Assembly: GCA_965113315.1 (NCBI GenBank)
Contig: OZ220365.1
Reading direction: 5' to 3' (one strand)
Source of the DNA: Podarcis vaucheri
Lineage: Eukaryota
DNA: 64,000 nucleotides
In this document: positions 1-64,000 of the stretch, piece after piece
How positions within the stretch are numbered: the stretch's first letter is position 1
Layout: each line of letters opens with the position of its first letter
Notes under the pieces: generated by a model
The model's database searches: none
Told to the model about the DNA's origin: nothing
What the model saw: only the letters and a program-made list of their open reading frames with translations
Made by a program: the position numbers and the translations under genes

Positions 1-2057
1 GGATCATTCTGGGGACATGAGAGGCTTTTGGACACCAGGAGAAACATCACTACTGTTGCCGTGGTTATCCTGTTTCACAATTGTTTTGCTGCCCCTCCCA
101 GGACTAATCTACTGGCACAGGAGGCATGTTTTGGGCTATAAACATGTACACAGAGATAAAAAATGTGTGTGTGTGTGTGTGTGTGTGTGTGTCTTCTGAC
201 ATTAAGGAATGAATTTTCAAACATAATTCTTTTTTATGAAGGATGACTAAATGCATGAAATCAGAATGTTGACTAGAGTTACTTTTTCCCCATTGGGTTT
301 TCTTCAACATAAACAATCTATGATAGAAGTCTCTGTTGCTGAATTGTGTAACAATTTTGTAATTTTCATTGGGTTTAGTGTCTTTGTAAAGACCTTCTAG
401 CAGATTTTACTAGCACAGTAAAAAAGAAAAGAAAAGAAACCCTGTAATGGTTGGATGAGTCTGCATATGGTTTACTGTAATTAGCAATTGTAATTTGCTT
501 GTGCAATGCATGGATCTTGACAAAAAAGTTATTCATGCAGCAAAATTCCTTGTTAACAAATTCTAATGTGTTCTATTTTGTTATACTTCACTATAGCAAC
601 TTATAGCATCTTTTAGGAGACTGATCACTACTATGAAGGAAGGGAAATTACAGTAGTTTACTATATATTGGATTAAAAGGCAGGTCTTGAAACATCTTTG
701 CCATTGGATTCTTCTGGAAAAGAGGCAAGCCAATATGAAAAGATAATTAGATGATAAAATAAGAAAAACTGAATTAAGCACTGCAGGTTATCGGTGCTTA
801 TAAGCAATTCATCCACAGTGCATTAGTGAATTACATGCACATCTTTGATGCGTGCTTGTTTTATATATCAGCACACACAAGCCCTATTATTTAACTTGTA
901 ACAAATAGTCCTCCTGAAGAAAAAAACCCAAGGTCTATTTTTCAGCAGTTATTCCGTATAATTAAAAATAACAGGGTTATATTTTTCCACACAGAGTTTT
1001 ATTAGAACAATAATGGCTTCAGGATTGCTTGTTCAATTAAAAACAGAAGAGCTTGCGATCCTGTTTGCTTGACCAAGCGCATTCTGAGAGGGGGCAGTTG
1101 GGAGCGAAAGGAAAAAGCCATATTCAGCAATGTAGAAGATCCCCAGGTAAACCTTCCTGGCATCTCCAGTTAACGATTCTTAGAAAACTCTTTAATGGTA
1201 GAGGTTGATAAGCTGCTGTCAGATACTGCTGAGCAACAGAGACCAGTAATTTGCATCAGTATAAAGAAGCTTCAAACCTTCACTACCAATAGGTTTGATC
1301 CAGACTAATTTAGCACTGCATTTATTCCATGAAAAACACTGGGACATATTAGTCAGGGTAACCCAAGTGCTGCCTTGCAGATGTTGTTGGACATAGTTTG
1401 TCTCCCTTGTTGAGGACAGGTCAATCTAAACTGACTAAGGAGATCCATCCATATGGTTCCATTCCAGACATCCTCATTGAGGGTACAATCTCCAGGCCCT
1501 CTCGTTGGTCATGTGAAAGATTGGCTCTACCCCTCTCACACTGGAAATAAGCTGACATCAGAGAGGGAGCTCTGATGCCAGAACCTCCCTTTAACAGCAC
1601 TGCCTCCTCTGATTCCATAGGCCAACTGGTGTCAGATCTCTCATACTGATGGGGCCCAGGGCATTCTGGGAATAGGACCCAAAGTCTTCCAATCTCCTAG
1701 AACCTGCTACCATCCCAAATTCTGAGGAAGGGCAAGTGAGGCACAGAGCTGAGGATATCTAAATCTCTCACACACCTTCCCTTCCTTTGTTTTGAGTGGA
1801 AGGGGGCGGGGAATACAAGTTACAAAAAATATAAGGTTGATCACGTCCATATTTCTACTTTGAGAGCAGAGCCCAGCAGGCTATTGGATAAAGATGCTAA
1901 CTGCCTTTGTATCTCTCCCATCCCCCCCCCCCGGATAAATCCTTGATAACAGGTAAAAATATTGCGTGTTGAGTCCCACAAAGCCACCCCCCACCAAAAA
2001 ATTCACACTTCACGCGTCATTTTTGTTTAAGGTTTTTGGCATAATTTTGGCCACAAC

Positions 2058-2063
2058 TTTATT
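2058..2063 (-). terminator. Polyadenylation signal AATAAA of the element
   Basis: AATAAA(A)GTTGTGGCC lies just downstream of the structured region in both this element and the 59.6-kb copy. Confidence 0.7.
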
Positions 2064-2075
2064 CAATACAAAATA

Positions 2076-2419
2076 TGTGAGTGGTTGCTTAGGCATTGGT
2101 TTGACTATCTGTCCATGCCCAGGGACAGTGCTGACTTCCGGATTCCAGCGGAAGCCAGCTTGGGAAACAAGTATTGGGTGAGAAAATATGAAGCTGGGTA
2201 TCAGTCCCTCACTTCTCACCCTCATGTTCCTGTGGGGCTTACCCGGCCCAAGTCCGACTCCGGGGACAAGGACGAAAGGATGGTAAGCCCCTGGATTCCT
2301 TTAACGGAATTCCCTTTCCGCACCACCATTGGAGGGGTAGGCACTTACCCCTCCATCCACCATTTTTAACCAATGCCTAACCGCCATGGAGCCCTAAGCT
2401 CTCCGCCAAACCACTCACA
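2076..2419 (-). ncRNA. Putative cis-acting multi-helix RNA element in the retrotransposon 3' UTR
   Basis: 2076-2101 is complementary to 2368-2380 and 2409-2419 and encloses about six hairpins. The same fold is seen at 59682-59998. Confidence 0.65.
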
Positions 2420-2989
2420 AACCCAGCCAAGACTTTAGCTTAGCTATCACTGCACCCAGCCACACCTTATTTCCCACGGCCGAAAGATGCACCCCATCAT
2501 CCCTAAACAGCGATGCCTCCTGAAAGCGAATCTCCGGATGTGCAATCACATCACCTCCCAGCTCAAAAACCTTTTTTGAGACAGCAGAATTAATCCGCTT
2601 TCTGACCCTTTCAGTGGCATCCGGGCAACGACTGCCCCTCCAAACACGGCGTTGCAAAAACTTTGACCAAAATATCTTTGCTGCCGGCACCATTGCACGC
2701 AGCACCTCCAGGTCCCTTAAAATCGCAGCACGCAAGGAAAAACAGTCCATGGAGACCAGGTCGTTCTCACCCAGCTGAATCACAATGGCCGCGGGCGGCC
2801 GTTCCACGCCCAACTGCCTCCTCACCAGTGGCAGAAACTCTGGCCATGACATTCCCCTTCTGGTCAGCCAAGAGACGTGCACGTGTGGAGAAAGACCGAG
2901 ACCTGGTCCCAATCCAAATCGCTGGGCCTCAACGCCGGCCCAATGCACGATGCTGTGCCCCACCATCCAGATGCGGACAGCCGCTAAAC
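2415..2989 (-). CDS. SGNH/GDSL-family hydrolase (esterase) domain
   Basis: Block I WMVGHS (GDS-like Ser), block III QLGENDL, block V DGVHL. No ATG ahead of block I except the Met inside it; preceded by a pyrimidine tract and CAG at 2992-2990. Confidence 0.88.
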
Positions 2990-3029
2990 CTGAGGTGAAT
3001 AAACAAAACAAATGTAAGAATATGAAATG

Positions 3030-4000
3030 TTAACGAACATAGTCTCTGAACGCGTCGGATTTCCAGCGGCCCAAATCCTTTATTCTGCTGGCTGACAGCC
3101 CCCAGTGCGCCGCTGTTGTGGCAGCACCAATCCTAAAAGAGTGGGGGGCAAAACCATGCGCCGAGCCACCGCAAGCCTTAATGGCCTTCCGCATCACCAA
3201 TGCAAACTGGCGTCTGGACAGAGGCAAACCATTCTCGTGCCTCAACAAGGGGCCATCCCCTGGAGCTCGGACAGCCAGGTACCTCCTTACATCCTTGACC
3301 GGGCAAGGTCCCGCCTCCCCTGTAGCCGGAAGCCGAATAAGGGCTCCCCTACCCTGTTGGTCAGTTTTCGAATTCCTAATCATAAGTCTCAGCTCCATTG
3401 GGGATAGCTGTACGTCCTGTAGCAATAAACCCCTGGAACGGCCAACCCTGTGCTCCTCCAACACAAGTTCACCAACCCTTAGGGCCCCAAAGAAGGCGAT
3501 AGAAAAGGCTGCGGAAAAAAGGCGAGCCTCATACCCAGACCAGCAAAGCTTCCTCAATTCCTTGCGCATCTTACACAGCAGGTCGAAGGATATTGGGTGC
3601 CGTGCGGCTGGTTGGGGAGGACAAAGTCTACCCCACCCTTCAAGGGCCTTACGCACCACAAACTTCGCGCAAGGATCCTTGTCAAATAAAGATTTACTGA
3701 AAAAGGCAATGGCGGCTGCCTGGATCCTTATCGTCTTGACTGCACGTCCCAACTGAAACAGGTGCGTCAAATATCTTAGCACCTGAGAGGATGAGGGAGA
3801 AGCCCTCATCTCCTCCCCTACCGACTGATATGTAAAGGCCAGAAAATCAGTCCAAGCTTTTCTGTATGATCTGAGGGTAGAAGAGGAAACAGAAGCAGCT
3901 ACTCCCTGAAAAACTAATTCCTGCCAAGGCTCCAGAGATGATCCGGGAAATATTCCGGACGTAACCGAGCCTCTGGAACCAGAAGTCTGAACCGCTCCAT
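3030..4000 (-). CDS. Tyrosine recombinase (integrase)
   Basis: AFFGALRVGE (catalytic R), SKTDQ (K), HSFRIGAAT (HxxR), LGRWKSDAFRDY (W/Y). The frame is open to 4019, upstream of the called ATG at 3809, and includes the typical N-terminal motif WQELV...STLRSYRKAWTDF. Confidence 0.95.
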
Positions 4001-5733
4001 CTGAAAACGGGACAGAGCATCAGCAATTTCATTAGACACTCCGGGGACAAAACGTGCAGAAAACACGATATTATAGCGTAAGCAATATAAAACAAAAACA
4101 CGCAAAAGGGCCGACACCCTAGGAGAGCGGGACGACAGCTTGGCCAGCACGTTCACTACCGCCAGGTTATCGGTCCAGAAGCAAACACGTCGGTCCCTGA
4201 ACTCATCGACCCACAAGTGCACTGCCACTGCAATGGGAAAGAACTCAAGAAAAGTTAGATCCCGCGTAATGTCTGTCCCTTGCCACTCCAGTGGCCAACG
4301 CATGGCACACCATCTTCCTTTCCAATAAAGACCGAAACCTTGTGAACCTGCGGCATCTGAATGCACCTGAAAGTCATTATGCAAGTTCAACGTGTCTTGC
4401 CATAACGACACCCCATTGAATTCTTCCAAGAATTCGAGCCAAATGCTGAGATCAGCCCGCACTTCTCTAGATAAACGGACCCGATGATGTGGGGCCTTCA
4501 AACCCACGGTAAGCCGGGCCAGGCGTGAACAAAAGGGGCGTCCAGGGGCCACCACCCTGCACGCGGAATTCAGGTGACCCAGCAGCGATTGAATCTGTCT
4601 AAGGGACACTTTCTCCAAAGGGAGCAATTCCTCAATGACCGTCTTCAAAGCAACCAGCTTATCCTTTGGCAAGCTGGAAGTTTGGGACACCGTATCCAAT
4701 AGGATACCCAGGTAAGTAAGTTGGGTTGCGGGGCCCTCTGTCTTGTCCGCTGCTAGCGGAACCCCCAGCTCCTGCGTAAGGTCAGCGAAAGCATGCAGCA
4801 ACACCGAGCAATTGCCAGAGTCACAATCTGAGGCCAATAAAAAATCATCCAAATAATGAGTGACCCCGCCCAGCCCGGTTTTCTGCTTGATGGCCCACTC
4901 CAAGAAGGTGCTGAACGACTCAAAGGCGGCACATGCTATCGAGCAGCCCATAGGCATGGCCTTGTCAAAATAAAATTTGCCCTCGAACCGAAAGCCTAGG
5001 AGCCAAAAATCCTCCGGGTGAATAGGCAATAATCGAAAAGCCGATTCGATATCGCATTTCGCCAATAAAGCAGCCCGTCCAAATTTTCGAATCATCTTAA
5101 TTGCATAATCAAGGGAGGCATACTTTACTGAGCAAAGTTCCTGAGGAATCACATCGTTGACCGAGGAACCCCTAGGATGCGATAGATTATGAATTAGACG
5201 AAATTCGCCAGGGGCCTTCTTTGGCACAATACCCAATGGTGATATGTGCAAATTGTGAAAAGGTGGGGCACAAAAGGGGCCCGCCATCCGATGCATGGAC
5301 ACTTCCTTAGCAATCTTTTTCCGGGCGATTTCAGGTAATTCACGAACTGACTTTTGATTAGGAGGATTCCGTGCCACGGGAGGCATGGCTACCGGAATCC
5401 GAAAGCCCACAGAAAAACCATCACTTAAGTAACTTGCAGCAGTCCTGTTGGGGTAAGATTGCAGCCAAATTTTAAGAGCCGGCAATCGTACCGGGGTGTG
5501 GGCCAATGATGTCAACACACTATTTTGCTGCTCCTGAGGTTGAAGGGAGGGGAGGGGCCGATTTGGGGGGTTGCTGAGAACCCCCTCTGCCTCCACGAAA
5601 GGGCCGCCTACCGCCAAAGCAAGAGGAAGCAGGATGCGATCCATTACACTTCTCGCAAATGTGTGCAAATCTACAGGCTGGACGCTGGCAAGAACCCCTA
5701 TTAAAGTCCCAGCATAACAAACGACGGCCAGAT
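3914..5733 (-). CDS. Reverse transcriptase + RNase H (DIRS/Ngaro type), overlapping the gag 3' end in another frame
   Basis: RT motifs SPLGIVPKK, FRLIHNLS, KCDIESAFR, MPMGCS, HYLDDFL, YLGI. RNase H motifs HSDAAG, FLEFFPI, WTDN, NEIADALSR. First ATG at 5644; frame is open upstream through a candidate acceptor at 5733. Confidence 0.95.
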
Positions 5734-7046
5734 CTGAAAGCCGAAAACTTCGGCTTCTGTTGCTCAGGCACTTTTTTATCTATCAGTGGAGCCACATGAG
5801 TAGTCCACACATCAAGATCCTTTCGATCCCAGCGGGCTGAGGGGATCTTGGCAGCGCGACGCCTGAAATTCTCATCATATTTGATCGCCGCCTTTTCTCC
5901 AGCCTTGGAGAATGCGGAGCGCACAATAGATAGATAAACTAACAGATGAAGGGACCTCCGTGGATAGGCTGCCACTACCACACCAGCAAAGACCTGGAAA
6001 CAGTCGAGCCAATGCTCGAAAGTCCTGACCACCGCAGAGGCCCCTGTACGCTTTTTGGATGAAGAACTTTCCTTTTCTTGATCCTCTGAAGGTGGGAGCA
6101 ATTTGAACATATCTACGTAGCGGCCATTTAAGATTCTGGACCGCAATTTTGACGACAAATGCGATCCCGGTATGATGTCCCTGGCGGAGTTGGTTGATAC
6201 TTTAACGTCAGGAACCAACACGCCATCTATACATTCTAGGACTGCTCCATATTGAGCTCTATGAGTGTTGGACCTTCGTTCCCAAGCCCACCTTGGAAGT
6301 CCAGAAACCGATTCGCCAAAACCCCAGTAAAGTTGCATATTACTACCCTCATCATCGGAACTAGACGAAGACGTACCAGAATGAGAGGAAGAAGTGTCGT
6401 CCCTCCTCCTCTTGGCGCGCTTCCGAGATGACTTCTTCTGGCGACGTTTTCCTCCCAATGACTTCCTGGCGGGTACAGGAAGGCTGTCTTCGACAGATGA
6501 CTCAGATTCGGGCTCCAGCTGAGATGGAACTGAAACAGACTGCACAGAGACAGCACGTGAGATGCCAGAACCCGAGGCCACCGCCACCGAATGCTGGGCG
6601 GACGCGCGCCTGCGAGTCGAATCTACCGAAGGGGCGCTTCTTCCTGAGGCCCTCCTAGTGGAGCGGCCTGACCGCCGAGGTTGACCCCGGCCTGCAGGTA
6701 AGACAGGGGACTGGGATAACTGGGGGTTCACAATCAAACCACCGGATGAAGACCCTTCTCCCCCATCTTCACTAGATGATGGTGAAGCCGGAGACGACGC
6801 CAACGCAGCAGGATGCTGCCTTCCAGACGTGGACGGCTGGGCGGAGCAGTGCTGCAAGAAACCATCCATCTCAGCTGCAAAGCGAGAAAGTGCTGCGGGG
6901 TCACCAGCCATGCTCGCCACCAATGACTGTACCCGCCCCACTGGTTGTCTAGCAGAAGGTGAGCGGAGCGCCTGGGATGGGCCTTTAATCGGCCGTTTTG
7001 CAGCGGTGGCAGGGCTGGAACGATTGGCGACCTTCTTCGGAGCCAT
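5520..7046 (-). CDS. Gag-like ORF1 (~508 aa): Ser/Arg-rich basic N-terminal half and C-terminal Cys/His zinc finger
   Basis: ATG at 7046 (MAPKK...). Basic cluster KRRQKKSSRKRAKRRR. Core W..YDENFRRRAA...RWD..D.D.W and finger CWDFNRGSCQRPACRFAHICEKCNGSHPASSC, typical of DIRS/Ngaro ORF1. Confidence 0.88.
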   Translation of the reverse strand: MAPKKVANRSSPATAAKRPIKGPSQALRSPSARQPVGRVQSLVASMAGDPAALSRFAAEMDGFLQHCSAQPSTSGRQHPAALASSPASPSSSEDGGEGSSSGGLIVNPQLSQSPVLPAGRGQPRRSGRSTRRASGRSAPSVDSTRRRASAQHSVAVASGSGISRAVSVQSVSVPSQLEPESESSVEDSLPVPARKSLGGKRRQKKSSRKRAKRRRDDTSSSHSGTSSSSSDDEGSNMQLYWGFGESVSGLPRWAWERRSNTHRAQYGAVLECIDGVLVPDVKVSTNSARDIIPGSHLSSKLRSRILNGRYVDMFKLLPPSEDQEKESSSSKKRTGASAVVRTFEHWLDCFQVFAGVVVAAYPRRSLHLLVYLSIVRSAFSKAGEKAAIKYDENFRRRAAKIPSARWDRKDLDVWTTHVAPLIDKKVPEQQKPKFSAFRSGRRLLCWDFNRGSCQRPACRFAHICEKCNGSHPASSCFGGRRPFRGGRGGSQQPPKSAPPLPSTSGAAK

Positions 7047-7559
7047 ACCTGCTAGCCGGAGATAAATCAAAACCAGTTAAACTTCACCAACCACCAAGAT
7101 TTTTTTTTTTAAATTATTTATTTATTTTATTTTATATATTTATATATAATAAGTTATTTATTTTAGATTATCAAATATATTTATTTATTTATTTAGGAAT
7201 AAACTAATACAATAAACAGTACAGTCTATTCACTGGTCAATTCGAGCAATACTTGAAGCAAAACAAACAATATTATAAGGTGGGTAAGTAACCCTATCTA
7301 TCTATCTATCTATTTCCTTCCTGACGTTACTTCAGGTATTTGACAATTAACTTGCAAAAACTTGGGCCAGGCTGCGGGGCTTCACAGCCAGGCCTGTGGG
7401 TGTAATACCCAAAGCGGCCTATAAAGAGGCCAGCTAGGCCGGTCCTATGAGAAAGGGGCGCAATGCCACTCTGAACCACTGGAGGGAGCCTGGTTTTACC
7501 AGGGCGCAATAGCGAAAAGCCGCCACTAGAGGGCCTGCAGCACCAATAGCCAGCCAGCA

Positions 7560-8300
7560 GGCACCCCTCGATCGGAATGTGCGCTTCCAAAATGGCGGGC
7601 CTCCCTCAATTACGCAGCAAAATTGCTGCTTTCTTTTGGAGTTGCACCTTCCGGGCGCTCAGCCCAGCCCAAGGCCCCGCTGGCGGGGAGCCGCGCAATC
7701 GCGGGGCTCGGGGGCTAAGGCGAATCCCCCGCTTCCCCGGCCTCGTCACCCTGCGCGCTCGACGAGGCCGCCCGAGCGTGAAACGCCGCCCCGGAGGGCG
7801 CGAGGTGCCCACCCAGCGGGAAGGCCCGGGCCGCGCCGTACAAAAGGCCCCAGGCGCTGGGCGGCCAATGCGCGCCGCCGCGAACAGGCAGGCCGCGCGG
7901 GAACCCCAACGAGAGGAGGCCTCGCAAAGCCCAACGGCAGGCGTCTCCCCCCACCGCAGCCCCGCAAAAACGGGCCAGTCCACGGAGCCGGGAAGAAGGG
8001 AACCACCACCCCGGCCCCGAGCTGGACGTGGCCTGCGGAGACTGTCCGCCACCCGGACTTCCAGGTAAGGGCTGCCGCGGTAGGCGGAGGAAAGGAGCCC
8101 CGAGGCGACCCGCGGCTCCGGAGCCGCCCGCGAATAAAATATAGGGGGGTGGGGGAGGTTGCCGCGGCCTAATTAGAGAGCTAAAAATCCCCTCACAGGC
8201 CGCACGCCGGGGCTTCCGTTCCGCCGGAATCGGGCCCGCAACTCGTGCGGGGAGGCTTCGCCTCCCCGGGCTGGGGGGGGGGTCCCCACCCTCAGCCAAG
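7560..8300. promoter_or_regulatory. CpG island in the element's 5' leader
   Basis: Very GC- and CpG-rich relative to the flanks; YY1-type AAAATGGCG at ~7589-7597. Confidence 0.6.
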
Positions 8301-8545
8301 CTTTTAAAGACAACTTCAGGGGATATAAACTAAACTCAGAGAACAGCTGAGAAATAGAAAAAATGGGGAGGCAAGGGAAAAGCGCAGAAGGGAGAAGAAA
8401 TCGGGGGGGGGAGGAACGAAGGGCACAGAAAGAAGGGATAGGACAAAAGGCAATAATTCGTCTTAATATACAACCAACTCCCGACTCCAATGCTCCGTGA
8501 TCCGTTGCAGAAGCCGAGAGGACGCTCTAGTGTTAGGCGTCCTGC

Positions 8546-8552
8546 ATTTATA
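8546..8552 (-). promoter_or_regulatory. TATA box of the element's internal promoter
   Basis: TATAAAT 159 nt inside the 5' end; the relative has TATTTAA 167 nt inside its 5' end (60681-60687). Confidence 0.55.
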
Positions 8553-8859
8553 CCCTCGGCTCCCTCCTCCAAGATTTGCAACATCCAAAACTCCCCAGTA
8601 ACCCAGATTAACCCCTTATGGGCTTGGTTTCCCAAATCTGCCTAGCAACGACAGGGTGGCTTTTATTTCCCCAACCGCAACACGTGCTCTCATTTCAAGG
8701 AGAACACGATTTACAGTAATGCTGCAACTTGTGCACATTTAGTGTTACATGCACGACAAAAAAGTAAAAGGGGGTTGGGTTCTAGGAAAAATTACTTTGG
8801 CAAGCTCCCCACCACAGACAAACCCCACACGGCATTGAACCCAATGAGTTTTGACTGTA

Positions 8860-9123
8860 CAGTAGTACCTCAGGTTAAGTACTTAATTTGTTCTGGAGGT
8901 CCGTCCTTTTTTTTTTTTAATGATATTTATTGAAAAACTGGAGGTCCGTTCTTAACCTGAAACTGTTCTTATGGGGCCTCCCACTGCTGCCGCACCACCA
9001 GAGCATGATTTCTGTTCTCATCCTGAAGCAAAGTTCTTAACCTGAAGCACTATTTCTGGGTTAGCGGAGTCTGTAACCTGAAGCATATGTAACCTGAAGT
9101 GTATGTAACCCGAGGTACCACTG
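8860..9123. mobile_element. Tc1/mariner-pogo-type MITE
   Basis: TA-CAGT(A/G)GTACCTC ... GAGGTACCACTG-TA terminal inverted repeats. Confidence 0.85.
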
Positions 9124-9679
9124 TATGTAATTTGGCTTTAGGAGTGATCCCCTTGCATAAGTTGTGGGCCTGCTGTAGAGCTGGGGACAGACGTCTGCCT
9201 GAAGCCCTGGACAACGGGTAGCAGAAACAGAGCCTCAGGGACACCATAGGGGAAGCCACAACTATGATTTAGAATGGAGCATGTGAGGTGGGGGTGGGGT
9301 GCCGAATATTAGCATCACGCAATGCGCTGCTGAAATTTGAGACCCCAAGTTCAGCTGCTGTGGGTAGCCAATGTGGTGCCCTTCGGAAGCTGTTTGATTA
9401 AACTCCCATCAGCCCCAGTCAGTATGACCTATCGTTGAGGGAGACCGGAGTTCTAGTTGAGCAACATCTGGAACGCACCACTCTGGCATTCCATGCCTTA
9501 AAGGCTTTGTAAACCCTGAAAACTTTTACTTCAGATGAAAGTGGAATGAGCAGGTACACAGTGAACAGTAATCCTCCTTTCAAATCCCCTTGAATATTTG
9601 GAGTGGGAGGCAGGGAACTATAATTTCTCCAACAATCATAGCCATTATAAGGGTATGTGGGCCATACCTGTGAGTATGG

Positions 9680-9680
<1 letters not shown>

Positions 9681-9728
<48 letters not shown>
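9681..9728. repeat. (AAT)n microsatellite
   Basis: Seen directly; similar tracts at 17176, 19901, 29546 and 62527; (GT)n at 164, (GGA)n at 42688, (CT)n(GT)n at 51843, (GGGA)n at 60580. Confidence 0.95.
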
Positions 9729-10001
9729 TCATATAATCCATCTCCCAAAAGCCATGATGTTCACAACACTGTGGATCTAACAACTGGATCGATATTGTTC
9801 TGAACTTACGTTAGATAACATTTTCATGTATTTTTTTAGAAGCAGAAAACATCACCAGCATTAGGGAAGATTAAAGAATGTGGGTGTTAAATAATAACCA
9901 CAGTGACTGCCTATGACCTGACATTCTTCCCTGCCCGATGTGGTCAGGGTGTAACTTGGTAATTATAATTGGTATTTGTGGCAATTTATAATTGTCACTG
10001 A

Positions 10002-10171
10002 ACTTAGTTTGCAAAACTTTTCGGACTAAGCATGCAGTGACAAGAAAAGTACATGAAGGCTTGTTTAGCTTGTCAAGAGATTTGACTGCACTTAGTTTGC
10101 AAAACTTTTCGGACTAAGCATGCAGTGACAAGAAAAGTACATGAAGGCTTGTTTAGCTTGTCAAGAGATTT
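10002..10171. repeat. 82-bp direct duplication, period 88
   Basis: 10002-10083 is identical to 10090-10171. Confidence 0.9.
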
Positions 10172-11014
10172 AGGAATGTACTCTAGTTGGTCTTCCTCTC
10201 AATCTGAGTTTGGGATAATTTATTCATTAGTTGGAGAGCGCAGTAATTTGAATGCACCATTACAAGAATGCAGATATTGCTATCTGCTACTTTCCAGAAA
10301 TCTTGCCTCCAGTGTATGCTTCATTTATATAGATGGTGATTATGTTTTATTGATTAAAATCTTTAAAAATGCATGGCACAGGGTTTACATAATGGGAAAA
10401 TTAAGCACGCATTTTAACAGAATAACTTCTTTTTCAGGTGATTAGCAGTGGCTTTTAGCAGTAAGCAGCTGTAAACATTTTCAGTAATAATAAGCAAATG
10501 TTGCAGTAATACAGGAAATGCAAACTATATTAAAAGACTGCACTTATCAAAGGAACATGTCCTGCACCACCTCTTTTCCATTTTGTAGCTGCAATAGATA
10601 AATATTTTTTTCCCCAAAATGCAAAGAGTATCTGTGCTACCTTTGGAGTTATTTCATACTTGGAATGTTATATAAAGCTATGGTCAATGTTCTGCCCCGC
10701 AATGGACAAAATAGTGGGGCCAAGTCACTTCGGCAGACCGGTACAGAGAGGGGAGGGACGCAACAACGACTAGGTCACCCCGGGGACAACATGTCAGCAG
10801 GAGTTCCAGATTGGCTGTGCCAGCACATTTGCATCTGCACTGACTCCGCCTCTTTCCCCATCCAAATTCCAGTATTGTTACAAGTGTCTGAATGGATCCC
10901 ACAGGATCACTGCTCACTGGGTCCCTCAAACATCCACCTCCCAGAGGGTGATGGTATTTTTTGCTGAAACCATACGTTCATATTACCTTCACAACACTGC
11001 TTCCACTGGGTCTA

Positions 11015-11231
11015 CAGTGGTACTTCGGGTTACATACACTTCAGGTTACATACGCTTCAGGTTACAGACTCCGCTAACCCAGAAATAGTACCTCGGGTTA
11101 AGAACTTTGCTTCAGGATGAGAACAGAAATCGTGCTCTGGCGGCACAGCGGCAGCAGGAGGCCACATTAGCTAAAGTGGTGCTTCAGGTTAAGAACAGAT
11201 TCAAGTTAAGAACGGACCTCTGGAACAAATT
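11015..11231. mobile_element. Same MITE family as 8860-9123, opposite orientation, one end truncated
   Basis: Reverse complement of the 8860-9123 sequence; TA-CAGTGGTAC start. Confidence 0.8.
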
Positions 11232-11434
11232 AGAACTTTGTTGGCTTCATCAAAAAACAAACAACTAACAATGCGATGCTTGGTTTCAAAAGTGAGTGGA
11301 ACACATGCCAACTTAAATTATGCTAGGGTAAAACATCCATATTCCAAACTCAGGAGTTCAGAAGCAGGACTACTGTAAGATAAAAACAAGCCTTTAAAAC
11401 AGTTTGACTTGTAGTCCCAGCAAAGGAAGAAAAG

Positions 11435-11795
11435 GACACAAAAACTTATGGAATACGCAGAAATGGCGAAACTTGCTGGAAGAATAAGAAATCAAGATAA
11501 CAAACTTTTTATAAAAGAATGGAAATGGTTTATTGAATATTTACAGATAAATTATAAACAGATAAGAATATTGGCAGAATTATTGTAATAACCTGCAGCT
11601 TCATAAGAGTATATATTTAAAGTTGATGAATAAATGAGCAAATTAAGTTAATTTGGATATGCAGAAGATATTAAAAATAAATTTAAGGAACCACAGAAAG
11701 AAGAGGAAGGAAGTCAAGTTTTGAAATGTTAACATATTGTAAAATCAGTGAAATGTATAAACCTGAAAAGCATATTTTAGTATAAATAAATAAAT
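11435..11795 (+). mobile_element. L1-like LINE 3' fragment
   Basis: QKLMEYAEMAKL...FIKEWKWFIEYL resembles the ORF2 C-terminus; AT-rich UTR and (TAAA)n tail. Confidence 0.65.
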
Positions 11796-12032
11796 AGTTT
11801 TACTTGTACCAACCCTTTTGCTAGAGTACATTCTATCTGGTTTCCTGGTTGCATGAGTGAGCTGAAAGGAGTTAGGATGCAGCAGGAGTTAGGGTCCCTC
11901 TTGCCTGGTCAATCCTCTGCCAGTCCCCTAGAACACTCATTTTAAGATCTGCTAGTTGTGCAGCCAGCTGAAATGTGATGGGTGGCTACACTGGCGTATC
12001 TCTGACTGAAGCAGCATGTGGGTCTTACACTT

Positions 12033-12378
12033 AGGTAAAGGTAAAGGGACCCCTGACCATTAGGTCCAGTTGTCACCGACTCTGGGGTTGCAGCACTCAT
12101 CTCGCTTTATTGGCCAAGGGAGCCGGCGTACAGCTTCCAGGTCATGTGGCCAGCATGACTAAGCTGCTTCTGGCGAACCAGAGCAGCGCACAGAAATGCC
12201 ATTTACCTTCCCGCTGAAGTGGTACCTAATTATCTACTAGCACTTTGACGTGCTTTCGAACTGCTAGCTTGGCAGGAGCAGGGACCGAGCAACAGGAGCT
12301 CACCCTTTCACAAGGATTTGAACTGCTGACCTTCTGATCGGCAAGTCCTAGGCTCTGTGGTTTAACCCACAGCGCCAC
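12033..12378 (-). mobile_element. Sauria SINE
   Basis: Reverse complement of the tRNA-like head (gtggcgctgtggg...) and (ACCTTT)n tail; homologous to 40550-40913. Confidence 0.9.
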
Positions 12379-14305
12379 ACTTGCTGTGCTGCAAATCGGC
12401 TGGCTGAGCCAGAGATCTGCTGGATACTGACTTGCTCATCCCAGTGGATATTGGGATTGGATTCCTCCCTAATTCAGTTGCTGAAAGCAGTGTAAGAAGC
12501 CAGGCATTACCACTGATTGCTGTGATGATTAAGTTTGCTATAGATCATCAAAGGTCTAATCTCCTTATTTCAGAATAACTCCTAAATTCTTTGGGGAAGA
12601 CATCCATTCTTACAGTCTGTGAACTCAGTATACCCATCTATCAATCACAAGTTGTAATAACTGAACACATCTGAAATGTTAATTAACTCCTCATTCTTTC
12701 CAGACTGGACTTGAAAGACATTGTTTTAATGAGATGCTAGTACTTCTGTAATCAAAGTATTATTTTTCCAAGGGTGCTAATATTGCAAGCAGTGCCGGAT
12801 TTATGTATAGCCTTAGTAGGCTCACAAGCCCACACGCTCCCCAGCGGGCAGTCTCCCCTCTCCCAAAACTGCAAACCCAAGACTTCATGCAAGGACAGGG
12901 CAACTCAGGCCCAACAACTATGAGACTCAGGGCTAGTCAGTGGGGCCCAATTTGAAGCAGTGGGGCGCAACTTGAATTTTTTTTGTAGGGCCCCAGTTCA
13001 CAGCCAAAGTCTGCAAAATCTTACAGATATAAATAAAATCCATCTAAATTGCCCTGGTGTGGGGGCCCCCTTAGGAGCAGCACGCGGGGCCCAATTAGGC
13101 CAAATTCCTCCAATTGCCTTAAGGTTTTAAAATCACCACGGTATTTAACAATAACATCTTATGTCCTTTAGAGGAGAAATTGTGAATTGCAGAATTTTAA
13201 ATGCCCATCATCATCCTTGGCTTCACTCAGTTTTGTTTATAACACTCTTCCATTTTCTTCTAGTTGTGAAGGTGGGGGGTGGGATGGGGCCTCACAAGTG
13301 GAGTAGCCTAGGGCCTCTCTTCATCTAAATCTGGCCCTGATTGCAAGTGTTCAAATATGAGGTAAAGGACTTTATTAAAAAGAAAGAAAGAAAGCAAAAA
13401 TCCCTGTTGTATGAAGAAAGGAAATGGTATGAGTATATAAAGGGACTTTCTGGCTAATGTCGTGGCTTGAGTAATTTATTATTTGATGAAACGTAGCAGC
13501 TGCTTCCCAGAAACTATTCTTCTTCCCCACTGGTAGAGGAATAATCACAGGAAGTTGTTCAATCAAAAAGGTCATTTCTGCCTTCCAGGAAAATGTTTAC
13601 TAAATTGATAGTAGCTGAGCCTGAAACTAAATGAAAACTTTTCATCAGCCTTAAGACATATTGCAATTTGTTAAATACAGTATATTTCAAAAAGCTAACT
13701 TTAATTTTAATACAGTTCAAAATTATTCCTGTGATTGTTTCTTTCCGAACCCATAACATAGATCTTTGAAAGAGTAGGAGGACAAAAAAGATGTTTTATT
13801 GATTTACTATGCATGGCAAGCTGCCCATTAATTGAACATGCTGATAATCCATTTTATTGCCCATCTATCTCTGAATCTAATTATGTTATGCACGGAGATG
13901 CAAGGAGATATAGATACAGATAGAGATATATCAATTCATTTCAGAGCCATACTGCAAAATGCAGGCATGCCTTCAACACTTTAGACCAGGGTTGGGAAAC
14001 CTCTGACCCAGGGGAAGAATGTGCCACCCCAGACCTCTCTGTCCGGCACTTGGACCTCTCCCCAGTACCCCTCCCCCCAAGTGCTTTCACTCTGGCAGGA
14101 ATGTGTCATTGAACCAAGAACGGTGTGAGAATGTGTGTATCTCTATGTAATAAAAATAGAAGAATGGCACCACACAGCCTCCATTTGAGGATTTGTGGTG
14201 CTGCTCCACAATCCTGGATTTAATGTATGAATTCAGGGCAGTTGGGAGGAACAAAAATGAAGGCAGGTTACACAACAGCAGTAACCATAGCATGGGAACA
14301 ACAAC

Positions 14306-14553
14306 AAGAAGAAGAAGAGTTTGGATTTGATATCCCGCTTTATCACTACCCAAAGGAGTCTCAAAGCAGCTAACATTCTCCTTTCCCTTCCTCCCCCACA
14401 ACAAACACTCTGTGAGGTGAGTGGGGCTGAGAGACTTCAAAGAAGTGTGACTAGCCCAAGGTCACCCAGCAGCTGCATGTGGAGGAGCGGAGACGCGAAC
14501 CCGGTTCCCCAGATTACGAGACTACCGCTCTTAACCACTACACCACACTGGCT
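14306..14553 (-). mobile_element. tRNA-derived SINE (Squam3-like)
   Basis: A/B boxes on the minus strand (tggtgtagtggttaag, ggttcgcgtctcc), (CTT)n tail; further copies at 26772 and 48227. Confidence 0.85.
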
Positions 14554-14597
14554 TTCCAGTGGAGGAACACTGAGAGGGGAACAGTAATGGTTTAAAA

Positions 14598-15060
14598 CAG
14601 TGGTTTACAACCAGTGTGCCATGGCACCCTGGGATGCTTTGAATGGTGGTCTGGGGTGCCACAGGCAACACTGGCCTCTGACCATCTTTCCTTCCCTCCC
14701 TCTTCTGATGCATTCTTGTGTCTCTGCCTCTCAAAGGGTTGTAAAGCTGTTTGTTGCAGACACCCTGGCTACAAGATTCTTAGGTGAATGGTGCCTCTGG
14801 GGCTGGCCAGGGGGTGCTTCCTAGGTCCCTGTGGGGCAGTTTGAGGAGGCACCTCTCTTTGCGGCAGGAGCAACACAGTTCAGAGACCAGGGGCGGCAGC
14901 TTCCACTGCCCAGAGGACTTCCTAGGAGAGGGGAAAGGAGAGGAGAGGAGGGTGAGGGAACACTCCACAAGGGAGGGTGTTTTGAAAAAGAATGAAAGGC
15001 TGCCAGTTACGCAAGCAAGGGGTGACATAACTGGGCTCCTGAGCCTCACAGGGGTGCTGT
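14598..15060. mobile_element. hAT-like non-autonomous element, same family as 33810-34249
   Basis: CAGTGGTTTACAACCAGTGTGCC start and colinear similarity to the 33.8-kb copy. Confidence 0.65.
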
Positions 15061-16416
15061 TAAACAACAGCAGGTGTTTGTGTAAAGTACTGTGCATCAG
15101 TTATGGTTCTTTCAGTTTTTCACTTTTCTGTTCATCAATTCTCGAGGAAGTTGTGATTTATTTATTTTTTAAAAAGTAAAATCCTCATAGAAGCTCATCA
15201 GCATTTCCGTGCAAATCTGTCCTAGTAAGAAGCAGTTTTAACTTATACATTTTTGCAACCAATTTGCCCCAATATTGTGTGTGTGTGTGCTACTCTATGT
15301 TCATGCACACTTTATCCTAATATATGAATTTTGCTCGAATAACTGCTTCACAAATTTCAGAGCAATGCACATTTTTTTAAAGGAAGGCTCTTTTTTGGTT
15401 CTCATATTGCTTCAGAATGTGGGGAGTAAGGTAGGATTGCCGTTAAAGATGAACTGCATTGACTTTCTCCCCATGCCTATTGTGAAGGGGAGGCTGCTTT
15501 GCTGGAAGACCCCTTGGCCCCTAGGAGTTGGTTCCCCATGATTCCACCTGAAAATAACAACAGTCTGGAAGCACCTGTGTAATCTACAGTTTTCTCTTTG
15601 CAATTTCCCCCTTATAGTTTGTTTAAATCATTAAGTTTGTGTGCAGGGATCTCATCAAATGACGTATCAACAATAGCAACAAATAGCAACAATAGCAACA
15701 AATAATAAATATTCATAGTATAACCAATATTCATATTATAACCAATTTGGGGGGGAATGTGTGTGTGTGTGTGTAGAGAGAGGGTGAACTTAGCAAGAGT
15801 TTTAGCACCAATGCTAGTAAAAGAAGGCTAGAACCCTCTTTGTATTCTCCACAACCTTGAAATTTTTATGTGGTTCATAACATCTGCTTCAATGAACAGC
15901 AGCTGGCTAATAACTGGCCAAAATACCAGCTGAACAAGGGAGATGTGAATCATTGAACTCTACCAATTACATGCTCAAAAGGCTCCATGAAAACCAAAGC
16001 TCCCTATGTGAGTGCAATGTAACAAGTGCATTCAAAGCATCCACACTCTTCTGAGAAAATGAGGTGGCAATAGTGAAATCTTTAGAGGGTGCTATTATCT
16101 ACACTGAAAATAGTGGCCCAGAGATAATTGTAAGCCATGTGTGCTTGTGATTGAGTTTTTTGAAGCTATGGCCTCAATCCCAAGTAGTTCTGCATGCCCA
16201 GCTGCACCTTAATTTATACCTGGGGAGGGAATAAAAAGCACAGCCTACAAAACAAACCACTGTGGAAACTTAGGGGGAAATATTGTTTTGTGGTACAGAG
16301 AGAAAATGGTCCAAGGGAAAATGTCTCACTGGGGGCATGGAGATCCTTGAGCATGCCCAGTGCAGCCAGGATTGGGAAATATACAAGACTGTGTTGGTTC
16401 CTTACTTTCCCAAGTA

Positions 16417-16651
16417 CAGTGGTACCTTGGTTTTCAAACATAATCTGTTCCGGAAGTCTGTTCGACTTCTGAAACGTTTGAAAACCAAGACATGGCTTCT
16501 GATTGGCGCAGGTGCCCCAGAAACAATAGCCGACAGCCACATTGGATGTTCGGCTTCCAAAAATTTTTTGAAAACCGGGACACTTACTTCCAGGTTTTCG
16601 GCGTTCGGGAGCTGATTTGTTCGTCAACTACAGAGAACCAAGTTTCCACTG
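16417..16651. mobile_element. Tc1/mariner-pogo-type MITE
   Basis: TA-CAGTGGTACCTTGGTT ... AACCAAGTTTCCACTG-TA. Confidence 0.8.
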
Positions 16652-17171
16652 TAGTCATTTCTGTGTACAATAAAGGTGCCCAATAGTTTGGAAAAATGCC
16701 TCTCAGTAACTATAACAATTAAATCCAGCTATGAGAGGGGTAAGGAAGTAGTCCACCTTTCCACAAGCAACGCAAGCTTTGATCCAATAAGGTTGATTGG
16801 AAATTCCAAGAACCGAATTCATACAAGCTAGGCTGTACCCATGCTCATCAACATGACAGTTTGAGGAGGGTTGGCACATTTGCCCCTGCCAGAAATGAAT
16901 ATCAGGAGCGGGAGCATGCGTATTATTTATCTTAGCTTTATGTGGTATGGTTGCAGTAACAGCTTCTTTCCCCCCCTTCCTAGTTCTCTCCTGCTGGGAA
17001 TCTGACTGGAGGTCAATATTTCTCACCTGCAGGATTATGTTCTACGTAGCTACATTAAGTGACAAGAAACAGTCAGGAAATGGGCTCCCCCCCCCTTTCC
17101 TCAGGAGTAAGGAAGCCTTTACACAATACACATGAGTAAATTATCTTTATTTGAATAAATGTCAACAAACA

Positions 17172-17204
<33 letters not shown>

Positions 17205-19900
17205 TTATACCCCGCCCATCTGGCTGGGTTTCCCCAGCCACTCTGGGCAGCTTCCAACAGAATATTAAAATACAAAAACAAAAAAAGTCAAGACTATATA
17301 ATGTTTTACATGGATACAAGGCCTAGTAACCCATAATTGGTTAATTCAAATTTAAGCAGTGTTTTGCTGGCAACATGGCATCAGAGAAGGTGGTATCCCT
17401 GCATATATATATTTTTTAAAGAAGATCAACAACATGTTGAGCAACACTTGTTCTCTAGTAGTGTGTCCTGCTATGCCTATAAATCTATGTAACTCAAGGT
17501 GATTGGTGTCAATTAAGGAACAAGATCATATTTTGGGGGGAAATGTCAGTAGCAGTCATAGGAGCCAACTCCTAGGAGTCGTGGTGGCTTTGGGGCCCCA
17601 ATAAAATATTTGAGGAAGCTGCCCCCCAAAAAAAGTTTATGGGCATTGGTATTCAAATGATGCATGTGCACTGCAAATATGATCCATTATTCAGGGCAGG
17701 ACTTAACTGCCTCTCCCCCAATATTTTATTCAAGTTGGCACCCCTGGTAGCAGTTCTCAAGCTGCTGTTCAGAAAAGGAACAGTTATCACGGTAGGCAGA
17801 ACTATCCCACAGTGAGTTCTGGTATTGACGTAACTAGTCTGTGAGCCATGTTAAGCAGTCTGTCACCTTGTAGGGATCAGGAAAGCAGGAACCTGTGCCT
17901 TCAGAAGATCATGCTGAAACCATGACAAGTGCTATCTTAGCACTCCTAATACCTGGAACATGCCCCAAGCCATTTCAAAACACGGTCTCAAATGTGATCC
18001 ACCAGAGTTACAGTATTTGTAATAAACTCATAGTTACCATGGATTCCAATATCACAAACCCATCAAAATGTTACTTTCCATAACATGTCCCAATTGCTGT
18101 CACCATTTTGTATACAAGGGTATTTTTTAAGAAGTATATAAACAACAATCAATAGCTGCCAAAGTTACATTGTCAGAACTATCACATCTCCTGATTTCCT
18201 CCTTTGTAAATTAATTGTAGCTTTATTGTACAACGTTTAAAAGGTTCCCAATACATTTGTCCCTATACACTGATCAAAATGAACTTCACAGAACATTTAT
18301 TCTAGTTGCCAGATGGCCAGTTTCATCCATCTATGAAAGTCATGGGCTCCTTTATCTTCCAAAGTTTTGCTAAGCAGTTTTAAATTCATAGAGCTCCATC
18401 TGTGTTGTTATTGCTATGTTTTTTATCTTTCCAGACAATAGAAGAAAAATGATTGTAAGAACTGAATCAAAGTTGATTAAGCCATAGCAACTACAAGTAT
18501 GAGCGGAGCCAGATAAAACCCATATAGACCTATTTGAAGAGATTTCCCTCAGGGTATATCCAGCACGAACCTAATGGTTTTATATCAGTTTAACTGTAAT
18601 GGATTTCCCCAATAAATCCTGAAAGTAGAGTTTTGCCAAGGGTTTTGAACATTCCGTGTTAGAGATCCCTAGTGTGTTCTCACTTTATATGTACCAAAAT
18701 TTCCTGGTATAGAGATAGGGAACAACTTTTAAACAGGTTTAAGTCTGAAAGGTATTTGCACACTACATTCAATGAGTGCTCAATCTGTATGCACAAACAG
18801 TTGATCTGTACACTCATACAATTGATCACATGTCATGTTCAGTGTATACAGTCTTTGTATCTTTATACACAACAACTGAGCTCCACAGCTACACTATTGC
18901 AGTTAATAACTGAAGTGAACAACTAAGCAAGTGTGCACACTTTCACACAGACACATGTATAGAGACAACTTGTGTCTGTGCTCTGTGTAACATGTGAACA
19001 AGCCTGCAGTTATGTCCTAGGTTTCCCTTCTGATTTGTTGTTGCTGTTGTCATTATCGGCATTCTGTTCTTCACAATTCATTCACAACATAAGTGGAGAA
19101 CGAATCAAATAGCACTATTAGAATAACTTGTTGTCGGTGTATCAAAAACCAATCCATAAATTAAGACTGAGGTATTAAATGCTAAGCAGAATCATTTGCA
19201 GCAGCTTTAGCATAAACAAAAGGAAGCATTTCTTAACTCATAATTCATTTAAGGAATCCACTGTACAATACCTTGGTACAGGAAGCAAGCAAGAGCCATT
19301 TGGGCAAGCTAGAGTCATTATCAGAGTTCAAGAAGACAGAAAACTTGAGGAGTGGATGAAGCTGGTTCAGTGAGGTTTGTGGCCTGGCAGAAGGGGGCAT
19401 AGCTGGAAGGAGATGTGACCTGGAGTGAGGCCCAAGTGCCATACAGAGAAGTCTGGAGAGTTGCATTAGGCCCCAAGGACTGAGGTTCCTCAACTGTACT
19501 GAAGGATGTGATGCATGGATGGTCATTAACCTAGATGACTTGCAAATAGGACCTGAGACCTTGGAGCTATCTACCAATGAGCTAATAACCATAATAGTTA
19601 GGAATGAAACCTGACTGCAATTGCGGACGGGGATAACAAAGAGAAGGAGCAAGACACACGCAACCCACTAAGACATTATGAAGGTGTATGTGCTTAAATC
19701 TCCCTCTTTCAGTTGTCCATGTCAAAAGCATATTTGGCTTACACAGGGCATGAACCAGACAGCATAAAGCACTGCGGAGTCCTATTACTTTCAAAAGACA
19801 AAGGCAACCACAAGTTTTCATAATCCCCCTTGAAATCAATGGGACTTGACAGAGGAAGCTGCTCTATATTGAGTCAGACCATTGGGCCCATCTAGTTCAC

Positions 19901-19941
<41 letters not shown>

Positions 19942-20255
19942 TTTATTATTTATACCCTGACCATCTGGTTGGGTTTCCCCAGCTACCCTGAGCAACTCCC
20001 AATCTAATATTAAAAACACAATATAGCATTAAACATTAAAAACTTCCCTAAACAGGGCTGCCTTCAGATGTCTTTTAAAAGTAGGATAGTTGCTTATTTC
20101 CTTGACATCTGATGGGAGGGCATTCCACAGGGTGGGCGCCACTACCGAGAAGGCCCTCTGCCTGGTTCCCTGTAACCCTCACCCTTGCAGTGAGGGAACC
20201 GCCAGAAGGCCCTCGGCGCCGGATCTCAGTGTCTGGGCTGAACGGTGGGGGTGGA
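19901..20255 (-). mobile_element. L2/CR1-group LINE 3' end with AAT microsatellite tail
   Basis: Homologous to 43490-44050 and 50993-51375; short copies at 17176-17275 and 62445-62570. Confidence 0.75.
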
Positions 20256-20792
20256 GATTCTACATTGTCTACATTGATGGGCCAGGGCTCTCTAGAGTTT
20301 AAGACAGCCCTACCCAGGGATGTCGTCAATTGGACCAGGGCTTTCTCTTTGCAAGGCACATGGTCTACCATTGAGCTATGGCCCTTTTCCTTAACAGTGC
20401 TTAACTTTGTCTGGACTACTCTGTGCTGCAACTTCCTTGTACAAAAAAAGGCAGCCCAGTAAGCCATGCTGCTCTTGAGTAATAATGTTCTCCTCATCTA
20501 GCATCCTTTTGTGGTACACAGTGTGCCTGTATCCTAGATTCCAGATCAATAGAATGTGAAGTTAGATAGTTACCTGGGAGCTCCTAGCTACAAACCTGCC
20601 ATTAGTGCTAATGTAAAATGCATCAGCATATTGCTTTGGGAATCCCAACTCCCACTGACAAGGATTTGATTGCAACGGCTCCGAGTGAAGAGGACCTTTT
20701 TGAATCCCAGGGAACAATGTATGCCAACATTAATGACTTGCAAGGCATTTTGCATCATAGACCCTTTTCAGTAGCTACTTCAGCTTTATTAA

Positions 20793-21144
20793 TGTGTGAC
20801 CCCGAAATTCCAGATTCCTCCAAACTGATGCCAAAGTTTTGTGTAGCCCCCCAACAGGTAACTGACAAAACAAATCAGGCTCACAAGTTAATTCCAAAAA
20901 AACCAATTGATTCTAAACCAGTGCCTCAGGTGTGTGCGCCCCAGCTCTCTCATGCGCACACCTGCCCCAGGTGGCCATTTGACCATCTCAGGGCCCACAC
21001 AGGGTTGCTGTGACCGTAATTTGCTTTGTCAGTTACTCAGTTGGGGGGTGGCACAAAATGTGGGCATTGAAGCAGAAAACGGCACAAAACTAGCCCAAAT
21101 CTTTGGCATCAGTTTGGGGGGATCTGTAATTTCGGAGTCACACG
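20793..21144. mobile_element. TTAA-flanked MITE with long imperfect terminal inverted repeats
   Basis: ttaa|tgtgtgaccccgaaatt ... aatttcggagtcacacg|ttaa; complementarity extends ~80 nt inward. Confidence 0.75.
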
Positions 21145-23838
21145 TTAATGAAACACTTATACTTCAAGTGTAAACAACAAAATATTTTTTGCTGTGCCAC
21201 TGGTTTACTACACATTATTGTCCCATATTCAGTACTATAGCTCCATGTGCCTTTTTTGTCCTGTACATTAAGACATTTTTCTCTTTAAAATGAAACATAG
21301 TTACACCCTATGCCAGTTTACATCCTTCAAATGGTCTCAGTAGTTTAGTTCATAAGGAAATCAAAGTGGTTTTAGCTGACCTGTGCCATTTTACTTAAAA
21401 AAATAAAAGTAAAATATATTTGTAACTATGTTATCCTGGTAGAAATAGTCCTTCCTTGAAATTTACCACTTGCCAGCTTTTTGAAAAGCTAGAGAAAGCT
21501 TGAATCGCTTAGAAAATAACATTCCGTTTGGTTTGGTAATGTTGAAAAGGGGTACAATTTTAATTTAAGACACACTGCGGCCAGATTATTTCTCATTTCA
21601 TCCCCTGAGGAAAGCAAAAAGCAATATAGAAAGAGAGATGTTAGCTGTTGCATTCAGCAGTTAAAGTAACTATCCAAAAATTACCATTTGCATCTGATGC
21701 AAAGCTTTGTGTCATTTTGCTAACAGTGTTTTAGAACTCCTAATGTTATGGTTCAGAATATGAATTTCTACAGCTGTTAATTCATTTGTATCCTTCTTAA
21801 GATGTCAGCAGACCAAGAGTCCAAAGACAGCTGCACTGCAGAAGCACCCACAAAATCCCTTCAATGTTACATACTTACTCTTGCTCAAATTGCTTGCTTG
21901 TTCCCATGATTGTTTGTTTCTTGCAAATATTGTATGTGGTTTCTGTCCCTATCTAGATATAAAACCTCTCTTGCTTTGGGTGTGTTTATTTTGGAAAAGG
22001 GCGAAATCAAATTGCCAAGGGTTTTTCTGTCACGGGAACCAACATTCTCAAAAGTCATTATAATAAGGAGCATGTGTACACACACATGTACTAACATTAT
22101 TATCTGCGAATGGACTCTTCAAAAACTGGCAATATCGTTCTGAGCACTCACTGAAAATAGCTCATAATTATTGAGCAGATGCTAAAACAAGCCAAGAGTT
22201 TGCTTATCATTACCTCTGGTCAGTGTAAAACCTAGAAGCAGGGCCCATTTGTAATTAGATTGTGCTTCGTTTCTGAATACGTTAAAAATTGGAGTCTATA
22301 ATTAACTGAGGAACCAAATTAATTAGAGAGATGATGTACTCTTCAATTGTCTCTTGAGACATACAGATGCTAACATTAATTGCAGATTCAGGACTTCCTT
22401 CAGGGTGACCTGGGGCAGTCCAATAAGATTTGGAATTGGCTTGGGAATCTGTTGTGCCCAGATAATATCTAGTACAGCTTGTGTCCATGATATCTGAACA
22501 ATTGTGTCTCCTATCACTGAGATATTCAGAGGAGTCCTCCATGGCTCAGGCGTGTGGCTTGTACCTACCTTGGGACCCAGAGGAAGACCTGGGACCTGGG
22601 AGGAAAGAGTAGGAAATAATAAGTAGAACATGTATTGTTGAGTTTTTACATAGAAAAAAAGATTAAAAATCTAAAACAGCATCTGAAATATCCTAATTAG
22701 AACTTACTCTGCATGGCAAAGGTCTAACAGAGGAAGGAAAAACCCTTAATAACAGAAGTTCTTACCAAAGCTTATTTAGTTAATGAAAGGCAAACCTGTT
22801 TCATTAAGCACTCACCTAGCCATCAGAGTTTTAATTACTGTATTAGTCAAAATAGCAACCATTTTCTTACTAATGAGGTCTAAAAGCTAATCTTTTTGGA
22901 ATTATAATCTTCTACACTTTGAACAGGCCAAAATTGTCTGTTTAGCAGTTGGAATTTACTCACCTCTTATAGCTAAATTTCAATATGTTCAGACATAATT
23001 AAACCCAAGACTACGAAAGAGTCATATAATTCAAAAGCACAAATGTGAACTAGAGCCAGGGATAACTAAGACAAGGTGTGTGTGCAATGCACAACATGTT
23101 GTTGGACTCCTGCGTGTATCAGCTGCAACAATCATGGCCAAGGATGTGGGTGATGGAAGCTATTGTCCAGCAACATCTAGAATGGCACCGGTTCTCAATC
23201 TCTGGACTAAGATGCAAATGCATCAAGGAATGCAATGTAAAGCCCAAAAATAGAGGAAGCAGCAAACTAGGCCATTTCTGCCCTTAATGGTTGGCACAGG
23301 GCCTTGGTAACTTCAGTAGCTATAAGACAAAACTTTTTCTACACTGCCTAAAAAACTGTTGCTGTTTATTCCGCAAAGTTACATCAAATGGATGCCTAGC
23401 AACTGGTGGGCTTTCACCTCAAACAAAGCTTCTTATCATTTGTAATATGTAGTCTTTGGCCAGTTCTGCAGACTTCTGAAGACCATGTGCCCCATATGTA
23501 AAATTCAGAGGGTTGCATAAAAACAGCCTTAAAGTTTTACTAGTAAGACATCATTGTTCCCAATTGTTGGTGTTTATACAACATTTTTAAAGATTTGTCT
23601 TGAGACAGTCTTTAAACCTCTTTTGCTGACCACCAGCAATACGCTTTCCATTTTTAAGTTCAGAATAGAGCAGTTGCTTTGGAAGACGATAATCAGGCAC
23701 CTACGCTATGGGGACTGGGGCTGAGGGAGTTGGAATCCAACAACATCTGGAGGGCCTCAGACTTCCCATCACTGTTCTATATCCATTAAGTGAACACTTC
23801 TGTGAAGTGAAATCATTGTGCATTAAAGTATGCAATTC

Positions 23839-24160
23839 ATAGAATAGAATCATAGAATCATAGAGTTGGAATAGACCACAAGGGCCATCGAGTCCAACCC
23901 CCTGCCAAGCAGGAAACACCATCAGAGCACTCCTGACATATGGTTGTCAAGCCTCTGCTTAAAGACCTCCAAAGAAGGAGACACCACCGCACTCCTTGGC
24001 AGCAAATTCCTCTGTTGAACAGCTCTTACTGTCAGGAAGTTCTTCCTAATGTTTAGGTGGAATCTTCTTTCTTGTAGTTTGGATCCATTGCTCCGTGTCC
24101 ACTTCTCTGGAGCAGCAGAAAACAACCTTTCTCCCTCCTCTATATGACATCCTTTTATAT
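23839..24160 (-). mobile_element. CR1 LINE 3' end
   Basis: YIKGCH.EEG..LFS...TRSNG.KL...RFHLNIRKNFLTVRAV and (ATTCTATG)n tail; smaller CR1 pieces at ~31738-31905 and ~37545-37658. Confidence 0.9.
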
Positions 24161-25639
24161 ATATTGATATGCTATTGGCTGCTATGGTCATTCTTCTTAC
24201 ACATACCAGAAACTATAGCACTCAAATCAACCACAACATGTCATTATTTGTCACCTGTATGCAGAAGCAGTAGTTCAATAATCATGGTGATGAGAACTGA
24301 GTGGACAGGTGGGTGGAGGAATAGACTTACACTCTAGTAATCTTCATAATAGAATGGATTTATCTGTTTTGATTCCAGAGGTCACATTCACTGCAAGTGA
24401 AATACTCAACACCTGGACAGATGCAAATGATCTAATCCATGAGACACAGGCTACATTTCTCTACACTCATAAAGTGCTGCACATGAACTAACATTTATAA
24501 TAAGGAAATGTAACTTTAACCACATTTTGTATGACAAATGTGAGTACATGGTAGTGTATAATATGCAGCATGAGAAATATGAAAAAATAAGACCTATCAA
24601 CACAGCATGGTGTGTCTTTACAGCACTTGAGTCACATTTATTATAAAGGTTTATCATATTAATATCTCACAAAAAAGGAAGAACTAATAAATAATTATTT
24701 TGCTTACTACAATCTATACAAAAACTGATGTAAGAACTATCAAAGGATATTTTCGAGGATATAAGAGAGAAAGAGAGGGTGGGGGGGAGGGAGAGCAAGA
24801 GAAGCTAAGTAAGATAATTTCTTTATACAGTTGACATGATTCGAATCTCACATATGACATATTATCGGTTTTAATATCATACAGAGGCAAAAACAATATA
24901 AATCCCGTACTCATAGCCAAGAACAGAAATCTAATAAGGTTTTGTGAACTTGCTTCTATTTTTCAATAGTTGTTGCCAGTTAAGGCACACTACTATACAT
25001 TTTGCTATCTTTAATATTTTTAAAAATCATGAGTAATCAGACAAGCAGATCCCGACTTCAGAGCATCCCATGTTATTAATTCCAGTTAAGGTTCCCTACT
25101 CATAAAAAAGCCACCCAGATGCAAGGACCCACATGTACAAAAGCATTTTACCATATTTACTCGAATGTAATGTGCACTTTTTTGCCAAATTACATCGCAA
25201 AAATTAGGGTGTGCATTAAATTCGATGGCACATTACATTCAAGTAGATGGTAGGTTTTCAGTACAAGGGGAGGGTGAAGAAGAGCTACAATACACCCCCA
25301 CACACACACACACTTGAACACACAACTGCACCAGTCAAGGACTACCCCTCCCCTATGAATCAGCCCTAACCCATCAATCTTCATTTGAGGTCCTTCTTTT
25401 TGTGTCTCCTCCACATGAGAACTGGTCTTTCCTGTTCTCTCAGGTCTTTGGCTAATTAAACAAAACATGGCCTTTTAAATGGGGGGAGGGGTTGTTTTTT
25501 GTTACTATGATATGTATTTCTGTGTTTTTTATATTGTAAACTGCCCCGTGATCCTTGGATGGAGGGCAGTATGGAAATTTAAATAACAACAATTTAAACA
25601 ACAATGTTTTAATTCACAAGGTGGTTAGATCTCAACTAG

Positions 25640-25975
25640 GGCCAGGGCCTTTTCAGTACTGGCCCCGACTTGGTGGAACGCTCTGTCACAGGAAACTAGG
25701 GCCCTGCGGGACTTGACATCTTTCCACAGGGCCTGTAAGACAGAGCTGTTCTGCCTGGCCTTTGGTTTCGACTCAGTCTGACCCTTATGTTTCCCTCCCC
25801 TTATGGTTTTGATCCATGGGCTACTATTAAAATGAATCTGCATTTTAAATTGTATTTTAACCCATATTTTAAATTGGTCCCCCCCATTATGTTTTTATTG
25901 TAATTTTACTGGTGTTAGCCGCCCTGAGCCCGGCTCTGGCTGGGGAAGGTGGGGTATAAATAAAAAATTATTTTT
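25640..25975 (+). mobile_element. L2-like LINE 3' end (second family)
   Basis: Reverse-complement homology to 29590-30132. Confidence 0.65.
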
Positions 25976-26771
25976 TTAAAAAATATATTTATTATTACTG
26001 CTATACCAATTTTCCAGGATAATTTCAAAGATATAACCAACGTGGGTTCCAAAGATATCTTCCATTAGCTAAGTGAAGGAAGGAGCATTCTTGAATCATG
26101 ACACACACACATACACACAACCACATATGCACAGATAGAGTAAAATAATGGTTGAGGTGGGTTGTGGAGTTGCTTAAGTAGATTGTGTGACTTTCCTCAA
26201 CCAGTGTTTCAGCAGGTGTGGTGGTTATGTGAATGTCCCTATGGTATCCTCATACAGGCGCTGAGGTTGTCTGCAAGGCATTTCCACACAGCGGGGTTAA
26301 TGCCAGTCTTCATGCCACATCTGCAGACATCTTTGTCATGCAGAGTTGGTCCGCATATGAGCCTGGTGCCTGAAGCCCATAGAGCACATCTTTTAGGATC
26401 CTATCATTTTCCCAGGGCTTTTTTTCTAGCCGGAACTCACCAGAACTCCGTTCTGCCACCTCTCAGGTGGTCACCATTGTCATTGTCATTATAAGAGAAC
26501 AAGGGAGGTATTCATGGTGAGTTCCAACACCTCTTTTTCTGGAAAATAACACTGCCTCTTCCATTCCACGGACATGACCAAGCTAGCGTAGACATCATGG
26601 GAATGTGGGCTTCAGAAAGCACATCTTTTTTTGAGATTCTGTCCTGCCATATGTTGCACAAAATCTTCCTGATGCAGCGCATATGAGTAAGAGAGCACAT
26701 CAGTTTCCTGATTTGCAAACTTTGAAATAGGCAGTTCCAAGAGGCTAGAATGAGGGATTCTGTCAGCATGG

Positions 26772-27013
26772 AGAAGAAGAAGAAGAGTTTGGATTTGATA
26801 TCCCGCTTTATCACTACCCGAAGGAGTCTCAAAGTGGCTAACATTCTCCTTTCCCTTCCTCCCCCACAACAAGCACTCTGTGAGGTGAGTGGGGCTGAGA
26901 GACTTCAAAGACGTGTAACTAGCCCAAGGTCACCCAGCAGCTGCATGTGGAGGAGCGGAGACGCGAACCCGGTTCACCAGATTACGAGTCTATCGCTCAT
27001 AACCACTACACCA
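26772..27013 (-). mobile_element. Squam3-like SINE inserted in decayed RTE-like sequence
   Basis: Near-identical to 14306-14553; the flank encodes RTE-like HMRCIRKIL..IW.DRI. Confidence 0.85.
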
Positions 27014-27453
27014 CTCCAGTTCACCCATTTTCTTGCAATGTTACATCCAATTAGGCTTAAAAGATTACTTAATAGTCTTTCTATCTAGCTTAAAAATGGT
27101 GCGGACAACGTACAAACAGCATATCACTTCAGTACTTGCCTGCTCCCTGCTGTTGTTTCTCATTTACCCATTATATAAAAAAAAAATGGCTTAGATCCAG
27201 AGAAGTGCCAGTGGAAGGAGGCTGCCAAAAGTTAAATTGCCTGTCCTCTCCTCTCTCCACCATCCCTTGCCCCCTGCAAAGTCTCCTGAGGGTTGAGGAC
27301 CACTTTTGAATGGTATGAACTGGACTGTGGCGCCTGGCACTGAGCTTTAACTCCATAGGAGGGGCATAGCTGACAGATGACTCTCCAGCACATGTGTTAT
27401 GTACACTGCACAGCTGAGGAACCTTGAATCAATGTCATAGCATCTCAGAGATG

Positions 27454-27604
27454 NNNNNNNNNNNNNNNNNNNNNNNNNNNNNNNNNNNNNNNNNNNNNNN
27501 NNNNNNNNNNNNNNNNNNNNNNNNNNNNNNNNNNNNNNNNNNNNNNNNNNNNNNNNNNNNNNNNNNNNNNNNNNNNNNNNNNNNNNNNNNNNNNNNNNNN
27601 NNNN
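27454..27604. other. Assembly gap
   Basis: Run of N. Confidence 1.
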
Positions 27605-29169
27605 GTATGGATAGCTCAAAAGTAGTGCATATGCTTTTCATCCAAAAACCTCAGGTTTCATCTTTAGCATCTTCAGGTAAGACTGGGGAAAAGATTCCTG
27701 CTTGAATCCCTGGAGAGTCTGTGATCTTCAGTTTAACATAACATCAGTAGAGGAAACTCACAGCTCACATGCATAGAACACTCATGAAAGCAGTTAGATG
27801 CAGGGGAGCTTGCTGAGATAACAAATGAACAGCCTCGGGGTCAAATTAGTTGTTGAGCAGAACATCTGAAAAGTGTGGGTGGAGGAAAAGAGGATACTAT
27901 TTGAAGATTAAGAGAGTTGGTTCCTAGTGAATAGCATTTATGTAGCTCAGAAGTTACAAATACACAAAGAAAGACTTCTCTCAATTTTCTCTTATTTGCT
28001 AGCATCTAGCCATTACAGATACAAGTGGTGTCTCAGTAGTTTATGTTCAGCTGGATTTCCCTAAAGGATTTCAACTTCTTTTTTTGACCACAACAATGTG
28101 GGTAGTTTTCACTGTGCCTGTTCCATTCCGAGGTATCTGATATTGAGCAGGAATAAAGAAGCCCAGTCTTCACTGCTGTCAATCTCTTTCAGTCTTAATA
28201 GATTATGTTTCAAAAGAATTAGGCTGGGATCACCTCAAACCCCTAAGCAGCATTGCACCAAATTGAATGTTCTGCCTTGCTAGCAAAGGCCCCACAAGAC
28301 ATCATCTCAAATTGTAGATTTAGGATGGTGTTGGAAGTATGCAAAACTCTTCGTACATTCTAATAATGCTTTCCTCCTATTTTCCAAATTGATCAGACCT
28401 TTCAGCATAGCACTTTCAGATAGAAATGTTTTATTAAAACTTTTAGGCAACTGGAAGCCATTCACAATGGTCAGCATTATCTGTGAGTAATGTGTCATTA
28501 TTGCACCAGTTCCCTGATACAACCATATATCACCAAAGTGCTATTGCTTTAGTGATGAATTAATGTAATACATCATCAAAATGCCATTATAGTGATGATA
28601 TATTATTCTCTAATATGGCATCAGCTGGCAAAAAGCAAGTCCAGAAAGAGTTGTGCAGAAATGAGGGGGAAACACAAATAAGTTGGGTAGAATTACATTT
28701 TCCCATTCTAAACACATTTCTATAATTTTAATTGAATGACTATAATAATTGATGATATATTTAGATACACAATATTTCCTATGAATGACTAGCAAATTCC
28801 CAAGACTTTTACCTCCACAGTTTGAGGCAGCAATGATTCCAAATAACAGTTTCTGGAAACCACAGGAGAGGAGGGTGCTTTTGCACTCAAATCCTTTTTG
28901 TGGGTTTCGTTCAGGCATCTGGTGGGCCACTGGGAGAACAGGATGCCGGAATACATGGGCCATTGGCCTGATCCAGAAGGCTCTTCTCATGCTCTTTGGA
29001 GTTCAACAACATCTGGAAGCAGAGTTGGATTTAGGGGAGTGCGACCGGTTTGGTTGCACTGGAAACGAGGTCTCTGGGGCACCACAGGGGATGCTGCAAC
29101 TATGATTTAAAATGCAGTATGAGAGGCTGGGAAGCAGGGCATCAGGAAAGAAGTAGATAATAAACTTTT

Positions 29170-29530
29170 TGTTATGTACTGAAGTTCTCACCCTGGGGCA
29201 GTAGGGGGATACTGTAGACAGTTATGCAAATGAAGGATCGAAAGTGACGTTCAGTGATTGGATGGATACTGTAGATAGTTATGCAAATGAAGAATCGAAA
29301 GTGACGTTCAGTGATTGGATGGATACTGTAGATAGTTATGCAAATGAAGAATCGAAAGTGATGTTCAGTGATTGGATAGTTTTAGAAAGTTGCTACAGTA
29401 ACGTTGTACTGGAGCTCTATATAAGCAGGCTGACTGAGCTCTTCAGTTCTGTTCTGTTCTGGCCTCTGAATAAAGAAGAGCTCTTTGAAGAATCACTGTG
29501 TCGTCTGATATGTTCACCCACAACTTAACA
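29170..29530 (+). mobile_element. Solo LTR (361 bp)
   Basis: TGTTA...TAACA ends, 5-bp TSD ctttt on both sides, TATATAA at ~29418, AATAAA at ~29469. Confidence 0.9.
29207..29377 (+). repeat. Three tandem 57-bp units in the LTR U3 region
   Basis: Units start at 29207, 29264 and 29321; each has ATGCAAAT, TGA(C/T)GT and ATTGG. Confidence 0.95.
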
Positions 29531-29544
29531 CTTTTATATTTGTA

Positions 29545-29589
<45 letters not shown>

Positions 29590-29593
<4 letters not shown>

Positions 29594-30132
29594 TATTTTA
29601 TACCCCGCCCTCCCCAGCCAAGACCGGACTCAGGGCGGCTAACACCAGACATAAAACAATTGATTGAAATACAACTTAAAAAACAAGATTAAAATACAAC
29701 ATGAAAATGCAGCCTCATTTCAGCAGAAACTCAAAAACTTTTTTGGGGATGAAAACGTCAAGTCTTCACCAAGGCTAACTATCCAGACTGGTCTTATGTG
29801 GGCCAGAAAAAAGCCAGGGAAGTCCCCGAGTAGGAGTTCCATCACAGAAGGGAAAAGGAAAAAAGAAAGAGGGAGAGCGGGTCAAGTTAATTCCAAGCCA
29901 AAAGCAGGCGGAACAACTCTGTCTTAGAGGCCCTGCGGAAAGAAATCAGATCCTGCAGGGCCCTGGTCTCATGAGACAGAGTGTTCCACCAGGCCGGAGC
30001 CAGTGTTGAAAAGGCCCTGGCTCTGGTTGAGCCTAATCTGACTTCCTTAGGGCCCGGGACCTCTAGGGTGTTGCTATTTATGGACCTTAAGGTCCTCCGT
30101 GGGGCATACCAGGAGAGGCGGTCCTGTAGGTA
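29590..30132 (-). mobile_element. L2-like LINE 3' end
   Basis: YLQDRLSWYAPRRTLRS...RARAFSTLAPAWWN.L is an L2 RT C-terminal signature; adjacent (ATT)n tail. Confidence 0.8.
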
Positions 30133-32057
30133 CATAGGTATACTGGTACATAGGTGAGGATGCTGCTAAAAACTAACTGAAAGGTATGTCTTGCAATGAG
30201 CCTACTTGGATATGAAATACTTTAATTGCAAATACCTTACAATTTCTTAGCATATATGAACCCTCTTCATGTTCAGCAACGCAAGAACAGTTGCACACAA
30301 AGTTTAGCACTTGCTGAACGGAAGATGCAACGTAGCATACACTGAGTACTGTGCACAAGCCATCTAATGTAGTTTTGTGTGTGTGTGTGTGTGTGTGTTT
30401 AGAGGCCCCTCCTGATCAGAGGCTATAAAATTTCATTGTTTGTGCACACACACCCAGCACTGGCCTAATTGACTTCAATGGTACCTGTGCAGGTGTATAT
30501 GTATCCTACTCATGGTGTAAAAGTCACCACATGCCACATCGGTAGAATTCCCTTTGACATAAACTGGTGTTTTACTGAAGCAGTTCTTGATGGATCTTGA
30601 CAAACCCACATGATCATTACTAATGGATCTAACAGCATGCCTGCATGTGTAATCGCATAGATCTCTTTTATGATTTCAGGTTTACAACAGTTTCTATAAA
30701 TACATATAGGAACAGGAAGCAACCCATAAATCCCAATAAATGAATTGTGTTGCTTTATTTCTTAAAAGATATAATATTTAATAAAAATGTATGCACTATA
30801 TCTTTATAGAATATTTCTATCATTAGGTTGCTGTGCTATATTTTTCAATTAAATTTACTAGTGATGAATGGAAGCTAAGCTTGGCATTGTAAAGGAAATC
30901 ACATCGATCACCACAAAAGTTAATATAAAATCTTGGGCAACTCTGGGATAAATTATACAAATGCTATGACAATAATAATATGCCTTGGGGCTATGGCTCT
31001 CAAAACACTTTTTTTAAAAAAAGTTTACACAAGGTCCATTATGCATTAATAGCAAAGCTCTTGAAAAGCAATCTGTTTGGGAAATTACAAATGATAAACC
31101 ATTTTACCTCTACGCCGAGTAAAAATATAAGCGAGGGTATGAGACAGAACCAGCAGCAGAGCAAGCCAATCGAGCGCCTGGGGCCTCTGAGGAGTCTGCC
31201 TGCCTCCTCCCACTCAGCTGCCTTAAAGTTGAGGGGGATGCGGTGGGCAGACTGTCTGGAGCAAAGTGGAGCCTGCGGGCACCCAAGCCACCATGTTACT
31301 CCCAGGAGAGACACATGGCTCGGGACCTGCGGTGAGTGCCACCCGGCATTTTGTCACCACCCTCAGTGGTGACACCCAGGGTGAACCGCCCCCACTACAC
31401 ACCCCTTCCTCCGCCCCTGGACAGAACACAACCCATTCTAAACTGGCAATGTAGGAAAGCAAACCACTGAAGACTTTGACCTCTTTCTTCTCTCTTTTCA
31501 AAAAGCCACATGCAATGCTGGGTTCACTGCAACACACAGGGACCTGTGAACTCCCTCTAGGAACCCCACTCCTGTATCCACCCTCATTGTCTGAGACAGC
31601 CAGTATTTTGTAAGAGGAACTGAAGCACACATTAGACATTTAGGTTTGTGCAGGTCCACAAAGGAACCAGTGCAGAACCAAGCGCTATTAGGTTTTTTTT
31701 TTTTCTGGTTACAAAGACATTTTGATGCATACCATTTCATAGAATGGTACAGCTGGAAGAGACCCCAAGATTCATCTAGTCCAGCTCCCAGCAGAATGCA
31801 GGGATTTCAGCTAAGGCATCCATAACAGATGGTCATCCAACCTCTGCTTAAAAACATCCAAGGAAGGAGAATCCACAACCTTCTGAAGGAGACCATTCCA
31901 GTTAAGTCACCCCAGGTGCAACGTATACATTTAAACAACAGCAACAGCAAAAAACTAGGCTTTTTGCACTGAAAACAAGCCTGGGTGATCACCGTTCAAA
32001 ATCATCACTGAAGCCTCCATGCACAGTGATGACTGGGGGGGGGGGGAGAGCAACATT

Positions 32058-32350
32058 AGGTAAAAGGTAAAAGTAAAGGACACTTGGATGGTGAAGTCCA
32101 GTCAAAGGCGACTATGGGGTGCAGTTCTAATCTTGCTTCAGGCTGAGGGAGCCGGCGTTTGTCCACAGACAGCTTTCTGGGTCATGTGGCCAGCATGACT
32201 AAACCGCTTCTGGCACATGGGGGACCGTGATGAGAGCCAGAGCACATGGAAACACTTTACCTTCCCACCACAGTGGTACCTATTTATCTACTTGCACTGG
32301 TAGATGCCCAAGATGCTCAGTGGTTTAGACCACAGCGCCACCCGCTCCCC
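32058..32350 (-). mobile_element. Sauria SINE with internal deletion
   Basis: Homology to the other copies. Confidence 0.85.
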
Positions 32351-33809
32351 TAACCTTTAAGTAACATTACTTTGTGGGGAGAGGCTAAATGAGTGGTTCC
32401 ACAGACCCTTTCACCACACTTTCCCCTGCTCATGAAGGGGGGTACCCTCTACCTTAGAGGATACATGGCAAAAACTCACTGCTCTGGTGTAGTGGCCAAA
32501 GCCGTTTCCAATAGCAGACTGCCTCAGTGGCCATGGCTGCTTAACAGCTGCTCTTACGTTTTTGCATTTTAACCCCCTTGGCCAAATACATTGCCCGTAC
32601 ATCTTGGAGAAGATTCTCCAAATGCTAGGATTTTCTCACTCTCGGCTAAGGCTCTCAGGGTTTCCCAGTTGATTAATTTAACTGAATATCATGATAGGGA
32701 ATATATGGGTCATACAGCTTGAGCTGTAGAGATCGCCTTCACTCACATTAATACTGCTAAGGTGTTTAGCATTCCATTTAATGAGCACCTCAAAATCATA
32801 TATGCTGGCACTGCAATTATTTTAGCCCATTAAAACCTTTGAGTCCAAATGATGAATATAACATGAAGCAGAACATTTGGGTGGGGCAGTGAGGAATGGG
32901 TGAAGAACTTCTGGACTTTTTATCTTAGAAACAGGAAGTGCTTAAGACTGCTCATTACCATGATTGTAGCAAGCTTCGTGATCTCAAGTAAGAACATGAT
33001 GGATTTGTCTCCTGAGATAGATGGAGTGCGCTTGGCAAATATCTGTAGATACAATACCAGTACTTGGTGGAGTGGGATGGGCAATACTTTTCATGCAAAC
33101 CTACAGCTAACCAGCTGTTTCCTCCCTACACCACACTTTGTCCACCGTATTCTTAGGCACAATTTGGTGAATATTTTACTCTGTTCTAGCACTTTCTGGA
33201 AGTCCTGCTGAAGAACAATGCAAAAAACCACACAATCTTCCAGTGGTCAACCTGTCACCACCTCTTTAATTCCTTGATAAGTGTCTTGGCTCCCGACTGT
33301 AAGAGAAAATGTATGCTGTTTCTTCCCTTTGAACCATTTGAACGTACAGGGTTTAGATGGCAGCAACTTCCACTGCATTAGGTCATGAGGACAAATCCCT
33401 AAGCCACCAAATGTGCTCTGATGTGAACATCCTGTTGGATGTGACATGGAAATCCATGTGTTATAGTAGATTCTTTGGACTAATATGTTCTTCTAAAAAA
33501 TAAAGGAAGGAGGAGGGATGGCCAAAGGGTGTTTTTGGAAGGGCTGCAGCTCAGTCATAAAGCAGTTGCTCTGAACAGGTTCCAGATTCAATCCCCAGCA
33601 TCTCTAGGTAGGCTGGGAGTGTCTGAATCCCTGGAGAGCTACTACTGTCATCATGGACAATACTGAGCTATATGAATTAATGGTCTGGTTCGAGATAAGG
33701 CAGCTTCCTGCATTCCTCTGCATAAACTTAGTCTGGGCTGATAACTTTTGATGCCTAATCATTTGACCACCGCAGGTTCTCCATGGATTCACATTAAATT
33801 ACACTACAT

Positions 33810-34249
33810 CAATGGTTTTCAACCAGTGTGCCGTGGCACCCTGGGGTGTCTTGACTGATGGTCAAGGGTGCCATGGGCAACACTGGTCTCTGTCCCTCTT
33901 TCCTTCTCTCCCTCCTCTGATGCCCTCTCACACCTGTGCCTCTCAAAAGCTTCCAGTTGTTTGTTGCAGAAGCTCCAGCTGCAAGCTCCCCAGGCAAATG
34001 GTGCTCTGGGACTGGCCAGGGGGTGCTTCCCAGGCCCCTGTGCAGGAGGCACCCCTCTTTGGGGCGGGGGAGGGAGTTCAGAGACCAGGGGCAGCAGCAG
34101 CACCTACTTAGAGGACTCCCAAAGAGAGGGGAGAAGAGAGGAGACTGAGGGAATGCTCCGCAAGGGAGGGTGTTTGAAAAAGGGTGAGAGGCTGCTAGTT
34201 CTGTAGTTGGCTAAGGGAGCCGTGGACCCAAAGAGTTTGAAAACCTCTG
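33810..34249. mobile_element. hAT non-autonomous DNA transposon
   Basis: CAATGGTTTTCAA ... TTGAAAACCTCTG TIRs; 8-bp TSD cactacat/tactacat. Confidence 0.8.
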
Positions 34250-35033
34250 TACTACATTGTTGATTTAATCAATATAGCTTCTCAAAATAAATCTAAAATG
34301 AAAGGTTTGCTCACACATTACATTGAACACAGATACAAGCTGTCTCTACATATGTGCAAGTGTTTCTGCAAAAGAGTTACCCTTGTTGATTTGTACAACT
34401 ATTTATGTGCAGGAGGTACACAGCTTGTATACTCATTGGATGAATCACATGAAGACCCCAAAAGAAGTCACTGTGTGGAAGCAACAAATGTATGGCTTAT
34501 AATCCAGTGCTCTTTATCACACTTCCATATAAAATATTATCTTTTATTGGGAGGCCTCAATTTCTCCTTATGCATGCCATGCATACAGTAAACCATGGAT
34601 GCTTCAAAAGCTCAGTTGCATTAGAGAAGCAGATTTCAAATTCAGCTCAACTCTTGTTGTACGCCATGAAATATCAAGCCACACTGACTGCATCAGTGAA
34701 GCTCAGCAGGCCAACAGTGCCTTAGCTGAGCAAACTTCAAAGCTGACTGATGACTTAATAAAATGCTGCTGCATACCCATGATGCTGATATAGAGAATAT
34801 CTTGCACGGTGCATTTCAACCTTTGGAACTTCTGACTGAAAGATGGAGGGGAAGAAATGGAGAGAGATTGCAGGGTGACTTTCAATGAAAGTGGGAGGAC
34901 TTTGTGTTACACAGGAACGTTTACTGAAACCTCTCATCTGTTCGCTCACATCAAAGCAAAGAAACAACTGGACAGACTTTGGCTGTGTACACACCGTACA
35001 TTCAGTGCTGTTAAACGGCGTCTAATATCCCAG

Positions 35034-35394
35034 ATGCGGATGGCGCTGTGGTCTAAACCACAGAGCCTAGGGCTTGCCAGTCAGAAGGTTGGCGGTTCAA
35101 ATCCCCGCGATGGGGTGAGCTCCTGTTGCTCAGTCCCAGCTCCTGCCAACCTAGCAGTTCGAAAGCACATCAAAGTGCAAGTAGATAAATAGGTACCACT
35201 CCGGTGGGAAGGTAAACGGCGTTTCCATGCACTGCTCTGGTTTCACCAGAAGTGGCTTAGTCATGCCAGCCACATGACCCGGAAAAACTGTCTGCGGACA
35301 AACATTGGTTACCTCGTCCAGTAAAGCGAGATGAGCACCACAACCCCAGAGTCATTTGTGACTGGACTTATCTGTCAGGGGTCGTTTACCTTTT
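35034..35394 (+). mobile_element. Sauria SINE
   Basis: Full length; TSD-like taa(t/c)atcccaga. Confidence 0.9.
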
Positions 35395-38300
35395 AACATC
35401 CCAGAGCATGTGCAAAGTGGCTTAACGTTACCGTTAAGTAACCACATCCAGTTCTAATACAATTAGGATCGGCGATAAAGGATTAAAGGACAGGGGGATT
35501 GAAGCAGTGCATAATTTATGCCGCTACACATTTTTCTTCCAATAAACTCATAGGTGGTGTACACAGAGTTGTCCTTTGCCCTTTTATCTTCACAACAACC
35601 CTGTGAGGAACTTTGGCTGAGAGAGAATTACTGGCCTGAGACCAGCCAGCCAGCCCCAAGGCCGAGTGGAGAACTGAACCCCCATCAACTACCGGTAGGT
35701 CCTATTCCAACTCTCCGTGAACAACTGGAGTAGTCAGGGAAGGGGTGCCCAACTAGCCTCAAACAAAGCTATTTTCTAAAAAGGCAAAAGCGGAAATGGA
35801 GGGAAGGATTTGTGGCCCTCCCGGAGCTTACAATCTAGGAAATGACACCAGGCTGAGAACTGTGGGTCTGGTCAGAGCTTCAGGGGGGCAATTTAGATTG
35901 AGGAAATGAGTTAGGGAAAATGGGTTATATACATCCCAGAGCAACTGGAGTCTTAGAGCTTAAAAACTATCACATATGGCCTGTCCTAAATGTCTAATAA
36001 AAATTATTTCAAAACAAAAACAAGAAACAAAGCTTGCCACAGCCTTGGTGTGAAGCAAGACAGGAAAGCGAATTTGCGTTCTTGATGAGCAATAACTTAG
36101 AGGCGAGAACGAACACTACAAATTTTTTATTTTATTTGAATATGCATAGAGTGCACAATCTGGTCGAGACAGACCTCCTCACAAAACACCCTCCTCCAAG
36201 CCCACTCAAGCGATATATGGCAAGTCTGTCTTCCATTATTCTTCCCTCATATGAAACTTGCTTCAGTACCTCTCCAGTTCGTGGCCTCAGCTGTGTTATC
36301 TCAGTAGCCATCTGGCATTCAGACGTATAAGGCGAGGACATCGTCTAAGGAACAATGGTATCATTTAAGTCAACGGAGCTGTTTTTTCTTTTATCATCAT
36401 CAGCCGAAGAATTGTGTTATTGGCCTCTAAACAATTGTGACTAATTAGAATCCTTGCTGGATATCCGAGGAGAAGATGGGTAGAATGACAGCAGATATAA
36501 AAAAGCAAGCGGCTCGGCCAATAGGAACATTGCCACAGAGAGAGGCTGCATCTGGATTCAGGCAGCTCTGGCTTCTCATGCACTGACCTATAAAAGCAGA
36601 GGATAGCAAGATTACTGAACGCTGCTGGCCAGGAAAATGGAAGAACCAAATCAATTTAGGGATGTGCTGATTTAACCCTCTGCTTTTGGGGAGATTGGAG
36701 TTTGGTTCAAGTGAAATTTAGGAACATGTGTGGCACATTATTATTCTTGAATGAGATGGTGTCCTGGAATTATACTAAAAAGAACAAAACAAGCTAAAAG
36801 CTTAAAACAAGCAGCAAGTGCAGCAAAGCAGCCTACAGGGTTGACTGGTTTCTTAGGTTTAGATTTAAAGGATAAGATTGCCATAGCAAATGTTGCAAAG
36901 TCATTAGCTTTCCCCTCTTTGCTTTCTACCAGAACATCAACCAAAAGTAAGAGATCAAAACTGGATATATTTCTGGACTAAACGTTTCAGAAGGCAATCC
37001 TGCAGATGGGTGATGGAAGAATAATTTTTGTCTCCTCGAAAGGCTCATCCTTTGAACCTGAACTCAAGAGAACACTCAGCTGTATATGTGCCTTGGCTGA
37101 ATTTTCCATTCGTTTTAAGTTTTGATATATTTTGTTCTTCAGAGCATAAATCCATTCCAACACCGAGAAGAATGAGAATGACACCATGTCACATCAAACA
37201 AGAGACTGGTCTTCACTTCGATGCACAAATAAAGCTTCTGGATGTGAGGGCGTCTCCATTTGCATCGGCTGATGGGGAATCTAGCCAACACTCCTTTGGA
37301 GAGGATATGTCAGTGGGCAACTGGAGCCCACAACCTCAGAGAATAAATATATTGGGACAAATTGTACCCAGCAGTGGATGGAATGGTGTGGCCGTGCTGC
37401 ACACCTCTCTGCTCTCTGGCTGAATCACTGCAGCACACCAGGACAGAGAGGGAGAGGGACAACAGCAGTGGTGAGGCTGGTGCGGTGCAAACATGCAAGC
37501 AGAGCCAATCCAGTGCTCTTGCCAGCGCATTAGAACAGCACCAGCGGTTGGATGGCCATCTGTCATGGATGCTTTAGCTGAGATTCCTTCATTACAGGGG
37601 GTTGGACAAAATGACCTTTCAGGTCCCTTCCAACTCTACAGTTCTACGATTCTATGAATCCCCCCCCCCAACCACACTATTCCAATGAGGCTTCCACTCG
37701 CTTCTGCTATTGGAAGAATTTCTTCAGTCTGAGCAAAAACTGGCTTAAATTCTGTGCCCTCCAGAAAAGCTGCTCTGGGGCACTAAGAGATCCTTCATAA
37801 CAGTGTGCAAGGTGGCACAGGAACAACAGAAGGAACATGGGGATTGGAGAAACCTACCTCCATTGAATGCCTCTAATGGTTTGGAGTCCCTTTGGCAAAC
37901 TGAAGGAGCTCTTCCATTTGCATAATTTGTTTTTTAAAAAATCAATGAAAAGCAATAATGTTTATTCTGTCACATTTATACAAGGTGACTAGGCATTTAT
38001 CAAACAGGGCTGCCTAGAAATGCATGCTTTTGAAGATATACTAAAATGCAATGAAACTGTGGTACATTTAATAGATCTATCCACACACGTTATACCTGAA
38101 CACAGCAATAGTTCCAGACCTACCCAGATGCTTTCAAAACTGATTTACGGCAGTGGAAAATGTAGCCTAAATTCCACTAATATAGCATTTAATATTAGTG
38201 CAAACCATGTGGTTATTACTCTATTATTATGCCATAATGTATATTTTATGGCAAAACCAACAGAAAGGGTTTTGAATATTAATAATAGCATTTTCCCAGG

Positions 38301-40354
38301 CTGAAAGGCATTTGTGAGGGTGATGCAGGTTTTTAAAAAATAATATTTTTAATCACAAATATTTAAAAAATGACAGACGCAAGGATGCAAACAGTGGCAC
38401 AGCAATCACTTTCAGTAGCTGATAATAACTCTAGTTGCGCGCACAGATATTCCACAAGGCAAGAAATGTTTAAGGATACGTTCCATTTTAGTGGTCTGTA
38501 AAGTTTCATAATCTTATATAGATTTCCCCGAACTAAATCACACAGAACGTAAGAAGCTGTCTTATCCAAATTGGACTATCTAGCTCAGAAGGTTCCCAGA
38601 GTTCCAGACAGGAAGTTTTCCCCAGCTCTACCTAGAGATTCTAGGGACTGAACGTGAAATCTTTGTGATTTTATTCATTTCTTAACCAGAGACACATTTT
38701 GTTCTTGTCCCTGCTTTTATATGCCCTGCTCACATTGCTTTTCCCTCTTGAGTTCCTTTCTCTCTATATTCCATGGATACACAATAAGGTGCACTCCAAA
38801 TGACGTTGGACTCCAATTTCCATCATTCCCAACTTGCATGGTCCATTGTCAGGGATGATGGGGCCTAAAGTCCAGAACATCTTGATAGCATCTTGCCAGC
38901 TGCCTCTTCTGTAATCCACATGGTCCTTTGCCTTCTGCACTTGTCCTTTGTATGGTTCCTCTTGTCTGATTTAACATCATTTCCCATGAAGAAGAGGGCA
39001 ACATGAGAAGCTCCAAAACATCTGGAATGAGTAGCTGAATTTCTTGTGCCATTGTTTGACCTGCTAATGACAAATTGAAATATGATAAGGGGTATCTTTA
39101 ACAAAAAGACATTCCTTAAATGCTCATATTTGGATTGGAACTAATATTAATATTAATGCTTCTGTGAACAATAATAAATTCCTGAAATTTGAAAAGCCCT
39201 TTATATTTTCTATGTCAATGAAAGGAAACTGTGACTTTGGAATGTCTTATCTTAGAAAGATCATCACACTTGCTTGGCAATGGAATGGACTGATCATTTG
39301 GAAAGGCAGCAGAGAAATCAATTTTGTGACACCACTGATTTAGCTTATTCAATATATTTCTGTCTATCAAACTAACTCCTTGATCAGTAATCATCTAAAT
39401 AGTCACGTATGGATGACGTTAATGTTTTCACCATTGAATTACTAGCTAGACACAAAGAAATGGATTGTGTATCTGGAATATCCATAGGGATTATTCTACT
39501 GTTATTAATTTGACTAGACACTGGATGTCAGTGTTGCTGTTTGCTAAAAGGAATGAAATATAAAAGGCAGCTTAATAGAAGATATCAAACAGAACGAGTC
39601 TAAATGGCTTTAACTCCTAACAATATTATTTTATATTTATCATGGATCTTATTGGTCTGAAAATATTGTTTTCTATCTTGATATTAAGGTCCTGATCAAG
39701 TCACGCTCTGTATTTAATTTGTTAATTAAATTTGTATACTGCCCTTCATCCAAAGATCTCAGGGATATTACATAATAATTTATTTTTTCCCAAGAGCAGA
39801 TAGCTTTGTCGATATATTTCTAAAACATTCTGAAACTACAGGCAAATGAATGGTGTCTCAGAGTGTCACCATAAGCAACGGTAAACACATTTATAAAATC
39901 TGGTATGAGAGAAGATAGTTTAAGTGAGTTAAACTGAAGTGTTCAGATGTAAACCTTTACAGTACATTCGACTGCAATGAAATCATCTTAAAGCCTGATA
40001 GTTTAATTGGATGGAAATGATGGGAAACATCTTCTGACAAAAATAATAATAATCAAGCCAGAACTGGTCCAATTAAGGGTTGGTTTTGCAGTTATGGAAA
40101 CTCAAGAGTAACAGTCTGGATGCTCTGAAGGGATAGACACATTGGTCTGGAAAAAGCACAAGAGAATGGCACATCATACTTGCCATTTCACTATGCCATT
40201 ATCATCACACTGTTTTTATACATCATAAATCTGGTCCCGGGACTTCCCATTTTGATGTGATTATGGATTATCGTTGTGATGCTTAAAAGGACCTTCAAAG
40301 TCAAACTTTCCTACCAAGCTTTGTCTGTAGTTTTATTTGTGTACTTGTTTGAAG

Positions 40355-40945
40355 TGTAGATTCAGGTAGGTAGCCATGTTGGTTTGAGGCAGTTGAATAA
40401 ATTAAAAAATTTAAAAAAATGTCCAGTAGCACCTTAGAGACCAACTAAGTCTGTTCTGGGTATAAGCTTTCGTGTGTTTGAAGAAGTGTGCATGCACACG
40501 AAAGCTTATACTCAGAACCAACTTAGTTGGTCTCTAAGGTGCTACCGGAGGGACGCGGGTGGCGCTGTGGGCTAAAGCCTCAGCGCCTAGGGCTTGCCGA
40601 TCGTAAGGTCGGCGGTTCGAATCCCCGCGGCGGGGTGCGCTCCCGCTGCTCGGTCCCAGCGCCTGCCAACCTAGCAGTTCGAAAGCACCCCCGGGGGCAA
40701 GTAGATAAATAGGTACCGCTTACCAACGGGAAGGTAAACGGCGTTCCGTGTGCGGCTCTGGCTCGCCAGAGCAGCGTTGTCACGCTGGCCACGTGACCCG
40801 GAAGTGTCTCCGGACAGCGCTGGCCCCCGGCCAATAGATGTGAGATGGGCGCACAAACCCCAGAGTCTGTCAAGACTGGCCCGTTCGGGCAGGGGTACCT
40901 TTACCTTTACCTTTAAGGTGCTACCGGACAATTTTTTAATTTATT
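40355..40945. mobile_element. Penelope-like element remnant forming an inverted repeat, with a degenerate hammerhead ribozyme motif
   Basis: 40421-40476 is complementary to 40495-40549 plus 40929 onward; the centre reads tTGAAGA-agtgtgc-at-gcacac-GAAA-gcttata. Confidence 0.7.
40550..40913 (+). mobile_element. Young Sauria SINE
   Basis: CpG-rich, intact A/B boxes, perfect 15-bp TSD taaggtgctaccgga at 40535-40549 and 40914-40928. Confidence 0.95.
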
Positions 40946-43489
40946 TTAACTAAAGTGTAGTATTTAATGATGAATATTCCCTTTTTGTAGTGGAAGGTGG
41001 CCAGTTGTGGACTGTTTGGCAGCATCCTGTTCTGCTGTCCATAGCCACCAATTGCAGTGGAACCAACTACCGTCTTTAAGAAATGAGGAATAAGTGGCCA
41101 AATACAACATTTTATGTAACACTGCAATGATCATTTGCAAGTCTGATGTGCACAATTGATTGGGGCCTCAAAGCAGGGTGACCATTTGTGTCATGTCAGA
41201 CTTCCAGCCTGATCCTCAAGATTCTTACTTGGAAGTAAGCCCCACTGAATTCAACGGTACTTAATTCCTAATAGGTATGTGCTTAGGATTGCAACCTTTG
41301 TCTATTTCCTCCCCACATTTCACAGGCAACTTAATGATGCAAGTAGGGAAAAGGAACATTGCCATCAGCCGTTACCATGGACAATTAATCATCTTACAGC
41401 TGCAGAATCGGAATAATGCAGTGCATAGATTTTGCTACCACATTGTACAGTCATGTTTCTACCAAAGTGTGAAGTGTAAACAATGATCGTGGGTTGTGCG
41501 CTATTCAAAGCAACGTACGGTTTTCATCTTACATAGCTATATAGAAAGAAGAGCCAAGACTGACCTGAAAAACAAAAGACTCTGTTCCAATTAACGGAAC
41601 CAGTCTGTACATAACTAGCCTCCAGACAAGAAACAAACAAACAATCCCCACTGAAGGGGAAGTTTCTTCTAATTAGAAAACCACTTACTCCATTTAATGG
41701 ATCAAAATCACACATGGGATAGACATCAAAGCCTCCATTTGTTTTTGTTTTTTTGTACTGGGCCTTGGATCTCTTGCTGTTTCCTTGTTGCTTTTTAAAT
41801 AATAAAAAAAGTTGCTTTCAGGGCAGCTTTCATAAGCCTGAATTTTCACCTATAACATATAAATTAGCATATCTGAATGCTATGCAAAGTTGTGTCGTGG
41901 GCCTATGCCTCAAGTGTTTTAAGGCCCTTGCAATGCCTTGCCTCCCATGAGCTCAATCCTAGGTCATCTGTAATACATCAGAATTACTATCCTTTCCCCT
42001 TCTCTTCAGGTGCCATCCACATTTTGTATTTCATTGTGTCTTGACAGGCTAGCAATCGTGCAGGCTCAGTCTTGAGGCTGAAGACAGGTGATCGGGTTTT
42101 CAAGAGAGCTGTAGGCGATATGACAGGGACATTGTTGCCCTGGCGCGAACAACTCAGCCCACTGTCACCTCTGCTTATAGGTCTTTGTGGTGCTTCAGAT
42201 CTTGCAAACCCCATTTGACAGGCAATATTGGGACAAAGGAGATGGGGAAATAGCACAGGAAATGATGCTTCCTGAAGCAGCAACATCTACTGTCTTAAAA
42301 GCTAGAGTGCAGCCACAGAGTAGAAAGTCTGTCAAGCATGGGTGGAAACCCCCAAAACACCAACACCTAAACTTTTGCATCTACCTAAAATAAGTTTGTA
42401 GGAACAAAACCACTGCTTTCAAAATGAAAACAGAAGCGGGCTAGAAACGGAATTTGATTCAATGATCACTGATTGTCCATCAAAGTGTCTCTCATACTTT
42501 GCTCTGGATCAATACCTTTAAATATAGATCTTGGATTCAGAGGTCTTGTGAGAAAAACACTCACAAGATGATTCACAACCTGTGCAGTTCCTTGTACCGC
42601 TAAAAATCTGCTCCAGAGGGTTATGGAACCTTCTGTAACAGTGTGGGAGGTAGTGCAAGAAACTGAAAGAAAATGAGAAATTAGAGAAGGAGGAGGAGGA
42701 GGAGGAGGAGGAGGAGGAGGAGGGACCTCTCCCTCTTCCATAAATGGAAAAGGCTTTGGGGAAAAGGCTGTATCTCATTAGTAGAACACTTTATCTGTAT
42801 GCGGAAGGTTCCAGGTCTGGGGGAGACCCCTCTCGAAAACCCCAGAAAACCACTGCCTGTTAATGTAGCATTTACATTGTAGTAGACAATACTCAGCTCA
42901 ATTGATCAATGATCTGACTCAGCATGAAGCAGCTTCCTATGTTCCTGTGTTCACTGGCTGTCGGCCCCAAGGGCTAATCTGGATACAAACTGCTGTGCTG
43001 CTTCCGTATTTGTCTCAGGAGACTTCAGAATCTGTATTTCACTGATAACGATGTCAAAGACTCCCTTTTCAAGCTATAGGTCTGCCCTCAGGTAATGAAA
43101 CTGTTCAAACTTCATTGCCTCTTTATGATGACATCTAAGTCCTTGCTGGAATAATAGCTGCTTCTGGTAGAAACAAGGGTGTTTATCAAATGGTTGCCTT
43201 TTTTGCTTTGTACATGGAGCTTTGTACATTTAACTGACATATCAATAGGATTGAGGATGCTGAGCATCTTTCATACATCAGCTGTCGGTGCTTTGTGGGA
43301 TTGAGTACGGAAAGGCGTTTCTCACTTGCAAGTAATCACTTGGAAATCCAGCATTTCATTTTGTCACAAAATGCATTTACAGTGGGAAAAGAATCGGAGC
43401 AAAATACTGTGCAAAAGAAACTGATGCTCGATGGTGGCAGTGGCATATTTTATTGGCATGATTTCAAAATTAGCTTATGATTCAAAGCA

Positions 43490-43491
43490 AT

Positions 43492-43522
<31 letters not shown>

Positions 43523-44050
43523 TAGATACCCCACCCATTTGGCTGGGTTTCCCCAGCCACTCTGGGCGACTCCCAACATAATATTAAAAACACAATAAAA
43601 CATTAAACATTAAAAACTTCCCTCAACAGGACTGTCTTCAAATGTCTTCTTAAAGTCAGGTAGTTGTTTATTTCCTTGACATCTGATGGGAGGGCGTTCC
43701 GCAGGGTGGGCACTGCTACCGAGAAGGCCCTCTGCCCGGTTCCCTGTCCAGGCTGAATGATGGGGGTGGAGACGCTCCTTCAGGTATACTGGGCTGAGGC
43801 CGTTTAGGGCTTTAAAGGTCAGCACCAGCACTTTGAATTGTGCTCAGAAACATACTGGGAGCCAATGTAGGCCTTTCAGGACCAGTGTTATATGGTCTCA
43901 GCAGCCACTCTCCCAGTCACCAGTCTAGCTGCTGCATTCTGGATTAGTTGTGGTTTTGGGTCACCTTCAAAGGCAGCCCCATGTAGAGCACATTGCAGTA
44001 GTCCAAGCAGGAGATAACTAGTCCATGCACTACTCTGGCAAGACAGTCTG
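43490..44050 (-). mobile_element. L2/CR1-group LINE 3' fragment
   Basis: QLIQNAAARLVTG and VLVLTFKALNGL.P.YLKERL motifs. Confidence 0.8.
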
Positions 44051-44098
44051 CATACTGAAACTGTATACGTGACAGATTTAACGGTTTCTAACAATGTA

Positions 44099-44503
44099 CA
44101 GTGGTGCCCCGCAAGACGAATGCCTCGCAAGACGGAAAACCCACTAGAGGAAAGGGTTTTCCGTTTTGGAGGTGCTTCGCAAAACAAATTTCCTATGGCC
44201 GTGCTTCGTAAGACGAAAATGTCTTGCGAGTTCCTGCGGTTTCCCCCCCCCTTTTCTCTCCCTTTTCCCCAAGCCGCTAAGCCGCTTATCAGCTGATCCT
44301 AAGCCACTAAGCCGCTTAACAGCTGATCCTAAGCCACTAAGCCGCTTAACAGCTGATCCGCTAAGCCGCTTATCAGCTGATCCGCTAAGCCGCTAATAGC
44401 GCTAAGCCGCTAAGCCGCTAATGGGCTTGCTTCGCAAGACGAAAAACCCGCAAGACGAAGAGACTCACAGAATGGATTCTTTTCGTCTTGCGAGGCACCA
44501 CTG
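44099..44503. mobile_element. Tc1/mariner-type MITE with internal minisatellite
   Basis: CAGTGGTGCCCCGCAAGACGAA ... TTCGTCTTGCGAGGCACCACTG; internal ctaagccgctta(a/t)cagctgatc repeats at 44270-44420. Confidence 0.85.
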
Positions 44504-45854
44504 TCTACTAATATAAATCAGGGGGAAGACCATGTTGATAAACACCCAGAGCCAGGCTCAAGCAAAAGTGGTGTTTCAAAGCCTGGGAAAGGTTCCGAGG
44601 GCCAGAAAGAGAGGTCTGGAGGTCTGCATTTGACTCCTTGGCCTGAGGTTCCCCACCTCTGTAGTAGAGTAAAGAAGTTTATAAGAAAGCAGCTGCTCAC
44701 CTATAGGCTTCCACATGATGAAACACAGGCAGGATCAGGTATCCTTCTGATCATATGAAATGTACACATTAGTGCCAACAAGGCAACTATATTAATGTCT
44801 CTTTTCCCAGAAATTACATAGTGTGTCCTTCATGAAAATAATATATCAAGGAGGCTTCTAAGGCTTTGGAATGCTTCTCATTTAGGGCATTTTTAATCTA
44901 ATTCCTTCTGCACCTTGTTCAAGGGTTCCCATCTGAAACTTGATACTTGATTGTCTGATTGGATTATTTTTGCATGACTGCGCCATGTTGGTGTAAACTC
45001 AGCCCCTGACTCAACAAACAGCAGCTGAGAAGTAAAACCTTTCAGAACGGTTTGAGACAAAATACAGTTAAATCATCTTTCCTGCCTATGACAATTTGCA
45101 TCTTCTTCCAATCTCCCTCCCGCCCACTCTGTGTTTTGCTTTTGTTTTCATACCAGTTTCTTTTTTTTCCCTTTTTGGTACTGTTAGGTTCTTCCACCAT
45201 TCTGCAGCAATTAAGCAACATGTTTCCAGTGTTTGATTGTTTTTTACATAATAGGAACTGTTTCCAGAGGGGTGAAAAAAAGGTCTCCTATCACTGTAAT
45301 GATGAAAAGAAACCCATGTAGCAATTTACTTAATTGGGAATGAAGTAGTTGGTAATAATTAAAACAAAATTAAATTAAATGTAATCTTTGACCTTGGTGG
45401 GGAGTAGAAGACAGTAAAGAGGTGGGAATGCTTGCGCTATTAATATGTTGGTGGAAAAGCCATTGCTTATAAAAACCTAATCTTTTTATAACCATTAAAA
45501 TTAATGTTTTCAATCCAATATTCTGGGAACCTATTACCACTAAATCTTGACAGAGTAATAAATAGCGAAAAGATGCAATGGAGCCTTTGTCCTTCAAAAA
45601 TAATATTTCAAGATTTGTAGGGAGCATTGTTATAGTCCCTTCATTCTTTTAGAAACCAGTGGCCAGAAAGGAGGAAAACAAATACACCTCCAGAAGTAAT
45701 TCTAAAAGATTTTGCAATCACTTTCCACATCATGATGAAATGCAAACCATTTTCCTTCAAAGACTGTAGGCATTCAGTCTTTTGTCTGGTTTTAATGTTG
45801 ACAATGTGTTGCCTGTAATTTGCCACAATCATTGATCCCAACTAATGCATACAC

Positions 45855-46211
45855 AGGGTGGCACTGTGGTATAAACCACTAAGCCCTGGGCTTGCTGATT
45901 GGAAGGTTGGCGGTTCAAATCCCCGCAACGGGGTGAGCTCCTGTTGCTCGGTCCCAGTCCCTGCCAACCTAGCAGTTCGAAAGCATGTCAAATTGCAAGT
46001 AGATAAATAGGTACCACCCTGGCAGGAAGGTAAATGGCATTTCCATGCGCTGCTCTGGTTTCGCCAGAAGCAGCTTAGTCATGCCAGCCACATGACCCGG
46101 AAAAACTGTCTGTGGACAAACGTCAGCTCCCTCGGCCAATAAAGCGAGATGAGCACTGCAACCCCAGAGTCGTCCATGATTGGACTTAACTGTCAGGGGT
46201 CCTTTACCTTT
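45855..46211 (+). mobile_element. Sauria SINE
   Basis: Homology to the other copies; ACCTTT tail. Confidence 0.9.
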
Positions 46212-46474
46212 TAATGCATACACACTAGGACATCGATGAATGGAACAGAGCTTTCCTGGCCATTCTCAGTCCCTTGGTCCTGCATCAAAGGGGTTCTGAG
46301 CTTAGAAGATGAACTAGATACCTCATAGGCCAAGGACCTTGAGGAGCATGCAGGCCCCCTGAATCCAATGCTGAGGGCCCCATTGAGGCCCTTCATACTG
46401 GTATCTGATGATGAACTCCTGGAACTCTCAGAGGAGGAGGAGGAAAAAGGAGGAGGAGGATTTGAAAGTGGTGC

Positions 46475-46674
46475 NNNNNNNNNNNNNNNNNNNNNNNNNN
46501 NNNNNNNNNNNNNNNNNNNNNNNNNNNNNNNNNNNNNNNNNNNNNNNNNNNNNNNNNNNNNNNNNNNNNNNNNNNNNNNNNNNNNNNNNNNNNNNNNNNN
46601 NNNNNNNNNNNNNNNNNNNNNNNNNNNNNNNNNNNNNNNNNNNNNNNNNNNNNNNNNNNNNNNNNNNNNNNNNN
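46475..46674. other. Assembly gap
   Basis: Run of N. Confidence 1.
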
Positions 46675-46689
46675 GAAGAGATACAGCAA

Positions 46690-47580
46690 GAGGACTATTA
46701 AGTACTCTTAATATGTGGAAAAACTATGGTTTGTTAGAGCATTGACAGTAAGATGGCTCTTTCAGAATATATAATAAAAATCAATGAGGAATTTTACAGG
46801 CGTGACCACAATTTTTTCCAATATCTACAGTAATGAAATATTGCCCATAGTTTAATTACAAGATATGGCCCTCTTCAAGAAATATCAGAATTTGAATATA
46901 TAATGCTGAAAGATAAATCACAAGTATTCATGCAAGATATGTGAAATGATCAGTAATTTAGAATCCATGAAAAACACTTATCAATATAAATGGAAAGAAA
47001 TTTTGGCCCTGATATATGGAAACTGGCTCTGGTTCAATATTCCTCGGCAAACTATCAGCATCTATTTTAAAGTAAGTTTTTATAAACTTAGCATGCATGG
47101 TATTTGACTCCTCAATGACTTAATCATGCAAATAGGACAGCAAACAATCAGGGTTGGCATTGCAAAAATAATAATGCTGATATACAGCATACTTTCTGGA
47201 CATATCCTAAAATAAATACACTTTGGAATAACACAATAAAAGAAATCGACATTTCAGGATATATACTCCAAATAGATTCACAGGTTATCTTATTTGGATA
47301 TATTACGAACTCATTTTAATAGATGATAAAGAAATGGTTATCAGTTTACTAATTGTGGCTCATATAACAATTTGTTCATAATTGGAAAATGGACATGATT
47401 CCTACAGTGGAAGACTGATAATTAAAGTGTGGGTATGGTAAACATGATCAAACTGACTAATTTCATTAAGTCAGAGAAGTCAAACACTTTGTAACTGATT
47501 TGTGGAGAAATGAAAAAGGTTCATAATGCATTTGTCCATCAGAGTTCACGAAAATGTAAATGTATAGACTTTATTAAATA
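46690..47580 (+). mobile_element. Decayed L1-like ORF2 C-terminal region
   Basis: AT-rich; fragments such as WYLTP, WHC.....D..H.FW..PKI..LW resemble the L1 Cys-rich domain; many stops. Confidence 0.55.
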
Positions 47581-48226
47581 TATTATTTTTCATCTTTGAA
47601 TTACTGTATAAAGATCATGGGCAGGTAAGATGGATAGGTAAGAATGACAAATATTTTATTCATGCTGATATTACATGCTTCATTTCTGCACTTTTTCATG
47701 ATTAACATGAACATTTGTGAAAAAATAGAATTGCCTAACAGATATAGTGACTCCTTTTCTTCTGACTAAGAGCTTCAAACAGTCCTGCTCCCATTAAGTG
47801 TGTGTTTTTCAGGACCTATCCTATTCTTGTGACTGTAACCTGTTTTAACTGTTTTTAATTCTGAATTTTAAATGGTTGTAACCCACTCTGGGATCTTCTG
47901 GTAAGGGGTGGAAATGCATAAAAACATCCATGAGGTTTAATATTGCTATAATGGCTAATACACACTTAACAGACATAATGAGAATCCATGGTCTCCAACT
48001 ACACAAATGAGGCGACTAAGCGACTAAACAACAACAAAAGACCCAGGTTTGCATGTTCATTTTTCTACTCTTTCACGTGCCATGGGAGGAGATTCAAAAC
48101 ATACACTTCTAGCATTAAACTGATCACAGTTCCCCATTCTATGCAAACTCAGGAAACTGTGGTTTGTTTAAACTATGGTTTCAAATTAAGGCAGGATGTG
48201 AAACCACAATTTTACCCTGGATTGTT

Positions 48227-48454
48227 AGAGTTTGGATTTAATATCCTGCTTTATCACTACCCGAAGGAGTCTCAAAGTGGCTAACATTCTCCTTTCCCTT
48301 CCAACAAACACTCTGTGAGGTGAGTGGGGCTGAGAGACTTCAGAGAAGTGTGACTGGCCCAAGGTCACCCAGCAGCTGCATGTGGAGGAGGGGGAAGCGA
48401 ACCCGGTTCACCAGATTACGAGTCTACCACTCTTAACCACTACACCACACTGGC
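48227..48454 (-). mobile_element. Squam3-like SINE
   Basis: Homologous to 14306-14553. Confidence 0.85.
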
Positions 48455-50881
48455 TCTCTGTCACTAACCATAGTGTGCAAGCAGGCCAATGTGGCTATCA
48501 TGGAGAACTACGGTTCATTTAAAATCAAGAGTGATGGAGAAAGGAGAGGAGGGGAAATGGGGGCACTATGCTAGCCATGGTTTGTTCACATCTAAACCCA
48601 CACCAACGGAACCAGGCCTCTGTTCCTTTGTGGGTTTGAGAAACCAGGCTACCAAACAGAGGACTTAAATCAGGTGTTGTTCAACTTCAACTCCATGCTG
48701 GCCCTGACTCACGTAATCTAACAAGATCAATTAAACAACAGCCAAGCCAAGTAATTAAATTATAAGTAAATCAAAGAGGTAGTCTGAACTGAAAAATGTT
48801 TGTGTGCCCAGAATGGCGAAGAAAGCTCCCCTCAAAACCAAAATTTATCTCCCCTGTGGATGGTCTGTGAAATTACAAATAGTAAGGAATGGACTTTAAC
48901 GAAGAATATGTTACCATTGCATTAAAGCCTAATCTGTATAAAGAGAACATGAAGTGCCAAAAGGTTCTTTAATGGACTGTTGACACTGTGGGTGGTAGTG
49001 ATGATCTGAGAGTGCCTTTATGTTTAAATTCTCAAGGGGGGGGGACAAATTCACATAGAAACTAGCATATGTCAAGGATAGCTAGCCTAGAATCATTCTC
49101 ATTGAGACCCAGTTTTCTATGTTCAGGGAGCTATTTTTAAATAAGAACCCAGGATGGTATGTAATTAAGCGCAAAAGGGTTTTGCTGTTAACACCTCCCC
49201 CAAATCTGCTCCTGAGTGTTGAGAGCAGGGGGGAACCCAGAACAGATTTGGTCAGGGGCACTGGGGGCACTGGGGGGGAATCCTTGCACTGGCAAAAACA
49301 CTTTGTTAGATAGAAACCATCCACCGTAATGCCACCAGCTGCCTGTCTCCACCTGCAGTATAAAGGGGAGCACTGTCATCAGTGCATCTGCTAAGCAGAC
49401 CTCAGTTACCACAATATAAAGTGATGTTATTCTCACTACTTACCAGCTCTGCCATAGGTTAAAGCAGTTTATCTTATTTTGCGGGTGTTGAATTATATAG
49501 CCCTCACAGGCATGTGACCAGGAGCGGTTTCTCTGCTGTGCAAACAGTTCTGCTGCTGTTTATGTACTCACTGTATCTTCCCATTTCAGCTGAAGTTAGG
49601 AAATTTATTTGCATATGTTTAGCCAGAGCAGACATTGCTATTCTCCTTCGGCAAACCACTTTTGAGCTTACCTTACAGTGAGCAACTCTTTACACTTTGC
49701 TTTTGTCTTTTCGATTCATTTTCAATAAAATATTTTAAATTTTTATGAGATTTCCCCCCACTCATTAACATAACAAGAAAAATGCATAGGGCTATCTAAC
49801 TTTGACAAGTGCATTTTATCCTAACTGTCGAGACAGAGGATACATGAATGAATGCATAGCTATTGTTGAATAGCCAAAATGATGCTGTTAAAATTCTGCA
49901 AGGCCTTGCAGAAAAATAATGGCATTAGCGTGAATCACAAACCTCCCAGCCTTCTGTAGAAGCCATTATAAAATGCAAACAGTTATGAATCTTGCACATC
50001 TTGAAATCTTTAACCATCCGTCTGCTGCAGATATACTGCATTATCATTGCTATCACATTCTATAAACTTTCTTTGAAAAGTGATAAAGCTGCTCTGCCTT
50101 AAGGCTACTATCATTTAAAAAAAACAAATATTGTGTTTTAAAATTTAAGTATATTGAATAATTTACCAACCTTTTTTAAAGCTGTGTGCTTCTTCTCTCT
50201 GCACCCAGGTCACCAGCTTGAAAGAGCTCTAGGTAGAACACAGTAAGGACTGAATTTTATCCAGTGGCTAGGAAGACCCAGATTGCCCCACAGAAAGAGG
50301 GAGAGAGGAGGAAAGAATGAAGATGCAAAATGGTGTGGCCGGTAAATGGGCAACAGGTTTATTAACGTGCCCAAATCTGCAATGAGCAAAAACCTGTTAG
50401 CAATAAGCTAACAAACCCTCAGTGCAGACTTCTGAACTTCAGGTCAGAATGTGGAGCCCACTAGGACTCTTCCTCTTGAGGATTTTTCTCATGCAATCTC
50501 ACACGTGTCCATGCACAACCCCCTCTGCCCTGCCCATTTCATTTCTCTGCAGGAGACCAGAGGGGAGGGGATCTGGTCACAACATGAGGGGGAGACTCCC
50601 TGGCTTCTGCCTTGGAGTCTGAACTGTGCTTTGCCACAGCCTCTTCCTGTCCACTACACCCTGTCACCTCTGACACCTCCTCCCTCAAGTCAGCTCCTCC
50701 TCCCTTTCATCATTGCTGCACCACCAATTCCCTGAATCTGAGCCTTCTTCCCCTGGGAGTTCCCTAGGGGGGGTTCCCCGGCTGGTGCCTCCCATCTCTC
50801 TGTATCCAGACAGTCCTTGACAGACTGAGATTAAACAATGGCCTAAGTACAAAAAGAAACGTGGGTGGCTTCATGCTCGTA

Positions 50882-51506
50882 CAGTGGAACTTCGGTTTTC
50901 GAGCGTCTCGAAAGCCGAACAATTTGGAACCCAAACGCCAAAAGCCCAGAAGTAATTGCTTCTGTTTTTGAACACACCTCAGAAGTCGAACGTCTTCCTG
51001 AGAGATTTGCATTGGCTCCCAGTATGTTTCCGAGCACAATTCAAAGTGTTGGTGCTGACCTTTAAAGCCCTAAACGGCCTCGGTCCTGTATACCTGAAGG
51101 AGCGTCTCCACCCCCATCATTCAGCCCGGACACTGAGATCCAGCGCCGAGGGCCTTCTGGCGGTTCCCTCATTGCGAGAAGTGAGGTTACAGGGAACCAG
51201 ACAGAGGGCCTTCTTGGTAGTGGCACCCGCCCTGTGGAACGCAGGTCTGTTTAGGGAATTTTTTAATATTTAATGCTGTATTGTTTTTAACACTCGATTG
51301 GGAGCTGCCCAGAGTGACTGGGGAAACTCAGCCAGATGGGCGGGGTATAAATAATAAATTGTTGTTGTTGTTGTTACTTCTGCTGTGTGTTTTTCAATTT
51401 TTTTCCATTGATTTTGCCGACTGCCCTTTGTGCCTCGGTTGTCGAGCATTTTGGAAGTCGAACGGTCTTCCAGAACAGATTACATTCTACAACCGAAGTT
51501 CCACTG
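50882..51506. mobile_element. Tc1/mariner-type MITE interrupted by an L2-like LINE fragment (~50993-51375, +)
   Basis: TA-CAGTGGAACTTCGGTT ... AACCGAAGTTCCACTG-TA; the insert encodes LRDLHWLPV.FRAQFKVLVLTFKALNG. Confidence 0.8.
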
Positions 51507-51836
51507 TATACTCCTCACTCCGTGGCTGTAACATCAAGTGATGGCTTGAATGTGTGAAGTAGTCATCACCAGTCAGCTACCACAGACAAAGCTTTCATTT
51601 CATCTCACGTCAGATGCAATAGTTTTCAGTGGGCTTCTTCCACTGAACCCTTTGGGTCCATATCATGAAATGACTACGCATATAACAAAACGTTGCTGTG
51701 TCTCCACCTCCTTGCAGGAGTATTCTCGTCTAACTTTCCTGCCAGCCATTTCACTCCCAATCCCCAGTTTTATACCGCACTCCCTCCTCAGCTGGGACTC
51801 AATATACTATGGCTATTACATTCAGTCCTAGTTGGG

Positions 51837-51895
<59 letters not shown>

Positions 51896-52402
51896 TTTTT
51901 TTTTTAAATAGTTTGTACTTCTCAATTTTTGGGAGTTTCCCTAATCATGGCAGAGCCTCCCTCTTGTTTCTCAAAGGGCTTTAGTTTGGCTTAAATCCTG
52001 TCAGCCCCCACCACCCACGTTTGATATTAGCGGGAGTTGCGAACCATCAAGTGATCTCATTGAAAGATGAACACACAAAGCTTGAATTTTCTCTCACATG
52101 CCTCTGAGCACAAATATTGACTGTACTCAGGGACACTAAGTCCTTCAGGATATTGCTTATTCCACCCCAAACACAACTTTGGAATAAATGACATGATTTA
52201 TAAAACAAGGCAGAGCCATTTGTGTTCAAATACCTTGACCTTCTCCCTCAATCGTGCATTACACCAACTAATTCCCGAGTCAAGTCTGTATCATCTGATT
52301 TGCTCAAGCATATATTTCTGAAAGACAACCGTCCGGGTTTCAAAGCCTCCAAAGAATAAAGGGATATGCTGTATTTCTTATTGCAACGTCCCAAATTATT
52401 AG

Positions 52403-53059
52403 TGTAATAGGTATGAGTTACTCGTGCGTAAACTGGTGCCTTTCTCGGTTAATTTTGCCGTGTTAAACCTTTCTGACTGCACAGCCCCTCTCATCGTGGC
52501 TGCCTCAGTCACTGGCAGAATCCGTCAGTGGGCGTTTCTTGAATCTCTTCCAGCATAAAAGTTGTTTGACACCCGGTCTCCTCCTCCTCTCACTGTGCGG
52601 GAGTCTTCATGGGTTTCTCCAGATTTACGTGCAGGAGTTGCTCTTCCAATGCGAACGCCTTCTTCAGTTTTTCAAAGGATTGTTGAGCCTCTTCTGTCCA
52701 CACAAACTTCTTTTTGCTACTGAGACAATCCGTGATGGGCACTGTCAAGTGGGCGTTTCTTGAACCTCTTCCAACATAAAAGTTGTTTGACACCCGGTCT
52801 CCTCCTCCTCTCACTGCGCGGGAGTCTTCTGCGCAGGGAAGGCGTGGGTAGCGGAGGACCTGGGCTCTCCTCACTGATGTCCAGTGAAGAGTCCTGGAGC
52901 CCTCTCTCCAGTTCCCCCATCTGCCCCCCTTTATCCCTGGTGTTGCACTGATTGGCTTCCCCCTCTACTGAGCTGTTTCTCCCCCTGCTGCTGGGTCCTT
53001 CGCCAGCATCATCTGGGAGCCTCCCCTTCGCCTCTCCCTCCGATGTCAGTTCCCTGACA
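52403..53059 (-). mobile_element. Gypsy-type solo LTR containing a captured pol fragment
   Basis: TG...CA ends, 5-bp TSD attag at 52398-52402 and 53060-53064; 52609-52747 encodes AHLTVPITDCLSSKKKFVWTEEAQQSFEKLKKAF (Gypsy RT-RNase H connection). Confidence 0.85.
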
Positions 53060-53138
53060 ATTAGTTTTCAGGTTCCAAAGGTAGGTTTGTATGGGTTGGA
53101 GAGCAATGCCTGACCAACTGGGAGAATGATCCAAATAA

Positions 53139-53236
53139 AGGCCCTTTACCTAATCACAGAGGTATGGGGGAAAGATATTTTTAAGAGGCCCTGTACCTAA
53201 TCACAGAAGTATGGGGGAAAGATATTTTTAAGAGGT
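53139..53236. repeat. ~47-bp tandem duplication
   Basis: aggccct(t/g)tacctaatcacaga(g/a)gtatgggggaaagatatttttaag occurs twice. Confidence 0.85.
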
Positions 53237-54401
53237 GTTAATTTAAAGATAAAAGCCTTGTGCTTTGTGTACCGTGAATGAAGAGGCTGCTTGAGTGATA
53301 TGTGTCATATCTCATATTCCCAAGTTAAGAACATAAGAATAGCTTACTTGAGCCACCCAATTGCCCATCTAGGCCAGCATTCTGTTCTCACAGTGGCCAA
53401 GCAGATGCCTTTGGGAAACCCTCTTCTCCTCCATGAATTTGTCATTGAATTGTGCTGTTAAGATCATGAGATAGATCGCAGATCCTCTAGCTCTGTGGGT
53501 TTGGTTTTTCCAGAAAGTTAAATGCATATCCTCCCCCCCCCCCACTCCTCATCCCTTTTCTTTTCTGAGAAACAAAGTGGGAAAATGCACAGAGTTTAAG
53601 TGAGGGAGTGTAGAGAAGATGTAAAAGGAAATGAACATTTAGTTTTGACAGAAAGGTCTATCCTTCAATCTACCTGTTGGGGGTTTCTTTAGGCCACTCC
53701 AATCGCAGTGATTTGGGGGAGGGATGCTGAACTAAATATACACAATCTTCACAATGTACTGCATATTATACTAGACTTAAGTTGTAGCTGGGTGGATTCA
53801 GGAATTTTATGTGCTATTCTGCTCTTGTTTAAAATAGACAATAAAGTTCTTGTCTAGCCGCTTGATGAGTGTGTGCTCCCAGCCTCCCATTGAACAGCTT
53901 TTATGTGGTTTTCTGACAGATTGCCTGCTGGAGAAACAAACCATTCAGAAACGGCAGTGGGAAACTATCTTTCTCCTTCTACAAACAGCCAAACAGAAAT
54001 AATATACAGAAGAAACTCCCGAGCTGGCGGGCGTCATTGCAGGGAAGAGAGACATCTATATCGTCATGCTTCTTATCTACTTGTCTCTCCCAAAATGAAG
54101 AGTTTGACGCAAATAAATAGGATTCAACGTTACGGGAGAGGGGGACCTGCTTCAGTCTGAGGGGCACATTGGCTTGTAAGGAACCTTCCAGGAACCACAT
54201 GCCTGTGGTGGCTTGGGGCAGAGGCAAAGGTGGTTGGAGCAAGATCAGAGGTTTCTGTATGGACACACCTCTCCAGGCAAACAAGTCAAGGGGTGTGTGG
54301 TCTGGAGAGAGGCAGTGCCTTAGAAGAGTATTACGGGCAAGAAAGAGAACTGGGGAAGGCTGCATTTCAGGGCTGGGTCTGAGGTCTGTCCTAGTGTAAT
54401 A

Positions 54402-55043
54402 TACAAGGTGTGACCAGAAAGTTCGGTGAATGGTCACAGAAATCGGACAGTGAGAAATATCTGAACATACAATCGGCATCGGAAACCCATGAAATGCTCA
54501 CAATTGTGTATGGAGATGAAGCTGCAACTTGAAAGACAGTGTATGAGTGGTTTAAGCGTTTCCGTGAAGAGTGGAAAACCATCGAAGATGACCCTCAGTC
54601 TGGCAGACCGTCGATGAGAATGGTGGCAAATGTCAACAGAATTTGTGAGGTATTGATGCGGGATCGGCGTTTGTCCATCCAAATGATGGCGGAAGAATGG
54701 CATATTCCATGTGAAATCATTACTAAGGTTACTGAGTTGTCCCACCCTCCATATTCTCCCGATCTGGCCACGCCAAATTTCTTTCTTTTTCCAAAACTGA
54801 AATTTGCACTGAATGGGCACAGGTTTTCCAACATTTCACATGTCCAAGCTGCTGTGATGAGGAAATTGAAAGCAGTACAAAAAGAGGACTTCTCCAGAAG
54901 TTTCCAACGTTCTACGAAGATTGTCAATGGTGCATTGTATCAGAGGGGGCCTACTTTGAAGACCTGTAAGGTATGTATGTTTGAATATTTCTCGCTGTCC
55001 GATTTCTGTGACCATTCGCCTTACTTTCCGGTCACACCTTGTA
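54402..55043 (+). mobile_element. Internally deleted mariner transposon
   Basis: ~70-bp TIRs, TA TSD; transposase remnants WFKRFRE...DDPQSGRP (HTH) and HPPYSPDLA.P.FFLFPKLK. Confidence 0.92.
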
Positions 55044-56849
55044 TAACATACTATTTCCCTTTTTGAGATCAAAGAAAGGTCCAAGAAGCTATCAGACAAA
55101 ATGGGACAGAAGGAATTTTGGGGCTGTGGAAAGGATATCCTCTTACAAATGTCTCTACTCTCTTTCTCTTCTCCCAAATTTGCTTTTGATATTTCATTTG
55201 GAGTATTTTCTTAATTCATTGCGTGAACAGGACCTGGGAGATGAACAGAGCATAATTAACCACTTGGGCTAAAGGGGAATGCAATGGCAGCAAAGAGACT
55301 GAATAATGTTGAGGAAAGCAGTTCAGAATATGTTTACTGTCCCATTTGTTCCAGAGACTTTGGTGTTTTGTGCGTGTGCGTTCTTTCCACTACATCTGAA
55401 TAAGCAAAACACTGCACCAAATTGCTTGTCTCTGTGGTGATGGCACTGTTAAACATTCTCCCTACACACTCAGTGGACAGAACATACTCATTTAGAACAC
55501 AATGCAGAAAACTTACAAAGTCAGGAGGCTCCACAAAGTTAATGAGAAAAGGCAACTTCTGAGAATTGCATTTGAGTATTCTGCATTTGCAAAATCTAAT
55601 GATATTGGGCAGTTGGGTACCGTTTGTTACTAAGATCATTTCCATTACAATGCAGCAACAGTGTGTACATATCCAAAAAGTCATTTATGCAATACCATGG
55701 GAGGGGGGACACTCTATTTGTTACTGTGATTGCTTCCATCACTGTTTCCAGCCAAATCCGTTGGGAACCGTATAATAATCCCCTACATGTGTGAATAACT
55801 GCAATGTTGTGTCTGAACAATTCCTTCTTCTTGAACTACTTCACTAGCATGGACTATAGAAGCACTGTCAGAAAGCTGGGAAGGTAATAGACTGTATTTG
55901 GGGACCATGAGGACATCAGAATGCTCCCTGCATTGCCACATTCCTCTAGGGACAGCAGTAAGAAATAGCTTTCCTCCATGCGGTGTTAAGGATCCTTGTG
56001 GCATTGGCAGCCAAGATAAAAGGCTATCCATCTGCCCTCTCCTGCAAAACATTTGAACATTCAAAGCTCGAAATGGCAAATTTGTCCATGCAGCAGATAT
56101 TTTAAATCAACACCTTCAGTGAGAAATTATCGATAATGGTATTATAATAACCATATGTGGAGATAGCTGTAACCATACTTCATATCCATTGATTCCCTCC
56201 GACATTGTGGAAAGGAGGAGAACCTCATTGTCCCTCTTTGATTGGATATAACTGAGCTGGTGTTTCTGTGCATTCCTGAAAAGCTTCCAATCAAAATGCT
56301 GTTATGTGAACAGTAAACTCAGTGTTCTGAGTAGCCTGTTATTCTGAGAAATGTCACCCAAATGTTTTTGGACATTTAATTGCTCACATGTTTTCCTTCT
56401 CTTCTTGATATAGAACTTATGTATCTCTGGACGGCAGTTATGCCATGCTTATGGCACCCTTTGGGAGATTAAGGAGCTACGTTTTGATGGCAAAAACATC
56501 CGGAATATGGAAACCTCTTTGGATAAGACACTCAAAAGCCCATATTCTCTCTCTGTCTCTCCATTCATCAGAATCAGGAGGGACTGTGAAAGAACTGGAC
56601 AGAGGTCTAGAAGTGGTGATGGATTAGATGGGAACCAAAACAATGAGAAGTGCTGTGGGGAGGTGGTTCTCATGTGTGGGCATGAGGTGCATGATCTGTT
56701 CTGGCCGGGGTTGCCCTCCCTCTGAATGGAAAGGTTTGTAATCTAGGATTACTCTTGAATTCAAACCTGCCACCAGAGTCTCAAGTTGCTTTTGTGGCTA
56801 AGGAGTGCTTATGACCAGCTTAGGCTGATTCACCAGATACCACCATTCC

Positions 56850-57300
56850 TCAGTTGTCCATGCTCTGGTGCCCTCCTGTCTGCACTACTGTAATGCACTG
56901 TATGTGGAGCTGCCCTTGATGACTGCAGCTAGTGCAGAATGCTAGGCTGGTAAGTGGGGCAGCCCGACGGGACCACATGTCACCAATCCTGAAAGCACTG
57001 GGCCCGATTCAAGCTGTTAGTGATAGCATATAAGACCCTAAATGGTTTGAGACCCAAGTACCTGATAAATGAGCATGTTTCCCAATATCAGCCATCTCTG
57101 ACCCTATCATTGGCAGGTGATGCCTTGGGGGTGCTGCCATTGCCCCCAGATTGGCTTTGGCCCACAGCAGCCTTTTCAGTGGCAGTTCCCTATTTGTGAG
57201 ATGGTGAGGTGCACCTGTCTCCCTCATTATTGACTTCCATGAATCTAAAAACATTCCTGTTCACCCAACCATTTGATGGCTGTTTAAGATAATGTTTTTA
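56850..57300 (+). mobile_element. Old L2-like LINE fragment
   Basis: Degenerate YCNAL..., LQLVQNA and H.SP.LK.L motifs. Confidence 0.55.
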
Positions 57301-57314
57301 ACTGATATACTGTA

Positions 57315-57553
57315 CAGTGGTACCTCAGTTTTCAAACGTAATCCATTCCGGAAGGCCATTCAAGTTCTGAAACGTTTGAAAACCGAAAACTCAGTATGGA
57401 AGCCTCAAAACAGAAATCTCAATACAGAAAACGCAATATGGAAGCCACATTTCCTGTTCAACTTCTGAGGCGAGTTCGAAAACCGAAGTGTTTACGGCGT
57501 TCGAAAATCGATACGTTCGTCAACGGAGACGTTCAGAAACCGAGGTACCACTA
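57315..57553. mobile_element. Tc1/mariner-pogo-type MITE
   Basis: TA-CAGTGGTACCTC ... GAGGTACCACT; related to 16417-16651. Confidence 0.8.
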
Positions 57554-58808
57554 TATATATATTAAAAACATCGTACACAAACCTAACAATAATATTTCAT
57601 TATATACATAAAACAAAATAGTATTGTTAGGTTTGTGCCCCTGGGTTCCTTTGGGAGGAAGGGATAGATAGATGATGGTGACAATGATTTTGAAAGTATG
57701 GCTGCCTCATGGGCCACAATCTTCAGTGCTCAGTTCCGATTTCCCTTAATGCCTTGGGACGTAGAAGCGCAGAAACAGGCACCGAAACAAGTGGGATGGG
57801 AGGGTATGCACATGCATACACATGCCACAGATAACCCAGAAAGAATCTATGTTGTCTGTTATTTCCTTCCACTGCATTAGATGTAGTATCCCTGTCAGCC
57901 CTGAGTGAAATATATCTGTTCTGAAGTCAGTGGCTATAAAGATGCTTACAGATATACTGCAGCTGAAGTCTAGCTAGGTAGGGAAATGGCACCTTCTCCC
58001 CCCCCCAAAAAAAAACCAAATGAAAATAAAGGACTCCCCAACTGCCAGGCAAACGTGATTCAGCCTTGAACTCCTATGATACCTGCTGAGGTGTCTATGG
58101 CTGCCTAAAAGTTCCTGACATGAATTTCCACGGCTGACACCAGTGGAATGCCAACAGCGCTCTGTTTCCTGTAGGTTTGTGCTTCCCCCATATGCAGCTT
58201 TCCCCATCAATAAATAAGACAGCAACTGACATTCCCTGCATCGCCACAGTAGTTCTTCACATTTATGAAGTCTTCATTTCACCCCAGCATAATAAGCTTC
58301 CTGAATACATATCCATGATAGAGATACCTTAACAACCTTGTCATTTCAATTTTTCACACATTTCCTTTGTGTGTGTCCTCTATCTCAGTGAAGTTTCAAC
58401 TCATTAGGCAACTGCCATAAGCTATTAGTCTGTAACATTGTTCAATATATATATGTATTCATCACAAAAAAGGAGTGGGGGAGAGAGCTTTCAATCACTT
58501 CCTGTTTCTTTGGCATTACACATCATTAACAAAAAAAATGCAGTGGAAATGCAACTCTCGTCCTTCGCTAAAGGAGTCCTTTTAAGAACCACAGTCATAT
58601 CACCCGTTGCCATGAAAAGCACTGTGCCCATTTCCTCCCTTCCAAACAGATTAGGGGGGAGGGGGAATGAAAGGGAGAGTCAGCATTAAAAATGTAAGAT
58701 CTTTATTTATTTGCATAACATAGCCACTAAGAATGTATGCACCAACTTTTAATACAGTTGTTGCTCCTAAGACTAAACAGATAAACATGGATTTCTCTGA
58801 GTCTGTTG

Positions 58809-58921
58809 GAAAGCTGTCTGTGGACAAACGCCGGCTTCCTCGGCCCAAAGCAAAATGAGCGCCGTACCCCATAGTCACCTTTGACTGGACTTAACCATCC
58901 AGGAGTCCTTTACCTTTACCT
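58809..58921 (+). mobile_element. Sauria SINE 3' fragment
   Basis: 3' body and ACCTTT tail. Confidence 0.75.
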
Positions 58922-59572
58922 CTTTTTTGTGCTTTAAGGTGACAGTAAGATTCCGCTTAACCATGCTAAGCTGTCTGGACCCTCTTTCTGCTTGCTATGA
59001 AAGTACTTGTTCCTCCTGGGTTACTTGAGAGGACCAGTTCTCTGTGATTCCTATGAGCTTGGGAACAGCTGCCTCACAAATCCTGAAATGTATGTCTAGT
59101 GCTGTTCCCTAATACCACTGTGGGGATGGGCAAATAACAAAAATTTCTGTTTCTTATTTTTTTCAACATTAAATTCAGTCCTCCACATTTCTGCAGCATG
59201 AAAATTTGTCAGCATCTTAGTGCAAAATTCTCATAGCTGATACATTTTGTATGCAATTTTGCTCCAAATATACATTTTTGCAAAGCAAACATTTTCACTA
59301 ATATGTGCATCTCTCTCCCCCCCCCCCCAAGTATTCGTGGTTTGGTTGGAGTACTTCATTGCTGAATTTGGAAGAAGTATGGATTTTGAAGGTTAGCTGT
59401 TTTTATTTGCATATCGTTTTGAGAAGTGCAACTTAGGTTGTTCCTCGTCAAAATGAAAACAAAATGAATTTTGTCCCCCATTCTTATAAAAATGGTAGAC
59501 ACTGAAATGAAATGACAGAGGTGGCATCATGTTTTGGGAGCCAATTCCAGGTATACAAAGCTGCAAATATCC

Positions 59573-60854
59573 TTGCGTGTGAGGACCCCCAAACCCCCTC
59601 CAAAATAAACCACACAGGACACAGAATATTTGTTTAAGATTTTTGGCATTAATTTGGCCACAACTTTTATTGATTACAGCATGTGAGTGGTTGCTTAGGC
59701 ATTGGTTCGGACTACCTGAACCTGCACCAGCAGGAACAGGACTGACAACTGGAACCTCCAGAGGTCAGTAAGGGAAAACATACTGGAGGAGCACAGAGGC
59801 AGATTTCCGCCTCTTAATTCACCCCCAGATGCTCCCAGGAACTCTGGCTTGGCCCTACCCCTGAGAGGGGATCGGACAGAGCAAATCGAGCCCCTGGATT
59901 CCTTTAACAGAATTCCCTAGCAGCAGCAACAAAAATGAGGGGCAGGCACAGCCAATCCATAATCCCCTCCACCAAAGAATGAACCAATGCCTAACCACTA
60001 ACCTTACAAAGTTGTGACAATTTGCTACACAGTAGGCAAAAACCAATAAAGAAGGACCATAAAGAAGGCTGATCATCGAAGAATTGATGCTTTTGAATTA
60101 TGGTGCTAGAGGAGACTCTTGAGAGTCCCATGGACTGCAAGAAGATCAAACCTCTCCATTCTGAAGGAAATCAGCCCTGAGTGCTCACTGGAAGGACAGA
60201 ACCTGAAGCTGAGGCTCCAGTACTTTGGCCACCTCATGAGAAGAGAAGACTCCCTGGAAAAGACCCTGAAGTTGGGAAAGATTGAGGGCACAAGGAGAAG
60301 GGGACAATAGAGGACGAGATGGTTGGACAGTGTTCTCGAAGCTACCAGCATGAGTTTGACCAAACTGCGGGAGGCAGTGGAAGACAGGAGTGCCTGGCGT
60401 GCTCTGGTCCATGGGGTCACAAAGAGTTGGACATGACTAAACGACTAAACAACAACAGGCAAAAACCAAATGGCACCAGCCAATCAGCCAAGTGGCAAAA
60501 TTCCTAACGGGCCCCTGCTCCAAAAACAGACAACCCCTAGACAGGCATAGCAAGGTCAAAAACACAACCTTAAATTATAGGGAGGGAGGGAGGGAGGGAG
60601 GGAGGGAGGGAGGGAGGGAGGGAGGGAGGGAGATCTGCTGCATGATGCAAAAGAGAAAGTACTTCATCTTGTGCAGCCCCTTAAATAGCCCCTTAGTTGC
60701 CAATCAAACCCCAACTGACAGGAAATTTACCCCAGCAACAAAGGGGCAACCAATGAGGTGCAGAGGTCATCCAAATAGGCCCGCCCCAGCAACAAGAAGG
60801 CAGTTTGGTGATCTCACCGCAACAGTGGCTCTCCATGATTTGGAGGACACGATT
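59573..60854 (-). mobile_element. ORF-less relative of the Ngaro-like element (non-autonomous derivative or solo repeat unit), interrupted by Bov-B
   Basis: Shares both termini, the polyA region, the 26-nt stem arm tgtgagtggttgcttaggcattggtt and a 29/30-nt core (59889-59918 vs 2286-2315) with the 1961-8711 element. Confidence 0.85.
60047..60456 (+). mobile_element. Bov-B (RTE) LINE, 5'-truncated 3' end
   Basis: RVPWTARRSNLSILKEISPECSLEG...QYFGHLMRR, (CAA)n tail, 13-bp TSD aggcaaaaaccaa at 60034-60046 and 60457-60469. Confidence 0.92.
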
Positions 60855-61378
60855 TAGCAAGGAGGCACCAGAGATTGTTAAGAGTGTTCAGGGTGGAGCC
60901 CCATTCTTTTAAGACTCCAGTTCAGAGGGAACTAGCTGGACTTGGCAGCAGCTGATAACTTTAAGGTCATTTAAAAGCATACATACGTATTTTACATCAC
61001 ATTATGTGAATTGCTTAGAGTGTTGTTGTTGTTTTATTAAACAGCATATAAATATTGTTAATTAAATAAACAAAAATGCATTATATGAAGGAAAATTGTT
61101 CTGCAAAAATGTGTGTATTTTCAAAATTGCATACAAAAATGTGTATATTAGGAGAAATTGCACTAAAACCATGAATTTTCATGAGGACTTTTTTAAAAAA
61201 AAATAATCACAGGCTAATGTGGGAATGTGGAGAATTGAACCTACGAATGGAAAAATTGGAAATTGAAATTAACAGATTCACCCATTCCTATTCATAATAA
61301 TTGTTTCCTGAGATGCGGGAGGTTAGAATACCTATCCATTGCAACTCCCTTCCAAGTTTGTGATTCTGTGCAAATGTA

Positions 61379-62084
61379 CCGTATTTTTCGCCTTATAGGA
61401 CGCACCGGCCCATAGGACGCACCTAGATTGGGGGGGGGGAATAAAGGGGGGGAATTATTCCCCCCCCAGGCGCGGGGCTGGGGAAGCTCGGGCGTTGGCA
61501 GCTTTGGCATCGCTCTGGGAGCTTGCGGGGCTGGAGGAGGGGAAAGTGGAGCTTCCCCCTCCCCCAGCCCCCAGAACGGGACCCAGAGCCATGTGGAAGC
61601 TGCGTGCAGCTTTGGCATCGCTCTGGGAGCTTGCGGGGCTGGAGGAGGGGAAAGCCCTCCGCCAGCCTTCTCCCGCTGTCCCCCGAGTTTGCGGGGCTGG
61701 CGACGGGGAGGAGCAGGCTTCTCCCCCCGCCAGCCTTCTAGTCAAGTCGGGGGACAGTGCAAAAGGCGCGCTACGCCTCTCCCGCTGTCCCCCGAGTTTG
61801 CGGGGCTGGCGACGGGGAGGAGCAGGCTTCTCCCCCCGCCAGCCTTCTAGCCATGTCGGGGGACAGCGGGAAAGGCGAGCTGCGCCTCTCCCGCTGTCCC
61901 CCAAGTTTGCGGGGCTGGCGACGGGGCTCTCCTGAAGCCTGGAGAGCAAGAGGGGTCGGTGCACACCGACCCCTCTCGCTCTCCAGGCTTCAGCGAAAGC
62001 CTGCATTCACCCCATAGGACGCACACACATTTCCCCTTCATTTTTGGAGGGGGAAAAGTGCATCCTATAGGGCGAAAAATACGG
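61379..62084. mobile_element. Tc2/pogo-like MITE with GC-rich internal tandem repeats
   Basis: TA-CCGTATTTTTCGCC(T/C)TATAGGA(C/T)GCAC TIRs at both ends; internal ~110-bp repeated units. Confidence 0.88.
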
Positions 62085-62523
62085 TAATTCAGTAACCACA
62101 TCTGTTAAATGGATTTTTAAGACACGTGCACACACTGTAGGTCTTATATGATGCCAACTTGCAAGAGATTTAAGAGCCATTCCCCAAAGACTAAGGCAGA
62201 GAGTTAAATTCTCTATGCTGTTTCAAGTGTATGTACCTCTGCTCAGAACACTTCCCACTTAGAAGGAGTGTAAATAACATGACAAGATTTGTCAAAGGAA
62301 GATTAGCTCTACACATATTACCTTGTGATTTTGTATGTGCCAGGAGTCATAGCCACCGTAAATAGATATTTTAAAAATAATAATAAAACGATATTAAAAG
62401 TAAAACTCAATGCAATGGGAAATTTTACAGTGCTAGCCAATATTCCCTGTTTAGGGAAGTTTTTAATTACTGATGTTTTAATGTATTTTTAATCTTTTGT
62501 TGGAAACTCAGCCAGATGGGTGG

Positions 62524-62569
<46 letters not shown>

Positions 62570-63832
62570 TCTATTTGTCATCTATATTTGGTCATATTAT
62601 TCAGCAAATGTAGGAAAAATATAACTTTAAAGATACAATTCATGCTGTAAGTAACTGCTGTTCTGCAGATCCCGCTTGTTTCTGGAAAATGACATATACA
62701 TTGACAATTAAAGCCTGTCTACACACAACAACAAATTAGTTCTGGAAACCTGTCACTTTGGGATTAAACTTAAGCATACTTTGAACATGGAGATTCATGA
62801 GAGAGATTTGTACTTCCTTGGTTTTTGTCAGCACACGAGTTTCAAATCCTGCCTGGCAGTTGTTTGAAGATGATTAATGGATGCATATTAATGAATATTA
62901 ATTAGTTAGCTTAACAAATTTGAGCGTGTGCAACTGGCGTCGACTGCAATACGTGATAGCCTTTTATGGAAACGAATGAGTGGGTCTTCTGCTCTGCTGC
63001 TTGCCATATCCTTAGTATGGTTCTAAACAAACAACTATTGAAAAGGACAATATGGCTGACAGAGGAAACACATTTTCGTCAACCGTTTTTAGGCACCCGT
63101 CTTCTGCACACTCTGGAGATGCAGCCCCTAAACACTAATTATTATTTGAAGTGAAGGCCCAAGACAGGTGTTGATCATCATGTGAGCTGCGCACAGGTGG
63201 TCTGAGGTGAGCTGCTGCCATTCCTGTGGAGCCTCCTTTCATTGAGACAAATATGCAAGCCAGGCGGATACATTTTGGGCTGTGACCTTTACACATCTTC
63301 CGTCCCAAGATCGTGGGGTGGTACAAAGTTATTTTGGCACCTGTTCCACAGCGTCATATTCCCCTTGCACAGTGTATGATGAAAGAGACAAAAGGTCTCA
63401 GGGACGAAAGGTTACAGACAGGACACCGCTGACTGCTGAGGCCGCAAAAGGTCAGACATAGGGAACGATGTTCCAGACAGCTATGATTTGTCAGGGGGGG
63501 GGGTTCCCTGCACCCCAAGGTCATGCATGCAGGCAGATTGTGGCTGCCTGCTGGTGGGGAGTGTGCTCCCTCCAGACCCCACTCCCCGCTCCGCGATATC
63601 CCTACAATTATGATTACGTTTTGATTTCCTCCCACCCTCCACCACAAGGTCCCAGTGCAGGTTACACCAATTTCTCTTCCCACAGAACTTGGGGAATTGT
63701 AGCTGTGTGAAGAGCATAGCGGTCTCCTAACGGTTCTCAGGACGCTTAAGAAGCAACATGTCCCAGGATTCTTGGACTGTTTAAAGTGGCATGATGTTGC
63801 ATAAATGTGTAGCACAGATGGGGGCATAGTAT

Positions 63833-64000
63833 ACAGTGGTACCTTGGTTCTCAAACGCCTTGGTACTCAAACAACTTGGAACCCAAACACTGCAAACCGG
63901 GAAGTAAGTATTCCGGTTTGTGAACTTTTTTCAGAAGCCAAATGTGCTCCGTTTTGAGTGTTATGCTTCTGATTTGAGTGCCACATTTCCGTTTTGAGTG
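63833..64000. mobile_element. MITE (CAGTGGTACC family) cut by the window edge
   Basis: TA-CAGTGGTACCTTGGTTCTCAAACG start. Confidence 0.7.

Follow-up and report, generated by a model that had tools for sequence, protein, structure and literature searches.

A folded 3′ domain in a lizard Ngaro-type retrotransposon and its probable core motif in mollusc-like relatives

Retrotransposons that use a tyrosine recombinase are the least understood retrotransposon order, and a structured module at their 3′ end could fill a gap among their cis-acting signals. A stretch of 64,000 nucleotides from the lizard Podarcis vaucheri (contig OZ220365.1, assembly GCA_965113315.1; hereafter the window) raises the question of whether such a module exists, whether it is selected as a folded strand, and what it might do for the element that carries it. 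The domain concerned runs along the minus strand from 2419 to 2076, beginning at the stop codon of an SGNH hydrolase ORF (UGA, 2417-2415), which sits within its first stem, and ending 12 nt short of an AAUAAA hexamer (2063-2058).

Judged by its coding content, the host element is a member of the Ngaro superfamily (DIRS order), with an RT/RNase H, a tyrosine recombinase in place of a DDE integrase, and an SGNH ORF. The ORF order (Gag-like, RT/RNase H, tyrosine recombinase, SGNH) is that of the known Ngaro elements with an SGNH ORF, among which PMC9210276, citing Goodwin and Poulter 2004, places Xenopus DIRS-53_XT and DIRS-54_XT. The RT/RNase H ORF exceeds the Pfam cut-off for RVT_1 (E 3.2e-12, 47 bits), while the recombinase and SGNH ORFs fall below theirs (Phage_integrase, E 4.7e-5, 23.7 bits against a cut-off of 27.1; Lipase_GDSL_2, E 2e-4); homologues of the SGNH ORF carry PF13472, with proteins 62-79% identical in Podarcis and Lacerta. 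Relatives of the element occur in lizards, an amphisbaenian, a newt and molluscs, and the extra SGNH ORF after the recombinase, present here, is a trait of the vertebrate and mollusc lineage. Against metagenomic Ngaro-like loci, the lizard RT is 34-48% identical, and its YR ORF is 30-37% identical to those of related loci over about 250 aa; an alignment of SGNH to viral contigs found no relative. The element ends at about 8711 and 1962, that is, outside the 3′ domain. No split direct repeats (A1-[ORFs]-B1-A2-B2) and no ITR/ICR were found in the lizard copy at any sensitivity tried, and its 5′ and 3′ non-coding parts have no direct repeat in common; the published consensus of DIRS-54_XT is likewise reported without split direct repeats.

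Structurally, the multi-helix fold that had been claimed for the domain was recovered, the minimum free energy (MFE) structure consisting of an outer stem, a second closing stem and six hairpin arms (Table 1). Comparison with dinucleotide shuffles, a control named in the original prediction, went clearly in favour of the fold in both copies of the domain held by the window (z of −6.4 and −6.0): copy 1 reaches −157.2 kcal/mol (z −6.38) and copy 2 reaches −147.8 kcal/mol (z −6.03), with 0/100 shuffles as stable. The outer stem, P1, has 11 bp in the lizard and encloses both a short core and a 290-nt insertion. Beyond the domain, the GU-rich tail probably includes a downstream poly(A) element and the terminus of the element.

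Table 1. Features of the two lizard copies and of the host element; arms and stems of copy 1 are given in the order of the minus-strand transcript.
Feature	Position	Strand	Basis or remark
ORFs upstream of SGNH, same element	3030..7070	(-)	ORF list, Pfam
Gag-like ORF with CCCH finger and RGG tail	7070-5520	(-)	
RT/RNase H ORF	5668-3914	(-)	
Tyrosine recombinase ORF	3809-3030	(-)	
SGNH/GDSL hydrolase ORF, last ORF of the element	2415..3011	(-)	ORF list, Pfam, homologues
P1 5′ strand, UGUGAGUGGUU	2409..2419	(-)	pairs with 2086-2076; MFE and centroid, sequence
5′ G box UGGCGGA, mostly unpaired	2402..2408	(-)	corresponds to the box (UGGGG or UGGCGG) of metagenomic Ngaro loci
P2 hairpin GAGCU-UAG-GGCUC	2389..2401	(-)	fold; fits positional descriptor; missing in copy 2
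3′ box CA-UGGCGG	2381..2388	(-)	best conserved segment of the core when loci are compared
P3 closing stem, 5′ strand, UUAGGCAUUGGUU	2368..2380	(-)	pairs with 2101-2089; invariant in copy 2
Arm a, GGAGGGGUA / UACCCCUCC	2331..2354	(-)	fold
Arm b, hairpin with GUUAAA loop and bulged A	2293..2313	(-)	fold; 20/21 nt identical in copy 2
Arm c, GGGGCUUACC ... GGUAAGCCCC, with inner hairpin	2234..2291	(-)	fold
Arm d, long hairpin, core GGGUGAGAA / UUCUCACCC	2163..2230	(-)	fold
Arm e, GCUGGCUUCCG / CGGAAGUCAGC	2130..2159	(-)	fold
Arm f, CUGUCC / GGACAG	2109..2128	(-)	fold
P3 closing stem, 3′ strand, AACCAAUGCCUAA	2089..2101	(-)	fold
P1 3′ strand, AACCACUCACA	2076..2086	(-)	fold
AAUAAA hexamer, 12 nt beyond P1	2058..2063	(-)	sequence; conserved in copy 2
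Poly(A)-proximal conserved motif, UGUGGCCAAAAUUAUGCCA	2037..2055	(-)	common to copy 2 and locus L001
GU-rich tail to the 3′ limit of inter-copy similarity (…CACGCAA)	1962..2036	(-)	
Copy 2 domain, ORF-less derivative	59682..59998	(-)	same closing stem and six arms; no P2
Copy 2 AAUAAA (59671-59666), poly(A)-proximal motif (59662-59644) and tail	59573..59671	(-)	

In the ORF-less second copy, the bundle of hairpins is retained together with the poly(A) region and termini. In the predicted folds its closing stem and six arms recur in the same order as in copy 1, as the original prediction had it, and the near-invariance asserted for the closing stem and the GUUAAA-loop hairpin was also borne out, both being identical in the two copies save for one C to U change that turns a C-G pair into U-G. 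The domain interior is 61% identical between copies, with 110 substitutions (39% divergence), and the observed stability of copy 2 per nucleotide (−0.473 kcal/mol per nt) equals that of copy 1, whereas a drift simulation in which the same substitutions were randomly placed on copy 1 gave −0.337 ± 0.029 (z −4.7, 0/300). Copy 2 does not have the first small hairpin (2408-2381 in copy 1) and so lacks P2 along with the two G boxes; thus, either the core is dispensable in copies mobilised in trans, or copy 2 is dead. Copy 2 also carries an insert of ~410 nt (60045-60460) with no other copy within the window, which may resemble the tail of a BovB/RTE LINE.

The covariation between the two copies that had been claimed was not borne out. 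In a MAFFT alignment, 7 pairs stayed paired although both sides had changed, against 5-8 in controls slid by 1-3 columns, and 38 of the 116 copy-1 pairs were broken at the aligned copy-2 columns; RNAalifold on the same alignment gave a poor consensus, and two sequences (n = 2 lizard copies) give such a comparison no statistical support. Since the column-wise counts were no higher than those of the slid controls, we discarded pairwise covariation as evidence. The variable arms are conserved as hairpins at matching places, not as alignable compensatory columns. An exact scan with a 21-mer of the closing stem gave 0 matches in metagenome contigs and 0 in genome contigs.

Beyond the lizard, the comparison turns on the core, a layout of outer stem P1, 5′ G box, hairpin P2 and then UGGCGG (2419-2381 in copy 1). 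This layout was recognised by eye in about 26 of 35 metagenomic mollusc-like Ngaro RT-YR-SGNH loci; in every case it lay on the sense strand, shortly 3′ of the last ORF. Statistically, P2 stood out in a shuffle test of 17 representatives (Fisher p 1.5e-13), and in a covariance-model alignment (A10) its cells were paired in 95.6% of cases versus 64.9% when shuffled, 7 of 8 pairs were changed on both sides, and the covariation score was 0.667 versus 0.141 for shuffled alignments (0/500) and at most 0.118 for slid controls. A descriptor of the core (a hairpin of at least 5 bp, then 1-3 nt and UGGC(G)(G), with a G box no more than 7 nt upstream) matched these loci 3.6 times per kb within 150 nt after the stop codon versus 0.09 times per kb elsewhere or on the antisense strand, a 40-fold positional enrichment. 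The lizard core fits the descriptor (UGGCGGA, GAGCU-UAG-GGCUC, CA, UGGCGG), as one of 4 strict matches in 128 kb of window, and also fits the position rule, being on the sense strand and no more than about 150 nt past the stop codon of the last ORF. Most families have an enclosing P1, of unrelated sequence; it closes 5-15 nt past the box in most loci, unlike the lizard P1 with its 290-nt insertion.

Model-based searches reached less far. MAFFT failed to register the core motifs across families, and a three-sequence ungapped seed was used instead; the second-round covariance model (R2), dominated by AU-rich bivalve-type hairpins with 8-bp stems, was too specific, finding neither the lizard site nor GC-type loci at a significant E-value. 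With filters off, it scored the lizard P2 (2408-2380) at only 10.5 bits (E about 7), amid chance matches, and it also misses L001, L003 and L027. The exact lizard GUUAAA hairpin and closing stem are absent from all 35 loci, and blastn-short with both lizard domains against these loci returned only chance matches of 12-17 nt. From pattern and position, we consider it probable that the lizard hairpin belongs to the mollusc-type core motif.

Two of the related loci bear on how the core and the hairpin bundle fit together. L001, whose SGNH protein is 74% identical to one from the gastropod Gigantopelta aegis, is laid out as in the lizard: UGAGUGGU at the stop codon, P2, then UGUGGCGGG, a closed multi-hairpin domain of ~340 nt (z −3.6), and AUUAAA with the motif GGCCAA-NN-UUAU-N-CCA, which occurs in none of the other loci. 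It has no arm sequence in common with the lizard, its P2 lies outside the closed domain, and no enclosing P1 was found there. L031, in turn, is the only one of the 35 loci to show a split direct repeat within the available DNA (272-890 = 1975-2593), and its repeat B begins directly after the box, at the boundary between GGCGG and AAAAAA. The core would thus sit where LTR retrotransposons keep the polypurine tract, their plus-strand primer, a placement seen in L031 as the sole locus with repeats, the lizard copy having none. In L031, repeat B includes the 3′ strand of P1 but not the 5′ strand, so that P1 can form at B1 and not at B2. Given a closed hairpin fold with a mollusc-like core at its start, the lizard domain is probably a real, hitherto undescribed cis-acting element; no structured 3′ element or cis-acting RNA signal of such kind is described in the Ngaro and DIRS literature searched.

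As to the strand on which the fold acts, z is about −6 on both strands and also with DNA energy parameters, and z-scores are therefore unable to assign it. The MFE of the sense fold is 14-30 kcal/mol lower than that of the antisense fold, and the counts of G-U pairs (sense versus antisense: 16 versus 2 in copy 2, 16 versus 4 in L001, 7 versus 5 in copy 1) favour the sense strand.

The broader proposal of the original prediction, selection on a folded single strand, is therefore upheld in part: the z-scores, the drift simulation, the layout of L001 and the covariation of the mollusc-like core speak for it, whereas the pairwise covariation of the lizard copies, equal to controls, does not. We infer, with a probability of roughly 45%, that the module is a 3′ untranslated cis signal for replication of the element, acting as folded sense-strand RNA. 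Structurally, it comprises two layers, the first being the core, made up of P1 from the SGNH stop, the unpaired G box, P2 and UGGCGG, and the second a six-hairpin bundle of roughly 290 nt with its own invariant stem, placed between UGGCGG and the returning P1 strand and ending just ahead of AAUAAA. The unpaired G boxes around P2 would be read by an element protein, for which the RT/RNase H or the Gag-like protein, with its CCCH finger and RGG tail, are candidates, and the core may mark the start or a transfer point of DNA synthesis, with the hairpin bundle as a scaffold that would keep P1 shut and present the invariant GUUAAA hairpin. RT recruitment, priming and packaging are all plausible candidate functions. 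A more specific scheme strikes us as rather unlikely, namely that the G-box core is the missing DNA-synthesis start or transfer site of Ngaro, read by RT/RNase H or a CCCH-RGG Gag and fixing the 5′ edge of repeat B, that the genomic A-int-B-A-B arrangement represents a circle with two LTRs (LTR = B-A) which the recombinase has opened at a B/A junction, and that the 300-nt bundle of lizard/gastropod-type elements is an expansion of this site. If the core were such a site, the DIRS order would gain its first defined cis replication signal together with a replication scheme.

Instead of a replication signal, the module could be a post-transcriptional element of the mRNA, serving nuclear export, stability or poly(A)-site control, a possibility to which we give some weight, on the doubtful side. 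The domain does fill the interval from the last stop codon to a point 12 nt short of the AAUAAA hexamer, no part of the tail is better conserved than the poly(A) region, which even L001 shares, and P1 forms only where the domain follows the ORFs (in L031, at B1 but not at B2), so it could decide the use of the nearby AAUAAA. The module can be compared with the constitutive transport element (CTE) found in simian type D retroviruses, the RNA transport element (RTE) of mouse IAP and the hepadnaviral PRE, whose outline its closed multi-hairpin shape of 300-340 nt resembles. However, no sequence or Rfam match to known export or regulatory elements was found, and such a role leaves unexplained why a core with G boxes should lie exactly at the repeat boundary. 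That same boundary in L031 would suit a structure acting at the DNA level, either folded single-stranded cDNA or duplex inverted repeats serving the tyrosine recombinase as a site (for circle resolution, integration or the junction of internal region and repeat B), and the z of about −6 for the antisense strand and for DNA parameters is compatible with it. Tyrosine recombinases read folded recombination sites such as integron attC, and the free stem sequence with fixed flanks is reminiscent of these. Moreover, DIRS-1 amplifies through linear single-stranded cDNA, and such intermediates are documented (PMC7192593). Nevertheless, we hold a DNA-level structure to be unlikely, as many G-U pairs of the sense strand would be A-C mismatches in minus-strand cDNA, the P2 stems of 5-9 bp with loops of 3-4 nt are unlike the usual recombinase core with its spacer of 6-8 bp, and the ends of the element are not at the domain.

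That the module has no selected function is harder to sustain. A GC-/GU-rich tail might fold by chance, or hairpins might arise from mutational processes such as template switching, with the copies alike through descent, and this would agree with inter-copy column covariation no higher than in controls, with the sample of two lizard copies and with the loss of the core hairpin in copy 2. We regard it as very improbable in view of the z of about −6 versus dinucleotide shuffles in both copies, the stability kept across 39% divergence, the matching layout of a mollusc-like element whose arm sequences are unrelated, and the core covariation and 40-fold positional enrichment in mollusc-like loci. 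Ribozymes occur in other retrotransposon orders, and the closing stem contains GCAUUGG/CCAAUGC, which matches the acceptor stem of vertebrate tRNA-Gly(GCC). Even so, the ribozyme once suggested for this domain, or any known RNA class within the 3′ UTR (tRNA-like, snoRNA, miRNA precursor), found no support and is scarcely credible: Rfam 15 (4227 families, ribozymes included, E up to 1), run on the element, copy 2 and 17 related loci, yielded chance-level matches only (best scores 19.9 bits against a gathering threshold of 58.6, and 18.7 bits against 45), with nothing on the core motif in the 17 loci, and ARAGORN found 0 tRNA genes in the window.

The module offers a concrete object for questions of RT or Gag binding, priming, packaging, export and poly(A) control, and also a marker with which to annotate the 3′ ends of Ngaro elements that have no visible repeats. 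Were it only a stabilising UTR, the result would be a modest one.

Among known systems, the polypurine tract of LTR retrotransposons and retroviruses is G-rich and directly precedes the downstream repeat, and the RT/RNase H of Ngaro is related to that of LTR elements. The likeness is the G-rich box directly before repeat B, seen in one locus (L031); the Ngaro boxes, however, include U and C and lie on either side of a base-paired hairpin that a further stem encloses, whereas a simple RNase H-resistant primer would not require a conserved fold. With the CTE, the IAP RTE and the hepadnaviral PRE, the lizard domain has in common that a structured domain of some hundred nucleotides follows the last ORF and precedes the signals for the 3′ end, but neither its sequence nor Rfam shows any similarity to them. 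Stringent-type LINEs and their partner SINEs carry 3′ stem-loops that, according to PMC5135761, are recognised by the LINE reverse transcriptase. Here, as there, a retrotransposon RNA bears a conserved structure at its 3′ end, an ORF-less derivative retains it, and recognition in cis or by a partner is presumed; there is no sequence relation, and the LINE/SINE structures are single short hairpins of target-primed elements, adjoining their poly(A) or 3′ repeat, whereas the lizard element, which uses a recombinase, has a closed domain of 340 nt with a G-box core. Reverse transcription of DIRS-1 has no known primer (PMC7192593), and because of this a 3′ hairpin of its mRNA has been proposed as a self-primer (Poulter and Goodwin, as cited in PMC7192593). 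As described there, it too is a 3′ RNA structure in a DIRS-order element, but a 14-nt feature at the RNA end, while the lizard structure lies within the 3′ UTR, is far larger and has a poly(A) signal after it. What is new here is a Ngaro 3′ core layout, absent from Rfam, in which the lizard element resembles its mollusc-like relatives.

The lacertid lizard sequence carries, on its minus strand, a four-ORF element whose ORF order (Table), judged by sequence, is that of hydrolase-carrying Ngaro-type DIRS-order retrotransposons, for which a matching order is known from amphibians (PMC9210276). The Gag-like ORF has a CCCH zinc finger (C-x8-C-x5-C-x3-H) near its C-terminus, and this finger region is the sole part of Gag that could be aligned to mollusc-like loci. 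Proteins 62-79% identical to the SGNH hydrolase occur in Podarcis muralis, P. lilfordi and Lacerta agilis, with weaker homologues in Rhineura and Lissotriton. The lizard copy (1962-8711, minus strand) has neither split direct repeats nor a long ITR/ICR. About 150 nt into the element from its 5' end (near 8550) stands a TATA-like box; between it and the start of Gag, the sequence is rich in CpG at 8300-7400 and then AT-rich and of low complexity at 7330-7100. Past AAUAAA, a GU-rich tail stays conserved as far as about 1962, so that the RNA probably stops ~80-90 nt short of the end of the DNA element. Such an RNA would be without both DNA ends, which a copy of this kind would have to regenerate. 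Adjoining the 5' end is an inverted repeat (8941-9125 / 11013-11220; 158 nt, 91% complementary, plus shorter arms) with an 87-nt tandem duplication inside it (9997-10171); the whole (8941-11220) has the look of a fold-back or MITE-like element in its own right.

Features of the lizard element and of its folded 3' domain
Feature	Position	Strand	Basis or remark
Gag-like ORF	7070-5520	-	CCCH finger (residues 453-470), RGG-rich tail
RT/RNase H	5668-3914	-	RVT_1, E 3e-12
Tyrosine recombinase	3809-3030	-	Phage_integrase, E 5e-5
SGNH/GDSL hydrolase	3011-2415	-	last ORF, adjoins 3' domain
P1 (outer stem)	2419-2409 with 2086-2076	-	minimum-energy and centroid folds
P2 (small hairpin)	2401-2389	-	minimum-energy and centroid folds
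P3 (second closing stem)	2380-2368 with 2101-2089	-	minimum-energy and centroid folds
Six hairpin arms	enclosed by P3	-	minimum-energy and centroid folds

The 3' domain (2419-2076; copy 1) starts on the hydrolase stop codon UGA (2417-2415) and ends 12 nt 5' of AAUAAA (2063-2058), and the multi-helix fold of the original prediction was recovered by both folding methods. In the comparison with dinucleotide shuffles that had been set for it, the minimum free energy was −157.2 kcal/mol against −120.6 ± 5.7 (z = −6.38, 0/100 shuffles as good). The relative at 59998-59682 (minus strand; copy 2) has, as had been claimed, the matching helices in matching order, with an identical P3, six arms and z = −6.03, and the GUUAAA-loop hairpin, described with the closing stem as near-invariant, differs at a single position, where C has become U and a wobble pair is kept. 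The interiors of the two domains differ by 110 substitutions and 24 gap columns, at an identity of only 61%. When the same number and kind of substitutions were placed randomly on copy 1, stability fell to −0.337 ± 0.029 kcal/mol per nt, compared with −0.473 for copy 2 (z = −4.7, 0/300), which, with the shuffles, argues that the predicted fold is real and beyond chance, its stability held through heavy sequence turnover and probably under selection. The SGNH stop codon sits within the first stem, and termination of translation there would require the ribosome to open P1. P3 contains GCAUUGG/CCAAUGC, invariant between the copies, which equals the acceptor stem of vertebrate tRNA-Gly(GCC); this likeness may be chance, as ARAGORN and Rfam find no tRNA.

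Pairwise covariation between the two copies, which had also been claimed, did not withstand its control. With the fold of either copy projected on a MAFFT alignment, doubly changed kept pairs numbered 7, against 5-8 when the partner was slid by 1-3 columns, and a third of the pairs were broken at aligned columns. Covariation between the copies is not demonstrable with two sequences; in the predicted folds, the arms are kept as hairpins at corresponding places and not as alignable compensatory columns, and one of them (arm e) uses shifted registers of similar sequence in the two copies. Pattern scans for the closing stem gave 0 matches in metagenome and prokaryote contig collections.

Copy 2 sits in an ORF-less derivative (59573-60856, minus strand) of a diverged family member, with ~45 nt of SGNH-like sequence directly 5' of the domain and an unrelated insert of ~410 nt (60045-60460) that may resemble a BovB/RTE LINE tail. 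The 5' part of the derivative ends near 60856, is weakly like the 5' end of copy 1 (44 nt, E 0.04) and has a TATA-like box and a (CCCT)n run (60640-60580). The bundle of arms, the poly(A) region and the tail are retained, whereas P2 and both of its flanking boxes are missing through what looks like a 28-nt deletion between two GGUU repeats.

Alignment of SGNH proteins retrieved 35 metagenomic loci in which RT, recombinase and SGNH follow the order of the lizard element, with the Gag finger in some, so that we regard them as Ngaro-like elements. Named relatives of two of the loci are, by sequence, molluscan (Gigantopelta aegis, 74%, for L001; Mercenaria, Ruditapes and Mactra for L012). About 26 of the 35 carry, on the sense strand 3' of the last stop codon, a core motif that is a new result: P1, an unpaired G box (UGGGG; UGGCGG in locus L002), P2, 1-3 nt, UGGC (UGGCGG in most) and, past a short spacer, the second strand of P1. 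The P2 stem varies freely, with some eleven unrelated sequences made of GC pairs, of AU pairs or of both, and in 17 representatives it exceeded shuffled inter-box segments with a combined p of 1.5e-13. A covariance model seeded from three ungapped sequences picked out 18 sites, spread over 8 sequence families, each with the expected position and strand; pairing held in 95.6% of cells (64.9% shuffled), 7/8 pairs had changes on both sides, and the covariation score was 0.667 against 0.141 shuffled (0/500) and at most 0.118 in slid controls. A simple descriptor of P2 and its boxes had 3.6 matches/kb within 150 nt 3' of the stop, against 0.09/kb elsewhere and antisense. In one locus (L027:3346-3380), the core lies 3' of the recombinase stop, with the SGNH ORF ~900 nt further downstream; the motif thus does not depend on adjoining the hydrolase gene itself. 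Another, mollusc-like contig (L008:1-5496) has a further Gag and RT ~1.5 kb 3' of the SGNH stop and core, which suggests head-to-tail Ngaro units.

At 2408-2381, the lizard copy has UGGCGGA directly after P1, then GAGCU-UAG-GGCUC, then CA-UGGCGG. In its strict form, the descriptor matches 4 times over both strands of the window (128 kb), once at the lizard core. The covariance model gives the site 10.5 bits (E about 7), and this model, dominated by AU-rich bivalve-type hairpins, also misses GC-type loci, L001, L003 and L027; membership, on pattern and position, is therefore probable, not proven. On this reading, the lizard structure would be the common core, with a hairpin bundle of ~290 nt set in after the UGGCGG box and before P1 returns.

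The gastropod-like L001, whose RT and SGNH are 47% and 41% identical to those of the lizard element, carries at its stop codon (L001:3087-3094) the octamer UGAGUGGU that is also at the lizard stop (2409-2419, minus strand), followed by P2, UGUGGCGGG and a closed, GC-rich domain, ~340 nt long, that folds into six to seven hairpins (z = −3.6). Beyond the domain come AUUAAA and the motif GGCCAA-NN-UUAU-N-CCA, which stands just 3' of AAUAAA in both lizard copies (2055-2037; 59662-59644) and is absent from the remaining loci of the 35. Compared with the lizard, the closing stem begins at the UGGCGG box itself, with P2 outside it, and the arms have no detectable sequence in common. The whole 3' layout thus looks homologous, with hairpin sequences fully turned over, and the bundle, as predicted for L001, is not confined to the lizard. 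This shared layout is a new result, and the comparison is the strongest argument in our analysis for structural selection on the large domain; of the originally proposed selection on RNA or ssDNA structure, kept stability and the L001 layout support the claim, but pairwise covariation no longer counts as evidence.

Since z is near −6 on both strands, with RNA or DNA parameters, it cannot assign the strand. G-U pairs, however, number 16 in the sense fold against 2 in the antisense fold of copy 2 (16 vs 4 in L001, 7 vs 5 in copy 1), the sense fold is 14-30 kcal/mol more stable, and C to U changes between the copies create G-U pairs on the sense strand; allowing for a G+U-rich composition, this favours action as sense RNA. 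The same G-U pairs speak against a recombinase site in folded cDNA or in duplex DNA. Structure without function is opposed by the shuffles, the drift simulation and the mollusc relatives. An unrecognised ribozyme, as once suggested, or a tRNA-like RNA finds no support, with no Rfam match for the element, copy 2 or the core in related loci, and no ARAGORN tRNA in the window. The less likely reading of an element for export, stability or poly(A) choice agrees well with the place of the domain next to AAUAAA and with P1 being able, in the split-repeat arrangement A1-ORFs-B1-A2-B2, to form solely in the B1 context.

Most likely, the 3' module would act in cis, as a signal within the RNA of the element itself, in which conserved unpaired G boxes, positioned by P1 and P2, form a putative protein-binding platform; candidate readers are the element's RT/RNase H and the Gag-like protein with its CCCH finger and RGG tail. 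For DIRS-1, the reverse-transcription primer is reported as unknown, and a 3' hairpin has been suggested (PMC7192593). No description of a structured 3' element in Ngaro was found in the accessible Ngaro and DIRS literature. Among the 35 loci, only the bivalve-like L031 has split direct repeats within the available sequence (272-890 = 1975-2593; at least 619 nt, 100% identical). The repeat starts directly after GGCGG. Repeat B opens with the P1 3' strand and does not include the P1 5' strand, the G box or P2; the sequence 5' of the second repeat copy (…UUUUAGCGGG) is similar to the box. The Ngaro genomic form A-int-B-A-B could be seen as a two-LTR circle (LTR = B-A) opened at a B|A junction, and DNA synthesis would then start or transfer at the core, 5' of repeat B, as this one locus and reasoning suggest. 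In LTR elements, the polypurine tract sits immediately 5' of the downstream repeat, and the core, in L031 alone, likewise lies immediately 5' of repeat B.

Follow-up and report, generated by a model that had tools for sequence, protein, structure and literature searches.

The Ngaro retrotransposon described here probably makes its proteins by combining alternative splicing with a ribosomal frameshift. A single transcript would yield four products: Gag from the unspliced RNA, a Gag-RT/RNase H polyprotein by a +1 ribosomal slip at CCC_UUU_CGU just past the Gag zinc finger, and two fusions, leader-recombinase and leader-esterase, that would arise when a donor within gag (last exon base 6377) is alternatively spliced to acceptors at 4000 and 2989. 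The original prediction, that four proteins from one promoter have a common N-terminal module, stands because Gag-Pol would start with this leader as well.

By its sequence, the element, which occupies positions 8712-1962 of the window (64,000 nucleotides of Podarcis vaucheri contig OZ220365.1; all features lie on the minus strand), is a Ngaro tyrosine-recombinase retrotransposon, and in itself it is an ordinary representative of a known family. Sibling copies carry split direct repeats arranged A1...B1-A2-B2, in which A1 matches the A2 that follows B1; the window copy has A1 (8497..8712) and stops at the end of B1 (1962..2386), being 3′ truncated and lacking A2-B2. A TATA-like box within A1 (8552-8547), kept in 10/10 sequences shown, may serve as promoter. 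As in Ngaro-like elements, overlapping gag-like, RT/RNase H and tyrosine recombinase (YR) ORFs follow in that order, an SGNH hydrolase ORF lies after YR, and a profile search found no methyltransferase domain. The gag-like ORF (5520..7046; 508 aa in the ORF list) gave weak CCCH matches under the Pfam cut-off, and a CCCH-type and subsequent Cys/His zinc-finger region (5619..5714) was recognized from the profile search and relatives. The RT/RNase H ORF (3914..5779) is in the +1 frame relative to gag, has RVT_1 (E 3.6e-12) as its sole profile-search domain and stops shortly past ADALSR. The YR exon (3030..4000), in the -1 frame relative to RNase H, and the SGNH/GDSL exon (2415..2989), with GHS, GEND and DGVH motifs identified by eye, matched Phage_integrase (E 7.7e-5) and Lipase_GDSL_2 (E 2.4e-4), both under the curated cut-offs. 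Between them is a non-coding spacer (2989..3029) that contains a pyrimidine tract and the phase-1 SGNH acceptor, recognized from sequence and conservation in relatives.

What would the spliced proteins share? The leader exon (6377..7046; 223 codons plus 1 base) corresponds to the N-terminal portion of the RefSeq fusion models P0003 and P0039. Ahead of the donor is a Lys/Arg-rich cluster (6402..6449), which also precedes the joint in 14/20 SGNH models and in family-2 YR models; it may function in nuclear targeting or RNA binding, and the basic leader could carry the recombinase and the esterase into the nucleus or the particle. The donor, CTG/GTACGT (6371..6379), splits gag in phase 1, as had been proposed. 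Among 65 elements examined in the same genome, which are related copies whose counts are not independent, GTA follows the cut in 55/55 anchored elements and G precedes it in 54, compared to a control of 33% GGT among other gag Gly codons. Upstream of the gag core in 22 distant gags, the best phase-1 donor scores 4.25 bits on average, whereas 300 synonymous shuffles gave 2.71 ± 0.36 bits (maximum 3.50); the share of gags whose best donor is in phase 1, 18/22, does not exceed what shuffling produces (13.0 ± 2.1, maximum 19). Gag is itself preceded by the acceptor noted earlier, TAGCAG/GT ATG at 7048. This tandem TAGCAG (7048..7053) is likely the 3′ end of a 5′ leader intron, since in family 1 it is kept although the upstream DNA diverges (homology begins at ~7090). 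In family 2, TAGCAG is not immediately before the gag ATG, and a search of the window element and its relatives for the donor of this intron found none.

Scored alone in the window, the splice sites are not outstanding: with a consensus matrix, the donor ranks 8 among 387 GT, and the YR, RT and SGNH acceptors rank 11, 16 and 17 among 402 AG. The chance that three acceptors all match the phase of one donor is 1 in 27. The donor and the YR and SGNH acceptors exceed chance because they are conserved in relatives; within the lizard's own genome, different families retain them at silent positions. For these three sites we found what a U2-type cassette should have, namely a GT donor, YAG acceptors, matching phase and conservation beyond coding; at the candidate RT acceptor (5733) we did not, and the expectation that site and phase would be conserved in related elements failed there. 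RefSeq lizard models contain both the leader-YR and the leader-SGNH joint; these models are themselves predictions. The same pieces are joined otherwise in models P0005, P0006, P0033, P0034, P0052 and P0054. In runs X1-X4 (4 of 6 listed), whose assembled contigs resemble genomic DNA, the predicted joints were not among the 15 of 70 joints listed, which speaks neither for nor against splicing.

The YR acceptor (4000..4019; first exon base 4000) is hidden within the RNase H ADALSRFQ codons and is in phase 1 of the YR ORF; the fusion would by arithmetic be 546 aa, as predicted. The competing AGs named with it do have phases 0 and 2, but their exon starts, 3905 and 3870, each lie one base away from the stated position. 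In the own-genome elements (65 examined), CAG followed by ATG occurs in 59/59 anchored copies, compared to 58% CAG among control Gln codons. In a set of 41 metagenome clusters of distant elements, the acceptor codon is CAG in all 37 that have Gln at this position (control 46%, binomial p 3e-13), and in the other 4 a CAG sits two codons later. The codons before the acceptor are invariant at 7/8 positions, compared to 65/351 in the RT core. In 48/54 distant loci, a stop codon located between -16 and +20 bases from the motif closes the YR frame.

Could ribosomes instead reach YR through a -1 frameshift out of RNase H, with the splice-like sites reflecting protein conservation? Poulter and Butler (2015), as quoted in PMC13003380, held ribosomal frameshifting to be probable for YR, and YR does overlap the RNase H end in the -1 frame in 53/54 distant loci. 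However, a canonical X_XXY_YYZ heptamer occurs in the overlap of only 2/65 own and 4/59 distant elements, at scattered positions, and for this reason we rejected the possibility. Protein conservation also cannot explain a 37:0 preference for CAG over CAA, and the existence of genomic copies with the leader joined to YR further argues against frameshifting, which we consider highly improbable.

Splicing to the YR acceptor is supported by silent-site conservation, by gene models containing the joint and by intron-less genomic copies. The leader-YR joint is present in RefSeq model P0039 and in P0026, P0030, P0038, P0044 and P0046, which represent other lacertid families. In the genome, 14/40 scored matches read directly across the joint (joints are listed for 12); these copies probably derive from a single event followed by amplification. 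Since the exon end and intron end are the same 6 bases in the long relatives L110 and L236, it is also conceivable that the joined copies arose by microhomology deletion. Among 98 scored candidates for an intron-less leader-YR copy in family 2, there was none.

The SGNH acceptor (first exon base 2989, fusion of 414 aa) was likewise correctly placed, and it is in phase 1 of its own ORF in 69/69 elements. This phase is constant even though spacer lengths before SGNH span 29 to 118 bases and SGNH lies in frame 0, 1 or 2 relative to YR in 34, 16 and 19 elements, respectively; the 25 bases upstream of the acceptor are AG-free in 68/69. Together with silent-site conservation, gene models containing the joint support splicing from the leader: of 20 database SGNH model matches, 14 are leader-SGNH fusions at the same joint, 7 of them 413-414 aa long. 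Three fusion-protein searches, with 101 scored candidates each, revealed no clean intron-less leader-SGNH copy. A chimeric short family (L217-L222) was not counted as such copies; it has only 8 bases in common with the donor exon end.

Unspliced access to these ORFs, with YR started at an internal ATG or by reinitiation and SGNH reached by read-through of the YR stop, would suit the window element in that YR and SGNH share a frame there with a single TAA between them. An upstream ATG is also present in 20/74 YR frames and in 20/73 SGNH frames. However, 54/74 YR frames have no ATG ahead of the first conserved motif, and in the window the first in-frame ATG is codon 71 of YR (3809) and, for SGNH, lies at 2966 inside the IWMVGHS motif, in agreement with the earlier claim that both lack an early ATG. 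Read-through was rejected, as SGNH is out of the YR frame in 35/69 elements while the acceptor phase is invariant. We therefore regard unspliced access as very doubtful, and splicing from the gag donor as the preferred route to both proteins.

For RT, the original prediction had the 6377 donor spliced to an AG at 5733 (5733..5747). The description of this site was correct: the AG is real, it is in phase 1 with 5733 as first exon base, and the fusion would by arithmetic be 829 aa. The RT frame is open from 5733 onward, a phase-1 AG with a pyrimidine run occurs in 24/25 close and 18/24 mid-distance copies, and model P0144 links leader to RT, though at a lower site. However, 8 of the 18 mid-distance positives belong to a single subfamily, the AG is missing in the other 6/24 (L109, L112-L115, L117), RT-frame stops lie at or right after the site in L112-L114, and none of 18 family-2 elements has the AG, even though family 2 has a donor. 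The AG is also the start of a Gag Arg codon, and the peptide expected past the acceptor is in no stored protein. As a general route, this splice is unlikely, and a conserved +1 frameshift motif accounts better for RT; the acceptor is at most a subfamily-specific side route.

This predicted +1 frameshift site, CCC_TTT_CGT (5595..5603), was recognized by codon conservation and belongs to the motif class of the influenza A PA-X site, UCC_UUU_CGU, which also directs a +1 shift (PMC3498833). By arithmetic, the slip would give a Gag-Pol of 1043 aa. In the 58/65 own-genome elements that contain the motif, the Phe codon is TTT in 58/58 (control 52-57%), the preceding codon is CCC in 54 and TCC in 1, and the next codon is CGN in 56 (control 53-62%). 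L072, L074 and L076 have an RT frame that is open downstream of the motif and interrupted 15-16 codons before it. Among distant relatives, gag is in the +1 arrangement in 51/68 loci, and 21/34 clusters have TTT_CGN within the overlap when it is read in the gag frame; 5 of the 13 clusters without it carry TTT_CAA. The distant overlaps contain 26 TTT_CGN pairs and 2 TTC_CGN pairs, although TTT and TTC are used 84:77. In 1000 synonymous shuffles, there were 11.1 ± 2.3 such pairs (maximum 20, compared to the 26 observed) in 9.7 ± 2.0 elements (maximum 16, compared to 21). Some copies have gag and RT in one ORF, differing by one G in a homopolymer; as possible errors of assembly or copying, they were not counted as support.

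It is also possible, but very unlikely, that RT is reached through a short intron close to the gag 3′ end, running from a late donor (for example, G/GTAAG in family 2) to an RT-frame acceptor past the zinc finger, with CCCTTTCG acting as a splicing signal and not a slip site. In 16/18 family-2 elements there is indeed another strong donor ahead of the zinc finger, late and in phase 1, which our model does not explain; many elements have phase-1 AGs lower down, and RefSeq models P0146, P0147 and P0149 bridge gag to RT nearby. However, the three models each build a different bridge, such a donor is missing from the window family, and there is no downstream acceptor common to the families. Moreover, TTTCG in distant elements is bound to the gag frame (26, compared to 2 and 4 in the others), which a splicing signal would not need.

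The candidate slip resembles PA-X in its +1 direction and in having UUU_C slippage at the P-site with CGN as the next codon (PMC3498833), and by analogy tRNA-Phe would release UUU and re-pair with UUC. UUU_CGN lies, as in PA-X, in the upstream frame of an overlap with a +1 ORF and is conserved at silent sites; the UCC E-site codon of PA-X is not shared, CCC standing there in most own-genome copies and the codon varying in distant clusters. The low efficiency of PA-X, 0.7-1.3%, is compatible with Gag-Pol ratios, and CCC at the E-site cuts PA-X slippage by 40-70% (PMC3498833). Related UUU_CGN sites occur in amalgaviruses, fijiviruses and chronic bee paralysis virus (PMC3498833; PMC5052127), and the first 300,000 of the 449,034 characters of a 2016 frameshifting review mention neither DIRS nor Ngaro. 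Unlike PA-X, the site here has CCC at the E-site, its host is a retrotransposon and the slip is predicted from sequence.

Other elements offer parallels for the gene content. According to the available text of PMC9210276, the Ngaro-like Xenopus element DIRS-53_XT (order DIRS) likewise has A1...B1-A2-B2 repeats and overlapping gag, RT/RH and YR ORFs with an extra SGNH hydrolase ORF; neither "splic" nor "intron" occurs in that text. ORF1p of the non-LTR retrotransposon ZfL2-1 similarly fuses an SGNH esterase to an N-terminal retrotransposon module; the esterase binds phospholipids and the coiled coil dimerizes, but there the fusion is one ORF (PMC3905857), whereas here it would arise by splicing. 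Our SGNH domain shows no significant sequence similarity to the ZfL2-1 structure 4c1b (E 0.97).

For the expression of the overlapping, ATG-less Ngaro/DIRS ORFs, the sole published suggestion we found is frameshifting for the recombinase (Poulter and Butler, 2015, via PMC13003380). Our evidence reverses this suggestion, since splicing is likely for the recombinase and esterase and a +1 slip for RT. In the open-access literature, supplements being outside the scope of our search, we found no description of such a plan. Very distant relatives retain both the splicing and the slip signals, and on balance we favor the view that animal Ngaro elements, from lizards to metagenome relatives, have a common code: a UUU_CGN +1 Gag-Pol, a YR acceptor hidden in ADALSRxQ, esterase-like 3′ exons and spliced RNAs recopied as non-autonomous elements. 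If so, the UUU_CGN slip of RNA viruses would also operate in an abundant family of animal retrotransposons, the real proteins would have to be redefined as all starting with the Gag leader, and many lizard "uncharacterized LOC" gene models would be accounted for.

Finally, retroviral and LTR elements combine gag-pol frameshifting with a spliced env, and Ty1 and Ty3 use +1 shifts. The Ngaro plan would be alike in having one promoter, unspliced Gag and Gag-Pol, and spliced subgenomic RNA for the 3′ genes. It would differ in that its spliced products retain a 223-aa piece of Gag and in that the integration enzyme is itself a spliced product, with an acceptor within the RNase H codons.

The element, which runs from 8712 to 1962, is a real feature belonging to a known family, Ngaro. 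It carries, all on the minus strand, a gag-like ORF (7046-5520), an RT/RNase H ORF (5779-3914), a tyrosine recombinase (YR) ORF (4019-3030) and an SGNH hydrolase ORF (3029-2415), and the closest named proteins to its products are from lacertid lizards. Split direct repeats in the order A1...B1-A2-B2 are seen in sibling copies (80-94% identity); the window copy ends after B1. A small, hairpin-like block consisting of a G run, a C run and a G run (8302-8248), kept among siblings in a 5′ leader that is otherwise divergent, is a possible packaging or priming element. Directly 5′ of A1 lies an element with long inverted ends (8863-11232; ends at 8884-9125 and 11013-11232), which is likely a non-autonomous DNA transposon.

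The original prediction had one gag donor (6377) spliced to acceptors before RT (5733), YR (4000) and SGNH (2989). Its site coordinates, phases and fusion lengths were all correct on recheck in the window; the competing AGs it named are present, at positions one base off. When a consensus matrix is applied to the window sequence alone, the donor takes rank 8 among 387 GTs, and the YR, RT and SGNH acceptors take ranks 11, 16 and 17 among 402 AGs. Since these ranks are unexceptional, the case for the sites rests on comparison with relatives: 24 close copies of the window element, 20 mid-distance loci, 20 loci of a second family in the same genome (family 2; RT 60-70% identical), 10 further full-length loci and 80 distant metagenome loci (RT 38-51% identical). 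Family-2 copies are concentrated on one 41-Mb contig, G000:C41 (24 of 30 among the loci listed).

The donor was anchored in 55 of 65 own-genome elements, all 55 with GTA after the cut and 54 with G before it; GGT makes up 33% of other gag Gly codons. Upstream of the gag core, the strongest phase-1 donor in each of 22 distant gags scores 4.25 bits on average, versus 2.71 ± 0.36 (maximum 3.50) in 300 synonymous shuffles. Phase 1 gives the best donor in 18 of the 22, a count that alone is not above shuffles (maximum 19).

At the YR acceptor, CAG followed by ATG is found in 59 of 59 anchored own-genome elements. Sixty of the 80 distant loci could be anchored and were clustered at 75% into 41 clusters, of which 37 use CAG as the acceptor codon and none uses CAA (CAG is 46% elsewhere in RT/RH); the remaining four have CAG two codons later. 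Of 54 distant loci, 53 have YR in the -1 frame and 48 have a stop that closes the YR frame right at the acceptor motif, so that the YR ORF begins where the acceptor lies. A RefSeq Podarcis model (P0039) has the leader-YR joint exactly as predicted, five models from other lacertid families also join the Lys/Arg-rich basic cluster to YR, and gecko, cordylid, frog, caecilian and sea-urchin models have a low-complexity leader before YR, at the protein level only. Fourteen genomic copies cross directly from the leader to the YR exon (joint sequence displayed for 12), several retaining A1 and B1-A2-B2.

These joined copies (at least 14; L201-L210 and L231-L235, e.g., G000:C42:47135239-47135645) lack RT and have other DNA in place of most of the 5′ part of gag; the YR frame is broken after about 258 codons in all five examined. 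They are apparently a non-autonomous family derived from a spliced RNA, and the 14 probably share one origin. It is possible that they arose instead by microhomology deletion, as in two long relatives (L110, L236) the last six bases of the exon equal those of the intron; the short joined copies differ by one base from that exon end. Leader-YR is very probably made by splicing, a reading that CAG conservation, the P0039 joint and the joined copies support. Poulter and Butler (2015), as quoted in a 2026 newt paper (PMC13003380), held that YR is probably translated by frameshifting in the RH/YR overlap; just 2 of 65 own-genome and 4 of 59 distant elements have a canonical -1 heptamer in that overlap.

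The spacer that contains the SGNH acceptor is non-coding and 29-118 bases long. The acceptor is in phase 1 in all 69 anchored elements (75 examined), including the 35 whose SGNH and YR frames differ, and in 68 the 25 bases upstream contain no other AG. Twenty longer SGNH proteins, all predicted models, comprise 14 leader-SGNH fusions at the predicted joint (seven of them 413-414 aa, matching the predicted length), two YR-SGNH and four host-gene fusions; searching the genome with the fusion proteins found no clean intron-less leader-SGNH copy among the 101 candidates scored in each search. The invariant phase and the fusion models argue with strong likelihood for a spliced leader-SGNH.

Other SGNH exons lie in different settings. 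P0015-P0018, from two genera (Zootoca and Podarcis), are long SR-rich, ZNF638-like host gene models that terminate in a Ngaro SGNH exon joined at the same acceptor; this may be an esterase exon that has been domesticated. An abundant chimeric short family (L217-L222, L237, L238; about 32 among the best matches listed) has the layout A1, degenerate inner DNA, A-rich tract, SGNH exon, B1-A2-B2. At G000:C1:22192014-22192592, an SGNH match falls in an open frame of 533 aa, equal in size to YR and SGNH together; this is perhaps a copy that has lost the YR stop.

Splicing of the leader to RT did not hold up. The AG at 5733 survives in 24 of 25 close and 18 of 24 mid-distance copies (eight of these 18 belong to one subfamily) and in 0 of 18 family-2 copies, with eight elements unanchored; L112-L114 carry stops in the RT frame there, and the peptide expected after the joint is absent from all proteins collected, including the 120 RT matches listed. 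Judged from these sequence comparisons, 5733 cannot be a general route to RT. Family 2 has a donor, G|GTAAG, at this position in 16 of 18 copies. This second donor (L061-L080) is strong, in phase 1 and located 29 bases ahead of the Cys of the zinc finger; through it, longer forms of Gag-YR or Gag-SGNH could be made.

Two thirds of the original model hold; for RT, a +1 frameshift is the better explanation. Downstream of the zinc finger, the gag sequence is CCC TTT CGT (5603-5595), with RT in the +1 frame. The motif is present in 58 of 65 elements, where the Phe codon is always TTT (58/58; controls 52-57%), preceded by CCC in 54 and followed by CGN in 56 (controls 53-62%). Three family-2 copies have an open RT whose frame starts only 15-16 codons upstream of the motif. 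Among 68 distant loci, 51 have a long ORF in the +1 arrangement and five have one in the -1 arrangement. Their overlaps contain TTT_CGN 26 times and TTC_CGN twice, although TTT (84) and TTC (77) are similarly frequent; the pentamer counts by frame are 26/2/4, values unmatched in 1000 synonymous shuffles keeping RT open. TTT_CGN lies within the gag frame of the overlap in 21 of 34 distant clusters. Its absence from the other 13 counts against slippage, as does the observation in the PA-X study that CCC in the E site cut slippage by 40-70% (PMC3498833). We consider that Gag-Pol, a predicted 1043 aa, is probably made by +1 slip. In L223-L227 and L230, gag and RT are in a single frame, with one G fewer in the G run right after TTT CGN; near-identical L228 and L229 retain two frames. 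The loss may be a homopolymer slip or an assembly error.

One promoter in A1 would likely drive the transcript, a leader intron would likely end at 7048 in the window family, and the likely products would be Gag, Gag-Pol by +1 slip, and spliced leader-YR and leader-SGNH. All four would carry the N-terminal leader (223 codons and one base of gag) and its basic cluster, which may serve targeting or packaging. The available portions of PMC7192593, PMC3783388, PMC8547959, PMC3266345, PMC9341512 and PMC5009743 contain no splicing or +1 model for such elements, and searches of the open-access literature found no description of this plan; as far as that literature shows, it is undescribed.

The anatomy is the same as that reported for Xenopus Ngaro in two papers (PMC9210276; PMC6681497). 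The predicted leader-esterase fusion resembles ZfL2-1 ORF1p (PMC3905857), with a sequence match that lacks significance. Finally, the gag motif belongs to the same UUU_CGN +1 slip class as influenza PA-X, for which slippage of about 1% is reported (PMC3498833).
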